Assembly: GCA_039027955.1 (NCBI GenBank)
Contig: JBCCJD010000003.1
Coordinates: 1,627-65,626 of the forward strand
DNA from: Pseudomonadota bacterium
GTDB lineage: Bacteria > Pseudomonadota > Alphaproteobacteria > Sphingomonadales > Sphingomonadaceae
Reading direction: 5' to 3'
DNA: 64,000 bases
Below, piece after piece: positions 1 through 64,000 of the stretch. The position numbers were made by a program, and so were the translations under genes. Each line of letters starts with the position of its first letter. Positions within the stretch are counted from its first letter, which is position 1. The notes below the pieces were generated by a model that did not search any database, was not told where the DNA came from, and saw only the letters and a list, made by a program, of their open reading frames with translations.

Positions 1-599
1 TGTGCTTCACGCAAGGCAGCCTGAAACAGCGCATAGGATGCCGCGCGGCTACCGCCTGCAATGCGCCCGCCCGCTTCGCCCAGATCGACCATCTGGAAGG
101 CTTTGCGCTCCATCACAGGCGTGCCGTCGCTATCGAGATCGATGATCGCCCCTTGCCCTGCAAAAATCGAGCTCGACGGCATGACCGTTGTGGCAGCGCG
201 CGTGATCCCGGCGGCGCGATGGATCGCGATGTGCTGGGAGGCTGGGTTCACAATCGGCGCGGTGTCGAGCGCTGCGCCAAAAGGGGCATCGCTTGCGCGG
301 ATATCGTTTGATTGACTGACGGCGCCGACATCCCAGATGCCTAAGGTGGTAACGCTCGCGAACAGACCGGGAGTGACCCACGCGCCGGCGGCATCGATTG
401 TCGGCAGATTGTCAGGAACGCTAATGTCGCGCCCGGCTGCAGTGACTTTGCCATCGCGCACCACAAGTGTTGCGCCGTCGAGCGGTTCGCTGCCATCGCC
501 CAGCACCAGCTTGGCGTTTGTCACGACGAGATTCTGCGCTGCGGCAGGAGCCGCGCTGAGCGCTAAAGCAGAGGCGGCAAGCGTAAGGAGGCGCTTCAT
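1..599 (-). CDS. Amidohydrolase-family protein with signal peptide, 3' end outside the window; metal motif degenerate
   Basis: Not in the ORF track. Manual translation from ATG 599 gives MKRLLTLAASALALSAAPAAAQNLVVTNAKLVLGDG...IDAAGAWVTPGLFASVTTLG, the amidohydrolase N-terminal beta-sandwich pattern. ATGA overlap with the stop of the upstream gene at 596-598. Confidence 0.85.
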   Translation of the reverse strand, partial: MKRLLTLAASALALSAAPAAAQNLVVTNAKLVLGDGSEPLDGATLVVRDGKVTAAGRDISVPDNLPTIDAAGAWVTPGLFASVTTLGIWDVGAVSQSNDIRASDAPFGAALDTAPIVNPASQHIAIHRAAGITRAATTVMPSSSIFAGQGAIIDLDSDGTPVMERKAFQMVDLGEAGGRIAGGSRAASYALFQAALREA

Positions 600-2020
600 T
601 TGACATCTCCTTCGCCAGGCTGACCAAGCTCGAAATCGCTGACCGGGCGCCGCTTGCGATCCATCGCATCGAACATCAGCGCGCCATCGATCCAGACCTT
701 TTCAGGCCGCGAATAGACGCTTAAGGGATCGCCGTTCCACAGCACCACATCGGCCATCTTGCCGGGCTCAAGGCTGCCAGTCTGATCGCCGATGCCCATC
801 GCCTTTGCTGCGTTCAAAGTGATCCAGCTGATTGTAATCGCATCTGAGATTGCCAGTCCCATGCGATTGCCTGCCGCCTGCGCTTTGGCTGCTTCCTGAT
901 TGAGCCGCTGGATATCGTTCGCGCTGTCAGAGTGGATGACGACGCATGCGCCCTCTTTCTCAAGCAGTGCAGCGTTTTCGAGAATGCCGTCATAGGCTTC
1001 CATCTTGAAGCCGTACCAATCGGCCCAGATCGCCGCGCACACATCATTGTCGCGCAGGATATCGGCGATCTTGTAGGCTTCGACCGCATGGTGAAACGCG
1101 GTTACCTTGTAGCCGATCTCCCTTGCCATATCGATCACCAGCGCCATTTCATCGGCGCGGTAGCAATGGTTGTGAACGAGGATATCGCCTTTGAGCACAC
1201 CGACCAGCGTTTCCTTGCCCAGATCGCGGCGTGGCTCTTCCTGATTGGCATAGGCGATCGCGTCCATCCAAGTTTGCCGATTGACCGCAAAATTGCCCAT
1301 CCGGGTCGAGGGTTTGCGCCCTCTATTGCCATAGACCCGCTTGGGATTTTCGCCGCAGGCCATCTTGAAGCCGTAAGGCGCACCGGGAAACTTCATCCCT
1401 TGGACGGTCCGGGCATAGACGTTCTTAAGCGTTACCGAGCGCCCGCCCATGAGATTGGCTGAGCCCGGCAGGATCTGCAGAGTGGTGATACCGCCATTGG
1501 TAAGCGCACGGGCGAAGCCGGGGTCTTGCGGCCACACCGAATGCTCAGCCCAGACATCAGGCGTGATTGGGCTGGTCGCTTCATTGCCGTCGGAATGCGC
1601 GCTTACCGCAGGGCTGGGATAATTGCCCAAGTGCGAGTGGATATCGATAATCCCGGGGGTCACATATTTGCCTGACCCATCGATGACGGTGTAGCCATCG
1701 GTTGCAAGGCTAGCATCTCCGATGGCGACCACTTTGCCTTCGCGAAACAGCACGGTGCCATTGTCGATCCGCCCGCCTGCGCCATCGAACACGGTTGCGC
1801 CGACCAATGCTGTGGGCGGGCCGGGATAGGGCGTGTAAGTCGATGGGAAAGGCTGATCCGCCTCGGTCAAAGCGGCGAATTCAGGACCAGCCTCTTCTTC
1901 GGGCAGAGTAGCGGTTGAACTGCCCGCCTCGCTAGTCGTGGCGCATCCGGCGACAAGCAAGCCGCTCAACGCAAGCGCCAGCATTCCGGCGTATCCTGGC
2001 ATGCCTGAACCCTGCGACAT
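596..2020 (-). CDS. Amidohydrolase-family lipoprotein
   Basis: VTPGIIDIHSHLG (DxHxH metal motif), HSD, C-terminal GSLEPGKMADVVLW, lipobox-like LLVAGC. Start set at ATG 2020, preceded by GAGGGGAG; the ORF track extends to 2035. Confidence 0.9.
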   Translation of the reverse strand: MSQGSGMPGYAGMLALALSGLLVAGCATTSEAGSSTATLPEEEAGPEFAALTEADQPFPSTYTPYPGPPTALVGATVFDGAGGRIDNGTVLFREGKVVAIGDASLATDGYTVIDGSGKYVTPGIIDIHSHLGNYPSPAVSAHSDGNEATSPITPDVWAEHSVWPQDPGFARALTNGGITTLQILPGSANLMGGRSVTLKNVYARTVQGMKFPGAPYGFKMACGENPKRVYGNRGRKPSTRMGNFAVNRQTWMDAIAYANQEEPRRDLGKETLVGVLKGDILVHNHCYRADEMALVIDMAREIGYKVTAFHHAVEAYKIADILRDNDVCAAIWADWYGFKMEAYDGILENAALLEKEGACVVIHSDSANDIQRLNQEAAKAQAAGNRMGLAISDAITISWITLNAAKAMGIGDQTGSLEPGKMADVVLWNGDPLSVYSRPEKVWIDGALMFDAMDRKRRPVSDFELGQPGEGDVK

Positions 2021-2158
2021 GGCTGCTCCCCTCATTTCCGCCCAATTCGATTTTTCTGAAGCGATTTGAGCGCGCTGTCTACGGCGCCCGGCGACAGTTC
2101 TGCGAAGTCCGCACTCGGCCCGATAAGCGTGCGCATCACTGCGATGGACACTGCGCGC

Positions 2159-3838
2159 CTATTCAGCTGGCCCCGTCGCCGGACGAATGCCTGCCGTTTG
2201 GGGGTCGCCCACTTCAGCTTGGCCGAGCAGGTCGTCATCGACTGTGTCATCTTTAAGCGTGCTAAGATGCATCAGGCGTTTCACGAGCGGGCTGATCACA
2301 ACCACCACAAGGCCTACCACGAGCGCGACAAGGCCCATGGTCCAATAGGCGTTGAGTGCGCCTTCGCGGGTCATATTGCCGCCTTCGCCTTCGCCCATCA
2401 GCGAGCCCATAAAGCCTGCGACAAACTGACCGCCCGCTGTTCCGAAAAAGAATGCCGCCATCATCAGGCTGGCCATATGCTTTACTGAGAGGCGGTTCAT
2501 CGCGCTGAGGCCGACCGGCGAGAGGCATAGTTCGCCGGTGGTCGACAGCAGATAGAAGATGAAGAGAAACAGCACAGGCATCATGATGGCGCCGGCATCG
2601 TTTGTAGTGCTGAAGGTTTCTGCGCCCCATACCATCACGATAAAGGCAAGGCCCATCTGAGCGATGCCAAGCCCCATCTTGGCAGGGGTCGATGGCTCCT
2701 TGCCGATCTGTGCAAGCCATTGCCACAGCATCGCGAAAAGCGGGCCAAGCAGGATGATATAGATCGGGTTGACTGACTGGAAGAAGGTGGTTGGAATGGC
2801 GCCGCGGTCGACATGGCGATCGGTGAACAGGTTCACTGAACCCCCGGCTTGTTCAAACAGACCCCAGAACAAGGGTTGCAGCAAGATCAGGAAAATCATC
2901 GCATAAACGCGGTCACGGGCTTCTTTGTCGAGCTTGAAGGATTCAAACAAGACATATCCAAGCAAAATGATGCCCGAAATCAGCAGCAGGCCGCCGACAA
3001 GGCTTTGATACTGGATCAGCCACCAGATCATCCCAACTCCGAGGAGCCCGACGCCATAGAGCAACCATTCCAGATTGATCCCGGCGACTTTCTCTTTGAG
3101 CTTGGCTGGCACAGGCGGTTCGCCATTGCCGCGCAGCAGAGGCTTGCCAATGATGAACACGACAAGACCCAGTAACATCCCGACGCCAGCAAGGCCGAAG
3201 CCCAATGCCCAGCTTACCGTCTCGCCAAGAAACGCTGCGATCAAAACGCCGGTCGCCGCGCCAAGATTAATCCCCATATAGAAGATGGTGTAAGCGCTGT
3301 CCCGGCGGATGTCAGTGCGCGGATAGAGCTGGCCGACAAGGACGGAAATGTTGGCCTTCAGAAAGCCCGAGCCAACGATGATGAATGCCAGCGCAAGCCA
3401 AAATACGTTAAGCGTCGGGTCGTTCTCAAAACCCGAGCCATCGCCTTCGAACGCCATGAACAAATGGCCAAGCGTAAGCAGGATCGCGCCGAACAAGACT
3501 GCTTTGCGCTGGCCTAGGTACCGATCCGCCAGCCAGCCCCCGAGCACCGGAGTGATGTAAACCAGCGAGCCATACGCGCCGTAGATCAGGTTTGCGCTGC
3601 CATCTGAGTAGAGCCAGTGTTTCGTAAGATAGAGCGTCAACAGCGCGCGCATTCCGTAGAAGGAGAAGCGCTCCCACATTTCAGCGAAAAACAGCATGTA
3701 CAGGCCCTTTGGATGGCCTAGGATTTCCTCTTGCGGCCGGGTAATGGCCCAGGCTCCGCCGACAAGGAAAGCGAGAAGCACTACGCTTGCTGCAAGTGCA
3801 GCCCATTCGCCATAGCTCCAAGTCGCGATATCAAGCAT
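2159..3838 (-). CDS. Proton-dependent oligopeptide (POT/PTR) MFS transporter
   Basis: EMWERFSFYGMR (ExxERFxYY-type motif), GGWLADRYLG, FYMGINLG, GELCLSPVGLS; many TM helices. Confidence 0.95.
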   Translation of the reverse strand: MLDIATWSYGEWAALAASVVLLAFLVGGAWAITRPQEEILGHPKGLYMLFFAEMWERFSFYGMRALLTLYLTKHWLYSDGSANLIYGAYGSLVYITPVLGGWLADRYLGQRKAVLFGAILLTLGHLFMAFEGDGSGFENDPTLNVFWLALAFIIVGSGFLKANISVLVGQLYPRTDIRRDSAYTIFYMGINLGAATGVLIAAFLGETVSWALGFGLAGVGMLLGLVVFIIGKPLLRGNGEPPVPAKLKEKVAGINLEWLLYGVGLLGVGMIWWLIQYQSLVGGLLLISGIILLGYVLFESFKLDKEARDRVYAMIFLILLQPLFWGLFEQAGGSVNLFTDRHVDRGAIPTTFFQSVNPIYIILLGPLFAMLWQWLAQIGKEPSTPAKMGLGIAQMGLAFIVMVWGAETFSTTNDAGAIMMPVLFLFIFYLLSTTGELCLSPVGLSAMNRLSVKHMASLMMAAFFFGTAGGQFVAGFMGSLMGEGEGGNMTREGALNAYWTMGLVALVVGLVVVVISPLVKRLMHLSTLKDDTVDDDLLGQAEVGDPQTAGIRPATGPAE

Positions 3839-4060
3839 GCAGTGTTTTACCTCGAAATATTAAGCGAACCCGCGAAGGCACCTGCCTCTCGCCGCAGCGC
3901 TGCAACCTAACGAGCAAATTTCGAGTGTGAAGACTTTGTTACTAATCGCCTCAAGGTTAGCCCGAAGCGTCGCATTCTGGCACCGCTCGGTAGCGACGCG
4001 GGGTGGGGAACTTGACGCGCATGGCTGTATTATGTCACTGAAGCACTAAGAGAGGGACAT

Positions 4061-4399
4061 ATGAGCCAAACCCGTCCGGTCTATCTGAAACTGCGCGATC
4101 AGATTGCCGCTGCCATCATTCAAGGCGATTATCCCGAAGGCGAAATGCTGCCGTCAGTGCGGGCATTGGCGGCCGAGCAAGGTGCCAATCCGCTTACCGT
4201 GGCAAAGGCATATCAGCAGTTTCAAAATGACGGTCTGGTGGAAGTGCAGCGCGGCGTCGGCATGTATGTGGTGGAAGGCGCTGCTGACCGTTTACGCAAG
4301 CGCGAGCGTGATCAATTCGTGCGCGAGGAATGGCCTGAAATCAAAGCGCGGATGGCTCGGCTGGGCCTTGATCCGGCTGATTTGGCTGAACTCAGCTAG
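4061..4399 (+). CDS. GntR-family (YtrA subfamily) transcriptional regulator
   Basis: LPSVRALAAEQGANPLTVAKAYQQ...VEVQRGVGMYV winged HTH with a short C-terminus; divergent from the POT transporter. Confidence 0.92.
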   Translation: MSQTRPVYLKLRDQIAAAIIQGDYPEGEMLPSVRALAAEQGANPLTVAKAYQQFQNDGLVEVQRGVGMYVVEGAADRLRKRERDQFVREEWPEIKARMARLGLDPADLAELS

Positions 4400-4635
4400 C
4401 TTTACGTTACCGGACCAATTGTAAAATTTCCCGAAATTCGTCCTGTAAGTCATGAAATTGCGTTCAAGACGCGTCAAACATAGTGGTGTCGCTTGCGAGC
4501 CGGGCTTGTCTCTGGCACACGTGATCTAGGGGTGCCTGTCGGGTCCGGGCATAAAATGATAATCGCGAGGGAAACCTCGCATCCGAGCCGGTGCGGCGAA
4601 AGCATGCGCTGTGCCAGGGGGACTGGGAGCTCAAA

Positions 4636-4917
4636 ATGATCAGATCCGAGTTGCTGCAAGAGCTACATAAAGACAATCCTGACTTGCGCGCAGAGGAAAT
4701 CGAACAGGTCGTGGAGATTTTCTTCGATGAGATTGCGCAGCGCCTTGCTGAAGGTGGCCGAGTTGAACTGCGCGGGTTTGGGGCGTTCTCGACGCGCGAG
4801 CGCGAAGCGCGCACCGGACGCAATCCTCGCACTGGGGAAGCGGTTGCAGTCCCTTCGAAGCGGGTTCCTTATTTCAAAGCGGGCAAGGATATTCGCAAGC
4901 GCTTGAACGATCATTGA
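4636..4917 (+). CDS. ihfB: Integration host factor subunit beta
   Basis: MIRSEL..., GGRVELRGFGAFS, GRNPRTGEAV, PYFKAGK. ATG 4636 follows GGGAG. Confidence 0.95.
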   Translation: MIRSELLQELHKDNPDLRAEEIEQVVEIFFDEIAQRLAEGGRVELRGFGAFSTREREARTGRNPRTGEAVAVPSKRVPYFKAGKDIRKRLNDH

Positions 4918-4970
4918 GCGCGTGGGCTCGCGCTTATTCAGGCGCGGCAGACCCAAGCGAACGATGCGTA

Positions 4971-6659
4971 TCAGGCAGGCACGAACGCCGGCTCATCATC
5001 CTGCGCGAGGCTGGGGACCGGATGACGCCGTTCCCGACCCAACGCTGCAAACACCGCATCGATAATCTGCTCGGTCCCGCCAGGCGCACTTACGTCGACC
5101 GGCAGCATCCCCAAGGTGGCAAACTCGTCCATCGCATCGGCGCCAGTGAGAGCTATGACGCGGGCGATGCCGGGCAAGCGTTCTTGCACTAGGGGTGTCA
5201 GCTCGCGCGAAATCGCGAGGTTTCCGGTGGCCACCAGCACCACCTGGCGGCGCGCGAGCCCCAGCGCATCCCAACTGCGCGGGTCACCAGGATTGGCTTG
5301 GTGGACATGAAACCCATCAGCAAGCGCGGTGGCAAATCTTTCCGGATCGGGATCGACGGCAAGATAGCCAATTTCATTATAGGTGAGCGCATCAGCGACC
5401 GCACGCCCGGCTGGAGCAAGGCCGATAATAACGACCGGCGCATCGTCTCCGGCAAGTTTCTGGTCAGGCGGGCCTGCGCGCAGCTTGCCTGCAAGCTTGC
5501 GCCCGAAATTCGATACCAGCGGAGTGATGGCGAGGCTGATCGCGATCGCGGTCACCAGAACTGAGATCAAGCGCGCTTCGACCATGCCGGCCAAAGCCGG
5601 TAAAGCCAGCAGAACCAGCGCAAACTCGCTGCCTTGACCGAGCAGAAAGCCAAGCTGGATCGACCCCGGCACTGACCACCGGTTGGCAAGACCTGCAAGC
5701 ACATTGAACAGGCATTTGAGGACGATCAGCCCGCTCGCAGCCGCAATCACAAGCAGCCAATTGTCAGCGAGGATGCCGGGGTCAATCGACAGCCCGACTG
5801 AGATGAAAAAGAAGCTTAGGAACAGGCCGCGAAAGGCATCAATCTCGGTCTGAACCATAATCCGATAGCGCGAATCGGCCACCGCCATCCCGCCCAGGAA
5901 TGCGCCTAGGGTAAGCGACAGCCCCGCGATCCCCGCGGCCCAACCAGCCGCCAGCGCGATAAATAAAGCCGTTGCGGTGTAAACCTCGCTGCTGCCCACA
6001 CCTGAAATCGCTCGGAACAAAGGCTCGGTCAGGTAACGCGCAAACAGCACCGCGATCGCGAATGCGGCAAGCGCTTTCAATCCCGCGAGCCCGAGTGCGG
6101 GCAGCATGGCGCCGCTCGCGCCGAGCGCGCCAGCCGCCACCAGCAGCATAATCGCGGCGATGTCCTGGAAGATGAGGATCGATTGCGCAGCGCGTCCAAC
6201 CGGGCAATCCTCCTGATGCCGCTCGCGCACCAGCCCGATCACCACTGCAGTCGACGACAGCCCCATCGCAAACCCGACGATAATGGCGAATTCGCTCGGC
6301 AGTCCAACTGCGAAGAAAAGCGCGGTGAACGCGCCTCCTGCGACCAGCATTTGCAGGCTGCCGAACCCGAAGATGTTGGCCGCTTCAGCGCGGATCCGTC
6401 CGAGCGAGAAATGCAGCCCGAGATTGAACAGCAGGAACATGATGCCGACTTCCGCCAGCGCAGCAACGATCGGGCCACTGAACAGGTCGGCAAAACCCAG
6501 CGTAGCAAGGCCAAGCCCAAGCCCAAGATAGCCGACAATCGGATTGAGCCGGCACGCACGCGACACCAGCGCGGCACCGATCCCGAGCCCAAGCAAAGTG
6601 ATCGCCGGCTGGATCGTAGCCACGACCGAATGGCCGTCATGAAGCGTTTCGCCTGCCAT
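4971..6659 (-). CDS. CPA2 cation:proton antiporter (Kef-like) with C-terminal KTN/NAD-binding domain
   Basis: LAEVGIMFLLFNLGLHFS, LSSTAVV, ILIFQDIAAI, LGAFLGGMAVA, GQGSEFALV and a C-terminal VVIIGLAPAGRAVA Rossmann-like domain. Start at ATG 6659 inferred. Confidence 0.9.
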   Translation of the reverse strand: MAGETLHDGHSVVATIQPAITLLGLGIGAALVSRACRLNPIVGYLGLGLGLATLGFADLFSGPIVAALAEVGIMFLLFNLGLHFSLGRIRAEAANIFGFGSLQMLVAGGAFTALFFAVGLPSEFAIIVGFAMGLSSTAVVIGLVRERHQEDCPVGRAAQSILIFQDIAAIMLLVAAGALGASGAMLPALGLAGLKALAAFAIAVLFARYLTEPLFRAISGVGSSEVYTATALFIALAAGWAAGIAGLSLTLGAFLGGMAVADSRYRIMVQTEIDAFRGLFLSFFFISVGLSIDPGILADNWLLVIAAASGLIVLKCLFNVLAGLANRWSVPGSIQLGFLLGQGSEFALVLLALPALAGMVEARLISVLVTAIAISLAITPLVSNFGRKLAGKLRAGPPDQKLAGDDAPVVIIGLAPAGRAVADALTYNEIGYLAVDPDPERFATALADGFHVHQANPGDPRSWDALGLARRQVVLVATGNLAISRELTPLVQERLPGIARVIALTGADAMDEFATLGMLPVDVSAPGGTEQIIDAVFAALGRERRHPVPSLAQDDEPAFVPA

Positions 6660-6824
6660 AATTGCAAGATCCCTTTGCGCGCGAAAAGCGCTCGCCAAGA
6701 AATGGCGTGCCAATCAAGCAATAACAAGTCCTGGTGGCACTGAGCGCTTGGAGTTGCCGCGGCGAGGTGAGGTGGCTATCGCAGCGCGCGCATTGGCACG
6801 CGTGGCATAAGCGCTGAAAGCCAA

Positions 6825-6911
6825 GCGGGTGTGGCGGAATGGTAGACGCCGGGGACTTAAAATCCCCTGATCCTATAGATCGTGCGGGTTCGAGTCCCGC
6901 CACCCGCACCA
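6825..6911 (+). tRNA. tRNA-Leu (anticodon TAA)
   Basis: GCGGGTG/CACCCGC acceptor stem, D-loop GGAATGGTAGAC, anticodon arm GGGGA-CTTAAAA-TCCCC, long variable arm GATC-CTATA-GATC, GGTTCGAGTCC T-loop, encoded CCA. Confidence 0.97.
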
Positions 6912-7056
6912 AGCGCAATGCGTATTATCGACTGCACTGTGCGCACGTCTCATTATCCTAGCTTTAACTCCGTACGCGATATGCTTGCATTCAGATAACG
7001 CAACACATTCGCGGCGCGCTTGAACACAGGCTTGCAGCGTCGCTTGACGAGCACAG

Positions 7057-7695
7057 ATGAACAATTCGGCAAACATTTTTCAAGCGGACGCAGAGCATGA
7101 AAGCGCTCCGGAATCTCGCGGCTCTCCGCGTTTCACTCTGCTGATCCGCGCCGCCAAGCTCGTTACCAAGCAAGGCGAATTCGTCTGTGTGATCCGCGAC
7201 GTCTCCGAATCGGGCATCAGTGTGCGCCTGTTTCACGCTCTGCCCGACGAGCCGCAGATCGAGCTGCAAATGCCTGGCGGCGGCAGGTACGAAATCCAGC
7301 CTGTGCGAACGCAAGCGAACGAAGCGGCGTTCGAATTCACTCAGCAGGTCGATGTCGCACGGTTGATCCACGAAGCCAGCGAATATCCCAAGCGGGGCCT
7401 TCGTTTAGAGGTGTACTTTCCAATCACCATCACGATGGCGGGCCAGCGCTACGAAGGGATCATCGAAAATCTCTCTCAACAAGGCGCTCGATTTGAATGC
7501 GAACAATTGTTTGCGATCGATCAAAGTTTGATGATCGAAGGAGCGGAAAGCTCGGTCGGGTTCCGCGAAGTCCGAGCCAAAGTGCGTTGGCGGCGTGACC
7601 GGCATTATGGCGTGGTGTTCGATGATACCTTCACGTTAGGTGATTTTGCGAGGTTGGTGGCGCGGCTGCAATCGCCGATCTTGCTCGATGACTGA
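7057..7695 (+). CDS. Tandem PilZ-domain protein
   Basis: RGSPR (RxxxR) plus DVSESG (DxSxxG) in domain 1; KRGLR plus NLSQQG in domain 2; ends in VRWRRDRHYGVVF. Confidence 0.85.
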   Translation: MNNSANIFQADAEHESAPESRGSPRFTLLIRAAKLVTKQGEFVCVIRDVSESGISVRLFHALPDEPQIELQMPGGGRYEIQPVRTQANEAAFEFTQQVDVARLIHEASEYPKRGLRLEVYFPITITMAGQRYEGIIENLSQQGARFECEQLFAIDQSLMIEGAESSVGFREVRAKVRWRRDRHYGVVFDDTFTLGDFARLVARLQSPILLDD

Positions 7696-7854
7696 GCAGC
7701 GCGCAGCCCTCGGGCTGAGCCCAACGCGGTTCAAACGCAGAAAAACCTACGATTTGAGCCTGCGCTTTTACGCTTCGCTAACCAATTTCCTTCACCTGCG
7801 AAGGCAAGCCGGTGCGCGCCTCACGCGGACCGGAAAGATCTCATGGGGGCTTTA

Positions 7855-9510
7855 ATGACGCAGCTTGATGCGGGACAGAACTTCTTAAGCCAAACTGGAA
7901 TTGTCGATGTCGATGTTGCGATCATCGGCGCTGGACCTGCCGGGCTGACCGCTGGCTATCTCCTCACCAAGCAAGGCAAATCCGTCGCGATTATCGAACA
8001 GGACGAAACCTATGTTGGCGGCATCAGCCGCACAGTCGAACACAAGGGCTATCGCTTCGACATTGGCGGCCACCGTTTCTTCTCGAAATCGCAAGCCGTG
8101 GTCGATCTGTGGAATGAAATCCTGCCGGACGACTTCATCCAGCGCCCGCGGATGAGCCGCATCTATTATGAAGGCAAGTTCTACAGCTACCCGCTGCGCG
8201 CATTCGAAGCTCTCTCGAACCTTGGCATCTTGCGTTCGACCGCCTGCATGGCGAGCTATCTGCGCTATAAGCTGTTCCCGATCAAAGATGTGAAGAGCTT
8301 TGAGGACTGGACCACCAATCAATTCGGCAAAAAGCTCTATTCGATCTTCTTCAAGACCTACACTGAGAAGGTCTGGGGCATGCCCTGCGACGAGATGAGT
8401 GCCGATTGGGCCGCGCAGCGCATCAAGGGCCTCTCGCTGTGGGGCGCTGTCACCGATGGGTTGAAGCGTAGCCTTGGCCTCAACAAAAAGCCCAATGACG
8501 GTCAGGCGGTGAAGACACTGCTTGAGACCTTCCGCTATCCCCGGCTTGGGCCAGGCATGATGTGGGATGCGGCACGCGACAAGATCATTGCGACCGGCAA
8601 AGGCCAGGTGTTCATGGGTCATGCGCTCGAACAGCTTGCCGCGATTGGCCCGAATGACGAAGGCTACAATTGGTCGATGACCGCTGCTGGCAAGACCGGT
8701 AAAGTCCAAATCCGCGCCAAGGATGCGATCAGTTCGGCCCCGATGCGTGAGCTTTCCAAGCGTATCTATCCGCTGCCGCAAAGCACTTTGCAGGCTGGTA
8801 ATCTTAGATACCGCGATTTTCTGACAGTTGCGCTGATGGTCAAATCCGAAGATCTCTTCCCCGATAACTGGATCTACATCCACGATGACCGGGTGCAGGT
8901 TGGCCGCGTGCAGAATTTCCGCAGCTGGTCGCCGGAAATGGTTCCGGATGAGGATATGGCTTGCGTCGGCCTTGAATACTTCTGCTTTGAAGGCGACGGC
9001 CTGTGGTCTTCCTCAGATGAGGACTTGGTTGCGCAAGCGACGAAGGAAATGGAAATCTTGGGGCTGTGTGATCCCAAAATGGTCGTGAGCGGCGCGGTGG
9101 TCCGTCAGGAAAAGGCCTATCCGGTCTATGACGACGATTACGAAGCTAATGTTCAGGCGATGCGGGTCGAACTCGAAGACAAGCACCCGAGCCTTCATCT
9201 GGTCGGGCGCAACGGCATGCACCGCTACAACAATCAGGATCACGCGATGATGACTGCGATGCTGACGGTTGAGAACATTCTCGCAGGCGAGCGGGTCTAC
9301 GACACCTGGTGTGTCAACGAAGACGCGGAATACCACGAAGCAGGTGACGAAGGCGCTGACACCACAATCGCAGCACGCGAACCCGGCACAGTACCGCAGG
9401 CTAAGCCGCTGAGCGAGGATCAGGTGGCTGCGCTGACATCACTTCGCGGAGTGCCTGAGCGGGTCAAGCCGGACGAGGCTGAAGATGCGCCGGTGCGCAA
9501 GTCGGCCTGA
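7855..9510 (+). CDS. FAD-dependent oxidoreductase, UDP-galactopyranose-mutase-like
   Basis: GAGPAGLTA dinucleotide motif, GGHRFFSK, GRNGMHRYNNQDH. Start at ATG 7855 after GGGGG; the ORF track starts at 7843. Confidence 0.8.
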   Translation: MTQLDAGQNFLSQTGIVDVDVAIIGAGPAGLTAGYLLTKQGKSVAIIEQDETYVGGISRTVEHKGYRFDIGGHRFFSKSQAVVDLWNEILPDDFIQRPRMSRIYYEGKFYSYPLRAFEALSNLGILRSTACMASYLRYKLFPIKDVKSFEDWTTNQFGKKLYSIFFKTYTEKVWGMPCDEMSADWAAQRIKGLSLWGAVTDGLKRSLGLNKKPNDGQAVKTLLETFRYPRLGPGMMWDAARDKIIATGKGQVFMGHALEQLAAIGPNDEGYNWSMTAAGKTGKVQIRAKDAISSAPMRELSKRIYPLPQSTLQAGNLRYRDFLTVALMVKSEDLFPDNWIYIHDDRVQVGRVQNFRSWSPEMVPDEDMACVGLEYFCFEGDGLWSSSDEDLVAQATKEMEILGLCDPKMVVSGAVVRQEKAYPVYDDDYEANVQAMRVELEDKHPSLHLVGRNGMHRYNNQDHAMMTAMLTVENILAGERVYDTWCVNEDAEYHEAGDEGADTTIAAREPGTVPQAKPLSEDQVAALTSLRGVPERVKPDEAEDAPVRKSA

Positions 9511-9551
9511 TCGCGCGTAGCGCGGCGATCCGCACAGCCGAGAGAGTGTTC

Positions 9552-9980
9552 ATGAACGGCCCCATCGCTTCGATCCTCATCAGACTGCGCGATTTTCAGC
9601 TCGCGCGCTATGTGCTTGCAAGTGTTGGCGCGTTGGCGGTGGATGTCGGCTCGTTTCTGGCATTTATGGCGTTGGGAGTCGCGGCCGCCCCGGCTTCGGC
9701 GATGGGCTATTCGCTCGGTATCCTCGCCCATTGGCTGTTATCGAGCCGCGCGGTGTTTCACGAAAGCGTCGCAAGTGGCGGGATGGCGCGCACCCGGCAA
9801 AAGGCTCTGTTTGTGATTTCGGCGCTGATCGGGCTGGGTTTGACGACAGCGATTGTCGGGCTCGGCGTATGGGCTGGTAGCGATCCTCGCGCGGCCAAGG
9901 CAGTTGCGATCGTAATCAGTTTCACAGTGACGTGGCTTATTCGCAGCCGGATCGTATTTCGCGCTCAGGAAAGTCGCTGA
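9552..9980 (+). CDS. GtrA-family four-TM flippase-like protein
   Basis: RYVLASVGALAVDVGSF, four hydrophobic helices, terminal SRIVFR. Confidence 0.88.
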   Translation: MNGPIASILIRLRDFQLARYVLASVGALAVDVGSFLAFMALGVAAAPASAMGYSLGILAHWLLSSRAVFHESVASGGMARTRQKALFVISALIGLGLTTAIVGLGVWAGSDPRAAKAVAIVISFTVTWLIRSRIVFRAQESR

Positions 9981-9984
9981 GCTC

Positions 9985-11781
9985 ATGCTGCACGAACGCC
10001 GCCGTTCCCCCTTTCCGGCAGATCTGCTGATCCGGGTCGGAATTGCGTGGGTGCTGGTTACGCTCATGTTGGTGGCCGTCCATGCGATGAATGTCCCAAC
10101 CTATCGCTCGATGGGGCCTGATGACATGCTCCGGCTGGTCCAGGTGCGCGATCTGGTCGAAGGACAGGGCTGGTTCGATTTGCGGCAAACCCGCCTTGAT
10201 GCGACTAATGGCGGCGTGCCGATGCATTGGTCGCGCCTCGTTGATATCCCACTTGTGCTGATGATTTTAGCGCTCACGCCTATCCTTGGAGCCGGCGCAG
10301 CGGAAGTCGCGGCAGTGATGATTGTGCCACTGGTGACACTTGGGATTGCGCTCCTTTTGACGGCGCGGATTGCTTCGCGCCTGCTGGGCGATGAGGAAGT
10401 GACGCTCACATGCCTGATCTTCGCGCTCAGCATCCCGGTGCTGTTTCAGCTCGGCCCGATGCGGATCGATCATCACGGCTGGCAGATCGTCTGCGTGCTG
10501 GCGGCGATGAACGGCCTGATGGCGCGCTCGCCTCGTCTCGGAGGCTTGATTATCGGCGCGGCTATGGCGAATTGGCTGGCGATCTCGATCGAAGGGTTGC
10601 CGATGGCGGTGGCGTTCTTCGCGGTGTTGGCGTTTCGCTGGCTGCGCGATCGCGGCGACCGGGTCTATCTTCAAAGCGCCATTCAATCGCTCGCTGTGAT
10701 GAGCGCGGTATTTTTCGTCGCGACGCGAGGCTTTTCTGACCTTGCCAGCCATTGCGATGCGATCAGCCCGATACACTTGGCCCTGTTCGGATGGGGTGCA
10801 CTCGTGCTGACCATTCTGGCCCGGCTTGAGCCGATCCCGCGCGGCCTGGTGCTTGCGGGTTTCGCAGTTGCTGGAGGCGGAGCGCTTGGCATGATGCTGT
10901 TTTCGGCGCCGCAATGCGTGACCGGCGGGGGCTTTGCCGAACTTGATCCGCTGGTGGCTGAATTCTGGCACGCTAATGTCGATGAAGGGATGCCGATCTG
11001 GCAGCAGGAGCTCAAGATCGCGCTTCAGTTCGGCGTCACGCCCGCATTCGGCTTGTTCGCTGCGATCAATCTTGCCGCGCGATCACGCGATTGGTTGCGC
11101 CGGTTCTGGAGCGACTATGCGATCCTGTTGGCTGCCGCCTTTGTGACATCGCTGCTGGTGGCGCGCGCTGGTGCAGTCGCGTGCGTGCTCGCAGCTCCTC
11201 CGCTGGCGTGGCAAGTGCGCAGCTGGCTGCGCGCTATTCGGTTGATGGATCAGCCTTGGCGGCGCGCGTCAGCCATGCTCGGCGTTGCCTGCGCGCTGTT
11301 GCCGGTATTACCGCTGACTTTTCTCACAAGCGCACAAAAGGCGCAGGCCGCTTTTGGTGGGCCAGCGGTCGCGCCGGAACCCAAACGAGTATCCGATTGC
11401 CGGATTGCCGAAACGGCGTTGCTGCTCAAAGACTTGCCGCCGGGCGAGATGTATGCGCCGCTCGATCTTGCGCCGCGGCTGTTGCTGGCGACCCCCCATC
11501 GCTTGATTGCATCAGGCCACCATCGTGGGAGCGATGCAATGCGGCTGGTCATCGAAATCGCGGTGGGTTCGCCTGACGATGCGCGGCAGATCCTGTCGGA
11601 TCGCGGCACGCGGTACGTTGCAGTCTGCACAGACCTAGGTGAGCCAGCCTTGTATCAGCAGTCAGCGCCTGACGGCTTCATGGCTCGATTGATTGCGGAC
11701 GAACCTCAGCTTGATTGGCTTGAACCCCTCCCGGTTGCGCCCGGAAGCACGCTTAGGGCCTGGCGCATCAAGCCGGAATAA
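9985..11781 (+). CDS. Multi-TM membrane protein, probable GT-C glycosyltransferase (STT3/AglB-like topology)
   Basis: GPDDMLRLVQV after TM1, RIDHH loop motif, roughly a dozen TM segments, soluble C-terminal domain ending ...ARQILSDRGTRYVAVC; starts 4 nt after gtrA. Confidence 0.7.
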   Translation: MLHERRRSPFPADLLIRVGIAWVLVTLMLVAVHAMNVPTYRSMGPDDMLRLVQVRDLVEGQGWFDLRQTRLDATNGGVPMHWSRLVDIPLVLMILALTPILGAGAAEVAAVMIVPLVTLGIALLLTARIASRLLGDEEVTLTCLIFALSIPVLFQLGPMRIDHHGWQIVCVLAAMNGLMARSPRLGGLIIGAAMANWLAISIEGLPMAVAFFAVLAFRWLRDRGDRVYLQSAIQSLAVMSAVFFVATRGFSDLASHCDAISPIHLALFGWGALVLTILARLEPIPRGLVLAGFAVAGGGALGMMLFSAPQCVTGGGFAELDPLVAEFWHANVDEGMPIWQQELKIALQFGVTPAFGLFAAINLAARSRDWLRRFWSDYAILLAAAFVTSLLVARAGAVACVLAAPPLAWQVRSWLRAIRLMDQPWRRASAMLGVACALLPVLPLTFLTSAQKAQAAFGGPAVAPEPKRVSDCRIAETALLLKDLPPGEMYAPLDLAPRLLLATPHRLIASGHHRGSDAMRLVIEIAVGSPDDARQILSDRGTRYVAVCTDLGEPALYQQSAPDGFMARLIADEPQLDWLEPLPVAPGSTLRAWRIKPE

Positions 11782-12268
11782 AGTCGAGCGCGACCCCATT
11801 AATGCAGTGCCGTTTGCCAGTGGGGCGTGGACCGTCACCGAAGATGTGTCCGAGATGTCCGCCGCAATCGGCACAATGCACTTCAGTGCGCGGGATGCCG
11901 ATCTTGTAGTCCGTGCTGGTGCCGACAGCGCCTTTGTCGATCGCCTGGTAAAAGCTCGGCCATCCGGTTCCGCTGTCGTATTTGTGGGTAGAGGAATAAA
12001 GCCGGTTGCCGCAGCCTGCGCAGACAAACACGCCTTTGCGCTTTTCTTCATTGAGCGGCGAAGTGTACGCGCGTTCAGTGCCGGCTTGGCGCAGCACATA
12101 GAACTCAGACTTTGTCAGTTTTTTGCGCCATTGGCTTTCGGTCTTGCTGATGCGAAAGCTCTTTTTTGCTTGAGCGGGTTCAGCCCCGCAGGCGCCGAGT
12201 ATCGGAGCAGCGGCACTAAGGCCGAGCAAACCAAGAAACGAGCGACGAGGGGTAAAGCGAAAAATCAC
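11768..12268 (-). CDS. msrB: Peptide-methionine (R)-S-oxide reductase MsrB with twin-arginine signal
   Basis: GTERAYT, CAGC...CADC zinc ligands, SGTGWPSF, GHLGHIF, RHCING; N-terminal RRSFL. Confidence 0.95.
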   Translation of the reverse strand: MIFRFTPRRSFLGLLGLSAAAPILGACGAEPAQAKKSFRISKTESQWRKKLTKSEFYVLRQAGTERAYTSPLNEEKRKGVFVCAGCGNRLYSSTHKYDSGTGWPSFYQAIDKGAVGTSTDYKIGIPRTEVHCADCGGHLGHIFGDGPRPTGKRHCINGVALDFIPA

Positions 12269-12369
12269 AGCAAGCGTCCGATAACAAAAATGTCTTTGCT
12301 GGTTATACGGCGCACACTGCGAAAAAGTTTCACCTGACAGGCCGGCAGTCCGGACGCCTCGCGGCTTGG

Positions 12370-13707
12370 TCAGAAATCGGTGATCTCGACTTCGAGCTTG
12401 CGAAAGCCGTGCACGAAATTAGCGCGCACCCGTTCGACATCGCCCGCCACATGCACGCGCATGCGCCGTTTATGCATCTCTTCGAGCAGCACGCGCAATT
12501 GCAGTTCAGCCAGCCGCGCGCCAACACAGCGGTGAATGCCATAACCAAAAGCGATATGACGCTTGGCATTCTCACGCGTGATGTCGAGCTTGTGAGGGTC
12601 GGGAAAGACGCTTTCTTCGCGGTTTGCGCCGAGATACCACAGCACCACCTTGTCGCCCTGTTTGATCTGCTGGCCAAACACTTCGGTGTCTTGCGTGCAG
12701 GTTCGCCGCATATGCGCAAGCGGTGTTTGAAAGCGCAGACATTCGTGCACTGCATTCGGAATCAGCTCAGGGTTCTGCTCGAACAGCTTGCGCTGATCGG
12801 GGAATTTGTCGAGCGAATGGACGATCCCCGACATCGTATTGCGCGTCGTGTCGTTGCCGCCCACGATCAGCAGCACCAGGTTGCCGATGAATTCTTCAGG
12901 CCGCATCTGGTTCATCGCTTCGGAATGGATCATCATCGAAATGAGATCATTACCCGGTTCCTTGTCCATCGTGCGCTCGACCCACAAAGTCTGGAAATAG
13001 GCCGCCATCTCGTGGAGGAATTCCCAACGCAGCTCATCCAGCTCGCGCACGCCCGCCAGTTCGGTATCGCCTGACCAGTCCGACCAGAACGTCAGCAATC
13101 GGCGATCTTCCCAGGGAAAACCGAACAGGATCGCCAGCATTCCCGTGGTGAGCTCGATCGAGACGGTGTCGACCCAATCGAACACTTTGCCGCGCGGCAG
13201 CGTATCAAGCAGCTCGCCTGTACGCTGACGGATTTCAGGCTCCATTTCCTGCATCGCACTGGGCGTGAATTTGGGGGCTACGGTGCGGCGCTGGCCGGTA
13301 TGCTCAGGCCGATCCATTGCGATAAACATCGGCAGTTCACGGCGATCAGCATTGCTTGAGGCAATTTCTTCTTCGCTCAGACGCTCAAGGATCGTGATGC
13401 CGCCATATTTCCAACTCGATGAGAAAATATCGGGCAGCGCTTCGATATGCTGGATCGCTTTATGGCCGACCACCGCCCAATAGGGACCGTAAGGGCTTTC
13501 GGGAATATAATGGAGTGGGCCAGCCGCTTGCATTTCAGCAAAGATCGGCTGCCAGCGATCTTCGAAATAGATGTCCGAACGGCTGACATCCCATTTATGC
13601 GGATGATCTGGACGCGATTCGGGATGCTTTTCGTAATGCGCTTTGATCGATTCGTAAGCGCTCGGCGAATTGCGCACTTTCGGTCGCGCTGGTGCAACGG
13701 TGGCCAT
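12370..13707 (-). CDS. Cytochrome P450, CYP153-like
   Basis: MFIAMDRPEH, I-helix LLIVGGNDTTRN typical of CYP153, ECLR (ExxR), heme motif FGYGIHRCVG. Confidence 0.9.
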   Translation of the reverse strand: MATVAPARPKVRNSPSAYESIKAHYEKHPESRPDHPHKWDVSRSDIYFEDRWQPIFAEMQAAGPLHYIPESPYGPYWAVVGHKAIQHIEALPDIFSSSWKYGGITILERLSEEEIASSNADRRELPMFIAMDRPEHTGQRRTVAPKFTPSAMQEMEPEIRQRTGELLDTLPRGKVFDWVDTVSIELTTGMLAILFGFPWEDRRLLTFWSDWSGDTELAGVRELDELRWEFLHEMAAYFQTLWVERTMDKEPGNDLISMMIHSEAMNQMRPEEFIGNLVLLIVGGNDTTRNTMSGIVHSLDKFPDQRKLFEQNPELIPNAVHECLRFQTPLAHMRRTCTQDTEVFGQQIKQGDKVVLWYLGANREESVFPDPHKLDITRENAKRHIAFGYGIHRCVGARLAELQLRVLLEEMHKRRMRVHVAGDVERVRANFVHGFRKLEVEITDF

Positions 13708-13750
13708 GTTTATCTCCCATACCGCGGGCTCTTGCCTCTACGGATCAAGG

Positions 13751-13780
13751 GTATCCTGCCTGAACTTACACCAGTGTCAA
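13751..13780 (-). promoter_or_regulatory. Candidate promoter (-35 TTGACA) with overlapping near-palindrome upstream of the CYP153-like gene
   Basis: Perfect TTGACA on the minus strand at 13780-13775, overlapped by TTACAC-CA-GTGTCA (5/6 palindromic). The -10 element is weak. Confidence 0.4.
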
Positions 13781-13801
13781 TAGTGGGTTGCGAAATGGGA
13801 C

Positions 13802-15103
13802 TTATTCTGCGGGTGCCGGTGCCTGCGGCGCGACCGGTGCGGGCGTTTTTGCGCGGTGCGATTTCTTTTCGCGCCCGGCCCCGCCCGATTTCATCACGCG
13901 TTTCTTGAACAATAGCGAGCCGCCTTTGATGAGCGCGACCACGGCGATCGCTTGCCAGGTGAGTGCGAGTGCATGAGTCCACAAGGTCTCTTCGAGCGCG
14001 GCCCGCGCCATCATCGCAAATGGTGAGGACAGCGGGAAAACGACCGACGTCAACTCGAGCGGCGTGCCGATCTGACCAATGTTCGCAGCCGATAGGAAAA
14101 ACACCATGATCTGAAGCATCGTGACCGGCATCGACATTGTCTGCACTTCGCGCACTGAACTCGCCATCGCGCCGATCGTAAGGAACAGCGAGCCGAGCAG
14201 CAGATACGCCATGGAAAAATAGACGATCCCGAACACAATGAAGAGCGGCCAACCGACCGCAGGACCGGGAAGATCGCGATAATTGGTTTGCGTGACAGTG
14301 ACGATCGCCTCTTCGGCAACGGTCCAGAAGGCCCATCCGGCGCTTCCCCACACCGCAATTCCGACAAATGAGACGCCCAGCATGGCAAACAGCTTGCCCA
14401 TGAACACCGCATCCATCGGCAGCGCGGCAGCGAGGATCTCGATGATCTTGTTGCCTTTCTCTTCGGCCAGATTGGAAAGGACCATTCCGCCAAGCAGGAT
14501 TGTGAGAAGGAACAGCACCATCTGCGCAGCTTGCGCAGTGCGCACCCGATTGGTCCGTTCCGAAGCGGCGCTGGTCGCAACCACTTCGCTTGCGGCCTCC
14601 GGGAAGCTGTTGGGGGATGCGCCAGCAGCGGTGGCGGCAACCAGCTCGATCGGGCCTTTCCAGCGATTGATCTGACCTTGAGTGCCGACCAATTGCGGTG
14701 CGGAGAGCGTGCCGGTGATGATCGCAGCATAATTGCCTCGGCGTGCATCCATGAACGCTTTCGCATCGAACGAGCGTTCGGTTTGCGCTTCGGGAATCAC
14801 TGCGAGAACCGGGGCTGCACCGCCCAGTTGAGGGCGCAGCGTGTCGGCTGCCGCTGCCATCGCCGCGTTGTCTTCAGCGCTCATGGCGAGGCCGATCTCA
14901 ATGCTCACCGCTTGCGCTGAGACCGATTTACCGATGCTTCCCGCAAGCCCGCCGACCAGCACCGGGAACAGCGGTCCGATCAGGAAGAACAGGAAGGCGC
15001 GGCTGAACAGCACCGCCATAAAGTCGCGCCGAGCGATCACCCAGGCCGCTTGGAAAAAGGAGAGCCTTGCATTGGCCGGTGTTGAAGCGTGCTCGATCAT
15101 CAT
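13802..15103 (-). CDS. ABC-2 type transporter permease (NatB-like)
   Basis: N-terminal TM, periplasmic loop, EEKGNKIIEIL, VFMGKLFA, multiple C-terminal TMs; overlaps the ATPase stop. Confidence 0.9.
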   Translation of the reverse strand: MMIEHASTPANARLSFFQAAWVIARRDFMAVLFSRAFLFFLIGPLFPVLVGGLAGSIGKSVSAQAVSIEIGLAMSAEDNAAMAAAADTLRPQLGGAAPVLAVIPEAQTERSFDAKAFMDARRGNYAAIITGTLSAPQLVGTQGQINRWKGPIELVAATAAGASPNSFPEAASEVVATSAASERTNRVRTAQAAQMVLFLLTILLGGMVLSNLAEEKGNKIIEILAAALPMDAVFMGKLFAMLGVSFVGIAVWGSAGWAFWTVAEEAIVTVTQTNYRDLPGPAVGWPLFIVFGIVYFSMAYLLLGSLFLTIGAMASSVREVQTMSMPVTMLQIMVFFLSAANIGQIGTPLELTSVVFPLSSPFAMMARAALEETLWTHALALTWQAIAVVALIKGGSLLFKKRVMKSGGAGREKKSHRAKTPAPVAPQAPAPAE

Positions 15104-16101
15104 CCGTTTCCGCTTCCATCTGTTTCGAGCTGGCGCGCAGCAGCTTCGCCTGCAATCGCGACGAACGCATCGTGCAAGCCAGCGCGTTCAATCGATAGCG
15201 AGAGGATACCCGCTTCGCCTTCGATGAGAGTCTTTAGCAGTGGCTCAACTCCGCTTTCAGGGAGCGAGAAATAGAAGAAATCGCCTTCGCGCCGCGTGTC
15301 TTGCGGCAAAGCGGCGGTCCACCCACCTTCGCGTGCCCGGGTCTCCAGTCGCACTTGCGCGGGTATCCGATCGCGGGCGGCCTCAACACTTCCGGCATAA
15401 GGGACTTTGCCACCGGCGATGATCGCGACGCCTTCGCACAGGCGTTCAGCATGATGAATGACATGGGTTGAGAAGATCACAGTAACCCCGTCATCAGCGA
15501 GCGCGCGGATCATCCGCTCCAGCTTGCCCTGGTTGATCGCATCGAGGCCCGAAAACGGCTCATCAAGCACAACCAGGCGGGGATTGTGCACCAGTGTGCC
15601 GAGCAGCTGCACCGTTTGCGCCATACCTTTGGAAAGCTGGCGGATCGTGCGGTCAGCGGAATGCGCAAGATCGTGGCGTTCGAGCAGTTCGCGGCCGCGT
15701 TTGCGTCCTTCGGCGAGCGGCAATCCGCGCAGCGCGCCCATGAACGCGATCGCTTCGATCGCTTTCATCGCCGGGTATAGCCCTCGTTCTTCAGGCAGAT
15801 AGCCAATCAACCGGCCGATATCGTGCGGGCGGTCGTGCCCGAACACGCGCCTTACCCCTTCGTCTGGATCGATAATTCCCAGCAGCATCCGCAAGGTTGT
15901 CGTCTTGCCTGCACCGTTCGGACCGAGCACACCGTAAATTGCGCCTTCTCGGACAGTCAGATCAATTCCGTCGACGGCGCGTGTGCCATCGAAGTTCTTG
16001 ACGAGCCCGCGAGCCTCGATCGCGAGTGGGCACGGATCAAGCGCGATTTCGTTATCCGGTTGCGCGTATGTATGAGATGCCACGGGATCGCTTACTGCCA
16101 T
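15100..16101 (-). CDS. ABC transporter ATP-binding protein
   Basis: Walker A GPNGAGKTT, signature LSKGM, Walker B LVVLDEP, H-loop STH. Start at ATG 16101 inferred. Confidence 0.93.
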   Translation of the reverse strand: MAVSDPVASHTYAQPDNEIALDPCPLAIEARGLVKNFDGTRAVDGIDLTVREGAIYGVLGPNGAGKTTTLRMLLGIIDPDEGVRRVFGHDRPHDIGRLIGYLPEERGLYPAMKAIEAIAFMGALRGLPLAEGRKRGRELLERHDLAHSADRTIRQLSKGMAQTVQLLGTLVHNPRLVVLDEPFSGLDAINQGKLERMIRALADDGVTVIFSTHVIHHAERLCEGVAIIAGGKVPYAGSVEAARDRIPAQVRLETRAREGGWTAALPQDTRREGDFFYFSLPESGVEPLLKTLIEGEAGILSLSIERAGLHDAFVAIAGEAAARQLETDGSGNG

Positions 16102-16152
16102 TGGGGATGAAGAACGGTTAATGGGTGAGACTAAACGGGAGTAACCCAAAGC

Positions 16153-17277
16153 TTGGTTAACGAGGCGGCAAGTTCTGAATTAAGCACCCGGCTGGCTGAA
16201 GAAGCCCGCCGGCTCGGATTTGCTGCGCTGGGCATCGCCCCAGCAAGCGAGGATCGGCTGCGCACAGAACGGTTGCAGGAATGGCTCGGCGAAGGGCGCC
16301 ACGGCTCAATGGAATGGATGGAGCGTCGCAGCGAGCAGCGCCAGTCTCCCAATGCGCTTTGGCCTGAAGCACAAAGTGTGATCGCGCTGGGCATGAGCTA
16401 CGCGCCCGGGCACGATCCGCTGGCGTTATCCGCGCATCGTGAGCGCGCGACCATTTCGGTTTATGCGCAAGGCAAGGATTACCACGATGTCGTCAAGAAG
16501 CGGTTGAAAGCGCTGGCGCGCTGGCTGGTCGCGGCTGAGCCTCAAGCGCAAGTCAAAGTGTTCGTCGACACCGCGCCAGTGATGGAAAAGCCGCTCGGGC
16601 AGATGGCGGGGCTAGGCTGGCAAGGCAAGCACACGAATCTGGTGAGCCCGGAGCATGGCAGCTGGCTGTTTCTGGGCGCGATCTACACCACTTTGCGCCT
16701 TGCGCTGTCCGAGCCGCAGCGCGATCAATGCGGCTCGTGCCGCGCATGTCTTGATGCTTGCCCGACACACGCTTTTCCTGCTCCCTACCAGCTCGATGCG
16801 CGGCGCTGCATTTCCTATCTGACGATTGAGCACAAGGGACCTGTTCCTCACGAATTTCGGACGGCGCTGGGCAACCGGATCTATGGCTGCGACGATTGCC
16901 TCGCGGTCTGCCCGTGGAACAAGTTTGCGCATGAAGCCAATGCAATGCGCGCGTTTCTTCCGCGCGCTGAACTCGCCGCGCCGCGCCTTGCTGACTTGCT
17001 GACGCTCGATGATGCAGGGTTCCGTGCGCTGTTTTCCGGATCGCCGATCAAGCGGATCGGGCGTGATCGGTTTGTTCGCAACTGCCTCTACGCCGCCGGC
17101 AATAGCGGTGATCCGGCTCTGCTCGATCAGGCCGACTGTCTGATCCGCGATCCCGATCCGGTTGTGGCGGAAGCAGCGCGTTGGGCCTCTGCGGAAATAA
17201 AGCGCGCCATCCTAGCCTTACGAGCGAGCGATGACGCTGCTGCGATAAATCGCCAAGATCTCTCCGAACCGGCTTAA
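16153..17277 (+). CDS. queG: tRNA epoxyqueuosine(34) reductase
   Basis: [50 protein letters not shown] two Fe-S motifs. Confidence 0.95.
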
Positions 17278-18536
17278 AGCAGCTGCTTTAAAGGCACTTC
17301 GGTGTCGGCCAGCAATTCAGGATCGATTTTCTCGATACCCGCTTCGAGCAGCTTACGGCCCTGGACGTAATCCTTCATCGTGTTGACGCAGTCGAACGCA
17401 ATGGGCCGCCCTTCCTTCAGGTATACTACGGTGAACTTGCGCAACGCCGGATCGCCGCGCAGCACGGTTGCGTCATAGCCAAGATTAAGCCCCGCGGTTT
17501 GCAGTTTGAGATCGTACTGATTGGACCAGAACCAAGGGAGCGCTTCATAGCGTTCTTTCTCGCCCATGATCGCCTTTGCGACGGTGTTCGCCATGTCATG
17601 CGCGTTCTGGACCGATTCGAGCCTAATCACAGCGCTTTCAGCATAGGGATTGGAATGCGCTGCGCAGTCGCCGATCGCGTAAATGTCATCAAGCGTGGTG
17701 CGACAGCAGAAATCGACATCGACGCCGTTCGACCCGGCTGCTCCGGCGGCGATTAAAGGTCCAACTGCAGGGACAATGCCGATCCCGACAACCACCAGTT
17801 CGCATGGCAGCGTTTCGCCATCATCAAGCTGCACGCCGGTGACGCGCCCATCTTCGCCGATGATTTCGCTAACGCTTCGTTCCAGCCGCAAATCCACACC
17901 GTGCGCGCGATGTTCTGCTTCGTAAAAGTGCGACAGCTCTTCGCCAGCAACGCGTGCCAGCACGCGGTTCTGCGTTTCGACCAGTGTCACGTCGCATTCC
18001 AGTTTGCGCAGGACCGCCGCAGCTTCGAGCCCGATATAGCCACCACCGATCACCACCGCGCGGCGGTCTCCTCGATGGAGCGCTGCCATCATCGCATCGG
18101 CGTCGCGTTTGTCGCGGACGTAGAACACGCCTTTGAGATTGGCTCCGGGGGTGGGCAAGCGGCGCGGGTCGCCTCCGCCTGACCAGATCAGTTTGCGATA
18201 GACGACCGTGCTGCCATCGGACAACGTCACCCGATGGGCCATCCAATCGATATCAGTGACGGCATTTCCAAGCGCCAATTCGATGTTCTTATCGGCCCAG
18301 AATTTCTCAGGCCGGATCAAGATCCGTTCAAAGCCTTTATCGCCCGCGAGGTATTCTTTCGAAAGCGGCGGGCGCTCATACGGCGGGGCCGCATCGCGCC
18401 CGATCATCAGGATCGAGCCTTCATGCCCATGCTGGCGTAAGGCAATCGCAGCCTGCGCGCCGCCATGCCCTGTGCCTACGATTACGATATCGGCCTGACG
18501 CGCGCTGCCCGCCTCGGCTTTACCCTCTCCACTCAT
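17274..18536 (-). CDS. NAD(P)H:ferredoxin reductase (putidaredoxin-reductase family)
   Basis: [49 protein letters not shown]. Start at 18536 or 18572. Confidence 0.92.
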
Positions 18537-18584
18537 GTGCGGAGAAATTGACCCAAAAGCGGGCGTCGTCAACCCGCGATTGCC

Positions 18585-21500
18585 TTATGGATCGAGCACA
18601 TTGCGCGCTTGGCTAGCGATTTGTGCCAGCACTGCGGGGGCAACGGGCACTTGGTTCTGCGCTTTTGTGACCATGCCTTTGAATTGGCGGATCGTCTCCG
18701 CTTTGCCTTGCGCCCAGTCCTCGACCGCGCTTACCGGATTGATCTTGGTTGCTTTGCGCGGTTTTGCAGAGATTAGAAGATTACGCATGAACTCAAGCCG
18801 CAATTGCTGGAAATCGCGTGCCAGCCCGGCGACCAGCAGACGCTCCCAGATATCGGATGGCTCCATCATTGTGGCGGTCTGCTGTGCCCAATCCAGCCCT
18901 AGCCTGCGGCCAAGATCGGTAAACGCACTTGTCAATTCCTCGATCGGAAGTTTGGAATCGCGCGCCAGGAGGGCAAGCCCGGTTGCGCCATCCATTTCGA
19001 ACAGATGCACGACTTTGACAGCGAGCGCGTTCGGAGCGCCCGCATCGACCAGTTCAGCGCGCAGACGATCGGATTGTCGTTTGGCTTCGCCGGTTATGAG
19101 TTCACCTGAGGCCTGCGCTAAAGTTGCGATCCCTGGCGCCAGTTCATCGGCCAATTCGCTGGCTGGCCGCTTTGCCGCGCCTGCGCGTAGCAGATCGCCC
19201 ATGTGCCCGCGCAGCGCGCGTGCCGCCCGCTCAAACAGTTGAATCCGAGCCTCTTCGCTGACCGAGGCTTCGTCGATAGTGCGCCATAAGGCGCCCATGT
19301 CGAACAACTGATCGGCTGCAACAAAGGCATTGGCGATCACTGCCGGGGTTACGCCTTCCTCTTCGGCAAGCTCGAACACTGCCAAAAGGCCCATCCGGTT
19401 GACGATCCGGTTAGCAAGCTCTGTCGCCAGCAATTCGCGGCGCAACTGGTGCGCGGCGATCTGCTTGGCATAGGGTTTGCGCATCTGCTCCGGGAACATA
19501 GCAATCAGGGTTGCTTCCAATGCTGGATCGTCCGGTAATTCGCTCGCTTCGATCGAATCCTGCACTGCAAGTTTGGTAGAAGACAGCAACACTGCAAGCT
19601 CAGGTCTTGTCAGGCCTTGCCCGTCGCTCGCGCGGCGATTGAGCGTTTCGTTATCAGCAAGACCTTCGGTGCGCCGATCAAGTCCGCCAATCGCTTCAAG
19701 TCGTTCGATCAGCCCAATATACGATCCGGTCGCACTTGCGCCGTCGGCTTCGGCAATGGACAGCGCGAGCGCTTGCAAGCGATTGTCTTCGAGAACGATA
19801 TCAGCAACAGCATCGGTCATGTCTTCCAACAGAGCGTTGCGCCGCTTGTCGGAAAGCTTGCCGGACCGTCTGGCCGCAGCGAGGGCGATCTTGATGTTCA
19901 CTTCGTTATCGGAGCAATCGACGCCGGCTGAATTGTCGATGAAGTCGGTGTTGATGCGCCCTCCGCCAAGGGCAAAGTCGATGCGGCCTGCTTGTGTCAC
20001 GCCAAGGTTAGCGCCTTCGCCGATCGCTTTAGCGCGCACTTCGTCGGCATTGACCCGCAAGCTGTCATTGGCAGGATCGCCGACGGCGAGGTCAGCTTCG
20101 CTGGCGGCCTTGATATAAGTCCCGATACCGCCGAACCAGATCAGATCAAGCGGTGCTTTCAAAATCGCGCTGACCAGCGCATCGGGCTCTATTTCCTTCG
20201 CTTCTATGCCCAGTGTTTCGCGTGCGCGTTTGGAGAGTTTGATGCGTTTTAGATCGCGCGCAAAGACCCCGCCACCGCGCGAAATAAGCTCGGAATCGTA
20301 GTCCTCCCAGTTTGAACGCGGCAGATCGAACAGCCGCTTGCGCTCTTTCCAACTGGTCGCAGGATCAGGGTCGGGATCGATAAAGATGTGCCGATGGTCG
20401 AACGCAGCGACCAGCTTGATCGCTTTTGACAGCAACATGCCATTGCCGAACACATCGCCTGACATATCGCCGCATCCGGCGACCCTTATACTGTCGCTTT
20501 GCACATCGATGCCTTGTTCAAGGAAGTGGCGTTGGACTGAGACCCAAGCGCCGCGGGCTGTAATGCCCATCGCTTTGTGATCGTATCCGTTGGACCCGCC
20601 GCTAGCGAAAGCGTCGTCCAACCAGAAGTCCTGCGATTGCGCGATGCCATTAGCGATGTCGGAAAAGCGGGCCGTGCCTTTGTCCGCTGCGACCACGAAA
20701 TACGGGTCATCGCCATCATGAATTACGACATCGGCCGGATGCACGACTTTATCGCCCACAATATTGTCAGTGACTGACAGCAAGGTGCGGATGAACACTT
20801 CGTAGCTCGCTTGCCCTTCGGCGGCCCAGCCTTCGCGGTCCTGCGCCGGGTCTGGCAGCTGTTTGGGATAGAACCCGCCTTTCGCGCCGGTTGGCACGAT
20901 CACCGCGTTCTTGACGCGCTGCGCTTTCATCAGGCCAAGGATTTCCGTGCGGAAATCATCGCGCCGGTCAGACCATCTCAGCCCGCCCCGCGCAACCGGG
21001 CCAGCGCGCAGATGAATGCCTTCGACGCGGCGGGAAAAGACAAAGATCTCGCGCCATGGCACTGGCTTGGGCAGATCAGGCACGAGGCTTGAATCAAGCT
21101 TGAAAGCGAGCGCTTCGCTCGCTGCTGACGCGAACGCATTGGTTCGCAAAGTCGCATCGATCACTGCCCGATACAGCCTTAGCAGGCGATCGTCGTTGAT
21201 TTCAGCGACTTGCGCGAGCGCGCTGGTGTAGCTGCGATCAGCGCTTTTCAAAGCATCCGCCCGCTCGCCTTTAAAACCTGGATCATGCGCAGCCACAAAC
21301 AGATCGATCATCGCTCGGGTGACGGTCGGAGCGCGGCTCAAAGCGTTGACCACGGTGTAGATGGTAAAGCCCATCCCGGTCTGGCGCAGGTAGCGGTAAA
21401 TTGCGCGCAGCCATGTCGCTTCGCGCGCGCTCAGAGCGTTGCCGACAACCAGCCGGTTAAACGGATCATCTTCGCCTTCGCCGTTGAGCACTTCTGCGAT

Positions 21501-23360
21501 CGCGGTTTCGATGATGTCGGCGCGCTCGAGCATCTTCGCAGGGTCGCTCCCGACGGTCGGAGCAAGCATGAAATCATGGACGGTGCCAAGCAGCCCGCTC
21601 GCCAGCTCAGTCTTGATTTCAGTGATTACCCGGAACCCGAAATTCTCAAGCGCGGGAACCGCGTCTGACAGCGCAAGATCGCCATTGAGCAGATAAATCT
21701 TAAGGCGCAGGCGGTCCTTTTCATCGCTCGCTAAGCGATAGAGCCGCGCGCCGCGCCTTTCGGCTGAACTGGTCGCTGCAAGAGCGCGTATGCGCCCGAT
21801 ATCCTCAGCCGCTTCACCAGCGCCATAAAGGCTGCGATAGCCTTGCGGGAATGCAGCGGCATAGCGCGAGGCGATCGCATTCGCGCGCCCGCCTTCGTCG
21901 CGTTCGGCAAGTTTGGCTTCGACCGCTTCGCTCCAGCCGCGCAGCAATTCTTCAAGCTGGGTTTCGATCGGCTCTGCATCGATCAGGTCTTCAGCGGAAC
22001 GGGTGTCGAGCATGAATTGGAGCCGCGCCAGATTGCTGCCGTCAACCGTCAGGCTCCAATCGAGCACTTCAGTGCCAGGCGTCTCAGTAAGCAGGTTCTG
22101 GATTTGCAGCCGCACCGCAGTCGAGAGCAGATCGCGCGGCAGCCAAACGAACGCAAAGACGTGCCGGGCAAGCGCAGACTGGATCAACACCAGCCGTGGG
22201 CGAGGCCGGTCGATGAGGCTCATCATCGTAGTGGTAAGGCGCTGCGCGGCGGCTGGATCGAATGCAATCAAGAGATCGTGCGGCAGGGCGGTGAATGCGT
22301 GGACTAAGGCTTTTCCGGCATGGCTGCCGCGGTCAAAGCCCAATTGCTCGGTCAGCCCGGCTAGAGCTGTCCTTAGGATGGGCACATCGGCTGGGCGCGC
22401 GGCAAGCGCAGCGCTCGTCCACACGCCGGCATGGACTGACAGGCTGGTTGTGGTGCCATTCTCTCGCTGAGGGATTATGAACAGGTCGAGCGGGACGTGC
22501 CGATGGACGCTCGCGATCCGGTTGGACTTGATGACAAGCAGATCGCGCTCAGCGCCATTATCCGCCAGCGTGTCAAACCAATCGAACGCGCGCGCGAACG
22601 AGGCATCCGACAGCAGCTCCTTAGCGCTTTTGCGGCAGACGCCGAGGACATCGCTTTCGCTGCCGTCGCAGCGGCGAGTGACATGCCCAAGTTGCGTCAG
22701 CATCCCATCATTAAGCCAGGTTAGGAGCGCGCTGGCTTCAGGACTGGCCTCGGCGATGCTGGCTGCGTCTTCGTGCAGGCGCTTTTGCACTTTGGGCCAA
22801 TCGGTCACCGCTGCGCGGACATCGCTCAGCGTTGCGCGCAGTCCGGCTATAAGCGCGCGGCGCTGGCGCGCATCGATCCGCGGGGTTTCGCAATAGATCA
22901 TCGATTCGGTGCGGCATTCGCTCGGCGCATCATCGGCAGCACAAAGCTTGATCAATTGCCCGGTCTCATCGCGCTGCGCGGCGAGCACCGGATGAACCAG
23001 ACGGTCTATGCTGAGCCCGTGTGCGGTGATTGTCGCTGCAATCGAATCGACCAGAAACGGCATATCGTCATTGACGACTGCAATCCGCAGCCGGCGCCGC
23101 TCGCCGGTGGCGGATTCGAGTTTGACAAGAGAACGTGAAGGTGCGCGGCTAGCTGCCGCTTCGAGCAAAAACTCAGCCGCTTCAGCCAGATCAGCGCTAG
23201 GCAACGGGGTGTCGCCCGGCAGGATCGCGGCTGTCAATTGCTGCTTAAGCGCTTTTAGGAGGGCTTTGTCCGGCGCTTTGGCAGCAGCCTTTTTCGAAGG
23301 CTTTTTAGCCGCCGCCTTCGACGTTTTGTCAGGACGTGAAACTGCCTTGTTCGAAACCAT
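18585..23360 (-). CDS. gdhB: Large (~1600 aa) NAD-specific glutamate dehydrogenase
   Basis: GIHLRAGPVARGGLRWSDR, QRVKNAVIVPTGAKGGF, VVAADKGTA, GYDHK, GDMSGDVFGNG, NTDFIDNSAGVDCSDNEVN. Confidence 0.95.
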   Translation of the reverse strand: MVSNKAVSRPDKTSKAAAKKPSKKAAAKAPDKALLKALKQQLTAAILPGDTPLPSADLAEAAEFLLEAAASRAPSRSLVKLESATGERRRLRIAVVNDDMPFLVDSIAATITAHGLSIDRLVHPVLAAQRDETGQLIKLCAADDAPSECRTESMIYCETPRIDARQRRALIAGLRATLSDVRAAVTDWPKVQKRLHEDAASIAEASPEASALLTWLNDGMLTQLGHVTRRCDGSESDVLGVCRKSAKELLSDASFARAFDWFDTLADNGAERDLLVIKSNRIASVHRHVPLDLFIIPQRENGTTTSLSVHAGVWTSAALAARPADVPILRTALAGLTEQLGFDRGSHAGKALVHAFTALPHDLLIAFDPAAAQRLTTTMMSLIDRPRPRLVLIQSALARHVFAFVWLPRDLLSTAVRLQIQNLLTETPGTEVLDWSLTVDGSNLARLQFMLDTRSAEDLIDAEPIETQLEELLRGWSEAVEAKLAERDEGGRANAIASRYAAAFPQGYRSLYGAGEAAEDIGRIRALAATSSAERRGARLYRLASDEKDRLRLKIYLLNGDLALSDAVPALENFGFRVITEIKTELASGLLGTVHDFMLAPTVGSDPAKMLERADIIETAIAEVLNGEGEDDPFNRLVVGNALSAREATWLRAIYRYLRQTGMGFTIYTVVNALSRAPTVTRAMIDLFVAAHDPGFKGERADALKSADRSYTSALAQVAEINDDRLLRLYRAVIDATLRTNAFASAASEALAFKLDSSLVPDLPKPVPWREIFVFSRRVEGIHLRAGPVARGGLRWSDRRDDFRTEILGLMKAQRVKNAVIVPTGAKGGFYPKQLPDPAQDREGWAAEGQASYEVFIRTLLSVTDNIVGDKVVHPADVVIHDGDDPYFVVAADKGTARFSDIANGIAQSQDFWLDDAFASGGSNGYDHKAMGITARGAWVSVQRHFLEQGIDVQSDSIRVAGCGDMSGDVFGNGMLLSKAIKLVAAFDHRHIFIDPDPDPATSWKERKRLFDLPRSNWEDYDSELISRGGGVFARDLKRIKLSKRARETLGIEAKEIEPDALVSAILKAPLDLIWFGGIGTYIKAASEADLAVGDPANDSLRVNADEVRAKAIGEGANLGVTQAGRIDFALGGGRINTDFIDNSAGVDCSDNEVNIKIALAAARRSGKLSDKRRNALLEDMTDAVADIVLEDNRLQALALSIAEADGASATGSYIGLIERLEAIGGLDRRTEGLADNETLNRRASDGQGLTRPELAVLLSSTKLAVQDSIEASELPDDPALEATLIAMFPEQMRKPYAKQIAAHQLRRELLATELANRIVNRMGLLAVFELAEEEGVTPAVIANAFVAADQLFDMGALWRTIDEASVSEEARIQLFERAARALRGHMGDLLRAGAAKRPASELADELAPGIATLAQASGELITGEAKRQSDRLRAELVDAGAPNALAVKVVHLFEMDGATGLALLARDSKLPIEELTSAFTDLGRRLGLDWAQQTATMMEPSDIWERLLVAGLARDFQQLRLEFMRNLLISAKPRKATKINPVSAVEDWAQGKAETIRQFKGMVTKAQNQVPVAPAVLAQIASQARNVLDP

Positions 23361-23734
23361 TCAGGGGCTCCTGGCATCCAATGCGACGAGTAATTTTGTT
23401 ATGCCGCTTTATTGTTATCATGCCGTCGATACGCTGCAAGCGCAGACCGTTGCAAGGACGATAATCGCGTAATGCGACGCTTTGCAGGCGGAATTTTTGA
23501 TCACCTCGCCCGCATATCCGCACAGCGTTCTATAAACTACAGGCAGCGTGTGATCAGGTGATGACGCGATGCGTGGTACCCTGCCGTCCCCGGGTCCGTT
23601 GGCGTGTTCTCGTCCAGCGATCGCTCTGGTCCAGCCTTGGCTTGAATGCCCGCTCAAGCGGCTGTTTTTGGCCCAATAGCGCAAGCGGATCCGGGATTAG
23701 GGGCGGCCTTCTGCCACTGATCGGTCTCTCCGCA

Positions 23735-24601
23735 CTACATTGAGGGCGGAAGCTCCTCGGTGGCTGTCTGTGCGGCGGGCGGAGGGCCAAGCTGCTCAAG
23801 ATATTCCTTAGCCGTCACCGCTGCGAGACTGTCAGGTTGGGTGGCAATAACCGATTCCCAGCTCTGCCGCGCGGCATCCTCGCGCCCTGACAGGACTGCA
23901 ATCACCCCTGCCTCAAGCCCTATCTCAGCATCAAGCGGCGCCAGTTCGATCGCCCGTTCAATCGCGCTTTGCGCTTCATCAAGCCGCTCAAGGCGGCGCA
24001 GCAATGTCGCTTTGAGCAGCCAGCCTTCGCTTACCTCTGGCTCAAGCCTGGTCGCGTTTTCAAGCGCTGCCAAAGCCTCCGGCTCACGCTTCAGCGTTAC
24101 AAGCGCGCGTGCGGCATCGATCGCGGCCAAGGCTTCAAGAGTCGCGGAAGCGGCATTGCGGGCATCAATCTGTGCAGCTGCGAGCAGTTTAACGGCAGCT
24201 TGAGCATCACCGCCAGCAAGCGCCGCATTTCCGGCCATTGTGCCGAACCGGGCTTTCGCGCCCAGTTCATCCGCCGGGGTTTCCTCGCGCGCCGCCAGAA
24301 ACGCAGACCGCGCATCACGCCACAGCGATAATTCAGTCGCGGCAAGCCCCAAGCAATGGTTAGCCACCACACGCTCTGCCCCGCTTGTCTCAGCGCGGCG
24401 GATCTGAGCTTGGGCATGCGCGCGTGCCGGACTGTCTTCGAGCTGTCTCAGACACTGCGCGAGCCACTTGCTGGTCGGGTTGAGTTCTTCTTTGCGGGCC
24501 GGGCGCTCAAGCAGTTCATCCGGCGTGCCGAGTTGCGTGCTACCTGTCGGATTAGGCCCGACTTGCAGCGCAATCAGCAGGATCGGTGTTAGCGCGGGCA
24601 T
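23735..24601 (-). CDS. Exported tetratricopeptide-repeat protein
   Basis: N-terminal hydrophobic signal and Ala-rich TPR-like helical repeats (ALENATRLEP, AIERAIELAP). Confidence 0.8.
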   Translation of the reverse strand: MPALTPILLIALQVGPNPTGSTQLGTPDELLERPARKEELNPTSKWLAQCLRQLEDSPARAHAQAQIRRAETSGAERVVANHCLGLAATELSLWRDARSAFLAAREETPADELGAKARFGTMAGNAALAGGDAQAAVKLLAAAQIDARNAASATLEALAAIDAARALVTLKREPEALAALENATRLEPEVSEGWLLKATLLRRLERLDEAQSAIERAIELAPLDAEIGLEAGVIAVLSGREDAARQSWESVIATQPDSLAAVTAKEYLEQLGPPPAAQTATEELPPSM

Positions 24602-24613
24602 TAAACAGGGCTT

Positions 24614-25354
24614 TCAATTTTGTAACAGCGCATCGACTTGTGCCAGCAGTGTAGCGATATCCTGATCGCGCGAGAGACGGTGATCGCCGTCTTTAATCAA
24701 GCTTACCTGAACATCGCGCGACACAAGCGCGTCTGCAAGTCTGAGACTGGTCTCCCACGGCACATCCTCATCGCGCTGGCCATGCAGCAGGCGTGCCGGG
24801 CAAGTCAGCGCGATCTCACCTTCAAGCTGAAGACTGCTCTCTGCATCGGCAAAGAAGCCCGCATGGGTAGGTGTGGGCTCAGGACCATAGGGATTGTCTT
24901 TGTAGAGGATTTCTCCAGCGGCAAGCGCGCTGCGCTGATCTTCGGTAAAGCCCCAGCGGGTAAAGTCAGGCGCCGCAGCGATCCCGATCAAACCTTGGAG
25001 CCGATCACTGAGCTGCGCACCCACAAGCAGCATCAACCAGCCGCCCATTGACGAGCCGATCAGCACAATCGGCTGAGGCACATAGGCATCGATCAAGCTC
25101 AGCACTTCATCACGCCAGCGCGACAGAGTGCCTTCTGCAAAATCGCCTGAGCTTTCACCGCAGCCGGAATAGTCGAGCAGCAGGCAAGTCCGCCCCTGCG
25201 CTGCGGCGTGCTCGAATATCGCGCTCGCTTTGCTGCCGGACATGTCTGACATGTAGCCGGGAAGAAACACCAGCGCTGGTCCCGTTCCTTGATGCAAGCG
25301 AAATGCCAGGCGACGCCCATCGGGCAGCGTATGAAAACGGTGAGGCTGTGTCAT
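24614..25354 (-). CDS. Alpha/beta hydrolase
   Basis: FLPGYMSDM, DYSGCGES, nucleophile GSSMGG, HGQRDEDVP, GDHRLSR. Start at ATG 25354. Confidence 0.92.
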   Translation of the reverse strand: MTQPHRFHTLPDGRRLAFRLHQGTGPALVFLPGYMSDMSGSKASAIFEHAAAQGRTCLLLDYSGCGESSGDFAEGTLSRWRDEVLSLIDAYVPQPIVLIGSSMGGWLMLLVGAQLSDRLQGLIGIAAAPDFTRWGFTEDQRSALAAGEILYKDNPYGPEPTPTHAGFFADAESSLQLEGEIALTCPARLLHGQRDEDVPWETSLRLADALVSRDVQVSLIKDGDHRLSRDQDIATLLAQVDALLQN

Positions 25355-25434
25355 GGCGGCTTCATGCCCGGGTTTCGTGCAAACTTTCAAGCGCTGTCAC
25401 AGGAGCGACATTCGGCGCTTTTAGAGCGCGCTGC

Positions 25435-27099
25435 ATGTTCAAAACAGATACGGCTTGTCAGCCCGCTCGCTCTGCGTCCGACCTCTCCCGGCGCGGCCTG
25501 TTCACTCTGGCTGGTGCTTCGGCAGCTTTAGTGGCCGCGCCTGCTGCTGCGCGTTCGTTCGGGAGCGGCTTTACGCACAATGTCGCCAGCGGAGAACCAA
25601 GTGCAGACAGCGTGTTGTTGTGGACGCGCTATGTCAGCGAAGCTGAAGCTGTGCTCGACTGGCAAGTCAGCCAAACCGACGATTTTGCGCAAGTTATCGC
25701 TGAAGGTCAGGTAAAAGCCGGGCCCGAGCGCGACTGGTGCGCTAAAGGCACGGCGCGCAGGCTTAAGCCTGACAGCTGGTACTTTTTCCGGTTCGTTGCG
25801 CCGGATGGGAAAATCTCTCCGGTCGGGCGCACACGCACTCTTCCGCAAGGCCCGACGCAGCGGTTTCGCATGGCCGTGTTTTCCTGCGCCAATTTCGGCT
25901 TTGGCTGGTTCAACGCCTATGCCCACGCCGCTGAAGCCAATGATTGCGACATTGCCGTGCATCTGGGCGATTACATCTACGAATATGGCGGCGGGACCTA
26001 TCCGAGCGCTAGCCAGAAACATCCTGAGCGCGATGTTGAACCGGCCGACGAGATCGTCGCGCTCGCGGATTATCGGCTGCGCTATGCGACGTATCGGGCT
26101 GACCCCGATCTCCAGCGGCTGCATCAGGTCCTCCCGATGATTGCAGTGTGGGACGATCACGAAAGCACCAACAACAGCTGGAAGGATGGGGCTGAAAACC
26201 ATCAGCCCGAAACCGAAGGCGAATGGTCTTCACGCAAAGCGATCGCCAAGCAGGTCTATCGCGAATGGATGCCGGTCTCCGATAAGCCCTATGCCAGCTA
26301 TCAGGTGGGCGATCTCGCGACCTTGTTCCGCCTCGATACAAGGTTGGAAGGGCGCGAAGAACAGTTCAGCCTCGAAAAATTGCTGGCTGGCAAGGAAAAC
26401 GCAGAAGCGATGATCGCATCGCTGAGCGCGTTTCGTGATGGCGACTATGTCAATCCGGAGCGTCAGCTTTTGGGCTCGGCACAAGAAGAGTGGCTTGCAC
26501 AAGGGCTTGCTGCGTCCACCGCCGGAGGGACTATCTGGCAGGTCCTCGTGCAGCAAGTGCTGATCGGCAAAGTGTCTTCGCCGACGGACCTGATGGACAG
26601 CTTAAGCGCAAACGTGCCGGATTTTGCTAAGCAGCGGTTCATGGCCGCAGCACTGGCAAGCAGGGTCGGCTTGCCGCTTAATATGGATGCATGGGACGGG
26701 TATCCCGCAGCGCGCGAGCGCGTGTTTAAGGCAGCGCTTGAAGCCGATGCCAATCTCGTCGTGCTGGCGGGCGATACACACAATGCGTGGAGCTTTGACT
26801 TGGCGCAGGACGGGGCAAAAGTCGGGGTTGAATTCGGTGTTTGCTCAGTAAGCTCACCCGGGTTTGAGAGCTATCTTTCGATGATCCCGCCAACTGTCAT
26901 GGCTGGCGCTTTGGTCAGCGAGAATGAGGAGCTGCAATGGGTCGATACTTCGCAGCGCGGCTATATGGCGGTCGAACTCACTCCGAGCGCTGCCATGACC
27001 GAATGGCGCTTTGTCGAAGGGATCAAGCAGCGCTCGACTAAGCTTGCAGGGACTAAACGTGCAAGCGTTGAGGCGCGCGCCAAAGCGCAAATGGCCTGA
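25435..27099 (+). CDS. phoD: Alkaline phosphatase D, Tat-exported
   Basis: SRRGLF twin-arginine signal, HNVASGEP, HLGDYIYE, WDDHE, DAWDGY, GDTH. The longer N-terminus in the ORF track overlaps the divergent gene and is spurious. Confidence 0.93.
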   Translation: MFKTDTACQPARSASDLSRRGLFTLAGASAALVAAPAAARSFGSGFTHNVASGEPSADSVLLWTRYVSEAEAVLDWQVSQTDDFAQVIAEGQVKAGPERDWCAKGTARRLKPDSWYFFRFVAPDGKISPVGRTRTLPQGPTQRFRMAVFSCANFGFGWFNAYAHAAEANDCDIAVHLGDYIYEYGGGTYPSASQKHPERDVEPADEIVALADYRLRYATYRADPDLQRLHQVLPMIAVWDDHESTNNSWKDGAENHQPETEGEWSSRKAIAKQVYREWMPVSDKPYASYQVGDLATLFRLDTRLEGREEQFSLEKLLAGKENAEAMIASLSAFRDGDYVNPERQLLGSAQEEWLAQGLAASTAGGTIWQVLVQQVLIGKVSSPTDLMDSLSANVPDFAKQRFMAAALASRVGLPLNMDAWDGYPAARERVFKAALEADANLVVLAGDTHNAWSFDLAQDGAKVGVEFGVCSVSSPGFESYLSMIPPTVMAGALVSENEELQWVDTSQRGYMAVELTPSAAMTEWRFVEGIKQRSTKLAGTKRASVEARAKAQMA

Positions 27100-27103
27100 G
27101 ACT

Positions 27104-27211
27104 TTAATCGCGGCTAAAAATTGCTTCGATCGGCAGGTCGAACACTTCAGCGATGGTGAACGCGAGCGGGAGCGAAGGGTCATAGCGGCCTTTCTCGATG
27201 GCGTTGACAGT
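27104..27211 (-). pseudogene. 5'-truncated XRE/Cro-family HTH regulator
   Basis: Minus frame reads TVNAIEKGRYDPSLPLAFTIAEVFDLPIEAIFSRD*, the C-terminal half of a HTH_3 regulator. The expected first helices (MKNRL...SRQ) are absent upstream. Confidence 0.8.
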
Positions 27212-27280
27212 GCATGTTTTTTGTGCGGGCTGCTCGGCATTCGCTTAAGCACTTCGTCTTCTTTATGATTGGTGTCTGTC

Positions 27281-28063
27281 ATGACCTCTAGTCCCTTCGC
27301 AGGAGCCTACGCAAAGCTCGCGAGATGTGAAAAGCATATCGCGGAGCTTGTGGAAGCTGAAGCTGCATACAACGCTGATTATCCGTCAGTTGCCGATGTT
27401 ATGCGTCTCCCGAAGGGCGACAATCTTCTCTACGTACAATTTGGCGAAGTTCCAACAGACGGACCAAGCACAATAGTTGCCGACGCAATCGGGAACTTAC
27501 GTTCGGCCCTCGATATCGCCACCGTTCAAGCCTGCGTTTCGCGCGGCCAAACTGACCAAAAGTTGCTAAAGCACACTTACTTTGCAGTGGGTGGTTCCGA
27601 AAATGACTGGTGGGCCAACGCACCCAGAAGAATGGCAGGAGCAGACAAGGTTGTTCAAGAGTGCGTTGCTAGTTTCAAACCATGGCAAACAAGCGGCAAT
27701 ACGCTTCTTTATTCACTCACCAAGATCGCAGCGAGTGATAAGCATGTCGACCTCGTATCCATTTCGGGCAGAGGGGCCAGAATTGAAGATCTTCCGATAA
27801 CTTTCAGCAATTCAGACGGGTCAGATAAATTCATAAGAATTGTTGATGGAATATGGCATCTTGGTGCGCGCAATAAGCACGTCATTTTCGGGATAAAATC
27901 ACCAGGCCAGATCAAGATCGATGGACCAATCGCCATCCGCGCTAATTTTGGGTTCGCTAATGTTTATGGATTGCGAAACACACCAGCGGTCCCAACCCTC
28001 GATGAGATGCTCGTTATGTGCGAGCAAATTGTCAAGACACTTGAAGTCGCTGCCAATAGCTAA
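27281..28063 (+). CDS. Hypothetical accessory protein (AT-richer than flanks)
   Basis: Open frame of ~260 aa with DAIGNLRSALD and LTKIAASDKH motifs; codon usage differs from neighbours. ATG at 27281; the ORF track starts at 27269. Confidence 0.75.
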   Translation: MTSSPFAGAYAKLARCEKHIAELVEAEAAYNADYPSVADVMRLPKGDNLLYVQFGEVPTDGPSTIVADAIGNLRSALDIATVQACVSRGQTDQKLLKHTYFAVGGSENDWWANAPRRMAGADKVVQECVASFKPWQTSGNTLLYSLTKIAASDKHVDLVSISGRGARIEDLPITFSNSDGSDKFIRIVDGIWHLGARNKHVIFGIKSPGQIKIDGPIAIRANFGFANVYGLRNTPAVPTLDEMLVMCEQIVKTLEVAANS

Positions 28064-28237
28064 CGGCGAACTAGAGATAATCGGCCGCTCACGCGCCGTT
28101 TCAGCTGTCATAACTGGTCTGCTCTCTCAAGTACACAATGACAAGCACGCTTTCCAAAATGCAATGCATGCTTTCCTGGCTTCAGCACCATCTGCTTTGG
28201 TAATGACATTGCAACCCTGGATCGCTATGTGACCCAC

Positions 28238-28309
28238 ATGGCAAAGATGCTGACTACGACCACAACCACTACGACCTCGGATATCCGGGGGCGGTCGGTC
28301 ACGCGTTAA
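28238..28309 (+). CDS. Thr-rich leader peptide upstream of thrS ([23 protein letters not shown])
   Basis: Eight consecutive Thr codons ACT ACG ACC ACA ACC ACT ACG ACC at 28253-28276; stop TAA at 28307-28309, 130 nt before thrS. Confidence 0.85.
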
Positions 28310-28345
28310 GCACAAGACCCCGCCACCCGGTTTCGGGTGGCGCGG
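28285..28345 (+). promoter_or_regulatory. Attenuator-like mutually exclusive RNA hairpins
   Basis: CGCCACCCG-GTTT-CGGGTGGCG (28321-28342) competes with pairing of CCGGGGGCGG/GGTC (28285-28300) to GACC/CCGCC-A-CCCGG (28316-28330). Confidence 0.7.
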
Positions 28346-28439
28346 TGTCCTCCTGAAATCGGTAATAGCAACAACACCGCTCTTCCGGTGCGTTCCTGCA
28401 TGTCCTAAAGCGCGCCATACGAGACGGAACGATGATACG

Positions 28440-30386
28440 ATGAACCAACAGATCAAGATCAGCCTGCCGGACGGTTCTGTGCGCGAAATGGAGCCGGGTT
28501 CGACCCCTGCCGATGTCGCGGCTGCAATCGGTCCAGGTCTTGCCAAAGCGGCGCGGATCGCGCGTGTCGATGGCGAGCTGTTTGACCTGACGCGCCCGTT
28601 TGAAGGCGATGCCGAGCTCGAACTGGTGACGGCCAAAGACGAGGAGGTGATGCTCCCGCTGATCCGCCACGATTACGCGCACGTGATGGCCGAGGCGGTC
28701 CAGCGCCTGTTCCCGGGTACCCAGATCACCTTCGGCCCGGCCATCGAGGATGGCTTTTACTACGATTTTGCGCCTCTGCCTTCGCGTGGCCCTTTCACCG
28801 AAGATGACCTTCCCGTGATCGAAGAGGAAATGCGTCGGATCGTTGCCGAAGACAAACCGCTTAAGCGCGAAGTCTGGAGCCGCGAGCAACTGATCAAATG
28901 GTTCAAGAAAAAAGGCGAGACCTTCAAGGCTGAATGGGCGGTCGAGCTGCCCGACGATCAGGAGCTTACGGTCTACTGGGCGGGCGATGATTGGCTTGAT
29001 CTGTGCCGCGGCCCGCATTTCACCTCAACCGGAAAGCTCGATCCTGATGCGTTCAAGCTGACGCGGGTGTCGGGTGCCTATTGGCGCGGCGATCAAAAGA
29101 ACGCCATGCTCAGCCGGATTTACGGGACCGCGTGGCAGAACAAGAAGCAGCTCAAAGCGCATATGATGCGGCTTGAGGAAGCGGCCAAACGCGATCATCG
29201 CAAGCTTGGCCGAGAGCTGGACATTTTCCATTTTGAGGATTTCGCGCCAGGGGCGGTCTTCTGGCACCCCAAGGGCTGGACTATGTTCCAGAACCTGATC
29301 GAATATATGCGCCGCCGCCAGGATTTGGCGGGTTATGTCGAAGTGAATACGCCCGATGTGATGGACCGCACGCTGTGGGAGACGTCGGGCCACTGGTTCA
29401 ACTATCACGAACATATGTTCACCACCCAGACCGAAGATCAGCGGATTTTCGCGCTCAAGCCGATGAACTGCCCGGGCCATGTTTCGCTGTTTGCGCATGG
29501 GCTGAAAAGCTATCGCGACCTGCCGATGCGGATTGCGGAGTTTGGCAAGGTCCACCGATATGAGCCGTCTGGCGCTCTGCACGGGTTAATGCGCGTGCGG
29601 CACTTCACGCAGGACGATGCGCATATCTTCTGCACGCCGGACCAGCTCAAAGACGAAAACCGTGACGTTGTGGAACTGGTGCTCGATATCTACCGCGAGT
29701 TCGGCTTCGAAGATGTGCGGATCAAGCTCTCCACCCGTCCGGAAAACCGCATGGGTTCCGATGAGATCTGGGACACACTCGAAGGCTCGCTGATCGATAC
29801 GCTTGATGCGATGGGGCTCGACTACACGATCAACGAAGGCGAAGGCGCGTTTTACGGACCGAAGCTCGAATTCGTATTGCGCGATGCGATCGGGCGCGAC
29901 TGGCAATGCGGCACACTGCAGGTCGATATGAACCTGCCTGAGGCGTTCGATATCAGCTATGTTGGCGAAGACGGCGAAAAGCACCGTCCCGTCATGCTGC
30001 ACCGCGCGCTGTTCGGATCGCTTGAACGCTTTATCGGCATTCTGATCGAGCATTATGCAGGTCGCCTGCCCGTATGGCTTGCTCCCACGCAGGCTGTGGT
30101 GGCGACGATCGTCTCGGACGCGGATGATTATGCCAGCGACGCTATGGTTAAACTTAAAGCCGCTGGTCTGCGGGTCGACAGCGATCTTCGTAACGAGAAG
30201 ATCAATTACAAAGTGCGCGAACACTCGCTGGCGAAAGTCCCGCATCTGCTGGTGGTCGGCAAACGCGAGGCTGAAGAAGGCACGGTCGCCATGCGCACGC
30301 TTGGCGAGAAAGAGCAGCGCGTAATGCCGCTCGATGAAGCGATTGCGATGCTGACTAAAGCTGCAATGCCGCCTGACCTGGCTTAG
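28440..30386 (+). CDS. thrS: Threonine--tRNA ligase
   Basis: TGS domain, [67 protein letters not shown]. Confidence 0.98.
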
Positions 30387-30390
30387 CGGA

Positions 30391-30525
30391 TTATAGGGGC
30401 AGCGCTTGTCCGGCGAGGACGAGCGCTGCACCGCAGCTCAAGACAATCGCACTGCGCGCGAGCTCAAGCGGCTGTTCGATTGCAGCGATCCGCGCTTTGC
30501 GGGTCAGGGCGATAGCTCTGCTCAT
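30391..30525 (-). CDS. Small (44 aa) putative membrane protein absent from the ORF track
   Basis: MSRAIALTRKARIAAIEQPLELARSAIVLSCGAALVLAGQALPL*; AGG upstream of the ATG; fills the thrS-deiminase gap. Confidence 0.6.
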   Translation of the reverse strand: MSRAIALTRKARIAAIEQPLELARSAIVLSCGAALVLAGQALPL

Positions 30526-30561
30526 AACCTAATAATTGCGCGCCAAACCGCTAAGAAAGTC

Positions 30562-31563
30562 TTAATCTGCGGGCGCGCTCGGCATTTGCTGGCTTGCGCA
30601 GTGAAATCCGCCGCCACCTGCTAGGACCGCATCGGCGGGTAAGCCAATCGTGTCGCGATCAGGGAATTGCGCGGCAATCGCAGCGACGCCTGCAGTGTCA
30701 CTCGGCGAACCGAAAACCGGTACCACCACCAGCTGCGAGGTGATCGCGAAGTTGACATAGCTTGCTGGCTCGATCTGTCCGCTGCGCTCAATCCGTCCCG
30801 GCGAGGGTATCCGCACGACCTCCAGCCCCGCTGTTTGCGCGCGGTGCGCTGCATCATCGTAGATACCAGCATTGGGATCATCGGCTACGCTCGCCTGGGG
30901 TACGACGACTCTCCCCGGCGCAACAAACCGCGCAAGATTATCGACATGGCCATCGGTGTGGTCGTTGATGAGCCCCTCACCCAGCCAGATAATTTCGCTA
31001 AGCCCAAGCTGGCGTGTCAATTCGGCTTCGATATCTTGTCGGCTCAGCTTCGGATTGCGATTGGGGTTGAGGAGGCATTGCTCGGTCGTAAGCGCGCGCC
31101 CGGTGCCATCGCCATCAAGCGCGCCGCCTTCAAACACCATCGCCGACGTTTGAAGCGTAAGCCCTGACGCCTGCGCCAGTTCTGATCCGATGCTCTCATC
31201 GCCGGGCATTTTGTATTTAGCGCCCCAGCCGTTGAAGGCGAACCGGCGGGCAGCGCGCAGGCCTGCATCGAACACAACCAGCGGGCCGGTATCGCGCAGC
31301 CAGATATCGCCGTAAATTCGCTGCTCGAGAGTGACCGCGTCGCTGACAAGTTTACGCGCACGCGCTGCATTGGCTTCATCGCGTACCAGCAGGCGAACCT
31401 CTTGCCCACTCCCCGCAACCGCATTGGCAAACGTAGCGATCTGCTCTTGTGCCCGCTCAAGATAGCCCGGCCATTCGTCTGCCAGATGCGGGAAACCGAT
31501 CCACAGCCAGTCCTGAGGGGCCCATTCAGGCGGCATGATGATCGCGCGTTGCGTGCGCTTCAT
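30562..31563 (-). CDS. Agmatine deiminase / peptidyl-arginine deiminase family protein
   Basis: MPPEWAPQ, DIWLRDTGP, EGGALDGDG, NPNRNP, DHTDGHVDN, SYVNF, GGGFHCASQQ. Confidence 0.92.
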   Translation of the reverse strand: MKRTQRAIIMPPEWAPQDWLWIGFPHLADEWPGYLERAQEQIATFANAVAGSGQEVRLLVRDEANAARARKLVSDAVTLEQRIYGDIWLRDTGPLVVFDAGLRAARRFAFNGWGAKYKMPGDESIGSELAQASGLTLQTSAMVFEGGALDGDGTGRALTTEQCLLNPNRNPKLSRQDIEAELTRQLGLSEIIWLGEGLINDHTDGHVDNLARFVAPGRVVVPQASVADDPNAGIYDDAAHRAQTAGLEVVRIPSPGRIERSGQIEPASYVNFAITSQLVVVPVFGSPSDTAGVAAIAAQFPDRDTIGLPADAVLAGGGGFHCASQQMPSAPAD

Positions 31564-31630
31564 AAGCGGTGCTTTCGGCCAAGTGACAAGCGGGCTTGCG
31601 GGGACCTGCCGAGGCAGTCAAAGAAAAGCA

Positions 31631-34387
31631 ATGGCAAACCCTGCGCAAGCTGACTGGGACAGTGCACTGGACCGAGCCAAAGCGCATTCGCCATTTCTTG
31701 CTCGGGCGTTGGACAAGCAAAGCGAGTTAGCAGAGTTGCTGGCAGCGGGAGACAGCGAGGCTGCGTTTGGCTGGGTGCGTGAGCGCGGCCAGCATGCGGA
31801 TACCGCGATCGCGCTGCGCCGCGAACGTTTGGGGTTAGCGACGCTGCTTGCGATCGGGGATCTTGCTGGCGCGTTTCCCCTCCCTCAGGTGGTCGAGCAA
31901 CTCACTGCCTTTGCTGATAACGCTCTCGATCGCGCGATCCGCACAGCGATTGCAGAGCGAACCGGCGATGACAGCGCCGCCGGGTTCATTGCGTTGGCGT
32001 TGGGAAAGCAAGGCGCAGGCGAGCTTAACTATTCCTCCGACATTGATCCGATCCTGCTTTATGAGCCCACTCGGCTGGCGCACCGAGCGAAGGATGACCC
32101 AGCCGATGCCGCGCAGCGTTATGCAAGGCGGATTGTCGCGCTTCTGTCTGATGTTACCGACGAAGGGTATGTCCTGCGGGTCGATCTGCGGCTGCGCCCA
32201 GCCAGCGAGATCAGCCCGCTGGTGGTCAGGCGTGCGGCAGCTCTGACCCATTATCAAAGCGCGGCCTTGCCGTGGGAGCGTGCTGCTTTCACCCGTGCCA
32301 GAGCGGCTGCAGGCGATTTGGCTGCAGGCGAAGAGTTCCTCACCGCGATCCGGCCGTTCATCTGGCGCCAAGCGCTGGACTTTGGCGCGGTCGATGAAAT
32401 CCGCAAGCTAACCGAGCGGGTGCGCGCAGGCCATGAAGGGCCGGACAAACCTGGCCCAGGGTTCAATCTGAAGAAGGGTCGCGGCGGCATTCGCGAGATC
32501 GAATTTTTCGTCCAGACCCATCAGCTTATCCATGGCGGGCGCGATCCTTCGCTGCGGGTGCGGGGAACCAGCGACGCGCTTGGTGCGCTGGTTGCCGCAG
32601 AGCGTATCGAGCCCGCCACTGCGCGCACTCTCAGCGAGGCCTACAAGCGCTTAAGAGTGGTCGAGCACCGTTTGCAGATGGTGCATGATCGCCAGACCCA
32701 TTCGCTTCCCAAAGGCGCGGCGCTCGACAATGTTGCGTGGCTCGATGGGCGTGCCGGTGGAGCGGAACTGGTGGCAGAACTGACTGAGCTGACACAGGCG
32801 GTTGGCGCAATCTTTGATACGCTGATCGAGCCGGAGCCGGAGCTGCCTTCCCCAATCAAGGCACCGAAGCGTAAGCGGCACAAAGTAAGCAAGCCTGCGC
32901 CGGACCGCGCGATCATTGCTGCGCGGATTGAAAACTGGCGCGATGGCCGGTTTCAATGCCTGCGCACGCCGCAAGCGCTGGCTGCATTTGATGCGCTGGC
33001 CCCGGTCTTGACCGATGCGCTGGTGCATGCAGACGACCCTGAACGCGCGCTGATCCGCTGGGAAAGCCTGCTGGAACGCGCGCCTTCGGCAATCAATCTG
33101 TTTTATCTGCTGCAAGCACAGCCGCAGTTGCTTCATCGCTTGATCTCAGCGCTGACATTGTCCGCGATGCTGGCTGATGAGCTCGCTCGTAAGCCTGAAT
33201 TGCTTGACACTTTGCTTGATCGCAGAGGGCTCGATAGTCCCGGATCCGTCGAGGAAATTGCTGAGCGGATGGAGCGTAGCGCTGCGCGGCCCGACTATGA
33301 AGCGATGCTCGATGCGATCCGCCAGGTCACAGGTGAGATCCGCTTTAGCCAAGGTCTGCAGATGATCGAAGGGAGTGCAGACCCGCTCGATATCGCGCAA
33401 GCTCTATCGCGGACAGCGGAAGCGGCTTTGCAGCTCGCTTTGCGCGAGACGGCCGACGACTTTGCAAAAGCTCACGGCCGCATCGAAGGCAGCGAATTGG
33501 TGGTGCTGGGGCTCGGTAGGCTTGGCGGAGGCGCGCTCACTCATGCCTCGGATCTTGATCTTGTCTTTGTGTTTACAGGAGATTTCGCAGCGCAATCCGA
33601 TGGTCTGCGCGCGCTTGGGGCAACGCATTATTACAATCGCTTGGCCAGCCGTGTCATTGCCGCGCTATCGGTGCCGACTGCGCAAGGGGCGCTTTACGAG
33701 ATCGATACAAGGCTGCGCCCGCAAGGCGGGCAAGGCCCTTTGGTGGTAAGCTGCGAAGCGTTCGCCAAGTATCAGCAGGAAGCCGCCTGGACCTGGGAGC
33801 ATATGGCGCTTGCCCGGGCGCGGGTTTTGGCAGGCTCGCCCGCCGCCCGTGAGCAGCTTGAAGCGATCATGGTCGAAGTGCTGCTCCGCCAGCGTGACCG
33901 TCACAAATTGGCTGATGCTGTGGTGTCGATGCGCGATGAAATGGCGCGGTATAAACAGCCAACCGGACCACTTGATGCCAAACGCGCCCGCGGCGGCCTC
34001 GTCGATTGTGAGTTTCTGGTGCATTACCTGCAATTGCGCGGTGTTGCGGCTGATGGAACCGCGCTTAGCCAAAGCCACCCCGATGCCTATGCGCCTGACC
34101 TCGGCGCGGCGATCCCGGCGCTGATCGATGCCGGGCGTTTGCCTGCGGATTTGCGCGCGCATTATGATCTGATGAGCCGGATGCTGGTGGCAGGACGCCT
34201 CTTGAGCCCGGGCGGCGCGGAGCCTCCTCGCGGTGCGGCGCAAGCGCTGGCGCGCGCTTGTCGGCAAAGCGATTACGATGCCCTCTTGCATGCCTTTGCC
34301 GAGGCGCGGCAAAGGGTGGCAGGGGCTTGGTCAGCGATTCTTGGACAAACGATTCTCACGTCCAATATGGAGCACAACAATGAGTGA
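31631..34387 (+). CDS. glnE: Bifunctional glutamine synthetase adenylyltransferase/adenylyl-removing enzyme
   Basis: Two nucleotidyltransferase domains: GKQGAGELNYSSDID/RVDLRLRP and GRLGGGALTHASDLD/EIDTRLRP; GGIREIEF. Start at ATG 31631 inferred. Confidence 0.93.
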   Translation: MANPAQADWDSALDRAKAHSPFLARALDKQSELAELLAAGDSEAAFGWVRERGQHADTAIALRRERLGLATLLAIGDLAGAFPLPQVVEQLTAFADNALDRAIRTAIAERTGDDSAAGFIALALGKQGAGELNYSSDIDPILLYEPTRLAHRAKDDPADAAQRYARRIVALLSDVTDEGYVLRVDLRLRPASEISPLVVRRAAALTHYQSAALPWERAAFTRARAAAGDLAAGEEFLTAIRPFIWRQALDFGAVDEIRKLTERVRAGHEGPDKPGPGFNLKKGRGGIREIEFFVQTHQLIHGGRDPSLRVRGTSDALGALVAAERIEPATARTLSEAYKRLRVVEHRLQMVHDRQTHSLPKGAALDNVAWLDGRAGGAELVAELTELTQAVGAIFDTLIEPEPELPSPIKAPKRKRHKVSKPAPDRAIIAARIENWRDGRFQCLRTPQALAAFDALAPVLTDALVHADDPERALIRWESLLERAPSAINLFYLLQAQPQLLHRLISALTLSAMLADELARKPELLDTLLDRRGLDSPGSVEEIAERMERSAARPDYEAMLDAIRQVTGEIRFSQGLQMIEGSADPLDIAQALSRTAEAALQLALRETADDFAKAHGRIEGSELVVLGLGRLGGGALTHASDLDLVFVFTGDFAAQSDGLRALGATHYYNRLASRVIAALSVPTAQGALYEIDTRLRPQGGQGPLVVSCEAFAKYQQEAAWTWEHMALARARVLAGSPAAREQLEAIMVEVLLRQRDRHKLADAVVSMRDEMARYKQPTGPLDAKRARGGLVDCEFLVHYLQLRGVAADGTALSQSHPDAYAPDLGAAIPALIDAGRLPADLRAHYDLMSRMLVAGRLLSPGGAEPPRGAAQALARACRQSDYDALLHAFAEARQRVAGAWSAILGQTILTSNMEHNNE

Positions 34388-34853
34388 TTTTCCCGCAGCC
34401 GGTGACGCCATGCCTGATATTGCGATGGAGACGCCCGATGGCGGCACCGTCAAACCATCCGACTTTGCTGGCAAGAAGCTGGTGGTGTTCTTCTATCCCA
34501 AGGACAACACACCGGGCTGCACCACGGAAGCGAAGGACTTCACCGCGCTGAAAGGCGAGTTCGACGCGGCTGGCGTCGAATTGCTCGGCGTCAGCAAGGA
34601 TAGCGCGAAGAAGCACCAGAACTTCATCGCTAAGCATGATCTCAAAACGCCGCTTGCAACGGATGCGGAAGAAGGCGGGCTGTCCGATGCGCTGGGTGTG
34701 TGGGCGGAAAAGCAGATGTATGGGAAGACCTATATGGGGATGGTCCGCACGACCTATCTGGTCGGGACCGATGGCACCATCGCGCAGGTCTGGAACAAGG
34801 TGAAGGTCAAAGGCCACGCCGACGAAGTCCTCGCGGCGGCTCAGGCACTGTAG
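34380..34853 (+). CDS. bcp: Peroxiredoxin (BCP/PrxQ)
   Basis: FFYPKDNTPGCTTEA, GVSKDS, VRTTYLV; start overlaps the glnE end. Confidence 0.93.
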   Translation: MSDFPAAGDAMPDIAMETPDGGTVKPSDFAGKKLVVFFYPKDNTPGCTTEAKDFTALKGEFDAAGVELLGVSKDSAKKHQNFIAKHDLKTPLATDAEEGGLSDALGVWAEKQMYGKTYMGMVRTTYLVGTDGTIAQVWNKVKVKGHADEVLAAAQAL

Positions 34854-34858
34854 TCGCG

Positions 34859-35650
34859 ATGGCAAGCGTTGCGAGCGCGATCCGGGCTGCGCTGTTAACC
34901 GGCGAGCCTCGCGACAAGTGCTTTGCCGCGCGTCAGGTGGCGCGCGATTGGCGGTTGGGACGGCTGGCATGGGCGTTTGACGTCACTATGCCAGCTGAAC
35001 CCGCGCGCCCGGCTAAGCCTGAATTGCTGGCGCCAAACAAGATGCCCAAGCGCGGCAAATTCGGGTCGGAGCGCGCTCGCATCGCGCTGTGGCACAGCCT
35101 TGCCCATATCGAGTTCGTGGCGATTGATCTGGCGCTTGATATGTCAGGTCGGTTTGGCGCTGAGATGGGCGAGGAGTTTGTTGACGATTTTCTCGCCGTC
35201 GCAGCCGATGAAGCGATGCATTTTGCACTGCTTGCCCGCAAGCTAGAAAGCCTGGGCAGTCATTATGGCGCGCTGCCAGCGCATGCCGGTTTGTGGCAGG
35301 CAGCGCATGCGACCCGGCATGACGTCGCGGCGCGTTTGGCGGTGGTCCCGATGGTGCTCGAAGCGCGCGGACTTGACGTCACGCCAGCGACTTTGGAGCG
35401 GGTCGAAGGAGCAGGCGACAGCCACGGCGCAAAAATTCTGGCGCGCATTCTTGACGATGAAATTCGCCATGTCGCATTTGGCACAAAGCACTTTGTGAAA
35501 TGCGCTGAAACGCTCGGGAATCCGCCTGAAACAATGTGGCAAGAACTTGTCGCGCGGTATTTTCGCGGCTCCGTTAAGCCGCCGTTCAACGACTCAGCGC
35601 GTCTTGCAGCCGGTCTGTCGCGGGACTTCTACGCAGAGATTGCACTTTAA
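34859..35650 (+). CDS. Ferritin-like di-iron protein (DUF455 type)
   Basis: HSLAHIEFVAIDLA, DEAMHF, EARGLDVTP, DEIRHVAFG ExxH pairs. Confidence 0.88.
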   Translation: MASVASAIRAALLTGEPRDKCFAARQVARDWRLGRLAWAFDVTMPAEPARPAKPELLAPNKMPKRGKFGSERARIALWHSLAHIEFVAIDLALDMSGRFGAEMGEEFVDDFLAVAADEAMHFALLARKLESLGSHYGALPAHAGLWQAAHATRHDVAARLAVVPMVLEARGLDVTPATLERVEGAGDSHGAKILARILDDEIRHVAFGTKHFVKCAETLGNPPETMWQELVARYFRGSVKPPFNDSARLAAGLSRDFYAEIAL

Positions 35651-35822
35651 CGAATCGCCCCGATAACTTAATGAAAGTGCGCGGGCCCGGCCCGTCCTTT
35701 TTAATGTTCGGGTTCCTGCTCAATTGCAGCGTCAGATCTGCGAATAGCTCATGACCCTATTGACATATAACGTGCTGCTGAAGCGCGAAGGCTGAAAAAG
35801 CCGCAATGAGGAACGGGTCATA

Positions 35823-36527
35823 ATGCTCACGCTGTCGCAGCGTCAATTGAAGACATTCGCAGGGGCCATCATCGCAGCGACCATATCGGTCAGCGCTGCG
35901 CCGGCTTATGCCAATTCATCCGCCAACAATGCAGCAAGTGCTGACATGGTCGAGCCGGTCCGCGAAGCGCAAGCCGAGCGGTTGCAAACGGGCGATCCGC
36001 GCTTTCGGCAATTGTTCGCCAGTTGGCGTTCGCTCGACGGCTCAGTGCCAGGTCTGCCGATCGAGCGGCCAGTCATCGCAATCCCTTCGCGCATGCCGGT
36101 TTCAGACGGGCGGATGACAAGCGGTTATGGCATGCGCCGGCATCCGGTGTTGAAGCGCCGTAAAAAGCATAATGGCGTGGACATCGCGGCACCCACCGGC
36201 ACGCCGGTCTATGCGACAGCCGATGGTCTGGTTGGCCGCGCTGACTGGTTTTCCAGCTACGGGCTTTACATCAGCATCGATCACGGCGGTGATCTGGAAA
36301 CACGCTATGCGCACCTTTCGCGTCTTGCTGTGGCAGCAGGCGAGCGGGTCAATAAAGGCGATATAATCGGCTATGTCGGATCGACCGGACGTTCAACCGG
36401 TCCGCATCTCCATTACGAAGTGCGTGTTGACGGGCTTGCAGTAAACCCAATTCCCTATATGGTAGAGACCAAGGCACAGGTCGCGCTGTCCCAAAAATCT
36501 GCGTTGTCAGGCCAAGGCGGCCAGTAA
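35823..36527 (+). CDS. M23-family metallopeptidase, exported
   Basis: Signal peptide, HNGVD (HxxxD), STGPHLHYEV (HxH). Confidence 0.93.
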   Translation: MLTLSQRQLKTFAGAIIAATISVSAAPAYANSSANNAASADMVEPVREAQAERLQTGDPRFRQLFASWRSLDGSVPGLPIERPVIAIPSRMPVSDGRMTSGYGMRRHPVLKRRKKHNGVDIAAPTGTPVYATADGLVGRADWFSSYGLYISIDHGGDLETRYAHLSRLAVAAGERVNKGDIIGYVGSTGRSTGPHLHYEVRVDGLAVNPIPYMVETKAQVALSQKSALSGQGGQ

Positions 36528-36617
36528 CAACCAGAGCGCGACCGCATTGATCGTAATGCGGCCTGAGAGATTGCCCGCTTGAAGGCGGGACGGACATTGG
36601 AGAGGGTGTCCGAGTTT

Positions 36618-36647
36618 AGGCGGCGGGATTTCCCGCCGCCTTTTTTT
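36618..36647 (+). terminator. Rho-independent terminator
   Basis: AGGCGGCGGG-ATTT-CCCGCCGCCT followed by a T run (36641-36647). Confidence 0.9.
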
Positions 36648-36803
36648 GCGCCCGAGCCGCGTCGGCGGGCTCCCACAATTGCATGAGCTGCGTGTTTCTG
36701 CACATTCGGATCAGCGCATTTTCACTTGAGTGGCCCGCGCCTCCCGTTAGGTTTCGTTGAAGAAGGCGCCAAGGCAATGCACCCGCGGCGCTGGGAGAGA
36801 AAT

Positions 36804-38363
36804 ATGAGCCTACATCCGATCGCGCATGCCGCGACCCGGCCTGATCACCCCGCCATCATCATGACTGGCAGCGGGGAGCAGATGACCTATCGCGAACTCG
36901 ATCAAGCGGCCAACCGGTTTGCGCATTTGCTGCGCTCGCATGGGTTCGTGACCCATCCAGACGGCGGTGACGCGTTTGCGGTCCTGCTGGAAAATCGTCC
37001 GGAATATTATGTGCTCAATTGGGGCTCGCAGCGCGTGGGCACGATGCTGGTGCCGATCTCGACCCGGCTGACCGGGCCTGAAATAAGCTATATCCTGAAG
37101 GACAGCGGGGCAAAGATGCTGATCACATCGACCCGTTTTGCAGACGTGCTGGAGACGGTGCGGGCCGAATGCGCTGAGCTTGAGCTGCTTGTGCTCGACA
37201 GCGGTGATGAAGAGGATTTTGCGGCAGAGCTTGATCGTCACAGCCCCGATCCCGTGTCTGACCCGCATGCCGGTCTGATTATGCTCTATTCCTCTGGCAC
37301 GACCGGCCGGCCTAAAGGCGTGAAACCTGCCCCGCCGGCTGATCCCGATCCGCAAGCGCCGGTTCCGCTGATAGCGCTTGCGACGATGGGCGTGGGGATG
37401 CCGGGCGATGGCTCGATGGTCTATCTCTCGCCGGCGCCGCTTTATCACGCTGCACCGCTGGGCTGGTCGTCCGTGGTTCATCGCCTCGGCGGTACTGTCG
37501 TGGTGATGGAGAAGTTCGACCCTGAAGAAGCCTTGCAAGCGATCGAGCGCTACAAAGTCACCGATAGCCAATGGGTGCCGACCCATTTCGTACGCTTTCT
37601 CAAGCTCGATTCCGAAATTCGCAGTCAATACGACCTGTCGAGCCACCAGCGCGCCTTGCATGCGGCCGCCCCTTGCCCGGTTCCGATCAAGCGCGAGATG
37701 ATCGAATGGTGGGGTCCGATAGTGAACGAGTATTACGCCGGTTCCGAGCAATGCGGGATGACCTTTGCCAAGTCTGAACAATGGCTTGCGCATCCCGGCA
37801 CGGTCGGGACCGCGATCCACGGCAAAGTGCACGTCTGCGGCCCTGATGGCGAGGAGCTTGGACCAGGCGAAGACGGGCTCATTTTCTTCGAGAACGACAA
37901 TCTTCCAAGCTATCACAACGATCCGGCAAAGACCGCCGAAGCGCTGCACGCGCAAGGCTGGATGACGCTTGGCGATATCGGTCACCTCGATGAGGAGGGG
38001 TATCTGTTCCTGACTGATCGCAAAAGCCATATGATCATTTCAGGCGGCGTGAACATCTACCCGCAGGAGATCGAAAACCTCTTGGTGACGCATGACAAAG
38101 TGATGGACGCAGCGGTCATAGGCGCGCCGGATCCCGATCTTGGCGAACGGGTCGTCGCTGTCATCCAGCCGCTCAACATGGATGATGCCGGACCGGGCTT
38201 CGAGCAGGATTTGCGCGACTTCCTTGCGCCTAACCTTGCCCGGATCAAACTGCCTAAGCAGTTCGACTTTCGGGCTGAACTCCCGCGCGAAGCCAATGGC
38301 AAGCTCTACAAACGTGAGTTGCGCGATGAATATGCCGCGAAGGCGGGAGCGAGCGCGGCTTGA
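36804..38363 (+). CDS. Acyl-CoA synthetase (AMP-binding enzyme)
   Basis: YSSGTTGRPKG, PAPLYH, EYYAGSE, GDIGHLD, SGGVNIYP, ANGKLYK. Start at ATG 36804. Confidence 0.93.
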   Translation: MSLHPIAHAATRPDHPAIIMTGSGEQMTYRELDQAANRFAHLLRSHGFVTHPDGGDAFAVLLENRPEYYVLNWGSQRVGTMLVPISTRLTGPEISYILKDSGAKMLITSTRFADVLETVRAECAELELLVLDSGDEEDFAAELDRHSPDPVSDPHAGLIMLYSSGTTGRPKGVKPAPPADPDPQAPVPLIALATMGVGMPGDGSMVYLSPAPLYHAAPLGWSSVVHRLGGTVVVMEKFDPEEALQAIERYKVTDSQWVPTHFVRFLKLDSEIRSQYDLSSHQRALHAAAPCPVPIKREMIEWWGPIVNEYYAGSEQCGMTFAKSEQWLAHPGTVGTAIHGKVHVCGPDGEELGPGEDGLIFFENDNLPSYHNDPAKTAEALHAQGWMTLGDIGHLDEEGYLFLTDRKSHMIISGGVNIYPQEIENLLVTHDKVMDAAVIGAPDPDLGERVVAVIQPLNMDDAGPGFEQDLRDFLAPNLARIKLPKQFDFRAELPREANGKLYKRELRDEYAAKAGASAA

Positions 38364-39670
38364 TGGCAGACATCGACTTAGCCGGGCCAGCAACCTTGTC
38401 GATCGCGCTCAGCAAGACCGTGATCGATCCGCATGCCTATGCCGAATGGAACGGTCTGCTTGATACTTTCGACCACATCCGCACGACAATGCCGGTCGCG
38501 AAAGTCACCCCTGCAGAAGAGGGTCTGTACGAGCCGTTCTGGCTGATCACGCGGTATGACGATGCGATGCGCATCTCGAAAGAGAACGCGATGTTCCTTA
38601 ACAATCCGCGTCCGGTCGTCTTTGCTTTCAATCAAGCGATTGAATTCAGCCGCGCTGCGACCGGCTCGAATATGCTGGTCGATTCGCTGGTGGTGTTCGA
38701 CGCGCCAATCCATCCGAAATATCGCAAGCTTACGCAGGATTGGTTCATGCCGCGCAACCTCAAGCATCTTGAGGGCGAAATTCGTGCGCTGGCCGAGCGG
38801 ATCGTCGATGCCATGCTGGCGGCTGGTCCCGAGATTGATTTCGTCGAGCAGGTTGCAGGCCCCTATCCCTTGCGCGTGGTGATGCAGATCCTGGGCGTGC
38901 CGCCGGAAGATGAGCCGCGCATGCAGATGCTCACACAACAGCTGTTTGGCGGACAGGATGCCGATCTGTCGGGGACAGGGCTGAAGGAAATGAACTCCGA
39001 GCAGGTGGTGAATCTTATCGCTGGCGCGGTGAAGAGCTTTGAAGATTATTTCGCGCAGCTTGCTGAAAAGCGCCGGGCCGAGCCGACTGACGATGTAGCA
39101 AGCGTGATTGCCAATGCGCTGGTCGACGGTGCTCCACTGCCGCCGCGCGATATGGCAGGCTATTACATCATTATCGCGACCGCCGGGCATGACACGACCA
39201 GCGCTTCAACCGCAGGCGCGATGCAAGCCCTCTCGCAAGATCCGGAACAATGGGCCCGAGTGCGAGCGGATCGGGCGCTGCTTGCTGGCGTGGTGGAAGA
39301 AGCGATCCGCTGGACGTCGCCGGTGCAGCATTTCATGCGGACTGCGGCTGAAGATGTCGAACTTGGCGGGCAACAGATCAAGGCTGGCGACTGGCTGATG
39401 ATCAATTACGTCGCTGCCAATCATGATCCGGCGCAATTTGACGATCCGCGCAAGTTTGACGCTGCGCGCAAACCCAATCGGCATCTGGCCTTCGGGGCTG
39501 GCGCGCATCAATGCCTCGGGCTGCATCTTGCCAGGCTTGAAATGCGGATATTGTTCGAGGTTTTGCTGGATAAAGTCGCAGCCATCGAGCCGACGGGAAA
39601 AGCAGAGCGCGCGACCAGCACTTTTGTGGGCGGACTTAAGAAGCTGCCATTGCGCATCACACCAGCCTAA
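38363..39670 (+). CDS. Cytochrome P450 (CYP108-like)
   Basis: I-helix ATAGHDTT, EEAIRW, HLAFGAGAHQCLG. ATG overlaps the TGA of the ligase. Confidence 0.9.
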   Translation: MADIDLAGPATLSIALSKTVIDPHAYAEWNGLLDTFDHIRTTMPVAKVTPAEEGLYEPFWLITRYDDAMRISKENAMFLNNPRPVVFAFNQAIEFSRAATGSNMLVDSLVVFDAPIHPKYRKLTQDWFMPRNLKHLEGEIRALAERIVDAMLAAGPEIDFVEQVAGPYPLRVVMQILGVPPEDEPRMQMLTQQLFGGQDADLSGTGLKEMNSEQVVNLIAGAVKSFEDYFAQLAEKRRAEPTDDVASVIANALVDGAPLPPRDMAGYYIIIATAGHDTTSASTAGAMQALSQDPEQWARVRADRALLAGVVEEAIRWTSPVQHFMRTAAEDVELGGQQIKAGDWLMINYVAANHDPAQFDDPRKFDAARKPNRHLAFGAGAHQCLGLHLARLEMRILFEVLLDKVAAIEPTGKAERATSTFVGGLKKLPLRITPA

Positions 39671-39865
39671 GCCTTATAAATGGGGAGTGCGCTCAAATAT
39701 TCAAGAGGGTGCGCGTAATAATGTTATCTCAGACATTCAGTATCGAAAGATCATACGATTCTTCTGTTATTTTCGAGCAATATGTGTTAATGCTCCATTC
39801 ATGGGAAAAACTTGGGACATAAACGGTGCAGTGTTTGCAGCGCGCTTTGTGGTCGGTGAAATCCG

Positions 39866-40510
39866 ATGATGTTGCTTGAACCATACAATCTGCCTTTTGC
39901 CTTAGCATTGGCCGGGCTGTTCGCGCTCGCTGTGCTGCAATTGGCAGGCGCAGGCGATCTGTTCGATGGGGCAGGCGATGTCGAAATAGACCTCGATGCT
40001 GATATCGCAGATGGGCTTGAAGCGAGCGGCTTTTTTGAAAGCGTGTTTAGCCTGTTGGGGGTCGGGAGGGTGCCCTTCCTCATCTGGCTCTCTAGTTTGT
40101 TGCTAGCATTTGCGGTAACCGGTGTGGTCGGTCAGGCGTTGATTACAAGTCTGACGGGTGGACCCTTGTCAGCCGGCTTTGCAGCGCTCCTTGCATGCGC
40201 AGTCGCACTTCCCGTCAATGGCTTGTTGGTGCGGCCGATCGAAGCGATCATGCCGCAGGATGAAACAAGTGCGGTAGGGCTCGAAAGCCTGGTTCGGCGC
40301 GATGCCGTGATCCAGACGGGCACTGCGCGAGCGGCCTCACCTGCCCGAGCGAAAGTGAAAGATGCGTTTGGTCATCCTCATTTTGTCATGGTCGAACCGC
40401 ATGATCCGCAAGCGGAGCTAACCGAAGGCGACACAGTGCTGCTCGTGCGGCGTGAAGGTCAGCTGTTCTTCGGCGTGCATTATGAAAGCCCATTGCTGGG
40501 CCTCGACTGA
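39866..40510 (+). CDS. yqiJ: YqiJ-like (DUF1449, NfeD-like OB-fold) membrane protein
   Basis: PYNLPFALAL, LGVGRVPFLIWL, ARAKVKDAFGHPHFVMVEP; directly precedes a flotillin. Confidence 0.8.
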   Translation: MMLLEPYNLPFALALAGLFALAVLQLAGAGDLFDGAGDVEIDLDADIADGLEASGFFESVFSLLGVGRVPFLIWLSSLLLAFAVTGVVGQALITSLTGGPLSAGFAALLACAVALPVNGLLVRPIEAIMPQDETSAVGLESLVRRDAVIQTGTARAASPARAKVKDAFGHPHFVMVEPHDPQAELTEGDTVLLVRREGQLFFGVHYESPLLGLD

Positions 40511-40574
40511 GAGCCCGGCGCATGAGTATTGCGCGCGAAGCCCCTGACGCGCGCCACACAGAACAGGAGGAAAT

Positions 40575-42323
40575 ATGGACATACTGACAATTCTCATGCT
40601 GGCCGGCGGAGTGGTCGCCCTTCTGGCGATTATCTTCGTTCTGCTGACCAGCCTGTATCGCCGCGCCTCAAAGGAGATCGCTTTTGTGCGAACCGGTGTT
40701 GGCGGCGAGAAAGTCGTCATGAATGGCGGCGCGCTGGTGCTTCCGGTGTTTCATGAGACCATGCCGGTCAACATGAACACTCTGGTGCTCAGCGTCGTGC
40801 GCAAGGATGCTGAAGCTCTGATCACGCTCGACCGTTTGCGGATTGATGTGAAAGCGGAATTCTACGTTCGTGTGCGTCCTGATGCGGGCGCGATCGCCAT
40901 GGCCGCACAGACGCTGGGTATGCGCACCATGCAGCCCAACATGCTTAAAGACCTCGTCGAAGGTAAATTCGTCGATGCGCTGCGTTCGGTTGCGGCCGGG
41001 ATGAGCATGAATGAGCTGCACGAACAGCGCGCAGACTTTGTCCAGAAAGTGCAGCAGGTCTCGTCAAACGATCTCGCCATGAACGGGCTCGAACTCGAAT
41101 CGGTCTCGTTGACCGGCCTCGACCAGACCAGCATCGAGCACTTCAACGCCAACAACGCGTTCGATGCTGAAGGTTTGACGAAGCTCACCGAACAGATCGA
41201 AGCGCGCAAGAAACTGCGCAACGATATCGAGCAGGACACCCGCGTTCAGATGGAGACCAAGAACCTCGAAGCTGACGAGCGCAGTTTCGAAATCGGGCGC
41301 GACAAAGAATATGCCCGGCTCCAGCAAGAGCGCGAAGTCGAAATCCGCCGTGCCTCGCAATCAGCTGAGATCGCGAGTGAGCAGGCGATGCGCGAGCGCG
41401 AAGCCGAAGCGGCTCGCATTCAAGCGAAGAAAGAGGTCGACAGCCAGCAGATCGAAGCCGACCGTGCGGTTGAGGAAGCCCGGATCGATCAGGTCCGCGC
41501 GCTCGAGATCGCCCGCCAGGAACAGCAGATCGCGGTGCAGAACAAGTCGCGTGAGGAAAGCCAGGCCAAAGCCGAAGCTGACGCGGCGCGGGCTAAAGCG
41601 GTCGAAGCTGAAGAGCAGGTGGCGACGGCCCGTGAAAGTGAGATTGCAGAGCGTACCAAGAAGATCGAACTGATCGAAGCGGCTAAGGAAGCCGAACGCG
41701 AAGCGATCCAGGTCAAGGTTGAGGCCGAAGCCGAGAAAGATGCAGCGACCAACCGTGCGCTGGCGCTGCGGCTCGAAGCCGAAGGGGAAGCCGACGCTGA
41801 AAAGCTGCGTGCCGACGCCGCCCGGGTCCGGTTCGAAGTCGAAGCGGCTGGTCAGCAGGCAATCAACGAAGCGGCCAACATCCTGTCGATGGAGCAGATC
41901 AGCCTGCAAACCAAACTCGCGCTGCTTAAGGTTCTTCCGGAAGTCGTGCGTGAAAGCGCCAAGCCGATGGAAGCGATCGATTCGATCAAGATCGTCCAAG
42001 TCGACGGGCTTACCAATGGCGGCTCCGGCGGCTCCGGTGCAGCAAACGACACAGGTGGCGGCGCAGGCGGCGGTTCCGGCAATCTGGCGAGCGATGCCGT
42101 CTCCGCAGCCCTTGCCTATCGCGCTCAGGCTCCGGTGCTTGACGGGCTGATGAAAGAACTGGGGCTTGATGGCTCCTCGCTTGGCAGCCTCGTGCAAGCG
42201 GCAGCGGACGAACCTGCTAAGGTTGAAGCCGCGCTTTCGCAGCTCTCGTTCGACAACGATTTCGAAGCGAACACCGAGACGCCCGCTGACGAGGGCATTC
42301 CAAACGACGAAGCCGCTGAGTAG
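40575..42323 (+). CDS. yqiK: Flotillin/SPFH-domain protein (YqiK-like)
   Basis: N-terminal TM, FVRTGVGGEKVV, SPFH domain (NGLELESVSLT), long EA-rich coiled coil, IDSIKIVQV flotillin tail. Confidence 0.9.
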   Translation: MDILTILMLAGGVVALLAIIFVLLTSLYRRASKEIAFVRTGVGGEKVVMNGGALVLPVFHETMPVNMNTLVLSVVRKDAEALITLDRLRIDVKAEFYVRVRPDAGAIAMAAQTLGMRTMQPNMLKDLVEGKFVDALRSVAAGMSMNELHEQRADFVQKVQQVSSNDLAMNGLELESVSLTGLDQTSIEHFNANNAFDAEGLTKLTEQIEARKKLRNDIEQDTRVQMETKNLEADERSFEIGRDKEYARLQQEREVEIRRASQSAEIASEQAMREREAEAARIQAKKEVDSQQIEADRAVEEARIDQVRALEIARQEQQIAVQNKSREESQAKAEADAARAKAVEAEEQVATARESEIAERTKKIELIEAAKEAEREAIQVKVEAEAEKDAATNRALALRLEAEGEADAEKLRADAARVRFEVEAAGQQAINEAANILSMEQISLQTKLALLKVLPEVVRESAKPMEAIDSIKIVQVDGLTNGGSGGSGAANDTGGGAGGGSGNLASDAVSAALAYRAQAPVLDGLMKELGLDGSSLGSLVQAAADEPAKVEAALSQLSFDNDFEANTETPADEGIPNDEAAE

Positions 42324-42342
42324 ACCTCGCCTTTAACCAACC

Positions 42343-42382
42343 AAAGACCCCGCCGCGCCCATGGGTTCGGCGGGGTTTTCTT
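42343..42382 (+). terminator. Rho-independent terminator after the flotillin gene
   Basis: AAGACCCCGCCG...CGGCGGGGTTTT stem followed by CTT. Confidence 0.75.
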
Positions 42383-42410
42383 ATGCAGTCAATTCGATTG
42401 CATAGGTTTC

Positions 42411-42441
42411 TCGGCGAGAACTGGGGTGGGTTTCCGACGTG
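42411..42441. repeat. GGGTG-centred palindromic element, copy 1
   Basis: TCGG-cgagaac-TGGGGTGG-gtt-TCCGAC, about 10 nt past the stop of the 42448 gene; similar elements at 42824, 42973 and (inverted) 43444. Confidence 0.45.
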
Positions 42442-42447
42442 GCTTTG

Positions 42448-42798
42448 TCAATGCTGATAGCCGATAACGCGCGTCCCAAAGTCGGTCTGCTGAAGTGGAA
42501 ATTTTCCGATCGGGTCAACAATCGGCTCCAAATCTATAGGAAGCTCAAGCCACTCGATCGCACGTAGCTCCACTGGCCCAAATTCAAGCGTATCCATAAA
42601 TGCCATTGGACATGCGAACGATGGAGGGAACCGCATTTGGCGCGGTTCTTCCACATCAATGAATTTCACGATCATGGGACCTGAGCTGAGATGCCCGACC
42701 GCGCTGAATAGCTTTCGCCACTTAGTGTCGCTCATTAGGGCAACGCTGAAACGCTCACGCGCTAGCTTACTCATCTTGGTCGGGTCATGAACAGACAT
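42448..42798 (-). CDS. Hypothetical accessory protein (~116 aa)
   Basis: Intact ORF (LMSDTKWRKLF...AIEWLE) with atypical composition; no confident family. Confidence 0.7.
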   Translation of the reverse strand: MSVHDPTKMSKLARERFSVALMSDTKWRKLFSAVGHLSSGPMIVKFIDVEEPRQMRFPPSFACPMAFMDTLEFGPVELRAIEWLELPIDLEPIVDPIGKFPLQQTDFGTRVIGYQH

Positions 42799-42823
42799 CA
42801 AGCCTTGTTAATACCTCAACTGC

Positions 42824-42853
42824 ATTTCGACAATTGCGTTGAAAGCTGACACT
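42824..42853. repeat. GGGTG-type element, degenerate copy 2
   Basis: ATTTCGACAAT-TGCGTTG-AAAGCTGACACT, just upstream of the 42798 start. Confidence 0.35.
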
Positions 42854-42972
42854 CAAGCAAGAGCCTGCTCCAAGGAACTAGCGGCCTCTTATCGGGGAAT
42901 CAGCCCAACAACCTCTGCGCAAATCCGCGCGGCGGGGTTCGTTTTGGCGATCACAGCGATCGCATAAGGGCT

Positions 42973-43002
42973 TCGGCTGAAGAGGGGTGGTTAGTTGCCG
43001 AC
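42973..43002. repeat. GGGTG-centred palindromic element, copy 3
   Basis: TCGGC-tgaaga-GGGGTGG-ttagtt-GCCGAC, overlapping the stop codon of the 43401 gene. Confidence 0.45.
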
Positions 43003-43401
43003 TCCGCAAGCCTTGCAAGATACGCTTTCGCAGATCGCGACCAAGTCCGCTCCGATGGCAGGGCTCATTTCCACGAAGATCAGTTCGCCCGATACAACAG
43101 CGTCCACCTTTTGTTCGAGTAGCCTCTTATGTGCCTCATGATACTCTGCAGCAGCGCTGGGGTGTGGGGGTGTATAGAGCTTGGGTAGGCCATCCAGGCT
43201 GTTTGGATGCTCCCGCGTAGTTGTGCCGAAATAGACAACGATGTTGCCTTCTCGAAACTTATCCATTTGGAGCGCATCCACGCCGTTCAAGAGCACTTCG
43301 TAGCCATTCCCATTTGACCTGCTAAAGAACAGTCGGCAGTCCTTTCCTTGCATCACAAGGCCGTCGAATGTGGCGTCATGCAGAGGACGTTCTTCAACCA
43401 T
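42991..43401 (-). CDS. Hypothetical accessory protein (136 aa)
   Basis: Intact ORF starting MVEERPLHDATFDGL; AT-richer codon usage than flanks. Confidence 0.75.
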   Translation of the reverse strand: MVEERPLHDATFDGLVMQGKDCRLFFSRSNGNGYEVLLNGVDALQMDKFREGNIVVYFGTTTREHPNSLDGLPKLYTPPHPSAAAEYHEAHKRLLEQKVDAVVSGELIFVEMSPAIGADLVAICESVSCKACGVGN

Positions 43402-43443
43402 AATTCTAGTTTAACCGCCGATCTTTCGATCGGCTACTGGCTC

Positions 43444-43472
43444 GTAAGCTGTCACCCATTCGACTTTGGGTG
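43444..43472. repeat. GGGTG-type element, inverted copy 4
   Basis: Minus strand AAAGTCGAA-TGGGTG-ACA-GCTTAC; also forms a CACCCA/TGGGTG hairpin. Confidence 0.3.
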
Positions 43473-43502
43473 TCCGAGACTTCTCGCTCTCTTGGAAGAG
43501 AA

Positions 43503-44384
43503 TCAGCCCAGCAGCCGCTGCGCCATATCCCGCACTTCGCTGCCCATATCCTCGCGTTCCAGCGCCAGCGCGAGAGTCGCTTCGACGAACCCCAGTTTGC
43601 TGCCGCAATCGTAGCGATTGCCGTCGAAGGTGACCGCGTGGAACGGCTGATCGCCGATCATCTTTGCCATCGCATCGGTCAGCTGGATTTCGCCGCCTGC
43701 ACCTTTTTCCTGCCCCTCCAGCGTACGCATGACTTCGGGTTGTAGGATGTATCGGCCTGAAATGATCTTGTTGGACGGCGCTTCGCTCACTGGCGGCTTT
43801 TCAACCAGACCGGTGACTTGCGTAAGCGCGCCGTCAGCGGCGCCCGGATCGATCACGCCATAGCTGGAGACCTCCTCCATCGGCACTTCGAGCACGCTGA
43901 TGAGATTGCCGCCAACCTTCTCATAGGCATCGACCATCTGCTTCATGCAGCCGGTTCCGCCTTGCTTGCCGATCATCAGCTCATCTGGAAGAAAGATCGC
44001 GAACGGTTCATCGCCGACAATTGCGCGGGCACACCAGATTGCATGGCCAAGCCCCATCGGCACTTGCTGACGCACAGTGATGATATCGCCTGGTGTTGCC
44101 CGGGTCGGATCAAGCACCGACAGGTCCTTGCCGCGCTCGCCCATTGTGGTCTCAAGCTCATACGCCATGTCGAAATGCTCAACGATCGCGGTCTTGCCGC
44201 GTCCGGTGACGAAGATCATCTGCTCGATCCCCGCCTCGCGCGCTTCATCGACCGCATACTGGATCAGCGGGCGATCGACGATCGGCAGCAATTCCTTCGG
44301 GATCGCTTTAGTCGCAGGCAGGAACCGTGTCCCTAGCCCTGCTACAGGGAAAACGGCTTTTTTGATCGGCTTGGGAGATGTCAT
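43503..44384 (-). CDS. galU: UTP--glucose-1-phosphate uridylyltransferase
   Basis: KAVFPVAGLGTRFLPATKAIPKE, GLGHAIWCA, VEKP, GEIQLTDA, RYDCGSKLG. Confidence 0.96.
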   Translation of the reverse strand: MTSPKPIKKAVFPVAGLGTRFLPATKAIPKELLPIVDRPLIQYAVDEAREAGIEQMIFVTGRGKTAIVEHFDMAYELETTMGERGKDLSVLDPTRATPGDIITVRQQVPMGLGHAIWCARAIVGDEPFAIFLPDELMIGKQGGTGCMKQMVDAYEKVGGNLISVLEVPMEEVSSYGVIDPGAADGALTQVTGLVEKPPVSEAPSNKIISGRYILQPEVMRTLEGQEKGAGGEIQLTDAMAKMIGDQPFHAVTFDGNRYDCGSKLGFVEATLALALEREDMGSEVRDMAQRLLG

Positions 44385-44557
44385 GTCAGGCCTCGCTCGA
44401 TAATCTTACCGTGTGGCAGGTGCCGCGCGCGCGAGGTCAGGTCAATGGCAATACAGGCGATGGTCCGTTGGGGGTATGAGCTGTGCTCTTCAGGGCTCAC
44501 CCGTAAGCCGGAACCGGGTCAGTTGCGCGAAAGGCATGATCGGCTAAGGCGGGCGCC

Positions 44558-45838
44558 ATGGACAAACTGATCATACGCGGCGGCAACAGGCTTTCTGGCA
44601 CAATCCCCATTTCAGGCGCCAAGAATGCAGCGCTTACCCTTATCCCGTGTGCGCTTCTTACCGAAGAGCCGCTGACGTTGCGCAACCTTCCGCGGCTCGC
44701 CGATATCGACGGGTTCCAGCATCTGATGACGCAGTTCGGCGCGTCAGTGGAAATCCATGGCAAGCGCCCGGAGGATTTCGGCCGAGTGGTCACCTTTGAA
44801 GCCTCGCGCCTTACGTCGACTGTCGCGCCGTATGATCTGGTCCGCAAAATGCGTGCCTCGATCCTCGTGCTTGGCCCGATGCTGGCGCGTGCTGGCGAAG
44901 CGACCGTTTCAATGCCCGGCGGGTGCGCGATCGGCAATCGTCCGATCGATCTCCACTTGAAAGCCTTAGAAGCGTTCGGCGCGACGATCGAGCTTGCGCA
45001 AGGCTATGTCCGCGCGATCCAGCCCGATGGCGGGATGCCAGGCGGCGAGTTTGACTTTCCGGTCGTCTCAGTTGGCGCGACCGAAAACGCGCTGATGGCA
45101 GCGGTGCTGGCGAATGACACGTGCCGCCTGTTCAACGCGGCGCGCGAGCCGGAGATCGTCGACTTGTGCAAGCTGCTCATCGCCATGGGCGCTGAAATCG
45201 AAGGGATCGGCACGTCGGCGCTGACGATACACCCAGCCAAGCGCCTGCATGGCGCCACCTATCAGGTCATGCCTGACCGGATCGAAGCGGGCTCCTATGC
45301 CTGCGCGGCGGCGATCACTGGCGGTAAAGTGCGGCTGGCGGGCGCGAAAGCCGAGGAGATGCAAGCGACCTTGCATGCGTTGCAGACGATCGGGGTGCAT
45401 GTCGAAGAGGATCCCAAAGGGGTCAATATCGCCACGAACGGCGCGCTTAAGCCGACTGACTTGACCACTGCGCCTTATCCCGGCCTTGCGACTGACATGC
45501 AGGCCCAATTGATGGCTTTGCTGTGCAAGGCCGACGGGACCAGCGTGCTGAAAGAGACGATTTTCGAAAACCGCTTTATGCACGTGCCGGAACTGACGCG
45601 GATGGGCGCAGATGTCGCAACAGAAGGCCGCACTGCGATTGTCAAAGGGGTAGGCGAGCTGACTGGCGCGGAAGTCATGGCGACCGATTTGCGCGCTTCG
45701 ATGAGCCTCGTGATTGCAGCGCTGGCGGCTGAAGGCGAAAGCCAGGTGCGGCGCATCTATCACCTCGATCGCGGTTATGAACGGCTTGAGGAAAAGCTCG
45801 CGCTGGTCGGCGCTGAGATTGAGCGAGTGGATGATTAG
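44558..45838 (+). CDS. murA: UDP-N-acetylglucosamine 1-carboxyvinyltransferase
   Basis: [23 protein letters not shown] (catalytic Cys), [35 protein letters not shown]. Confidence 0.97.
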
Positions 45839-46086
45839 AAAGCGTCGCAGGTCAGTGCTTTAAAAATCGATTGAAGTATTGAGCTCCTACCCAAAACTCT
45901 CTCGCTTTTAATCAAATTTATTTTTGCCAATCTTCACTTTCTGAGAATTTCTGCTCGACTAACTGTTTTACGGTCAAAGCAATCTGGGAGCCCTTGAACC
46001 TTGCTTAACCAGGTCTCTTTTGCAGATGTGCAATAAGTCTTTTCATGCTAATTGGGCCGGTCGGTATTCCTATCAGGACGCACTTG

Positions 46087-46758
46087 ATGACAGAAAAATC
46101 GGAAGATGCGATCTCGACGGGTGAGTCCAAATGGAAGGTAGCTGCCATTGTCCTCACGGCAATCGCGGCTCTTCTATCAGCTGTGGCTGCATTACTTCCA
46201 GAGGTGAGAGCATTTTTTGTTGGAGGAGCGGAAGAGCCCTCAAGCCAAACTGCAGCAATTGCTGGAACATCCCAGGCATCCGCTTCGAGTGACGAAAATT
46301 CAATGTCGAAGAATGAGGTCGGGACCCCGATCACCCAAAGCCCTCAGCCTAAGGCCATCGGCGACGCCGAAGCATTTCGTCTTGCTGAAGAGATTACGCA
46401 GGATTTTATATTTGCCGCGTACGACTGGGACGTGGATGCAGCCGTCAAATTGGCAACGCCACCTTTTTATTTTACCGGGGGACCTATCGAGACGAAGACT
46501 GAGATCCGTGCGAGATTTGAGCAGCGCCTCGGATCCACATCTCTAGTTTGGTCCAATCGCCAGCCTGATCGATTCGAAACCATGGTCCTGAATAAGGTGA
46601 CGTTGGCAGACAGGTCGTACGTCACAGACCGGATCGATCAATCGATGTTAAGGGAAGGGGCGGCAATTCGGGTTGACGCCCTATTTGGACGCAGCGCTAC
46701 CAGCTTTTACTTTCGCCGCGATGATGCGGGTGTCAACCTAATGGGCGTGATGTACTAA
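46087..46758 (+). CDS. Hypothetical single-TM protein with Ser/Thr-rich linker and C-terminal globular domain
   Basis: WKVAAIVLTAIAALLSAVAALL TM; lower GC; AT-rich upstream region. Start at ATG 46087 (track starts at 46045). Confidence 0.7.
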   Translation: MTEKSEDAISTGESKWKVAAIVLTAIAALLSAVAALLPEVRAFFVGGAEEPSSQTAAIAGTSQASASSDENSMSKNEVGTPITQSPQPKAIGDAEAFRLAEEITQDFIFAAYDWDVDAAVKLATPPFYFTGGPIETKTEIRARFEQRLGSTSLVWSNRQPDRFETMVLNKVTLADRSYVTDRIDQSMLREGAAIRVDALFGRSATSFYFRRDDAGVNLMGVMY

Positions 46759-46981
46759 TTGAGCTGACCAGCCATACCCGGATGGCGCTCGCAAGGCCGG
46801 GCGGTGTCTCGGCCTTGATCCGCTCAGCATCGATCCGCGCCACCAGCGCATTGATCGCAACGTCCTCGCGCGCTGCGGCCTCGCGCAGCATGTCCCAAAA
46901 GATCGGCTCAAGGCTGACACTCGTCTTGTGTCCGGCGATCTCAACCGAACGTTTGACAGGCGGATGGTAAGGCGCGCTCAC
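46733..46981 (-). CDS. Ribbon-helix-helix domain protein (RHH_4 type)
   Basis: VKRSVEIAGHKTSVSLEPIFW...LVARID...LASAIRVW. Confidence 0.88.
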   Translation of the reverse strand: MSAPYHPPVKRSVEIAGHKTSVSLEPIFWDMLREAAAREDVAINALVARIDAERIKAETPPGLASAIRVWLVSSISTSRPLG

Positions 46982-47008
46982 ACCGATGCGCTAGCTGAGC
47001 CTGAGCGC

Positions 47009-47100
47009 GCAGCCAAGTTTGCGGGCCAAGCTTGCGGGGCCAAGCTTGTGGGGCGAAGCGTGCGGGCCAAGCGTCCGGGCCAAGCGTGCGGTCTAAGCCC
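47009..47100. repeat. Intergenic degenerate tandem repeat, 7 copies of a 13-14 bp unit (GCGGGCCAAGCGT-like)
   Basis: CCAAG/CGAAG/CTAAG cores at 47013, 47026, 47040, 47054, 47067, 47080 and 47093. Confidence 0.85.
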
Positions 47101-47113
47101 GCCGGTTCCCAGA

Positions 47114-47764
47114 TCAGGCGGCGCGAACGGCCGTAAGGAGCCCGGCAAAGCCGCGCGGCAAAGGTTCACCCAGCGGTTGCAGATGAGCAGCGCAGGCTGC
47201 CAGTTCTTCTAGGCTTATCGCGTGCTGAAAGGCAAAGCCGAACCGGTTGCCGTCCTGCCAGCCGATCTCGCCAAGCTGCGGCGCCAGCCCTTCGGCTTCG
47301 AACCGCATCATGCGTGCTTGCAAATGCCTCTTAGCGCTTACGATAGTGACCGCATCGCGTGAGATCTCGCACAGTTCGACGGCACTCGTGACCCTGCCAT
47401 CGGTAAGCGATCCGGAAGCGTTAAGCTTAAGGCGAAGGGGTTGAGGGCCATACGGCGACTCGGCTGTAAACTCATCGATCGAGACAGTGCCGGCAAAGCG
47501 ATAGCCTGCCTGTCTCTTGCCGAGCCAGATGCGCTCAATCGGAAACGTCTCGCCGCTTGCAAGCTGAAGGATGATGCGCGGCTCTGAAGGCACGTCGTGC
47601 AGGAATGCAAGGCTGATCCCGAGCGCTGAGACCTGGCGCATGAGACAGATATATTCGCCGTTCTGGCACACCAGCTTAGCCGGGCGCAGACCGAGCGAGA
47701 CGCGCTCAGCCGGAGGCGTGCTGGCGCCGGGGTTCAACCGGGATGATGGTTGCGCGCTTGCCAT
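47114..47764 (-). CDS. Tandem PilZ-like protein with degenerate motifs
   Basis: Parallels the 7057 protein (AKLVCQNGEYICLMRQVS vs AKLVTKQGEFVCVIRDVS) but lacks RxxxR. Confidence 0.8.
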   Translation of the reverse strand: MASAQPSSRLNPGASTPPAERVSLGLRPAKLVCQNGEYICLMRQVSALGISLAFLHDVPSEPRIILQLASGETFPIERIWLGKRQAGYRFAGTVSIDEFTAESPYGPQPLRLKLNASGSLTDGRVTSAVELCEISRDAVTIVSAKRHLQARMMRFEAEGLAPQLGEIGWQDGNRFGFAFQHAISLEELAACAAHLQPLGEPLPRGFAGLLTAVRAA

Positions 47765-47859
47765 ATTCGCCTCCTCGATGAGTGATCGCCCACTCGATCC
47801 ACCAGCACCGTTAACGCGGCATGGTTAACTTACCAGAAACGCTGTTTTAACGATCGCCC

Positions 47860-48162
47860 TTAGGAAATGGGCACACTCAAGCTCCACATGCGTGCTTCCT
47901 TCCACATCGCGTTGCCTCTGATCTCGTCCGGGTTCTGCGGGATGAAATACTCGATTTCGGTCCCTTGCGCAGTGCGCGCAAGCACCCGTTCGCCTAGCTG
48001 CTGGCGACCGCGGCTTGAACTGCTGTTGCCAGTCTCGTCCAGCCCTTCGTTTTCCGCCTCGTATTTAAGTTCCAGAATGTAAGCGGGCTGAGCGGCGAGA
48101 TGCGCAGCCGACATGCTGAAAGCCGCCGCGAAAGCGATCTTCCAAAGCTTGGTAAGCCGCAC
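47860..48162 (-). CDS. Short exported hypothetical protein, possibly a 3'-truncated remnant
   Basis: GTG start 10 nt after the phaB stop, signal peptide (KIAFAAAFSMSAAHLAA-QP), only ~100 aa. Confidence 0.5.
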   Translation of the reverse strand: MRLTKLWKIAFAAAFSMSAAHLAAQPAYILELKYEAENEGLDETGNSSSSRGRQQLGERVLARTAQGTEIEYFIPQNPDEIRGNAMWKEARMWSLSVPIS

Positions 48163-48172
48163 CGCGAGGCCC

Positions 48173-48895
48173 TTAATACATATGCTGGCCGCCATTGATG
48201 CTCATGGTTGAGCCGGTGACAAACCCGGCTTCGTCTGAGCACAGGAAGCTCACTCCGCGCGCGATCTCGCTCGCTTGGCCCAAACGCCCGACCGGGATCT
48301 TGGCAACGATCTTTTCAAGCACGTTTTCAGGGACCGCAGCGACCATGTCGGTGTCGATATAACCCGGTGCGATTGCGTTAACCGTGACGCCAAAACGTGC
48401 GCCTTCTTGCGCCAAGGCTTTAGTGAAGCCGTGAATGCCTGATTTGGCGGCGGCGTAATTGACCTGACCGTATTGGCCTGCCTGCCCGTTGATCGAGCCG
48501 ATATTGACGATCCGCCCCCATTTACGCTCACGCATGCCGGGAAAGCACGCCTTGGCCATGTTGAAACATCCGCCAAGATTGATCCGCATCACCTCGTTCC
48601 AGTCCTCAAAGCTCATCTTGTGCAACGTGCCATCGCGGGTGATCCCGGCATTATTGACCACTACGTCGATCGGGCCGATCTCTTCAGCGACTTGCTCACA
48701 CCCAGCCAAGGCGGCTGCGTGATCACCGACATCCCATTTGTAACACTGGATGCCGGTAGCCTGCGTGCATTTTTGCGCCGCTTCGTCATTGCCTGCGTAA
48801 TTGGCGACGACTGTAAAGCCATCGGCCTTAAGCTGCTCGCACACGGCAAGGCCAATGCCGCGCGTGCCTCCGGTGACAATCGCTACTCGGCTCAT
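48173..48895 (-). CDS. phaB: Acetoacetyl-CoA reductase (SDR)
   Basis: VTGGTRGIG, NNAGITRD, GQYGQVNYAAAKSG, PGYIDTDMV, ends SINGGQHMY as in PhbB. Confidence 0.92.
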   Translation of the reverse strand: MSRVAIVTGGTRGIGLAVCEQLKADGFTVVANYAGNDEAAQKCTQATGIQCYKWDVGDHAAALAGCEQVAEEIGPIDVVVNNAGITRDGTLHKMSFEDWNEVMRINLGGCFNMAKACFPGMRERKWGRIVNIGSINGQAGQYGQVNYAAAKSGIHGFTKALAQEGARFGVTVNAIAPGYIDTDMVAAVPENVLEKIVAKIPVGRLGQASEIARGVSFLCSDEAGFVTGSTMSINGGQHMY

Positions 48896-48954
48896 ATCCG
48901 ACTCTCCCAATTTTTTTTGTGTTCGTTACGCCTAGCCTTGCCGTAGCGTCGCGC

Positions 48955-49035
48955 AACAAAAAACCCCGCCGAAGCGCAGGCCGTCAGACAAAAGTTGCAC
49001 AGATACCTGCGCGTTCGTGCTTGAAAGCGGGTTTT
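48955..49035 (-). terminator. Terminator-like hairpin with an internal ~50-nt insert
   Basis: Outer AAAACCCCGC/GCGGGTTTT, inner GCGCAGG/CCTGCGC; U-run on the minus strand. Confidence 0.5.
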
Positions 49036-49783
49036 AGAAGCGGATTTGCGTTCCGACGTAGACCGCTTGGCTGTCCTGAACCGAATTGGTCAGCGGATCG
49101 AGCCGTTCGCGCTCTTGCGAATAGCGCACGCCTGCCGTCACATCGAGGTTAGGCGAAAGCCGGAAACTGCCGCCCACGCCGACAGTCTGTGAACCGAGCG
49201 CGTCCAGCGTGTTGGGAGAACGGCCTGCGACCTGTTCATCCTCAAGCTCGATGCGCGGTTGCAGACGGCTCGGCTGTTTCTCAGCCCGCGGCCCCGCCGG
49301 TTCGAATTCGGACAGGTCAGGCACAGACAGGTTGCGCACATTATCGGGCAGCTCGACCGTGCGCGCAAAACTCTGATAGCCGCGCGCTGTGCCGAGATTG
49401 AAGCGAGTGGTCTGAAGCTTAGCAATCCCTTCGCCTGCACCCGGCACGGCATCGACTGCGCTGCGCACTGAGATCGCCTGCGCGGTTTCAGCATCGACCC
49501 GCACTGCTACGGTGACGGTACGATCCTGCCGCACTTCGTTTGAGCCCGCCGGCGTAAACCGGATCGCCGAATCGCTCGTCCGTTTAGCGATGCGGGCTGC
49601 AAGTTCAGGATCAAGTGAAGCGGGGGTGAAAATATCGAACGCGTTTGCAGTAATGCTTTCACGCGAATCGGCGTCAACCAGCGCGAGACCAGCCGAAGGG
49701 GCGCCAAGAGCAAGCGTCAGCGCAGCCGCCAGCAGCGGCAGCTTACGCTGCAATCTTGCTGATCTGGTTGTCTTGCCTAGCAT
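49034..49783 (-). CDS. Exported hypothetical protein with outer-membrane beta-strand C-terminus
   Basis: Signal peptide; alternating strands (VGVGGSFRL, LDVTAGVRYS, VYVGTQIRF) and terminal Phe. Confidence 0.75.
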   Translation of the reverse strand: MLGKTTRSARLQRKLPLLAAALTLALGAPSAGLALVDADSRESITANAFDIFTPASLDPELAARIAKRTSDSAIRFTPAGSNEVRQDRTVTVAVRVDAETAQAISVRSAVDAVPGAGEGIAKLQTTRFNLGTARGYQSFARTVELPDNVRNLSVPDLSEFEPAGPRAEKQPSRLQPRIELEDEQVAGRSPNTLDALGSQTVGVGGSFRLSPNLDVTAGVRYSQERERLDPLTNSVQDSQAVYVGTQIRF

Positions 49784-50136
49784 TGCTGCCCTGTTTCTCT
49801 TTCTCTTTGCGCGCTGTCGCGCCGCCCCACAGGCTTAATCAACCTTAAGCTGAACCAGCCCTGACATTGATTACTGCGGATACGTGATAGGCTGATGAAG
49901 GTCGACATAGCAATTGTTTCGCAAGACGAAGTGAGTTTTCGCGTGTGACCTGTTGCGTTCGGCGCACACATAAAGCCCTAGCGTCAAACGCGCTTGCAAG
50001 CGCTTCGCCATTCAGCCCCGCGCAAGCTGTCAGATGGTGAAGGGCAAGCCGCAGCATGCTGCCAATTTCACCGCTCTCCCCAGCGCGAAGACCTCGACGC
50101 TTGCCGCAGGCGGCGCGCAAGTTATAGAGCTAACGC

Positions 50137-50628
50137 ATGCAGAATGAGGAACTCGCTTACGTGACCCGGGCAAATTTGATGATTTCAGGCTTTAACCATT
50201 CCCGCTTGGCTCGGCTCGCTTTCGCGAGCGCAGCGCTGGCCGGTCTGGCTGCTTGCGGCGGCGGCGAACGTCCGACCACTGAGCTGCAAGCCGCGCAGAT
50301 CAACACGATCGGAGTGAACGCGTATTTGTGGCGCGCGGCGCTCGACACGGTCAGCTTTGCGCCGCTGCTCTCAGCCGATAGCGCAGGCGGTGTGATCGTA
50401 ACCGATTGGTATGCCAATCCGAGCAACCCCGAAGAGCGCGTGAAAGTTACTGTGACTATCCTTGATCAGGATTTGCGCGCTGATGCCTTGAGAGTCGCTG
50501 CGACTCGGCAAGTGGCTCAAGGTGCCGGCTGGGTCGATGCGCCGGTGCAGGCGGCAACGGTGCAGAAGCTTGAAGACATCATCCTTACCAAAGCCCGCGA
50601 CTTGCGCCGCAAAGCCATCGCTGGCTGA
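50137..50628 (+). CDS. DUF3576-type lipoprotein
   Basis: LAACGG lipobox, GVNAYLWRAALDT, GGVIVTDWY; located upstream of leuS. Confidence 0.8.
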   Translation: MQNEELAYVTRANLMISGFNHSRLARLAFASAALAGLAACGGGERPTTELQAAQINTIGVNAYLWRAALDTVSFAPLLSADSAGGVIVTDWYANPSNPEERVKVTVTILDQDLRADALRVAATRQVAQGAGWVDAPVQAATVQKLEDIILTKARDLRRKAIAG

Positions 50629-50658
50629 CGCTGCTCATACTGAGGTCTTTGGCGCGCC

Positions 50659-53181
50659 ATGAGCGACACTCGGTTCGATCCGGCTAGCGCTGACGAGCGC
50701 TGGCAACGCGCGTGGGATGAAGCTGGCAGCTTCACCGCCGACAGCGCGAGTGACAAACCCAAAAGCTACATCCTCGAGATGTTCCCGTATCCTTCGGGCC
50801 GCATCCATATGGGGCATGTTCGCAATTACACGATGGGCGATGTGCTGGCGCGCTATCAGAAACTGCGCGGGTTCGAAGTGCTCCACCCGATGGGCTGGGA
50901 CGCGTTCGGGATGCCGGCTGAAAATGCCGCGATGGAACAGAAGGTTCATCCCGGGACATGGACCAGAGCCAATATCGCAGCGATGAAAGCGCAATTGCAG
51001 CGGATCGGATTTGCGCTTGATTGGACCCGTGAATTCGCCACTTGCGATCCGGAATATTACGGCCACGAACAGGCGCTGTTCCTCGATCTTTACGAAGCGG
51101 GTCTGGTCTATCGCCGCTCGTCCGAAGTGAATTGGGACCCGGTTGATATGACCGTGCTCGCCAATGAGCAGGTGATCGACGGCAAAGGCTGGCGTTCCGG
51201 TGCTGAAGTCGAGAAGCGCAAGCTCGATCAGTGGTTCTTGAAGATCACCGATTTTGCCGAGGATCTGCTCGAAGGGCTGAGTGAGCTTAAGGATTGGCCT
51301 GACAAGGTCCGGCTGATGCAGGAAAACTGGATCGGGAAAAGCTCAGGTCTCCAATTCAGCTTTGAGCTTTCAAACGGCGAGAGACTGCCGGTTTACACCA
51401 CGCGGCCCGATACGATCTTTGGCGCAAGCTTCTGCGCAGTCGCAGCTGATCATCCGATTGCGCAAGATCTTGCAAGCGATCCTCAGGTCGCGGCGTTTGT
51501 CGAAGAGTGCAAGCGCGGCGGGACCACTGCGGCAGAGCTGGAAACGGCAGAAAAGCTGGGCTTTCGCACAGGCATCACAGCAAGACACCCCTTTACCGGA
51601 GCGGATCTTCCGCTCTTCATCGCAAACTTTGTGCTGATGGATTACGGCACCGGCGCTGTGATGGGCGTGCCCGGGCATGATCAGCGCGACTTTGAGTTTG
51701 CGACCAAATACGAGCTGCCGATCGCGCGCGTGGTCGCGTCCGATCCTTCCAAAGCCGGTGAGCCCTTCGCCGGTGCAGCGGAACCGGGTGACGGTGTGAT
51801 CGTCAATTCGGACTTTCTCGATGCGATGAGCGTCGAAGACGCCAAAGCCGAAGTCATCCGCCGCGCTGAGCAAGGCGGCTGGGGTGACGGCAGTACCGTG
51901 TGGCGGCTTCGCGATTGGGGCGTTTCGCGCCAGCGCTATTGGGGCACACCTATCCCGATCATTCACTCACCCGATCACGGCCCCGTCCCTGTGCCGCGCG
52001 ACCAGCTTCCGGTCGAGCTCCCTGAAGATATCGATTTCGACACCCCCGGCAATCCGCTCGAACGCCACCCCACCTGGAAGCACACCACCTGCCCGATCAG
52101 CGGCAAACCAGCGCTGCGCGAGACCGACACGCTCGACACCTTCGTCAATTCCAGCTGGTATTTCCTGCGCTTCGCCTCGCAGCCAGCCGATGCTCCGTTC
52201 GATCCCGAAGAGATCGCCAAATGGCTGCCGGTCCAGCACTATATTGGCGGGGTCGAACACGCGATCCTGCACTTGCTTTACGCCCGGTTCTGGACGCGGG
52301 CGCTCGCGCATATTGGCAAGTTCGATGTGAAGGAGCCATTCGCTGCGCTGTTCACACAAGGCATGGTCACGCACGAGACATATGCGCTGGGTGATGGCTC
52401 CTGGCTTAGCCCGGCTGAAGTCAAGAAGGATGGCGCTGACTGGGTGACGATTGAAGGCGGCGCGCCGGTGACCGCTGGCCGCATCACAAAGATGTCCAAG
52501 TCCAAAAAGAACGTTGTCGATCCTGATCACATTATCGATGAGTACGGCGCGGATGCGGTGCGCTGGTTCATGCTGTCCGACAGCCCGCCGGAGCGCGATC
52601 TGCCATGGTCGCAGGACGGGATCGAAGGCTGCTGGCGCTTTGTTCAGCGCCTTTGGAGGTTGTTCGGCCAAGTCGGCGAAGGCGGCGCTGGAGCCGATGC
52701 TTTCGAGGACAAAGCGCTTGACCGCAAAGTCCATCAGACCGTCGCAGCTGTGGCAGAAGACATCGAAGCGCTCTCTTTCAACAAGGCGGTGGCGCGCATT
52801 TACGAACTGACCGGCGCGATTGAGAAAGCAGAGCTTTCCGCCAGCCGTTCAGAGGCGATCCGCAAGCTCATTGTCATTGTTGCGCCGATGATGCCGCACC
52901 TTGCCGAAGAAGCGTGGCATCTCGACTTTCCCGATCAGCCGCTGGTCGCTGATGAACCGTGGCCGGAAGTGGACGAGGCTCTGCTGGTCGACGACGAAGT
53001 CACCATCGCCGTTCAGCACAAAGGCAAGCTGCGCGACACGCTGACTGCGCCTAAGGGAGCGTCGAAAGAAGATCTCGAAGCGCTCGCGCTCGGCTCCGAC
53101 AAAGTCCAGCGCTCGCTTGACGGGGCGGAAATTCGCAAAGTGATTGTGGTGCCTGATCGGCTGGTTAATATCGTCACATGA
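50659..53181 (+). CDS. leuS: Leucine--tRNA ligase
   Basis: [13 protein letters not shown] (HIGH), [24 protein letters not shown] (KMSKS). Confidence 0.98.
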
Positions 53182-53702
53182 TCAGACACACGCCTTGTCT
53201 TGCTGCCATCGTGCTGGCAAGCGCACCGCTAATGGCGGGTTGCGGGCTCCAACCGCTCTATTCGAATGGCGCCGGAGCGACAGTGCCGCAAAGTCTCGCC
53301 GCAGTCGAAATCCCTGATATTCCCGGGCGTGGCGGGTGGCTGATGCGCAACGCTTTGGAAGAGCGCTTAGGTGTCGCAGGCGATGCGGCTCCCGCCTACC
53401 GGCTCGATGTCCGGCTCGATGATGCGCTGGAAGCGTTAGGCGTGCTGAACGATGATACGATCAGCCGCGAGCGGCGTATCTTGCGCGCGCGCTATCAATT
53501 GACTGATCTGGCGACCGGGGAAATTCTGCTCGATGCGACCGCTGGTTCGGATGCCGGGATCGACGTTGTCTCCAGCGAATATGCAACGATCGCCGCCGAA
53601 CAGAGAGCGCTGGAAAATCTCGCGCGCGAAGTGGCTGACCAGATGACGACGCGGATTGCGCTCACTTTGCGTAGTTACAACGGCAAACAGGCGGCGCCGT
53701 GA
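53178..53702 (+). CDS. lptE: LPS-assembly lipoprotein LptE
   Basis: [11 protein letters not shown] lipobox; canonical leuS-lptE-holA order. Confidence 0.88.
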
Positions 53703-53724
53703 CCGGGTTTGCTGCCTTTCGGGC

Positions 53725-54765
53725 ATGAAAGCGACGCAGAAAGACTTCGCTCGCGGGGTGCCGCGCAGCGCCAGCGAAGCAAGCGTGTTCTTTTTCTGCG
53801 GACCTGATGAAGCAGGCGCTTCGGCTGCTGCTCAAGCTGTGATTGCAGCTCTGCCTGAGGCGGGCGAGCGGGTGGAGTTGGCGGGCGGGGATGTGCGACG
53901 CGATCCCGCTTTGCTAGGCGATGAAGCGCGGTCAGCGTCGCTGTTTGGCGACAAACGCCACATTCTCGTGCGGGCAAGCGGCGATGAAGCGCATGATGCG
54001 CTCAAGACGCTGATCGAGACCGGCGAAGCAGGAGCCGGCAAGGCCGCTCCCGTCGTGGTCATTGCGACCGCTGCGACCGACAAATCGCGCACTGCCAAAC
54101 TGCTTGAAAAGCGCAGTGATAGTCTGGTTGCGATGTTCTATCCGCCTGATCTTGCGTCAGTCGCGTCAGCGGTGCGCGCGATGGCGGATAGCGCAGGCCT
54201 CAGACTAGGCGGTGATCTGGCTGAGCGCATCGCGCGCGGTGCGGGGCTCGATGTGCGGCTGGCAGCCTCTGAAGTCGCTAAACTGGCGCTTTATTGCGAC
54301 GCTGACCCGCAAGCGCCGAAGCCTGCACGGATCGAGGACTACGCCGAGATCGGCGCTGCTACCGAAGAGGATGGGTTTCAGCCTGTCGTCAATGCCGTGA
54401 TGGGCGGCGATTTGCCGCGCTTAAGCCGGGAAATCCGGCGAGTGCGCGAATTAAAGCTTAACGCTGTGGGGCTGGTCCTCGCGCTTGAGCGCCGCGCTGC
54501 GCAGCTGACACAGGTAAGAGCGCGGCTTGGCCCACGTGGTTCGCTCGATTCGCTGAACAAAGGCGAAAAAGCCCAGCTTGGTATTTTCTGGCGCGAAGAG
54601 CGCGATATCCGCCAGCAACTGAGCCGCTGGCAGCAAAGCAAACTCGAGCGTTTGATCCCGCGGCTGATCGCGCTGCACCGCGCGCTTCTGGCGAACAGCC
54701 AAGCGGCTGACCTGCTGCTTGCGCAAGATCTCACCGAGATTGCCCGTTTCGCGGCACGGCGATAG
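53725..54765 (+). CDS. holA: DNA polymerase III subunit delta
   Basis: FFFCGPDE, SLFGDKR, EVAKLALY; position after lptE. Start at ATG 53725. Confidence 0.88.
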   Translation: MKATQKDFARGVPRSASEASVFFFCGPDEAGASAAAQAVIAALPEAGERVELAGGDVRRDPALLGDEARSASLFGDKRHILVRASGDEAHDALKTLIETGEAGAGKAAPVVVIATAATDKSRTAKLLEKRSDSLVAMFYPPDLASVASAVRAMADSAGLRLGGDLAERIARGAGLDVRLAASEVAKLALYCDADPQAPKPARIEDYAEIGAATEEDGFQPVVNAVMGGDLPRLSREIRRVRELKLNAVGLVLALERRAAQLTQVRARLGPRGSLDSLNKGEKAQLGIFWREERDIRQQLSRWQQSKLERLIPRLIALHRALLANSQAADLLLAQDLTEIARFAARR

Positions 54766-54871
54766 CATTTTGGGGTAAAACCCTTTCGCAGTCGCACAAT
54801 CTCTGCTTTTCTTGGTAAAGAGCCTTTTAAGGGCTTTGCCTAGGGTCGCACCGCATTGCAAAAGGCAGCGA

Positions 54872-56275
54872 ATGAATAAATTGTCCGGATCCCTGCTGCC
54901 GGTGGTCGCGCCTGATCGGATCGAGCGCAAGATTGCGCCATCTCTCGAGCGACGTCGGTTAAGGGCTTATATCGGGATGCTGGTAGTCGATGCAGTGCTG
55001 ATCCATCTCAGCTTTGCCTTGGCTGCATTCGCGTATGAAGGGCAATGGTGGGAAGCGCGCACCATGCTCGCGGCGCAAACCTTGCTGCCGGTGTTCTTCA
55101 CGATTGCGCTCTACAATGCGACTTACAGTTCATCGGCTCTGACTGACTGGCTGTTCGGTATCCGCAAAGCCTTAGGCGCTCTCCTGATTTCGGCCGCATT
55201 GCTCAATTTCCTTGCGTTTTACACCAAATCCAACGCCCAGTTTTCGCGCGTCTCAGTGACGGTGGGGCTCGTGCTGACGGCGCTCGCTTTGGTGTGTTTC
55301 CGCCGCGTCATCCCGCTTTTGGTCGAGCGCTTCTGGCAAGGCCGCACCCGCAATCTGCTGGTGATCAAGGATGGCGGACCTGAGTTCGCGCTATCGGGCG
55401 CAGAGACGATTTCGGCCGCACCCTATGGGCTCGATTCGGCGAGCCACGATCCGTTTATGCTTGATCGGCTCGGCAAGCTGCTGCGCAACCAGGATCAAGT
55501 CGTGGTGAGCTGTCCGCGCGAACGCCGCAAGGCATGGTCGTTCCTGCTCAAATCGTCGGGCGTCTATGGCGAGATCGTAAGCGAGCCAGCGCATGAACTG
55601 GGCGCGGTGGGGCTGCACCATTACGAAGCGCTTGACCGCACGACTCTGGTGGTATCGACCGGACCGCTGGGCTTGCGGGCGCGGATCGCTAAGCGGGTTT
55701 TCGACATCACTGTCGCTCTTGCGGGCCTTGTCGTGCTGTCGCCGCTGCTGGTTGTCGTCGCGCTTTTGATCAAGCTCGAAGATGGCGGACCTGTCCTGTT
55801 TGTGCAGCGCCGATTGGGGCGCGGCAATCAGTTCTTCGACATGTTGAAATTCCGCTCAATGCGCCCGGAAAAGCTTGATGCTGACGGCACCCGCTCAACC
55901 GCGCGCGATGATGATCGGATCACGAAGATTGGCGCGTTTATCCGGCGAACAAGCGTCGATGAGCTACCGCAATTGATCAATGTGCTGCAAGGCGACATGT
56001 CGATTGTCGGCCCACGTCCGCACGCTTTGGGAAGCCGGGCAAACAACAAGTATTTCTGGGAAGTAGATGGACAATATTGGCAGCGCCATTGCTTAAAGCC
56101 AGGTCTCACAGGGCTCGCGCAGGTGCGCGGTCACCGCGGTGCAACCGAGCAGGAAAAAGACCTGACTGACCGGTTGCAGTCAGACCTTGAATACATTTCT
56201 GGCTGGTCGCTGCGGCGCGATTTCCAGATCGTGTTCAAGACGATCGCGGTGTTGCGCCACGACAACGCGTTTTAA
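54872..56275 (+). CDS. Polyprenyl-phosphate sugar phosphotransferase (WcaJ/GumD-like priming enzyme)
   Basis: Four N-terminal TMs, KRVFDI, KFRSM, DELPQLINVLQGDMSIVGPRP, KPGLTGLAQV. Confidence 0.93.
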   Translation: MNKLSGSLLPVVAPDRIERKIAPSLERRRLRAYIGMLVVDAVLIHLSFALAAFAYEGQWWEARTMLAAQTLLPVFFTIALYNATYSSSALTDWLFGIRKALGALLISAALLNFLAFYTKSNAQFSRVSVTVGLVLTALALVCFRRVIPLLVERFWQGRTRNLLVIKDGGPEFALSGAETISAAPYGLDSASHDPFMLDRLGKLLRNQDQVVVSCPRERRKAWSFLLKSSGVYGEIVSEPAHELGAVGLHHYEALDRTTLVVSTGPLGLRARIAKRVFDITVALAGLVVLSPLLVVVALLIKLEDGGPVLFVQRRLGRGNQFFDMLKFRSMRPEKLDADGTRSTARDDDRITKIGAFIRRTSVDELPQLINVLQGDMSIVGPRPHALGSRANNKYFWEVDGQYWQRHCLKPGLTGLAQVRGHRGATEQEKDLTDRLQSDLEYISGWSLRRDFQIVFKTIAVLRHDNAF

Positions 56276-56331
56276 AGGCTGCGCGCCGCGCGTCACTGGG
56301 CCTTTAGTACTGTAAAGCCGCAGCGTGGGGC

Positions 56332-56940
56332 TTAGTCGCTTGCCTCATCGCTTTGCGGCACGGCGAAGGTGCCGGTTACGCGCCCGTCCGAAGAGCCTGA
56401 CCCGGCTGCTGCGCTTCCCCCACTGGCACGCCCGTCGACGCTTGAAATGCCGCTATCAAGATCGATCACCAGGCGCCCGCCATTCATCGTGTCATTGCCG
56501 CGCTCAAGCCGGACATTGCCAGCCATGGTGATGATCCGCTGGCGCAGGTCATAGATCGCGACATCGCCGCGCGCGCGTTCGTTCCCGCGGGCCAGCGAAA
56601 CCCCGCCGCTCGCAGTGATACGCTGGATATCGAGCGACCCGTCATCGGTGTAATTGACCAGCATACGCTGCGAGCGCACTGTCAGACCCGCTTGCGTAAT
56701 CATCACTCCGCCGCTCAGGAGCACCCGGTTCTGGCGATCCTGGATTTCGAAAGTGCCGGCATCATAGGTCACAGGCGCCCGTGTATTATGGCGCGCGATC
56801 CCTTGCGCATTAAGCGCCAACCCGCCTGCTAAAGCTGCAGCTACGGCAAATCCGCCGACAGCCCAGCCAAGCGCAACCCGCCGCAAAGGCTTGCGCGAGG
56901 AGCCTGCTGCGTTTGCGGAGTGGGCATCAGAGCGGCTCAT
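56332..56940 (-). CDS. lptA: LptA/OstA-family transport protein
   Basis: HNTRAPVTYDA, ITASGGV, ARGDVAIYD, GGRLVIDL, GRVTGTF; follows lptC. Confidence 0.85.
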   Translation of the reverse strand: MSRSDAHSANAAGSSRKPLRRVALGWAVGGFAVAAALAGGLALNAQGIARHNTRAPVTYDAGTFEIQDRQNRVLLSGGVMITQAGLTVRSQRMLVNYTDDGSLDIQRITASGGVSLARGNERARGDVAIYDLRQRIITMAGNVRLERGNDTMNGGRLVIDLDSGISSVDGRASGGSAAAGSGSSDGRVTGTFAVPQSDEASD

Positions 56941-57605
56941 CGCGGGTCCTGCACTTTGCCAGGCACCATAGTTAGCCTCGCATTGCCTTCGAGCGTCAGA
57001 GTGCGCGCGCTCAGATCGGCCCGCATCGAATTGCCTGAAAATGCGCCTGCTGGCACTTCGCCTTCGACCCCGCCTGTACCGGCCATGGTGCGCTCATCGA
57101 GATTAAGCGAGACCCCGCGCGCAGTCATGGTGTAGCCATCGGCGGCATTAAGCTGCACGGGCCCATCGATTTCAACGATTTCCTGGTCGATATCGTAGAT
57201 TCCGCCTTCTGCGCTCAGCCGGGCCGGGCCATCGGGCAAAAGCAATTGCGCGATCATGTCCTGCATGCGCACTTTGCCTTCGGCGCTGGAGCGCTGAACC
57301 GCTTCGCCAGCGGTGATCGAAAACGGGCGTCCGGTATCATCGCGCCCGCGATACATTGCGTTATCGACCGTCAAGCGCTCATCAATCACCGCGACAGTGT
57401 TGCGATCGAGGAGAAAGCTCACTTCACCGCGCGGCGACAGCGGAGTGATCACCATCAAGCCCGCGACAATCCCGACCCCGGCAGGCAGCACCCGCGCGAG
57501 AACCCCGATCAGCCGATCATGCGAGCCACCCGGCGCAGCAAACACCTGCCTGCGGCTGCGCAGCTGCTTGGCTTTAGCGGTTTCGATGCGTCGTTTGATC
57601 ACCAT
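56937..57605 (-). CDS. lptC: LPS export periplasmic protein LptC
   Basis: N-terminal TM then beta-jellyroll-like YRGRDDTGRPFSITA; operonic with lptA. Confidence 0.85.
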   Translation of the reverse strand: MVIKRRIETAKAKQLRSRRQVFAAPGGSHDRLIGVLARVLPAGVGIVAGLMVITPLSPRGEVSFLLDRNTVAVIDERLTVDNAMYRGRDDTGRPFSITAGEAVQRSSAEGKVRMQDMIAQLLLPDGPARLSAEGGIYDIDQEIVEIDGPVQLNAADGYTMTARGVSLNLDERTMAGTGGVEGEVPAGAFSGNSMRADLSARTLTLEGNARLTMVPGKVQDPR

Positions 57606-57614
57606 GGCGAAATT

Positions 57615-58250
57615 CTAAGCGTAATGTCCTTCACTGTGATGGAAGATATCGCGATCATCCCATCCGGCGATGTCGAGCTGAGCGCGTGTCGGCAGGAATT
57701 CAAAACACGCTTCAGCCATGTCCAGCCGCCCTTCGCGCTTAAGCCGAATTGTCAGCTCATCGCGCAGTTTGTGCAGGTAACGCACATCCGAAGCGGCATA
57801 TTCTCGCTGCGCATCATTCAATTCAGGCCCGCCCCAATCCGAGCTCTGCTGCTGCTTTGAAAGCTCTGCTCCAAGCAGCTCGCCGGCAAGGTTCTTAAGG
57901 CCATGGCGATCGGTGTATGTGCGCACCAGTTTGCTGGCGATCTTTGTGCAGAACACAGGCGCCGCCATGACCCCGAGATAGTATTGGATCGCGGCCAAAT
58001 CAAACCGCGCATAGTGATAGAGTTTCACTCTGCTTTCATCCGCCAACAGCGCGGTGAGATTAGGCGCTTCATACTCGCTGCCCGGTGCAAACCGGACAAG
58101 ATGCTCATCGCCTGAGCCATCGCTGATCTGGACGACACAAAGCCGGTCACGGTGTGTCACCAATCCCATTGTCTCGGTATCGACCGCCAGTGCAGCCGTG
58201 CCCGTCAGCGCCCCGTCGGGCAGGTCTTCTTCATGAAAATATACACTCAT
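57615..58250 (-). CDS. rnd: Ribonuclease D (short alphaproteobacterial form)
   Basis: AVDTETMGL, RLCVVQ, HYARFD, CTKIASKL, SKQQQSSDWG, YAASDV. Start at ATG 58250. Confidence 0.92.
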   Translation of the reverse strand: MSVYFHEEDLPDGALTGTAALAVDTETMGLVTHRDRLCVVQISDGSGDEHLVRFAPGSEYEAPNLTALLADESRVKLYHYARFDLAAIQYYLGVMAAPVFCTKIASKLVRTYTDRHGLKNLAGELLGAELSKQQQSSDWGGPELNDAQREYAASDVRYLHKLRDELTIRLKREGRLDMAEACFEFLPTRAQLDIAGWDDRDIFHHSEGHYA

Positions 58251-58334
58251 CGGCGCGCGCTCTACGCCGATTGGGGATAGAGGGAAAGGGCCGAGTGGTG
58301 CGAATGGTTGCACAGCGTGTAACACAGGCGCGCG

Positions 58335-59021
58335 ATGTCCAGCGAAGCAGTCCCTGTCTCATGGCGTAGCGCGCTTGAACCGGTGCTGAAGCAGCCCGAA
58401 GCGCGCCGCCTTGGCGGATGGCTGAGAGCCGAAGAAGCCGCTGGAAAGACTATCTATCCTCCAGCCGGGCAAAGGCTTGCCGCGCTGGCGTTGACCCCGC
58501 TCGACACAGTGCGCGTCGTGATCCTGGGGCAGGATCCCTATCATGGGCCAGGCCAAGCGCATGGCCTCGCTTTTTCCGTGCCTGATGGGGTTAAACCGCC
58601 GCCATCGCTGGTCAATATCTTCAAAGAGCTGGAAAGTGACCTTGCGATTGCCCGTCCGGCGACAGGGAATCTCTCACGCTGGGCTGAGCAAGGCGTGCTG
58701 CTGCTGAACAACACGCTCACTGTGCAAGCAGGGCAAGCAGGCAGTCATGCAGGGCGTGGATGGGATGCGATCACGGATGCCTGCGCTGAAGCTGTCGCGG
58801 CGCGCGGCACGCCTGCGGTGTTCATTTTGTGGGGCAGCCATGCGCGAAAGAAAGCGGGGCGCGTGCGCGGCCTTGGTGCAGGCGATCATCATCTGGTGCT
58901 GACCAGTCCGCATCCCAGCCCGCTCTCTGCGCATTCGGGGTTTTTCGGCTCTAAACCGTTCAGTCAGACCAATGCATTTCTTGAAAGATGCGGCGAACAG
59001 CCGATCAATTGGTCTTTGTAA
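58335..59021 (+). CDS. ung: Uracil-DNA glycosylase
   Basis: GQDPYHG, PPSLVNI, GVLLLN, HPSPLSA. Confidence 0.96.
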   Translation: MSSEAVPVSWRSALEPVLKQPEARRLGGWLRAEEAAGKTIYPPAGQRLAALALTPLDTVRVVILGQDPYHGPGQAHGLAFSVPDGVKPPPSLVNIFKELESDLAIARPATGNLSRWAEQGVLLLNNTLTVQAGQAGSHAGRGWDAITDACAEAVAARGTPAVFILWGSHARKKAGRVRGLGAGDHHLVLTSPHPSPLSAHSGFFGSKPFSQTNAFLERCGEQPINWSL

Positions 59022-59063
59022 GGTAACGCGCGGCCAGCAAGACTTACGCTAAGGAGAATACCC

Positions 59064-59849
59064 ATGTCTGAAGATCCGGTCTTGCTGGCGATTGCAGATG
59101 GCATTGCGAATGTGACGCTTAACCGCCCTGGCGCAATGAATGCGATCAATCGGTCGCTACGCCGACGGCTGTACGAAGTGATGCAAGCGGTCGATCGTGA
59201 TCCTGCAGTGCGCGCGGTGATCCTGACCGGCGCTGGCGACAAGGCCTTTACCGCTGGCCTTGATCTTAAGGAATTGGGCAGCGAAGAAGGCGCGCTCGGC
59301 TCTGCCAATGCCACCGATCCGGCGGACAATCCGGCCAAAGCAATCGAGCTGTGCCGCAAGCCCGTAATCGGCGCGATCAACGGGGTTGCGATCACTGGCG
59401 GGTTTGAAGTGGCACTGGCCTGCGATGTCCTGATTGCGAGCACAAATGCGCGCTTTGCTGATACCCATGCACGCGTCGGCATCGTGCCGGGTTGGGGCCT
59501 GTCGCAAAAGCTCAGCCGCATGGTTGGGATCTCCCGGGCTAAGGAACTCGCATTTACCGGCAATTTCCTCGATGCGCCGACTGCGCTTAAATGGGGGCTC
59601 GTCAATCACGTTGTTGAACCGCACGAATTGTTGCCGCTGGCGACGAGGCTGGCGAACGATATGGCTGGCATCGACGCTCGCTTCCTGGCCGAATACAAGC
59701 GGCTGATCGATGATGGCTTTGCCTTGAGTTTTCGCGAAGGGATGGCGCTCGAAGCGGGCCGCTCCAGCGCGGCAAACGCTGAGGTGTCGCCTGAAGAGGT
59801 CGAAGCCCGCCGCGCGGCGGTGCAGGAACGTGGACGAGGGCAGGGTTAG
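59064..59849 (+). CDS. Enoyl-CoA hydratase/isomerase family protein
   Basis: TLNRPGAMNAI, AFTAGLDLKE, GAINGVAITGGFE, FADTHARVG. Confidence 0.92.
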   Translation: MSEDPVLLAIADGIANVTLNRPGAMNAINRSLRRRLYEVMQAVDRDPAVRAVILTGAGDKAFTAGLDLKELGSEEGALGSANATDPADNPAKAIELCRKPVIGAINGVAITGGFEVALACDVLIASTNARFADTHARVGIVPGWGLSQKLSRMVGISRAKELAFTGNFLDAPTALKWGLVNHVVEPHELLPLATRLANDMAGIDARFLAEYKRLIDDGFALSFREGMALEAGRSSAANAEVSPEEVEARRAAVQERGRGQG

Positions 59850-59862
59850 CCTGCCCCCCCGT

Positions 59863-61278
59863 TTAGAATCCCGCCGTCAGCCGCAAGCCGAGCGTCACTC
59901 CGGTATCACGGAATTCGACCGCGCTATCGACCACTTGCGCATTCGCCGTCACTTCAAAGCCTTTGGCAAAGCCAAGCGTGTAGAACGCTTCGACCCCTTG
60001 CTCATCTTCGATCCCAAGCCGGAACGCAATGTCATCGACCAGCTCGTCCGTCAGCGAATAATGGAAGTAAGCGAGGCCAAAACGGTCCTGCGGGCGTTTG
60101 CGCGGGTTTCCGGAAATGCCGAAATAGCCTGAGTAATCGAGGAAAGTGGGATCGCCGGTTGAAGCCTGGAACCGGGCGAGAATGCCCCAGCCCTTGCCCG
60201 GCGCCTCGGGATAGAGATCGAGGAACTGGTATGCGGACAGCTGCAACGCTAGCTCGTTTTCCTCATCGCCGAAAATGCCGCCCGGGGTTGGAGTGAGCGC
60301 AAGCGGCAGGATATCGAATGCCGGGCCTGAACGGGTCGAGCCGACCACTGCTAGATTGACCACACCGGGCTTGCCGCCGATCTTGGTGCGGCGCGCAGCT
60401 GAAGCGAGAAAGGCGACGCCGCTTTCAAACGCGGTCTCAAACCCGGTGCGTTCGTATTGCGAATCCGGATCGAACACCCACAGCCGGTAAATCATGGTTT
60501 TGGTTGGCACTTCGAGCAGCGCGCCGGTGATCGTGTTAGGCACCACTGCGGTCGGCGGAAGCGCGAGGCCAAGGTTCTGGAACCCGTAATGCCCATCGCT
60601 CGCGACAATCGGCAGCGCGCCTGAGATATCGAGGATGTTGACTTTGCCGACCGTCAGCTTGGTGCGTGATTTCCAGGTCTTAGTAACGCTTGCGGAAAGG
60701 TCGAAGTCGCCTGCCCCTTCAGGCCGGAACAGCGCGGTATTGCCGGGGATAAGGCCAATCTCGCCATTCGACGTCTCGCCCCAAGTGAATTCCGGCCGCA
60801 GTGTCAGCGTAAAGCTGTCATCGAGCCCGAAGGCTGAGCCGGCAACGTTCACATAGGCATCGGCGCGCCCGGCATAGCGGACAATGTCGTCGGCATCGCC
60901 GGCAACGGGTAGGTCAACAAATTGCGAGACCACCAGCCGAGCATCAATCGGGCCTTTGTCAGGCTTTGCCTCAGTGGCGCGCTGAGGAGGAGGTGGCGGC
61001 GCCTGACGTGCGGTTTGCGCTGCTGTGTGTGCTAGTGCGGGGCCCTCACCTTCGCCAGGAGCGAGCGGGCCGACCGCGCCTGTTCCGGCGGTGCTGGCAA
61101 CGTTCACAACGCGACCTTCGTCCGCTGCTGCAAGCTCATGCGGTTCACTTACGATGCCGCTTGCAAGATCATCGGCTGATGCTGGAGCGCCGCTCAACGC
61201 CAGCGCGCTGATACCGGCGATGAAAAGACTGCGCGCACGCAGGCGCATACTACGTTTGGATGGGGGTGCGACCAACAT
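59863..61278 (-). CDS. Carbohydrate-selective porin (OprB family)
   Basis: Signal peptide, beta-strand pattern, QDRFGLAY, EAFYTL, ANAQVV, terminal LGLRLTAGF. Confidence 0.8.
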   Translation of the reverse strand: MLVAPPSKRSMRLRARSLFIAGISALALSGAPASADDLASGIVSEPHELAAADEGRVVNVASTAGTGAVGPLAPGEGEGPALAHTAAQTARQAPPPPPQRATEAKPDKGPIDARLVVSQFVDLPVAGDADDIVRYAGRADAYVNVAGSAFGLDDSFTLTLRPEFTWGETSNGEIGLIPGNTALFRPEGAGDFDLSASVTKTWKSRTKLTVGKVNILDISGALPIVASDGHYGFQNLGLALPPTAVVPNTITGALLEVPTKTMIYRLWVFDPDSQYERTGFETAFESGVAFLASAARRTKIGGKPGVVNLAVVGSTRSGPAFDILPLALTPTPGGIFGDEENELALQLSAYQFLDLYPEAPGKGWGILARFQASTGDPTFLDYSGYFGISGNPRKRPQDRFGLAYFHYSLTDELVDDIAFRLGIEDEQGVEAFYTLGFAKGFEVTANAQVVDSAVEFRDTGVTLGLRLTAGF

Positions 61279-61540
61279 ATCCTATCCCTGTTAGACCTGC
61301 GCAGAGTGGCGCGGGCATTTGTTGTTGCTGTTCGATTGGCTGCTCAATGGATTGAAGTCAAACGGGTGCCAGACACTTTGCGATTAGCCTGTGTCTTCTC
61401 CATCACTTATAAGCCTGCTTTTAGGGACAGTGACGTATAGCGATAGGAGCCAGCCGACATTTTCCTGTGAATACAAAGACTTTGTTAAGTATACTTGGCT
61501 GTTCGGTGCTTGGCTGGAGTGGGTCTTGGCAAGCTGGAGC

Positions 61541-62887
61541 TTATGCCGCTCCGCGTAGCTTTTGCAGTTTGGCGAGCGCGTCGCGCAGCTCGCTGGTGGT
61601 CGATCCGGCCGCCTCGCCGCCAGCTTCCCCATCATCGCTTGCGCCTGCTGCCGGGCCATTGTCCTGCGCCAGCACGGATAGCGCTTGGACCGCTTCAGCT
61701 AGAGCCGCTTCGCGCTGCGGGACCACGCGTTTTGCTCGGTTCTCGCGCACCGCTGCCTTGTGCTCGTCAAGCGCGACTGCAAAGCGTTCGATCATCTGGA
61801 TCATGCTAAGCTCTTCGAGCGGCGTCTGGCGCAGTTTAGCCGCGGCTTTCGGGATCGCCGGGTCAAGCTTTGCTCGCAGCAAGGCGGGCGGTTCAGGGTC
61901 CGCAACGGCCTCGGCCTCCTCCTCGCCGGGTTCGCGCGGCTCTTCGACCCACACTGCGTTGCGCCCTGCAAGCTGAGCAAACTGAGCCAGATCAAGCGCG
62001 CGCGGCGTATCGGGATCAGGCTCGCTCGAGTCCTGTTCAGGCGACGCTTCTTCTTCGGCATCATCGAGCGTATCGGTAAGGTCAAGCGGTGCCTCGTATG
62101 CGGGTTCCTCATCGAGTTCGAGCGGCACATCGGCGTTCTCGGCGAGTGCGGGGTCGCTCGGCGCGGCTGGCTCCGGCGCGTCGGTTTCGCCTGCACCTGT
62201 TTCCTCGGCGTCTGTTTCCCCGGCGTCTGTTTCGGCTACTGGCTCATCCACCGCTTCCGCTTCGGTTTCGGCGTCTGTTTCGTCTACCTGCTCATCCGCC
62301 GCATCCGCTTCGGTTTCGGCTTCGGTTTCGTAAGCCTCCTCGATCCAAGCTGGCTCTTCGAGTTCATCAAGCGGCGCATCACTTAGGGGCGTCGCATCGC
62401 CGTCAGTCGCGGTTTCGATATCGCTTGCCCGTTCATCAGCGAGCGTCGGGTCGTCAGCGGCAAACGGTACAGTTTCGATCGGGGCATCAAGACTGTCGCT
62501 GCCGAGTTCGGCGACCGGATCGATCGGCTGAACACGCCGCGCCGCATGCTGCGCGAGTTTGCGCGGCGCTTTGCGTTGGCGGTGATAGTCGCTGATAAGG
62601 CGAGCGAGCACAAACCCACACAAAGCCCCGAATAGAGCTGCAATGGCAGCGAATAGCAGCGGCGCAAATCCACCTAGATCACCAAGCCCTGTGAGCGTTC
62701 CCAGACGGTCCACCACCGGGCCTGGCAACACCACAAACATCAACCCAAATAGCGCCGCGCCCCAAGCGCATAGCGCAGGCGTAAAGATCGGATGAGAGAT
62801 GATCGAAGCGCGAGCCGGCTTGCGCGCAGAAGAACGCCGCTTGCGGCGCTCGCCCGATCCCGTTGCTGGCTCTTCAGTTTGCCCCAT
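61541..62887 (-). CDS. Hypothetical protein: two N-terminal TMs, very acidic low-complexity middle, helical C-terminus
   Basis: D/E/A/P-rich region with internal repeats; ends LRDALAKLQKLRGAA. Confidence 0.8.
   Translation of the reverse strand: MGQTEEPATGSGERRKRRSSARKPARASIISHPIFTPALCAWGAALFGLMFVVLPGPVVDRLGTLTGLGDLGGFAPLLFAAIAALFGALCGFVLARLISDYHRQRKAPRKLAQHAARRVQPIDPVAELGSDSLDAPIETVPFAADDPTLADERASDIETATDGDATPLSDAPLDELEEPAWIEEAYETEAETEADAADEQVDETDAETEAEAVDEPVAETDAGETDAEETGAGETDAPEPAAPSDPALAENADVPLELDEEPAYEAPLDLTDTLDDAEEEASPEQDSSEPDPDTPRALDLAQFAQLAGRNAVWVEEPREPGEEEAEAVADPEPPALLRAKLDPAIPKAAAKLRQTPLEELSMIQMIERFAVALDEHKAAVRENRAKRVVPQREAALAEAVQALSVLAQDNGPAAGASDDGEAGGEAAGSTTSELRDALAKLQKLRGAA
62180..62317. 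repeat. In-frame tandem duplications inside the acidic protein gene
   Basis: 48-bp unit at 62222-62269 and 62270-62317 (43/48 identical), plus adjacent 15-bp ETDAG-like units. Confidence 0.85.
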
Positions 62888-62935
62888 TTCGCGTTATGCT
62901 CCCCAAAGCTTGCGAGACGTGCGGCTGCTCCGCCT

Positions 62936-64000
62936 CTACGCGTTTAAACCTTGATGCGGCTCATGTGGCTGGACGCCGGCGTCGTCTCGCCCCTGGCCCT
63001 CGCCGACCAGCTCTTTGCCGCGTCGATGCTGAGCTAACAAGACTCGGTAAACAGACGCATAACGCGCTGCATTCGCGCTCCAGTCGTGGCGTTCGCGGAC
63101 ATGAGCGGCAGCAGCGCGGCGCATCTCATCCCACGTATCGCGCGCGGTGAGAAGTTCGCTAAGCGCGCTCGCGCAGGCGCTTGGATCATCCGCTACAAAC
63201 AGAGTGCCGGTAACGCCATCGCTGATGAGTTCGCGATGACCTGCGACATTAGAGGCGGCAACGAGGCGTCGCTGCGCCATCGCTTCCAATGGCTTGAGCG
63301 GGGTTACAAGTTCAGTCAGGCGCGAGGCCTTGCGCGGATAGACCACGACATCCATCAGCGAATAATAGCGCTCCACTTCGTTATGAGGCACGCGTCCGGT
63401 AAAGATTACCGCTTCGGGTTCAGGGAGTTTTTCCGCCGCCGCGCGCCACGCTTCTTCGCATGGCCCGCCTCCGACCAGCAGCAGCCGGGTTCCGGGATGA
63501 CGATCGCGGATCATCGGCAGCGCCGCGATCAGATCATCGATCCCTTCGTAGTCGTAAAAGCTGCCGACATAGCCCAGCACCGGCGCATCGCTCGCAAGCC
63601 CGAGATATTCAGCGAGCAAGCCATCGCGCACTGGCGCTTCGCCAAACAGGCCGAGATCAACCCCATTGGGCATCACGCCGATCTTGCCGCCAGCAACGCC
63701 GCGCGCGATGAGGTCATCGCGCAAGCCCTGCGAGATTGTAAACAGCGCATCGGCACGTTCCGCGATCTGCGTCTCCAGCGCGCGAGTCATGAAATATCTT
63801 GCCGAGCCGAATTTGCCTGTACCGTTGCCGACGGCAGCATCTTCCCAAAAGGCGCGGATCTCATAGACCAGCGGGACGCCAAGGGCATTAGCCGCCCGCC
63901 AGGCTGCACCGCCGCAAAGCGCGGGCGAGTGAGCGTGGATCACGTCGGGGCGCCACTCCTGGCTGAGCGTCTTGATCGCAGCTGCCAGCGCTGCCATTTC
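62936..64000 (-). CDS. GT4-family glycosyltransferase, 5' end outside the window; resembles exosortase/PEP-CTERM-locus type
   Basis: RPDVIHAHSP, YEIRAFWEDA, PNGVD, GSFYDYEG, TPLKPLEAMA, VAGHRELI. Confidence 0.88.
   Translation of the reverse strand, partial: EMAALAAAIKTLSQEWRPDVIHAHSPALCGGAAWRAANALGVPLVYEIRAFWEDAAVGNGTGKFGSARYFMTRALETQIAERADALFTISQGLRDDLIARGVAGGKIGVMPNGVDLGLFGEAPVRDGLLAEYLGLASDAPVLGYVGSFYDYEGIDDLIAALPMIRDRHPGTRLLLVGGGPCEEAWRAAAEKLPEPEAVIFTGRVPHNEVERYYSLMDVVVYPRKASRLTELVTPLKPLEAMAQRRLVAASNVAGHRELISDGVTGTLFVADDPSACASALSELLTARDTWDEMRRAAAAHVRERHDWSANAARYASVYRVLLAQHRRGKELVGEGQGRDDAGVQPHEPHQGLNA

Follow-up and report, generated by a model that had tools for sequence, protein, structure and literature searches.

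The window, a stretch of 64,000 nucleotides from an Erythrobacter-type member of the Sphingomonadaceae, contains three co-oriented genes that encode a flavoprotein resembling UDP-galactopyranose mutase (UGM), a GtrA-family protein and a membrane protein of the GT-C type. No published description of this operon was found in the literature. The genes and the region preceding them are arranged as follows.

7696..7842, + strand: intergenic region of 147 nucleotides after a PilZ gene, presumed to hold the operon promoter
7843..9510, + strand: flavoprotein gene, 555 amino acids, with an alternative start at 7855
9552..9980, + strand: gtrA, 142 amino acids, about four TM helices by hydropathy scan
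9985..11781, + strand: GT-C gene, 598 amino acids, 4 nucleotides after gtrA and with GGAAAG upstream

The open reading frames recover the gaps of 41 and 4 nucleotides described in the original prediction, and the shorter of the two suggests translational coupling between gtrA and the GT-C gene. Position 7855 is the second in-frame ATG of the flavoprotein frame, with a plausible ribosome-binding site at both 7843 and 7855, and the gtrA frame opens at a GTG at 9546 while the ATG at 9552 stands behind GAGAGAG; the gap of 41 nucleotides follows from a start at this ATG. No match to the sigma-70 consensus was detected in the intergenic region, and internal terminators do not rise above shuffle expectation in the operon, the end of which is overlapped by 14 nucleotides by a convergent msrB gene. 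The assignment of the three genes is far beyond chance, with 914 bits for the flavoprotein against NF005545 (cut-off 451), which places it in the PRK07208.1-1 family, 6.3e-15 for the second protein against PF04138 (GtrA_DPMS_TM), in agreement with its original identification as GtrA, and 3231 representatives at 50% clustering (E<=1e-3) for relatives of the third, which has no Pfam or NCBIfam match. The cluster holds no GT2 gene, the absence of which had been remarked on from the start.

By both sequence and fold, the closest solved relatives of the flavoprotein are the eukaryote-type UGMs (A. fumigatus UgmA, T. cruzi, L. major; EC 5.4.99.9), with an identity of only about 22%. The single sequence finds AfUGM in the PDB at an E-value of 1e-23, and the family profile A2 matches it over nearly the full length at 1e-55, compared to 4e-17 for protoporphyrinogen oxidase (PPO) with the same profile. 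The AF2 model (pLDDT 82) matches AfUGM in Foldseek with an E-value of 1e-34 and a TMt of 0.78, and T. cruzi UGM with a TMt of 0.83-0.84; PPO is the second-best fold class, at about 1e-25. The description as UGM-like is thus borne out, a HemY- or CrtI-like protein was rejected on the same profile and Foldseek values, and DprE1 is absent among the matches listed. The residues in question are distributed along the gene as follows.

8065..8085, + strand: GGHRFFS (amino acids 75-81), the 'histidine loop', aligned to DVGGHVIFS of AfUGM; H77, equivalent to AfUGM H63, is invariant in A2
8410..8430, + strand: AAQRIKG, in which R193 aligns with the flap arginine R182 of AfUGM and is invariant in A2
8866..8934, + strand: NWIYIH...VGRVQNFRSWSP, in which W343, Y345 and R355 correspond to AfUGM W315, Y317 and R327 (profile alignment to 3uka); the arginine is invariant in A2
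9112..9243, + strand: KAYPVY ... GRNGMHRYNNQDH, in which Y426, R456, Y462 and N464 align with AfUGM Y419, R447, Y453 and N457; Y426, R456 and Y462 are invariant in A2
9442..9465, + strand: LRGVPERV, a family-specific C-terminal tail motif (consensus R-x-VP-x-RV) behind a disordered acidic linker

The GGHRFFS and NQDH motifs (the latter within NNQDH at amino acids 463-467) that had first drawn attention to UGM are both present. Positions equivalent to AfUGM H63, R182, R327, Y419, R447 and Y453 are invariant throughout the family, even in members of 24-27% identity, and the equivalents of W315, Y317 and N457 are also retained in the window flavoprotein. AfUGM entries among the fold matches carry the mutations H63A, R182K, R327A/K and Y317A, and the paired arginines and tyrosines are presumed to bind the diphosphate in AfUGM. 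The uridine pocket differs, with R, T, L and W/F in place of AfUGM Q107, N163, F106 and Y334, respectively (the last being W362 in the alignment to 3uka), and for this reason the nucleotide or the sugar may not be that of UDP-Gal. Unlike the eukaryotic enzymes, the flavoprotein has a longer, poorly modelled flap region, is encoded beside membrane glycosylation genes and carries the additional C-terminal tail, which to our knowledge is absent from AfUGM; its mutase activity is predicted. The tail motif is kept in 85 aligned tails from several families, is modelled with a pLDDT below 50 and is extended in one relative (L141) by two to three TM helices, which hints at an association with the membrane.

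The AF2 model of the third protein (pLDDT 95.7, pTM 0.94) and a hydropathy scan agree on approximately 13-15 TM helices followed by about 125 amino acids of soluble C-terminal domain, which bears out the many TMs and the soluble domain of the original prediction. Its best structural matches in Foldseek extend over the full length and are STT3A/B, AglB and yeast STT3 (CAZy GT66; E 3e-10 to 1e-7, TMq 0.57-0.67), followed by the C-mannosyltransferase DPY19 (GT98; E 5e-7, TMq 0.59-0.60) and then PglB, in line with its prediction as a GT-C enzyme. The C-terminal domain gives a weak hmmsearch match with profile A1 to the AglB-S domains of the short A. fulgidus AglB paralogues (E 0.028 for 3vgp and 0.093 for 3vu0) that places APLDxGP on WWDYG, and it is probably homologous to them. 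In the TM region, no resemblance to STT3 or AglB was detected at the sequence level, so that the catalytic equivalences listed below draw on fold, motif identity and position.

10114..10125, + strand: GPDD (amino acids 44-47) in the first periplasmic loop, by position the candidate first 'DXD' motif (D46, D47)
10462..10476, + strand: RIDHH (amino acids 160-164), by conservation and likeness to AfAglB the candidate second 'DXD' metal-binding motif (D162, H163, H164)
10981..11001, + strand: DEGMPIW, with the invariant E334, in the long periplasmic loop that follows TM10
11164..11166, + strand: R394, an invariant residue where a TM helix begins
11455..11529, + strand: APLDLAP ... GHHRG in the soluble C-terminal domain, with APLDxGP in the place of WWDYG

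Charged residues of the periplasmic loops are invariant, among them D46, R160, D162, H163 and H164, while D47, D494, P497, H513 and R514 are at least 90% conserved. In AfAglB the first motif reads G-N-D47 and the metal-binding second motif is Asp161-His-His163, identical to the D-H-H found here, so the comparison with archaeal AglB made in the original prediction is literally right (PMC8342417). E334 is a candidate equivalent, by position alone, of the glutamate in the TIXE/SVSE motif of EL5. R394 is a candidate ligand of the lipid phosphate by analogy to PglB R375 and AglB R426. The protein contains no 'WW' anywhere and hence no WWDYG, and the replacement of this Ser/Thr-binding motif by APLDxGP implies an acceptor other than a classical N-X-S/T sequon.

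In addition to the lack of WWDYG, a recognisable DK/MI motif and pgl- or agl-type assembly genes nearby, the GT-C protein differs from the oligosaccharyltransferases in its partners (GtrA with a GT2 or the flavoprotein), and such partners suggest a monosaccharide-P-lipid donor as opposed to a PP-linked oligosaccharide. The donor of euryarchaeal AglB is also monophosphate-linked. The closest functional analogy is DPY19, which combines a polyprenyl-monophosphate monosaccharide donor with a protein acceptor; however, this enzyme is found in eukaryotes, where it modifies Trp within WxxW at the expense of Dol-P-Man, and no sequence similarity between the two was detected. Like the three-component systems GtrA/GtrB/GtrV of Shigella and Salmonella phages, CsbB/GtcA/YfhO and ArnC/ArnEF/ArnT, the operon combines a GtrA-family protein with a GT-C enzyme, but this enzyme belongs with STT3/AglB and not with GtrV, YfhO or ArnT, and a UGM-like flavoprotein takes the place of the GT2 loader. 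Pentofuranose systems, namely Citrobacter ORF15/ORF14/ORF12 (GT136; Kelly et al. 2024, PMC11127046) and the mycobacterial DPA pathway with Rv3789 (GtrA family), Emb and Aft, share the concept of a polyprenyl-phosphate furanose that is delivered to an extracytoplasmic GT-C enzyme and altered by an auxiliary enzyme. These pathways start from PRPP via a UbiA-type synthase and employ epimerases (DprE1/E2, ORF13), whereas the operon has no PRPP transferase and its auxiliary enzyme would be a flavin ring mutase, suggestive of a hexofuranose.

The genes are co-conserved, as a survey of synteny had been expected to reveal. The order flavoprotein, gtrA, GT-C is kept in most of 80 Sphingomonadales loci, with the flavoprotein directly upstream of the GT-C gene in the same orientation in 75, mostly with gtrA between them; 73 of 80 related loci include gtrA, and it is missing from some minimal pairs of flavoprotein and GT-C genes (L130, L155, L156). 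The linkage extends to other alphaproteobacterial families (f3, f7, f8), where the two genes are adjacent, divergent or within 8 kb in varied arrangements. Of 401 sampled genomes, 47 are GT-C-positive, and 21 of these encode the flavoprotein as well; Caulobacter, too, has the flavoprotein. An operon from another class (L144) joins an unannotated 658-aa membrane protein, GtrA, the flavoprotein and an SDR epimerase (Pfam Epimerase family) with a GalE-like N-terminus. What is new is that GT-C orthologues without the flavoprotein adjoin a GtrB-like GT2, often together with GtrA in the canonical three-component layout, which supports a lipid-monophosphate donor, while flavoprotein-linked ones almost never do: a GT2 lies within 6 kb of 11/24 of the former and 2/90 of the latter, in a statistic that ignores phylogeny and gives p = 0.036 in the genome-sample subset. 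The missing GT2 is a systematic trait of flavoprotein-linked loci and not an accident of the source genome. The latter has galE (411 bits, cut-off 262), no classical Glf and none of the GT2 type that partners the GT-C protein elsewhere; of its only two PF00535 genes, one encodes a DPMS-like fusion that has a PMT-family GT-C of its own as partner, and the other, located on a short contig, adjoins a Wzx-like polysaccharide-synthesis gene. Five genomes (G320, G356, G281, G386, G164) encode the flavoprotein and the GT-C protein with neither candidate polyprenyl-P GT2 type, and in G320, which is rated complete, the single GT2 gene adjoins a Wzx-type polysaccharide-synthesis gene, such that some complete operon-bearing genomes are without an evident loader.

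A rather unlikely alternative is that the flavoprotein itself replaces the GtrB-type GT2. The flavin N5 would displace UDP, the ring would contract and polyprenyl phosphate would attack the flavin-sugar adduct in UDP's stead to give polyprenyl-P-furanose, with GtrA serving as a lipid-binding partner, as in DPMS-type GT2-GtrA fusions, and the AglB-like GT-C enzyme using the donor. The near-exclusivity of GT2 and flavoprotein and the five genomes, including the lone GT2 of G320, agree with this, as does the exchange between sister loci, L129 having a GT2 divergent from the GT-C gene and L130 the flavoprotein followed by it. The flavoprotein and gtrA are moreover closely coupled (the 41-nt gap here, a 4-nt overlap in L144, gtrA followed by the flavoprotein gene in L132), the conserved tail is TM-fused in L141, and the chemistry would be the last step of UGM with another phosphate nucleophile. 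However, the reaction is without precedent, L153 (and L047) hold both a GT2 and the flavoprotein, all diphosphate-binding residues of UGM are kept, as an ordinary NDP-sugar mutase should have them, a loader may exist that is unlinked or not a GT2, and the exclusivity is phylogenetically uncorrected.

Improbable, too, is a mutase that converts a polyprenyl-P-hexopyranose to the furanose on the cytoplasmic face before it is flipped and used by the GT-C enzyme, the substrate being a housekeeping one, such as the product of the DPMS-like enzyme encoded on contig C58. A GT2+GtrA_DPMS_TM enzyme is indeed encoded elsewhere in the source genome and in most relatives, the flavoprotein shows hints of membrane association, and modification after loading has precedents in DprE1/DprE2 acting on decaprenyl-P-ribose and ORF13 on undP-Ribf (PMC11127046), but the DPMS-type enzyme is absent from the same five genomes, the conserved paired arginines and tyrosines suit a diphosphate rather than a monophosphate, and a polyprenol phosphomonoester leaves less readily than UDP. 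The generic Amino_oxidase and NAD_binding_8 domains, which are the only Pfam matches of the flavoprotein above threshold, and the second rank of PPO would be compatible with a sugar or lipid-carrier oxidase/reductase of the amine-oxidase, PPO or CrtI superfamily, for instance one by which polyprenol would be saturated to the kind of dolichol-like carrier that fits an AglB-type enzyme. Carriers of AglB and STT3 are normally of the dolichol type. This role is highly improbable, since the lead of UGM over PPO amounts to about 40 orders of magnitude with the profile and about 9 with Foldseek, and the UGM-specific histidine loop and the substrate-binding Arg and Tyr are invariant. Finally, the flanking msrB, P450 and ABC-2 transporter genes are conserved as well, as might be expected if three genes without a joint function were kept together by shared Sphingomonadales ancestry; this is hardly credible given that the linkage persists in other families despite altered order and orientation, that the operon survives insertions (a sulfatase-family gene, tandem GT-C copies) and that the 4-nt gap points to translational coupling.

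The interpretation that we favour, at about even confidence, is an extracytoplasmic furanosylation module that consists of a UGM-type mutase, an external loader, GtrA and an AglB/STT3-like GT-C enzyme. In the cytoplasm, the flavoprotein would contract a nucleotide-activated pyranose to a furanose by UGM-type reduced-flavin chemistry, most likely UDP-Galp to UDP-Galf because galE is present and classical glf is not. An enzyme encoded outside the operon would then load the furanose onto polyprenyl phosphate; we know of no polyprenyl-phosphate-galactofuranose donor that has been described, and literature searches found none. GtrA may aid the lipid-linked sugar in reaching or crossing the membrane, where the GT-C enzyme would move it to a periplasmic acceptor by means of a putative metal-dependent site composed of D46/D47, D162-H163-H164 and E334. 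A protein is a plausible acceptor, and a glycan or glycolipid may serve instead. The probable role of the module is to transfer an unusual sugar with a five-membered ring to a target outside the cytoplasm.

The operon belongs to an Erythrobacter-like member of the Sphingomonadales, and the closest relatives of its GT-C protein are found in Erythrobacter, Porphyrobacter and Qipengyuania. It consists of three co-oriented genes which encode, in this order, a flavoprotein resembling UDP-galactopyranose mutase (UGM), a small GtrA-family membrane protein and a 598-aa AglB/STT3-like GT-C protein:

7843-9510, plus strand: flavoprotein open reading frame, co-oriented
9546/9552-9980, plus strand: gtrA open reading frame, ATG at 9552 preceded by GAGAGAG
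9985-11781, plus strand: GT-C gene, encoding the 598-aa protein

The gaps of 41 and 4 nucleotides in the original prediction are reproduced when gtrA starts at the ATG at 9552, and the motifs listed there, GGHRFFS, NNQDH (quoted as NQDH), GPDD and RIDHH (quoted as DHH), are all found in the translated proteins. The product of the middle gene matches PF04138 (6.3e-15) and has about four hydrophobic segments. A scan for promoters and terminators gave no signal exceeding the shuffle expectation. Directly upstream and co-oriented, 147 nucleotides from the operon, lies a gene for a PilZ-domain protein (7057-7695), as is also the case in the related locus L055, and the GT-C orthologue in locus L118 adjoins a GGDEF-EAL gene. 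These neighbours make a link to c-di-GMP possible, although they are not kept outside the Erythrobacteraceae; because the PilZ linkage is limited to this family, the c-di-GMP link was dropped. Downstream, msrB (SelR; 11768-12268, minus strand) is convergent with the GT-C gene and overlaps its 3' end by 14 nucleotides. The N-terminus of MsrB is an export-type signal (RRSFLGLLG...AC), and the block of msrB, P450 and ABC-2 genes is kept across the Sphingomonadales.

The grouping of the three genes is upheld by a synteny survey, the check that had been proposed for it. Of the 80 top-ranking genomic loci, nearly all from Sphingomonadales, 75 have the flavoprotein gene directly upstream of the GT-C gene and co-oriented with it, with gtrA between them in most of the 75, and the exceptions are mostly contig ends or second GT-C copies. 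Identity across the loci is 72-90% for the flavoprotein versus 34-61% for the GT-C protein. Of 401 evenly sampled Pseudomonadota genomes, 47 have the GT-C family, 33 the flavoprotein and 21 both. Caulobacter vibrioides is among the species with the flavoprotein. Outside the Sphingomonadales, the flavoprotein and GT-C genes are divergently oriented in L155, directly next to each other in L130 and L156 and within 2-3 kb of each other in L152-L154, and a gtrA-flavoprotein pair is located 8 kb from the GT-C gene in L132; that the two are linked in such differing arrangements argues for function over inherited synteny. In 12 of the 80 loci, a gene for a membrane-anchored sulfatase-family protein (PF00884, about 460 aa) is inserted into the operon, either between gtrA and the GT-C gene or between the flavoprotein gene and gtrA (including L065:5586-6956 and L055:5103-6551). 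From its family we take this protein to be of the LtaS/OpgB/EptA kind; no homologue of it was found in the genome from which the window derives. Four loci (L033, L063, L067 and L078) carry a tandem second GT-C gene, and in genome G320 (locus L157) the order is GT-C2, flavoprotein, gtrA, GT-C1. Orphan GT-C copies, at loci free of both flavoprotein and gtrA, are seen in Novosphingobium MAGs (L045, L054). All three genes also occur at Erythrobacteraceae-like identity on MAG contigs labelled Marinomonas sp. and Cypionkella sp. (L022 and L023), which are probably mis-binned contigs rather than cases of horizontal transfer.

The flavoprotein matches NCBIfam NF005545 (PRK07208.1-1, an unnamed family annotated as 'hypothetical protein') with 914.5 bits, which exceeds the cut-off of 451, and in Pfam it matches generic FAD domains only. 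Among solved structures the UGMs of A. fumigatus and T. cruzi rank first, with E 1e-23 for the single sequence, and a profile of 17 diverse members searched against the PDB gives E 1e-55 for UGM versus 4e-17 for protoporphyrinogen oxidase (PPO). The AF2 model of the flavoprotein (pLDDT 82, with a disordered N-terminus, one disordered flap and the last 60 residues disordered) is likewise matched in Foldseek to the A. fumigatus enzyme (AfUGM; E 1e-34, TMt 0.78) and the T. cruzi enzyme (TcUGM; TMt 0.83-0.84), with PPO and the short bacterial UGMs far behind the eukaryotic UGMs. The comparison of UGM with HemY and DprE1 that had been called for thus favours UGM, and a HemY, CrtI or DprE1 identity was rejected because UGM scores far above PPO and the UGM-specific residues are invariant. 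The protein carries the FAD Rossmann motif GAGPAG and the histidine loop GGHRFFS, the His of which is invariant across the family. Residues H77, R193, W343, Y345, R355, Y426, R456, Y462 and N464 align with H63, R182, W315, Y317, R327, Y419, R447, Y453 and N457 of AfUGM, and the His, Arg and Tyr positions of this set are invariant in the family alignment (A2), including in members that are 24-27% identical. All AfUGM ligands of the substrate diphosphate and sugar (R182, R327, Y419, R447, Y453 and N457) are identical in the window flavoprotein. Of the uridine pocket, AfUGM Y104, F158 and W167 are retained; F106, Q107, N163 and Y334 are not matched, being replaced by L, R, T and W, respectively. 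The roles given to the uridine-pocket residues and to Y334 are those they have in AfUGM, in line with the mutant titles of PDB entries.

A family-specific C-terminal tail (..VNEDAEYHEAG.., a linker and R-x-VP-x-RV; 9442-9465 in the window) is kept across families, the linker ahead of R-x-VP-x-RV being disordered and acidic. In locus L141 (7675-9537, from the lineage of genome G259) the tail runs on into two to three TM helices. Tail and extension together suggest that the flavoprotein acts at the membrane or binds to a partner. The genome that carries the window operon has galE, and a classical glf was not found in it. In other proteobacterial classes PRK07208 flavoproteins adjoin other types of GT-C, either members of the PMT_2 family or membrane proteins of 650 aa that have no annotation (L144 in G151, L142 in G022 and L143 in G042). 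The operon of L144 has the order membrane protein, GtrA, flavoprotein and GalE-like SDR-epimerase, and in L142 the flavoprotein gene is located near GHMP-kinase-like and nucleotidyltransferase-like genes, as judged on their N-terminal sequences only.

By single sequence the GT-C protein has no match in Pfam, NCBIfam or the PDB, and its family comprises 3231 representatives at 50% clustering. The AF2 model, made from an alignment of 135 representatives (pLDDT 95.7, pTM 0.94), consists of about 13 TM helices and a soluble C-terminal domain, which is the architecture of GT66. The first 16 PDB matches of this model in Foldseek are all human STT3A/B, A. fulgidus AglB (AfAglB) or yeast STT3 (E 3e-10 to 3e-7, TMq 0.57-0.67), followed by DPY19 (5e-7), PglB (8e-6) and ArnT (1e-4, TMq 0.34). 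The protein models as a GT-C, as had been expected, and is a divergent AglB/STT3 homologue. The top matches of the family profile in the PDB are weak (E 0.028 and 0.093) and correspond to the C-terminal domains of two short A. fulgidus AglB paralogues. Both of these weak alignments place APLDxGP on WWDYG with the Asp alone retained, and in the DK/MI region of the 3vgp alignment the D-A-A-K of AglB-S1 stands opposite D-V-I-x of the family, which shares the Asp but not the Lys. WWDYG, which in GT66 provides the Ser/Thr pocket for the sequon, is absent, as the 598-aa protein contains no WW dipeptide, and with APLDxGP in place of this motif the protein is, as originally predicted, not a canonical N-oligosaccharyltransferase.

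The invariant or near-invariant residues of the GT-C family are D46, D47, R50, R55, D56, R160, D162, H163, H164, E203, C257, D258, C311, E334 and R394, and most of these residues appear to lie in loops predicted to be extracytoplasmic. In the GPDD motif of the first periplasmic loop D46 is invariant and D47 at least 90% conserved. The RIDHH motif of the second periplasmic loop is invariant, and AfAglB has the identical DHH. The invariant E334 is part of V-x-E-G-x-P-x-W in the long loop after TM10, a sequence which is neither TIXE nor SVSE. The metal ligands of AfAglB are Asp47, from its first DXD motif (G-N-D), together with Asp161 and His163, from a second motif with the sequence Asp-His-His, and Glu360 of TIXE acts via water (PMC8342417), so the likeness of DHH to archaeal AglB was rightly drawn. 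GPD46D47 and D162-H163-H164 appear to match the AfAglB motifs almost to the residue number; the equivalence is positional, because a profile restricted to the TM region (A3) finds only chance matches in the PDB. The protein thus has a catalytic centre that is probably intact and an altered acceptor pocket.

In genomes that lack the flavoprotein, GT-C orthologues usually adjoin a GtrB-like GT2 (PF00535), often followed by GtrA, which is the canonical three-component layout; GT2-adjoining loci are L118-L121, L123, L126, L129, L133-L135 and L137. A GT2 is located within 6 kb of the GT-C gene in 2 of 90 flavoprotein-linked versus 11 of 24 flavoprotein-less cases (Fisher p 2e-7 for all loci and 0.036 for the genome sample alone, values which are not corrected for phylogeny). 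In a quick IQ-TREE tree of the GT-C family, the flavoprotein-linked genes of Sphingomonadales form one clade with a support of 100, and L129, which has a GT2, and L130, which has a flavoprotein, are sisters. The window operon contains no GT2, as the original prediction had it, and neither do its flanks; the locus thus lacks the GtrB-type enzyme of a three-component system. An orthologue of the GT2 that accompanies the GT-C gene elsewhere was not found in the window's genome (G000), which has two PF00535 genes in all. One, on contig C58, encodes a GT2+GtrA_DPMS_TM fusion resembling polyprenyl-phosphate-mannose synthase and is convergent with a PMT-family GT-C gene (PF02366 + PMT_4TMC; G000 C58:12076-14699). 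This pair is unlinked to the operon and looks like a separate protein-O-mannosylation-like system; the C58-type synthase is kept in most sampled relatives, including one genome without the operon. The other, on the short contig C88, adjoins a Wzx-like polysaccharide-synthesis gene. G320, which is rated complete and has the operon, contains a single GT2 beside a Wzx-type gene, and a DPMS-type enzyme was not found in it; neither type of GT2 was found in genomes G356, G281, G386 and G164. The sugar would be loaded either by an unrelated enzyme or by the flavoprotein itself.

The best-supported reading, which we hold to be about evenly balanced between right and wrong, has four steps. The UGM-type mutase would make an NDP-furanose, probably UDP-Galf, which would then be loaded on polyprenyl phosphate; GtrA would escort or flip the lipid-linked sugar, and the AglB-like GT-C would pass it to a periplasmic acceptor other than the N-X-S/T sequon. 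A monophosphate-linked monosaccharide donor is supported by the GT2 and GtrA context of the GT-C orthologues, which argues for a monosaccharide-P-lipid and not for the en bloc transfer of an oligosaccharide to Asn. Since a sulfatase-family gene occasionally sits in the operon, the target may be an envelope molecule that can receive a phospho-substituent as well, be it a protein, a periplasmic glucan or a glycolipid.

The systematic alternation of GT2 loader and flavoprotein raises the question of whether polyprenyl phosphate can be loaded with a sugar by a flavoenzyme. That the flavoprotein itself passes a flavin-bound furanose to this lipid is an improbable rival. Also improbable is the joint reading in which PRK07208 flavoproteins, besides being ring mutases, are flavin-dependent polyprenyl-phosphate furanosyltransferases that transfer the sugar from UDP to the flavin, contract its ring and pass it on to polyprenyl phosphate. 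They would then stand in for the GtrB-type GT2, in a pathway of as few as two or three genes whose AglB/STT3-like partner puts a single furanose on envelope proteins. If true, ordinary alphaproteobacteria would have a relative of N-glycosylation that does not depend on a sequon. An isomerisation of a lipid-linked pyranose by the flavoprotein is given little chance, and a redox enzyme, to be set against the retained sugar and diphosphate ligands, is very unlikely. That the three genes are functionally unrelated is scarcely credible beside their linkage in several arrangements.

Under the four-step reading the operon would work like the GtrA/GtrB/GT-C three-component systems, both GtrA and a GT-C-fold transferase with a predicted periplasmic active site being present, and its mode of action would also recall the pentofuranose systems that act outside the cytoplasm (Kelly et al. 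2024, PMC11127046). It differs from both in having an AglB/STT3-type transferase and in the flavin ring mutase that occupies the usual place of the loader. In its monophosphate-linked monosaccharide donor it would resemble DPY19, for which the donor is Dol-P-Man. Euryarchaeal AglB also uses Dol-P-linked donors. A search of the available literature found no paper on the GT-C family, the operon or bacterial eukaryote-type UGMs. The points new here are that GT2 and flavoprotein alternate, that some genomes have no evident loader, that a sulfatase-family gene can be inserted, that the C-terminal tail is conserved and that DHH matches AfAglB literally. The finding would add a large, unnamed bacterial AglB/STT3-like family (3231 clusters at 50% identity) to the GT-C glycosyltransferases, and would show that the catalytic core of an N-glycosylation enzyme is reused, with another acceptor pocket, in common marine and soil alphaproteobacteria. 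It would also explain what the very large and unnamed family of PRK07208 flavoproteins does, and would indicate a new donor, a lipid-linked hexofuranose, as we know of none described so far. Furanoses are, to our knowledge, absent from mammals, which makes the enzymes that produce and transfer them interesting both as selective targets and for glycoengineering.

Follow-up and report, generated by a model that had tools for sequence, protein, structure and literature searches.

A probable ribosome-mediated attenuator with a threonine-codon leader ORF upstream of thrS in Alphaproteobacteria

In the window analysed here (a stretch of 64,000 nucleotides from an Erythrobacter-like bacterium), the thrS gene begins at 28440, and a short unannotated frame that opens at ATG 28238 and is crowded with Thr codons lies 130 nt upstream of it. 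The question raised by this locus is whether the frame and the RNA that follows it sense the supply of charged tRNA(Thr), and by which route such a signal would reach thrS. We addressed this question by comparing the leader across related genomes, by evaluating its alternative RNA helices, and by weighing the possible outputs against each other.

Leader ORF and its predicted promoter

The features of the coding part of the locus are as follows.

28203-28231, + strand: promoter-like pair, with a -35-like ATGACA (28203-28208), a 17-nt spacer and a -10-like TATGTG (28226-28231)
28238-28309, + strand: leader ORF (thrS leader peptide) of 23 codons plus TAA at 28307-28309
28253-28276, + strand: run of eight Thr codons, the putative sensor (ACT ACG ACC ACA ACC ACT ACG ACC)
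28440-30386, + strand: thrS (threonyl-tRNA synthetase), the presumed target of the regulation

The run of eight Thr codons draws on all four synonymous codons, as an earlier note on this DNA had read it. To describe its distribution, a covariance model was used that includes only the last three Thr codons of the leader ORF. It was observed that the model matched one copy per genome in 78 of the 301 genomes of the family, which represented 33 of its 112 genera, and that a Thr-rich ORF was found in all 87 collected matches. All 63 order-level matches fell within this family, with zero matches in other families of the order. Both the ORF and the hairpins were found in 20 of 21 same-genus loci, and this recurrence, together with that in the 87 model matches, is far beyond chance. 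In a pattern search of the species collection, 96 of 120 matches were Thr-leader loci, from records named Erythrobacter, Qipengyuania, Altererythrobacter, Porphyrobacter, Aurantiacibacter, Citromicrobium, Parasphingopyxis and Pacificimonas. The earlier note had proposed to look in relatives for conservation of the Thr-run ORF and for stems that covary; this comparison was positive, with 87 copies from 33 genera. The element was always linked to thrS, either directly or via one gene, and the single model match per genome left no sister attenuators. An Rfam 15 scan of 27500-29000 with E up to 10 returned no Thr_leader (RF00506), T-box or other relevant family; its only two matches, to unrelated families, were at chance level (E 3.5 and 7.6). 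Separately, a whole-genome scan for small ORFs with amino-acid runs yielded no second strong case.

The leader ORF encoded 22-26 amino acids in the 87 copies and carried 4-11 Thr codons per copy, with a median of 7. The third positions of these Thr codons were free (ACC 345, ACT 126, ACG 101 and ACA 33), whereas the first and second positions were fixed, and indels within the ORF were multiples of three. The stop codon was TGA in 45 copies, TAG in 23 and TAA in 19, all at the same place. The C-terminal R-G-R of the leader peptide was kept, while the other residues outside the Thr run varied freely. In the R-G-R codons, which contain segment 2 of the RNA described below, the third positions were as fixed as the first and second ones, indicating that the constraint acts on the RNA rather than on the peptide.

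A TAnnnN hexamer was present 5-8 nt upstream of an in-frame ATG in 86 of the 87 copies, and a correctly spaced -35 box of the GTGAC/TTGA/ATGAC type was found in 84 of 86. Counting from the end of the -10-like hexamer TATGTG in the window, the leader AUG begins at the seventh base. An SD-like tetramer preceded the leader ORF in only 5 of 86 copies, and none was seen at ATG 28238. From the position of the conserved -35/-10 pair, transcription is predicted to begin at the A of the start codon, which makes the leader ORF look leaderless. The earlier note had left the start between ATG 28238 and ATG 28247; the former keeps the fixed distance of 5-8 nt from the -10-like hexamer, and the latter is not the conserved start. 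The leaderless arrangement itself was overlooked there.

Alternative helices of the leader RNA

The RNA parts between the Thr run and thrS are listed below.

28275-28280, + strand: segment 1 (CCUCGG), which forms a small 1:2 hairpin with 28285-28290 (82.7% of cells paired, both sides changing in 4 of 6 pairs)
28285-28294, + strand: segment 2 (A), CCGGGGGCGG, within the ORF codons R-G-R, partner of segment 3
28320-28330, + strand: segment 3 (B), CCGCCACCCGG, partner of segment 2 or segment 4 according to pairing and covariation
28327-28342, + strand: segment 4 (C), loop and 3' arm of 3:4 (CCGGUUUCGGGUGGCG), which pairs with segment 3 or 5
28343-28348, + strand: S4' (CGGUGU), which pairs with ACACCG at 28374-28379 when 3:4 forms and is a hairpin loop when 4:5 forms
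28349-28362, + strand: segment 5 (D), CCUCCUGAAAUCGG, alternative partner of segment 4 and part of a C-rich, G-poor tract
28374-28379, + strand: S5 (ACACCG), which can switch between S4' and S6 as its partner, its column 190 covarying with both 123 and 214
28380-28390, + strand: CUCUUC loop with an invariant CUUC core, and S6 (CGGUG), the 3' arm of hairpin H6
28387-28416, + strand: hairpin H7 (GGUGCGUU ... AGCGCGCC), kept in nearly all copies and 61% paired, the alignment being weak at this end
28424-28428, + strand: conserved purine box (ACGGA) located 8-12 nt upstream of the thrS start codon, perhaps a weak SD

Hairpin 3:4, which the earlier note had described, was present at 28321-28342 as CGCCACCCG-GTTT-CGGGTGGCG and was followed by CGGTGTCCTCCTG, without a U-tract. 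It was 94% paired across the copies, and its column pair 80:112 was GC in 48, AU in 23 and GU in 11. The competing 2:3 pairing claimed in the same note was also recovered, with 28285-28294 facing 28320-28330 (-26.2 kcal/mol including a small stop-codon hairpin); 93% of cells could pair, compared with 43-67% for a slid partner. Segments 2 and 3 were almost invariant, and thus 2:3 rests on this compatibility and hardly on covariation (8 double-change cells). The 1:2 hairpin had an energy of -11.7 kcal/mol.

The earlier note had ended the device at 3:4. The hairpin exists, but the device continues beyond it: segment 4 has a second covarying partner at 28349-28362, and a further switch follows. 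In the window, 28331-28337 faces 28352-28358 in 4:5, whose covariation was seen in column pairs 99:168 (UA 45, GC 8, GU 5), 101:166 (UA 48, CG 16) and 103:164 (CG 55, GC 12). Downstream, three strands (28343-48, 28374-79 and 28386-90) form a switch in which the S4':S5 helix was 87% paired (column pair 123:190, CG 38 and UA 27) and the H6 column pair 190:214 was GC in 25, AU in 19 and GU in 11. Covariation thus supported two mutually exclusive folds. The first combines 3:4 with GGYGU:ACRCC, for which 28344-48 faces 28374-78 in the window, and the second combines 2:3, segment 4 with CCUCCCGAAAYCGG (4:5) and CACCG:CGGUG. On four of five measures, both folds scored better than each of 500 shuffles, and they also surpassed every slid register in the percentage paired, the double-change cells and the covariation score. 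Helices 3:4 and 4:5 were isoenergetic, at -19.0 and -19.0 kcal/mol in the window and with medians of -17.5 and -18.7 kcal/mol, and 2:3 was more stable than either. It is conceivable that 4:5 and GGYGU:ACRCC form together as a sterically possible pseudoknot, which would blur the two-state picture. H7 may act as a pause hairpin.

Two further helices were set aside. CCGCUC:GAGACGG, frequent in single-sequence folds, was rejected: several relatives have CAG or CAC in place of GAG with no compensating change. RNAalifold also proposed that segment 2 pairs over a long range with CCGCUCU; this pairing showed zero covariation, and both of its strands were of low complexity, G-rich or C-rich. MFE and partition folding of the whole leader, with a ribosome footprint at the Thr run or at the stop, was noisy and did not separate the states by itself; the mean accessibility of the RBS was 0.46-0.49 in every state, including folds of the 3' part in which either 3:4 or 2:3 was imposed. 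At the level of sequence comparison, these results demonstrated that the ORF is conserved, that its spacing is fixed, and that the alternative helices are supported by covariation.

Sensing model and output

The position of the ORF relative to the helices was nearly constant. Segment 2 was separated from the stop codon by exactly 13 nt in 83 of 87 copies, the last Thr codon lay 11 nt upstream of segment 2 in 61 of 87, and segment 3 started 11-17 nt after the stop. With the stop at this distance, a ribosome resting on it would mask the 3' half of segment 2. When Thr is replete, the ribosome would pass the Thr run and reach the stop codon; segment 3 would then pair with segment 4 and CGGUGU with ACACCG, leaving segment 5 and the CUCUUCC stretch single-stranded. 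When Thr is short, the ribosome would stall at the Thr codons and mask segment 1, so that segment 2 would be free to form 2:3. Segment 4 would pair with segment 5, CGGUGU would be trapped in the 4:5 loop, and ACACCG would switch to CGGUG. Several features of a classical attenuator were present, namely a short conserved frame with clustered codons for the amino acid of the regulated gene, mutually exclusive 1:2, 2:3 and 3:4 helices, and a stop placed for masking of segment 2. The thrL/trpL logic suggested in the earlier note agrees with this geometry, in which a stall in the Thr run frees segment 2. Judged from these sequence features, the element is very probably a ribosome-mediated attenuator that senses Thr-tRNA. 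The explanation as a whole, in which such an attenuator tunes thrS to the supply of Thr-tRNA(Thr), the own product of ThrRS, is likely as well.

The output was considered next to this sensor. The 9 nt after 3:4 contained a median of 2 T in the 87 copies, the longest T run in the leader was 3 in most copies, and no leader hairpin was followed by a U-tract in any of the 87. An intrinsic terminator was ruled out on this basis, in line with the earlier note. Ordinary hairpin-plus-T-run terminators do occur in this genome, for example at 36618-36651.

We tentatively favour, at a little short of even confidence, Rho-dependent termination on the C-rich tract exposed by the switch over translational control by an anti-SD strand; the earlier note had named the same two alternatives. 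In replete cells, a tract of about 40 nt that runs from segment 5 to CUCUUCC, is rich in C and poor in G and stays unpaired would serve as a Rho loading site, and Rho would stop transcription before or early in thrS; starvation would hide the tract, and RNA polymerase would read on. The C content of the tract was 41% and its G content 17% (median C/G ratio 2.3), compared with 37% C and 33% G in the whole element. It is hidden in 4:5 and H6 and open in the other fold. The spacing of H7 from the start of thrS tolerates insertions of 30-110 nt, which is consistent with this output. However, about 40 nt is short for a rut site, and the 5-6-bp GGYGU:ACRCC helix of the replete fold confines part of the tract to its loop.

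The same sensor could instead act on translation, with an anti-SD strand hidden upon stalling and the initiation site thereby freed. The strand would be S6 (CUCUUCCGG) in the main type and segment 5 (GCUUCCCG) in the Citromicrobium type. This output would give the correct sign of regulation and would provide the GGYGU/ACRCC/CGGUG relay with a reason to exist. In the same-genus alignment, RNAalifold paired UCCG (28384-87) with CGGA (28425-28) across H7. The Citromicrobium-type segment 5 (UUCCCG) complements CGGGAA, which lies 7-12 nt upstream of the next ORF's start codon, and folds onto this sequence (6 bp) when 3:4 forms. There is also a precedent in leaderless sORFs without a terminator (bioRxiv 10.1101/834739). 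However, the duplex energy of S6 or segment 5 with the own thrS RBS was no better than with the RBSs of other copies (p = 0.18 and 0.51), and covariation of leader strands with the thrS RBS, own compared with other copies, was not found. The complementarity was 4-5 bp in the CUUCCGG group and almost nil in about 20 copies with CUUCAAGCG, yet ACGGA was retained in both groups. Moreover, in about ten copies H7 and the RBS were separated by additional hairpins of 30-110 nt. A translational output is judged unlikely, although it is not negligible. Other output routes, such as RNase access or protection of the 5' end by the stalled ribosome, are rather improbable.

It is very improbable that 3:4 works as an atypical intrinsic terminator without a U-tract, as in classical attenuation. 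The hairpin is strong and G+C-rich (-19 kcal/mol), it stands at the terminator position of trp/thr-type attenuators, and the sign of regulation would fit; against this, few T follow it, the genome relies on ordinary terminators, and no purpose would be left for the covarying 4:5 helix or for the relay downstream of it.

A further explanation gives the Thr-codon ORF no more than an incidental or secondary part and takes the leader RNA for a ThrRS operator that mimics tRNA(Thr), like that of E. coli thrS; it is scarcely plausible. The sequence of H7 and its loop (UGUGCCAU or UGYCCUAA) is conserved, and the 3' module (CUUCCGG plus H7) remains before thrS in some genomes without the Thr ORF, both of which would suit an operator. 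Inspection of the alignment nevertheless revealed no hairpin with a 7-nt anticodon-like loop and NGU at a fixed place; the loops varied (4-6 nt in 3:4 and 10-16 nt in H7) without a constant GU, and the anticodon mimic was rejected. The codon-level signature and the fixed stop spacing would also be unexplained, and there was no Rfam match. Least credible of all is a small Thr-rich peptide with its own function above ordinary 5'-UTR structure, which would account for the kept length and C-terminal R-G-R but not for the fixation of R-G-R at all three codon positions, the free variation outside the Thr run, or the constant link of a single-copy element to thrS.

Comparison with known systems

The pheST attenuator of E. 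coli, with its pheM leader peptide, and the thr leader thrL combine a short ORF carrying a run of cognate codons with the exclusive helices 1:2, 2:3 and 3:4. The element described here shares with them the cognate-codon ORF, these exclusive helices and a stop that lets the terminating ribosome mask segment 2. As in pheST, an aminoacyl-tRNA synthetase would be regulated by a device that senses its own product. Unlike these systems, the element has no U-tract after 3:4 and has an additional covarying 4:5 helix and a three-strand relay further downstream; its ORF appears leaderless and without an SD, and it gave no match to Thr_leader. Rho-dependent leader-peptide attenuators are represented by mgtL-mgtA and mgtP-mgtCBR of Salmonella and tnaC-tnaAB of E. 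coli. In this type, which has no intrinsic terminator, the position of the ribosome on a short ORF exposes or hides a C-rich Rho loading site. Here, too, the ribosome position would pick the RNA fold that exposes or hides a C-rich tract, with Rho in a proposed role; the tract is short, however, and the signal would be a starvation-codon run for the cognate synthetase.

In mycobacteria, a ribosome stalled on a leaderless polycysteine sORF directly blocks a duplex that sequesters the RBS (Canestrari et al., bioRxiv 10.1101/834739). The present element resembles these sORFs in its run of a single amino acid, its predicted leaderless start, the lack of an intrinsic terminator and a proposed output through RNA structure, and differs in the multi-step helix relay between ORF and gene, the phylum and the amino acid. 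In Streptomyces lividans, a leaderless thrL, with a hairpin that reportedly lacks a uridine-rich tract, has been predicted before thrS (PMC8079986), and attenuators of trpS and leuS have been predicted in Streptomyces (PMC1262725). These predictions likewise place a leader peptide before an aminoacyl-tRNA synthetase gene. Unlike the ORF studied here, the S. lividans peptide contains just two Thr codons and is given without comparative support, and it is unrelated in sequence and from a different phylum.

No earlier description of the element was found in literature searches, and an earlier in-silico mention may exist. The locus offers a clean natural example of a probable attenuator without an intrinsic terminator, and it draws attention to a small ORF, unannotated and probably leaderless, of the kind that gene callers miss. 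If the Rho reading is true, this would be the first case of an aminoacyl-tRNA synthetase gene under a Rho-dependent attenuator that responds to amino-acid starvation, and Alphaproteobacteria would gain their first described device of this type. The covariation of the alternative helices in 87 sequences already suffices for the design of specific compensatory mutants, which could teach whether signalling in high-G+C bacteria uses Rho, translation or decay.

The regulation of thrS is textbook material, with two solutions known elsewhere: in E. coli, ThrRS binds its own mRNA at a translational operator, and in Bacillus a T-box is used. The gene and the aim, Thr-tRNA homeostasis, are the same here. 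In contrast to both systems, the leader has neither a T-box nor anticodon-like loops, and the translating ribosome would be the sensor rather than ThrRS or uncharged tRNA. A third thrS paradigm for the Erythrobacter clade, comprising a leaderless Thr-run ORF, a five-segment isoenergetic relay (1:2, 2:3, 3:4, 4:5 and the three-strand toggle) and a read-out by Rho loading, is put forward as a guarded proposal with the odds leaning against it in this complete form. In summary, the element would represent a third, well-supported solution for thrS, one that gauges Thr-tRNA directly through the translating ribosome, across a large group of Alphaproteobacteria from marine and fresh waters.

The threonine leader ORF and its conservation

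Rereading of the window bore out the earlier note's description of a Thr-run ORF and a hairpin without a U-tract upstream of thrS, the threonyl-tRNA synthetase gene. The features are as follows (x:y denotes the helix of segments x and y).

28203-28208 and 28226-28231, + strand: promoter-like pair, ATGACA and TATGTG with a 17-nt spacer, then six bases and ATG
28238 (ATG) to 28307-28309 (TAA), + strand: leader ORF, 23 codons
28253-28276, + strand: eight Thr codons, all four synonymous codons present
28321-28342, + strand: hairpin 3:4, CGCCACCCG-GUUU-CGGGUGGCG, then CGGUGUCCUCCUG, no U-tract
28440, + strand: thrS start

ThrS searches in 40 relatives supplied the loci, each taken with 1.5 kb of DNA 5' of the gene, and minus-strand loci were reoriented. 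A Thr-rich ORF was found about 185-300 nt before thrS in 20 of 21 same-genus loci; no such ORF preceded thrS in nine loci taken from the order's other families. We built a covariance model from 19 same-genus loci (149 positions, from the last three Thr codons to the last conserved hairpin only). It gave exactly one match per genome in 78 of 301 genomes and in 33 of the 112 genera of the family; in an order-level sample of 301 genomes, all 63 matches lay within this one family. The conserved Thr-run ORF in relatives, a check named in the earlier note, stood immediately 5' of all 87 collected matches. thrS lay directly 3' of the leader in 82 copies, and a small exonuclease-like ORF intervened in five (Citromicrobium type and one other). 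A degenerate pattern scan of a species collection returned at least 120 stretches; among those listed, 96 had a Thr frame, under record names such as Erythrobacter, Qipengyuania, Altererythrobacter, Porphyrobacter, Aurantiacibacter, Citromicrobium, Parasphingopyxis and Pacificimonas, and the other 24 were chance matches in high-G+C phyla. An Rfam 15 scan of the region (E up to 10) gave two chance-level matches only, and no family fitted.

Across the 87 copies, the leader peptides were 22-26 aa long with 4-11 Thr codons (median 7), and the stop codon held one shared position (TGA 45, TAG 23, TAA 19). Bases 1 and 2 of the Thr codons were fixed and base 3 was variable (column 6, for example: C 62, T 11, G 8, A 6). 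In the R-G-R codons (CCGGGGGCGG) after the run, third positions varied no more than the first two, being G in 81-83 copies. These results indicated that selection preserves the identity of the codons within the run, and the RNA sequence itself within segment 2 (28285-28294, inside the ORF). The stop codon opened 13 nt 3' of segment 2's end in 83 of 87 copies, segment 3 (28320-28330) started 11-17 nt past the first stop base, and the last Thr codon began 11 nt 5' of segment 2 in 61 of 87. A ribosome covers about 12-15 nt on each side of its P site. From spacing and footprint, we infer that a terminating ribosome would cover the 3' half of segment 2, with its edge just short of segment 3, and that one stalled in the Thr run would leave segment 2 free and cover segment 1 (28275-28280) from about the fourth Thr codon onward. 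The leader ORF thus appears to behave as a coding sensor.

Of the 87 copies, 86 had a TAnnnN hexamer (mostly GCTATnT) whose end lay 5-8 nt 5' of the conserved ATG in frame, 84 of these 86 had a GTGAC, TTGA or ATGAC-type box at -35 spacing, and an SD-like tetramer preceded the leader ATG in only 5 of 86. The leader ORF is predicted to be leaderless. Further upstream, 60-100 nt 5' of the leader AUG, we observed a block, AATGACAAG-N5-CTTTCCA-N14-GCTTTCC (28137-28176), which was kept in same-genus loci as CTTGTCAT-N14-ATGTCAAG-N5-CTTTCCAAAA-N10-GCTTTCC and was also found in L221, a locus from a genome without the Thr leader. The block may serve as a further promoter or be bound by a regulator; its TGTCA repeats are reminiscent of Pho boxes, and phoD lies upstream. 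Immediately 5' of the leader, an orphan gene (27269-28063; product about 264 aa) lies between phoD and thrS; in another locus (L228), a phoD-like gene abuts thrS.

Alternative folds and the proposed switch

Base pairs were counted on the 87-copy alignment for two mutually exclusive structures. In fold I, 1:2 was 82.7% paired and 3:4 was 94% paired, and the latter covaried (pair 80:112: GC 48, AU 23, GU 11), giving the covarying stem in relatives that the earlier note had looked to. Its third helix, GGYGU:ACRCC (28343-28348 with 28374-28379), was 87% paired (pair 123:190: CG 38, UA 27). In fold II, the 2:3 pairing proposed in the earlier note stood, at 93% paired versus 43-67% for slid registers; it showed little covariation because both strands were nearly invariant. 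Fold II also contained 4:5, which the earlier note lacked, joining the loop and 3' arm of 3:4 (28327-28340) to CCUCCUGAAAUCGG (28349-28362, segment 5). Its loop positions covaried (99:168: UA 45, GC 8, GU 5; 101:166: UA 48, CG 16; 103:164: CG 55, GC 12). The last helix of fold II was CACCG:CGGUG (28375-28379 with 28386-28390; pair 190:214: GC 25, AU 19, GU 11). Column 190 therefore covaried with two different partners, indicating a real toggle. For four of five measures both folds scored above each of 500 column shuffles, and they surpassed every slid register in percentage paired, double-change cells and covariation score.

In the window, 3:4 and 4:5 each had an energy of -19.0 kcal/mol (medians -17.5 and -18.7), and 2:3 with a small stop-codon hairpin had -26.2 kcal/mol (median -31.0); these energies are compatible with a bistable device. 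Single-sequence folding with ribosome footprints was uninformative. A pseudoknot may form between 4:5 and GGYGU:ACRCC. CUUC in the leader was invariant, and an ACGGA box before thrS was conserved.

The folds are backed by covariation, and their assignment to ribosome positions comes from geometry. With the ribosome at the stop, segment 2 would be masked and 3:4 would form; CGGUGU would capture ACACCG, leaving segment 5 and CUCUUCCGG unpaired. With the ribosome stalled on Thr, 2:3 and 4:5 would form, placing CGGUGU in the 8-nt loop of 4:5; ACACCG would pair with CGGUG, and both pyrimidine tracts would be hidden. If starvation raises thrS, the unpaired tracts would necessarily be repressive. The conserved ORF, rigid spacing and covarying folds support, at the sequence level, the earlier reading of a ribosome-mediated Thr attenuator.

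Candidate outputs

A Rho-dependent output is the leading candidate, though a tentative one. The tract from segment 5 to CUCUUCC was 41% C and 17% G (median C/G ratio 2.3) and coincided exactly with what the switch would expose or hide, but it is only about 40 nt long and partly within a loop. About ten copies tolerated 30-110 nt of inserted sequence between H7 (28387-28416, the last conserved hairpin) and the thrS RBS, suggesting that the decision is taken upstream; H7 itself might, speculatively, serve as a pause element.

A translational output through pairing with the RBS region is possible but less probable. RNAalifold paired UCCG with the ACGGA box, Citromicrobium-type segment 5 (UUCCCG) was complementary to CGGGAA just 5' of the next ORF, and mycobacterial leaderless Cys sORFs use this output mode (10.1101/834739). 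However, an own-versus-cross RBS test gave no signal, and the complementarity was 4-5 bp only and absent in the CUUCAAGCG subgroup, which still keeps ACGGA. Other routes, namely access of RNases to the open, A/U-richer tract or 5'-end protection by a stalled ribosome, seem unlikely.

An atypical intrinsic terminator is very improbable, since no copy had a U-tract after any leader hairpin, as the earlier note had seen for 3:4 (median T count in the next 9 nt: 2 after 3:4, 2 after 4:5, 1 after each of the next two hairpins; longest T run in the leader 3 in 51 of 82 copies), and the canonical terminator at 36618-36651 (AGGCGGCGGGATTTCCCGCCGCCT, 10-bp stem, then TTTTTTT) shows that the genome uses ordinary hairpin-plus-U-tract terminators.

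Natural variants and known systems

Several loci departed from the common layout. In L021 (genome G021), the stretch from the last conserved hairpin to thrS had gained a perfect palindrome of about 110 nt, and AAAAGGAUG stood in place of the usual CAAACGAGACGGA box; about nine other loci (L005, L020, L033, L038, L043, L045, L047, L056) had an additional hairpin of 30-45 nt at that site. In L004 (G018), a natural deletion fused the Thr ORF and segment 2 directly to H7, removing segments 3 to S6 (28386-28390 in the window), and offers a possible natural test of the middle part's role. In L062, L070-L072, L075 and L134:2164-2850 (Citromicrobium bathyomarinum), the leader (ORF and segments 1-5) was followed by an ORF of about 170 aa (MRYYIDTEFNGTGG...) and thrS. 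This ORF matched the Pfam family of Rv2179c-like 3'-5' exoribonucleases weakly, below threshold (E 0.006), and Citromicrobium-type segment 5 was complementary to its likely SD. L221, L222, L224 and L228, from the same family and without a model match, had no Thr ORF (in L224 its frame had decayed) and retained CUUCCGG and an H7-like hairpin (GCGCG..UGUGCCAU..CGCGC) before thrS; these leaders may be either remnants or a 3' module working alone. In other genera, thrS instead had a promoter close by (TTGCCC-N17-CATAAG) and a 5' UTR that was short. In a whole-genome scan, the only other amino-acid-run sORF of note was MQPRSVPQRLALLLLQQR (contig C10:54498, +, outside the window), 135 nt 5' of a leuD-like ORF, which may be chance.

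We found no description of a Thr leader before thrS in Alphaproteobacteria in the literature searched, a search that some older in-silico surveys lay outside. Leader-peptide sensing is known from thrL and trpL, pheM-pheST applies the same principle to a synthetase, and an intrinsic terminator is one defining feature of the class. The present leader resembles thrL and trpL in sensing and pheM-pheST in regulating a synthetase but, unlike the thrL/trpL class, lacks an intrinsic terminator, so it is not filed as a classical attenuator. It would add a third way of controlling thrS, one that is well documented, and an attenuator lacking a terminator on which mutational tests can now be made. The closest layouts are those of the polycysteine sORFs of mycobacteria, which are also leaderless (10.1101/834739), of the trpS and leuS attenuators of actinobacteria (PMC1262725), and of a leaderless thrL that has been predicted upstream of thrS in Streptomyces lividans; according to its authors, the hairpin of this thrL also has no U-rich tract (PMC8079986).
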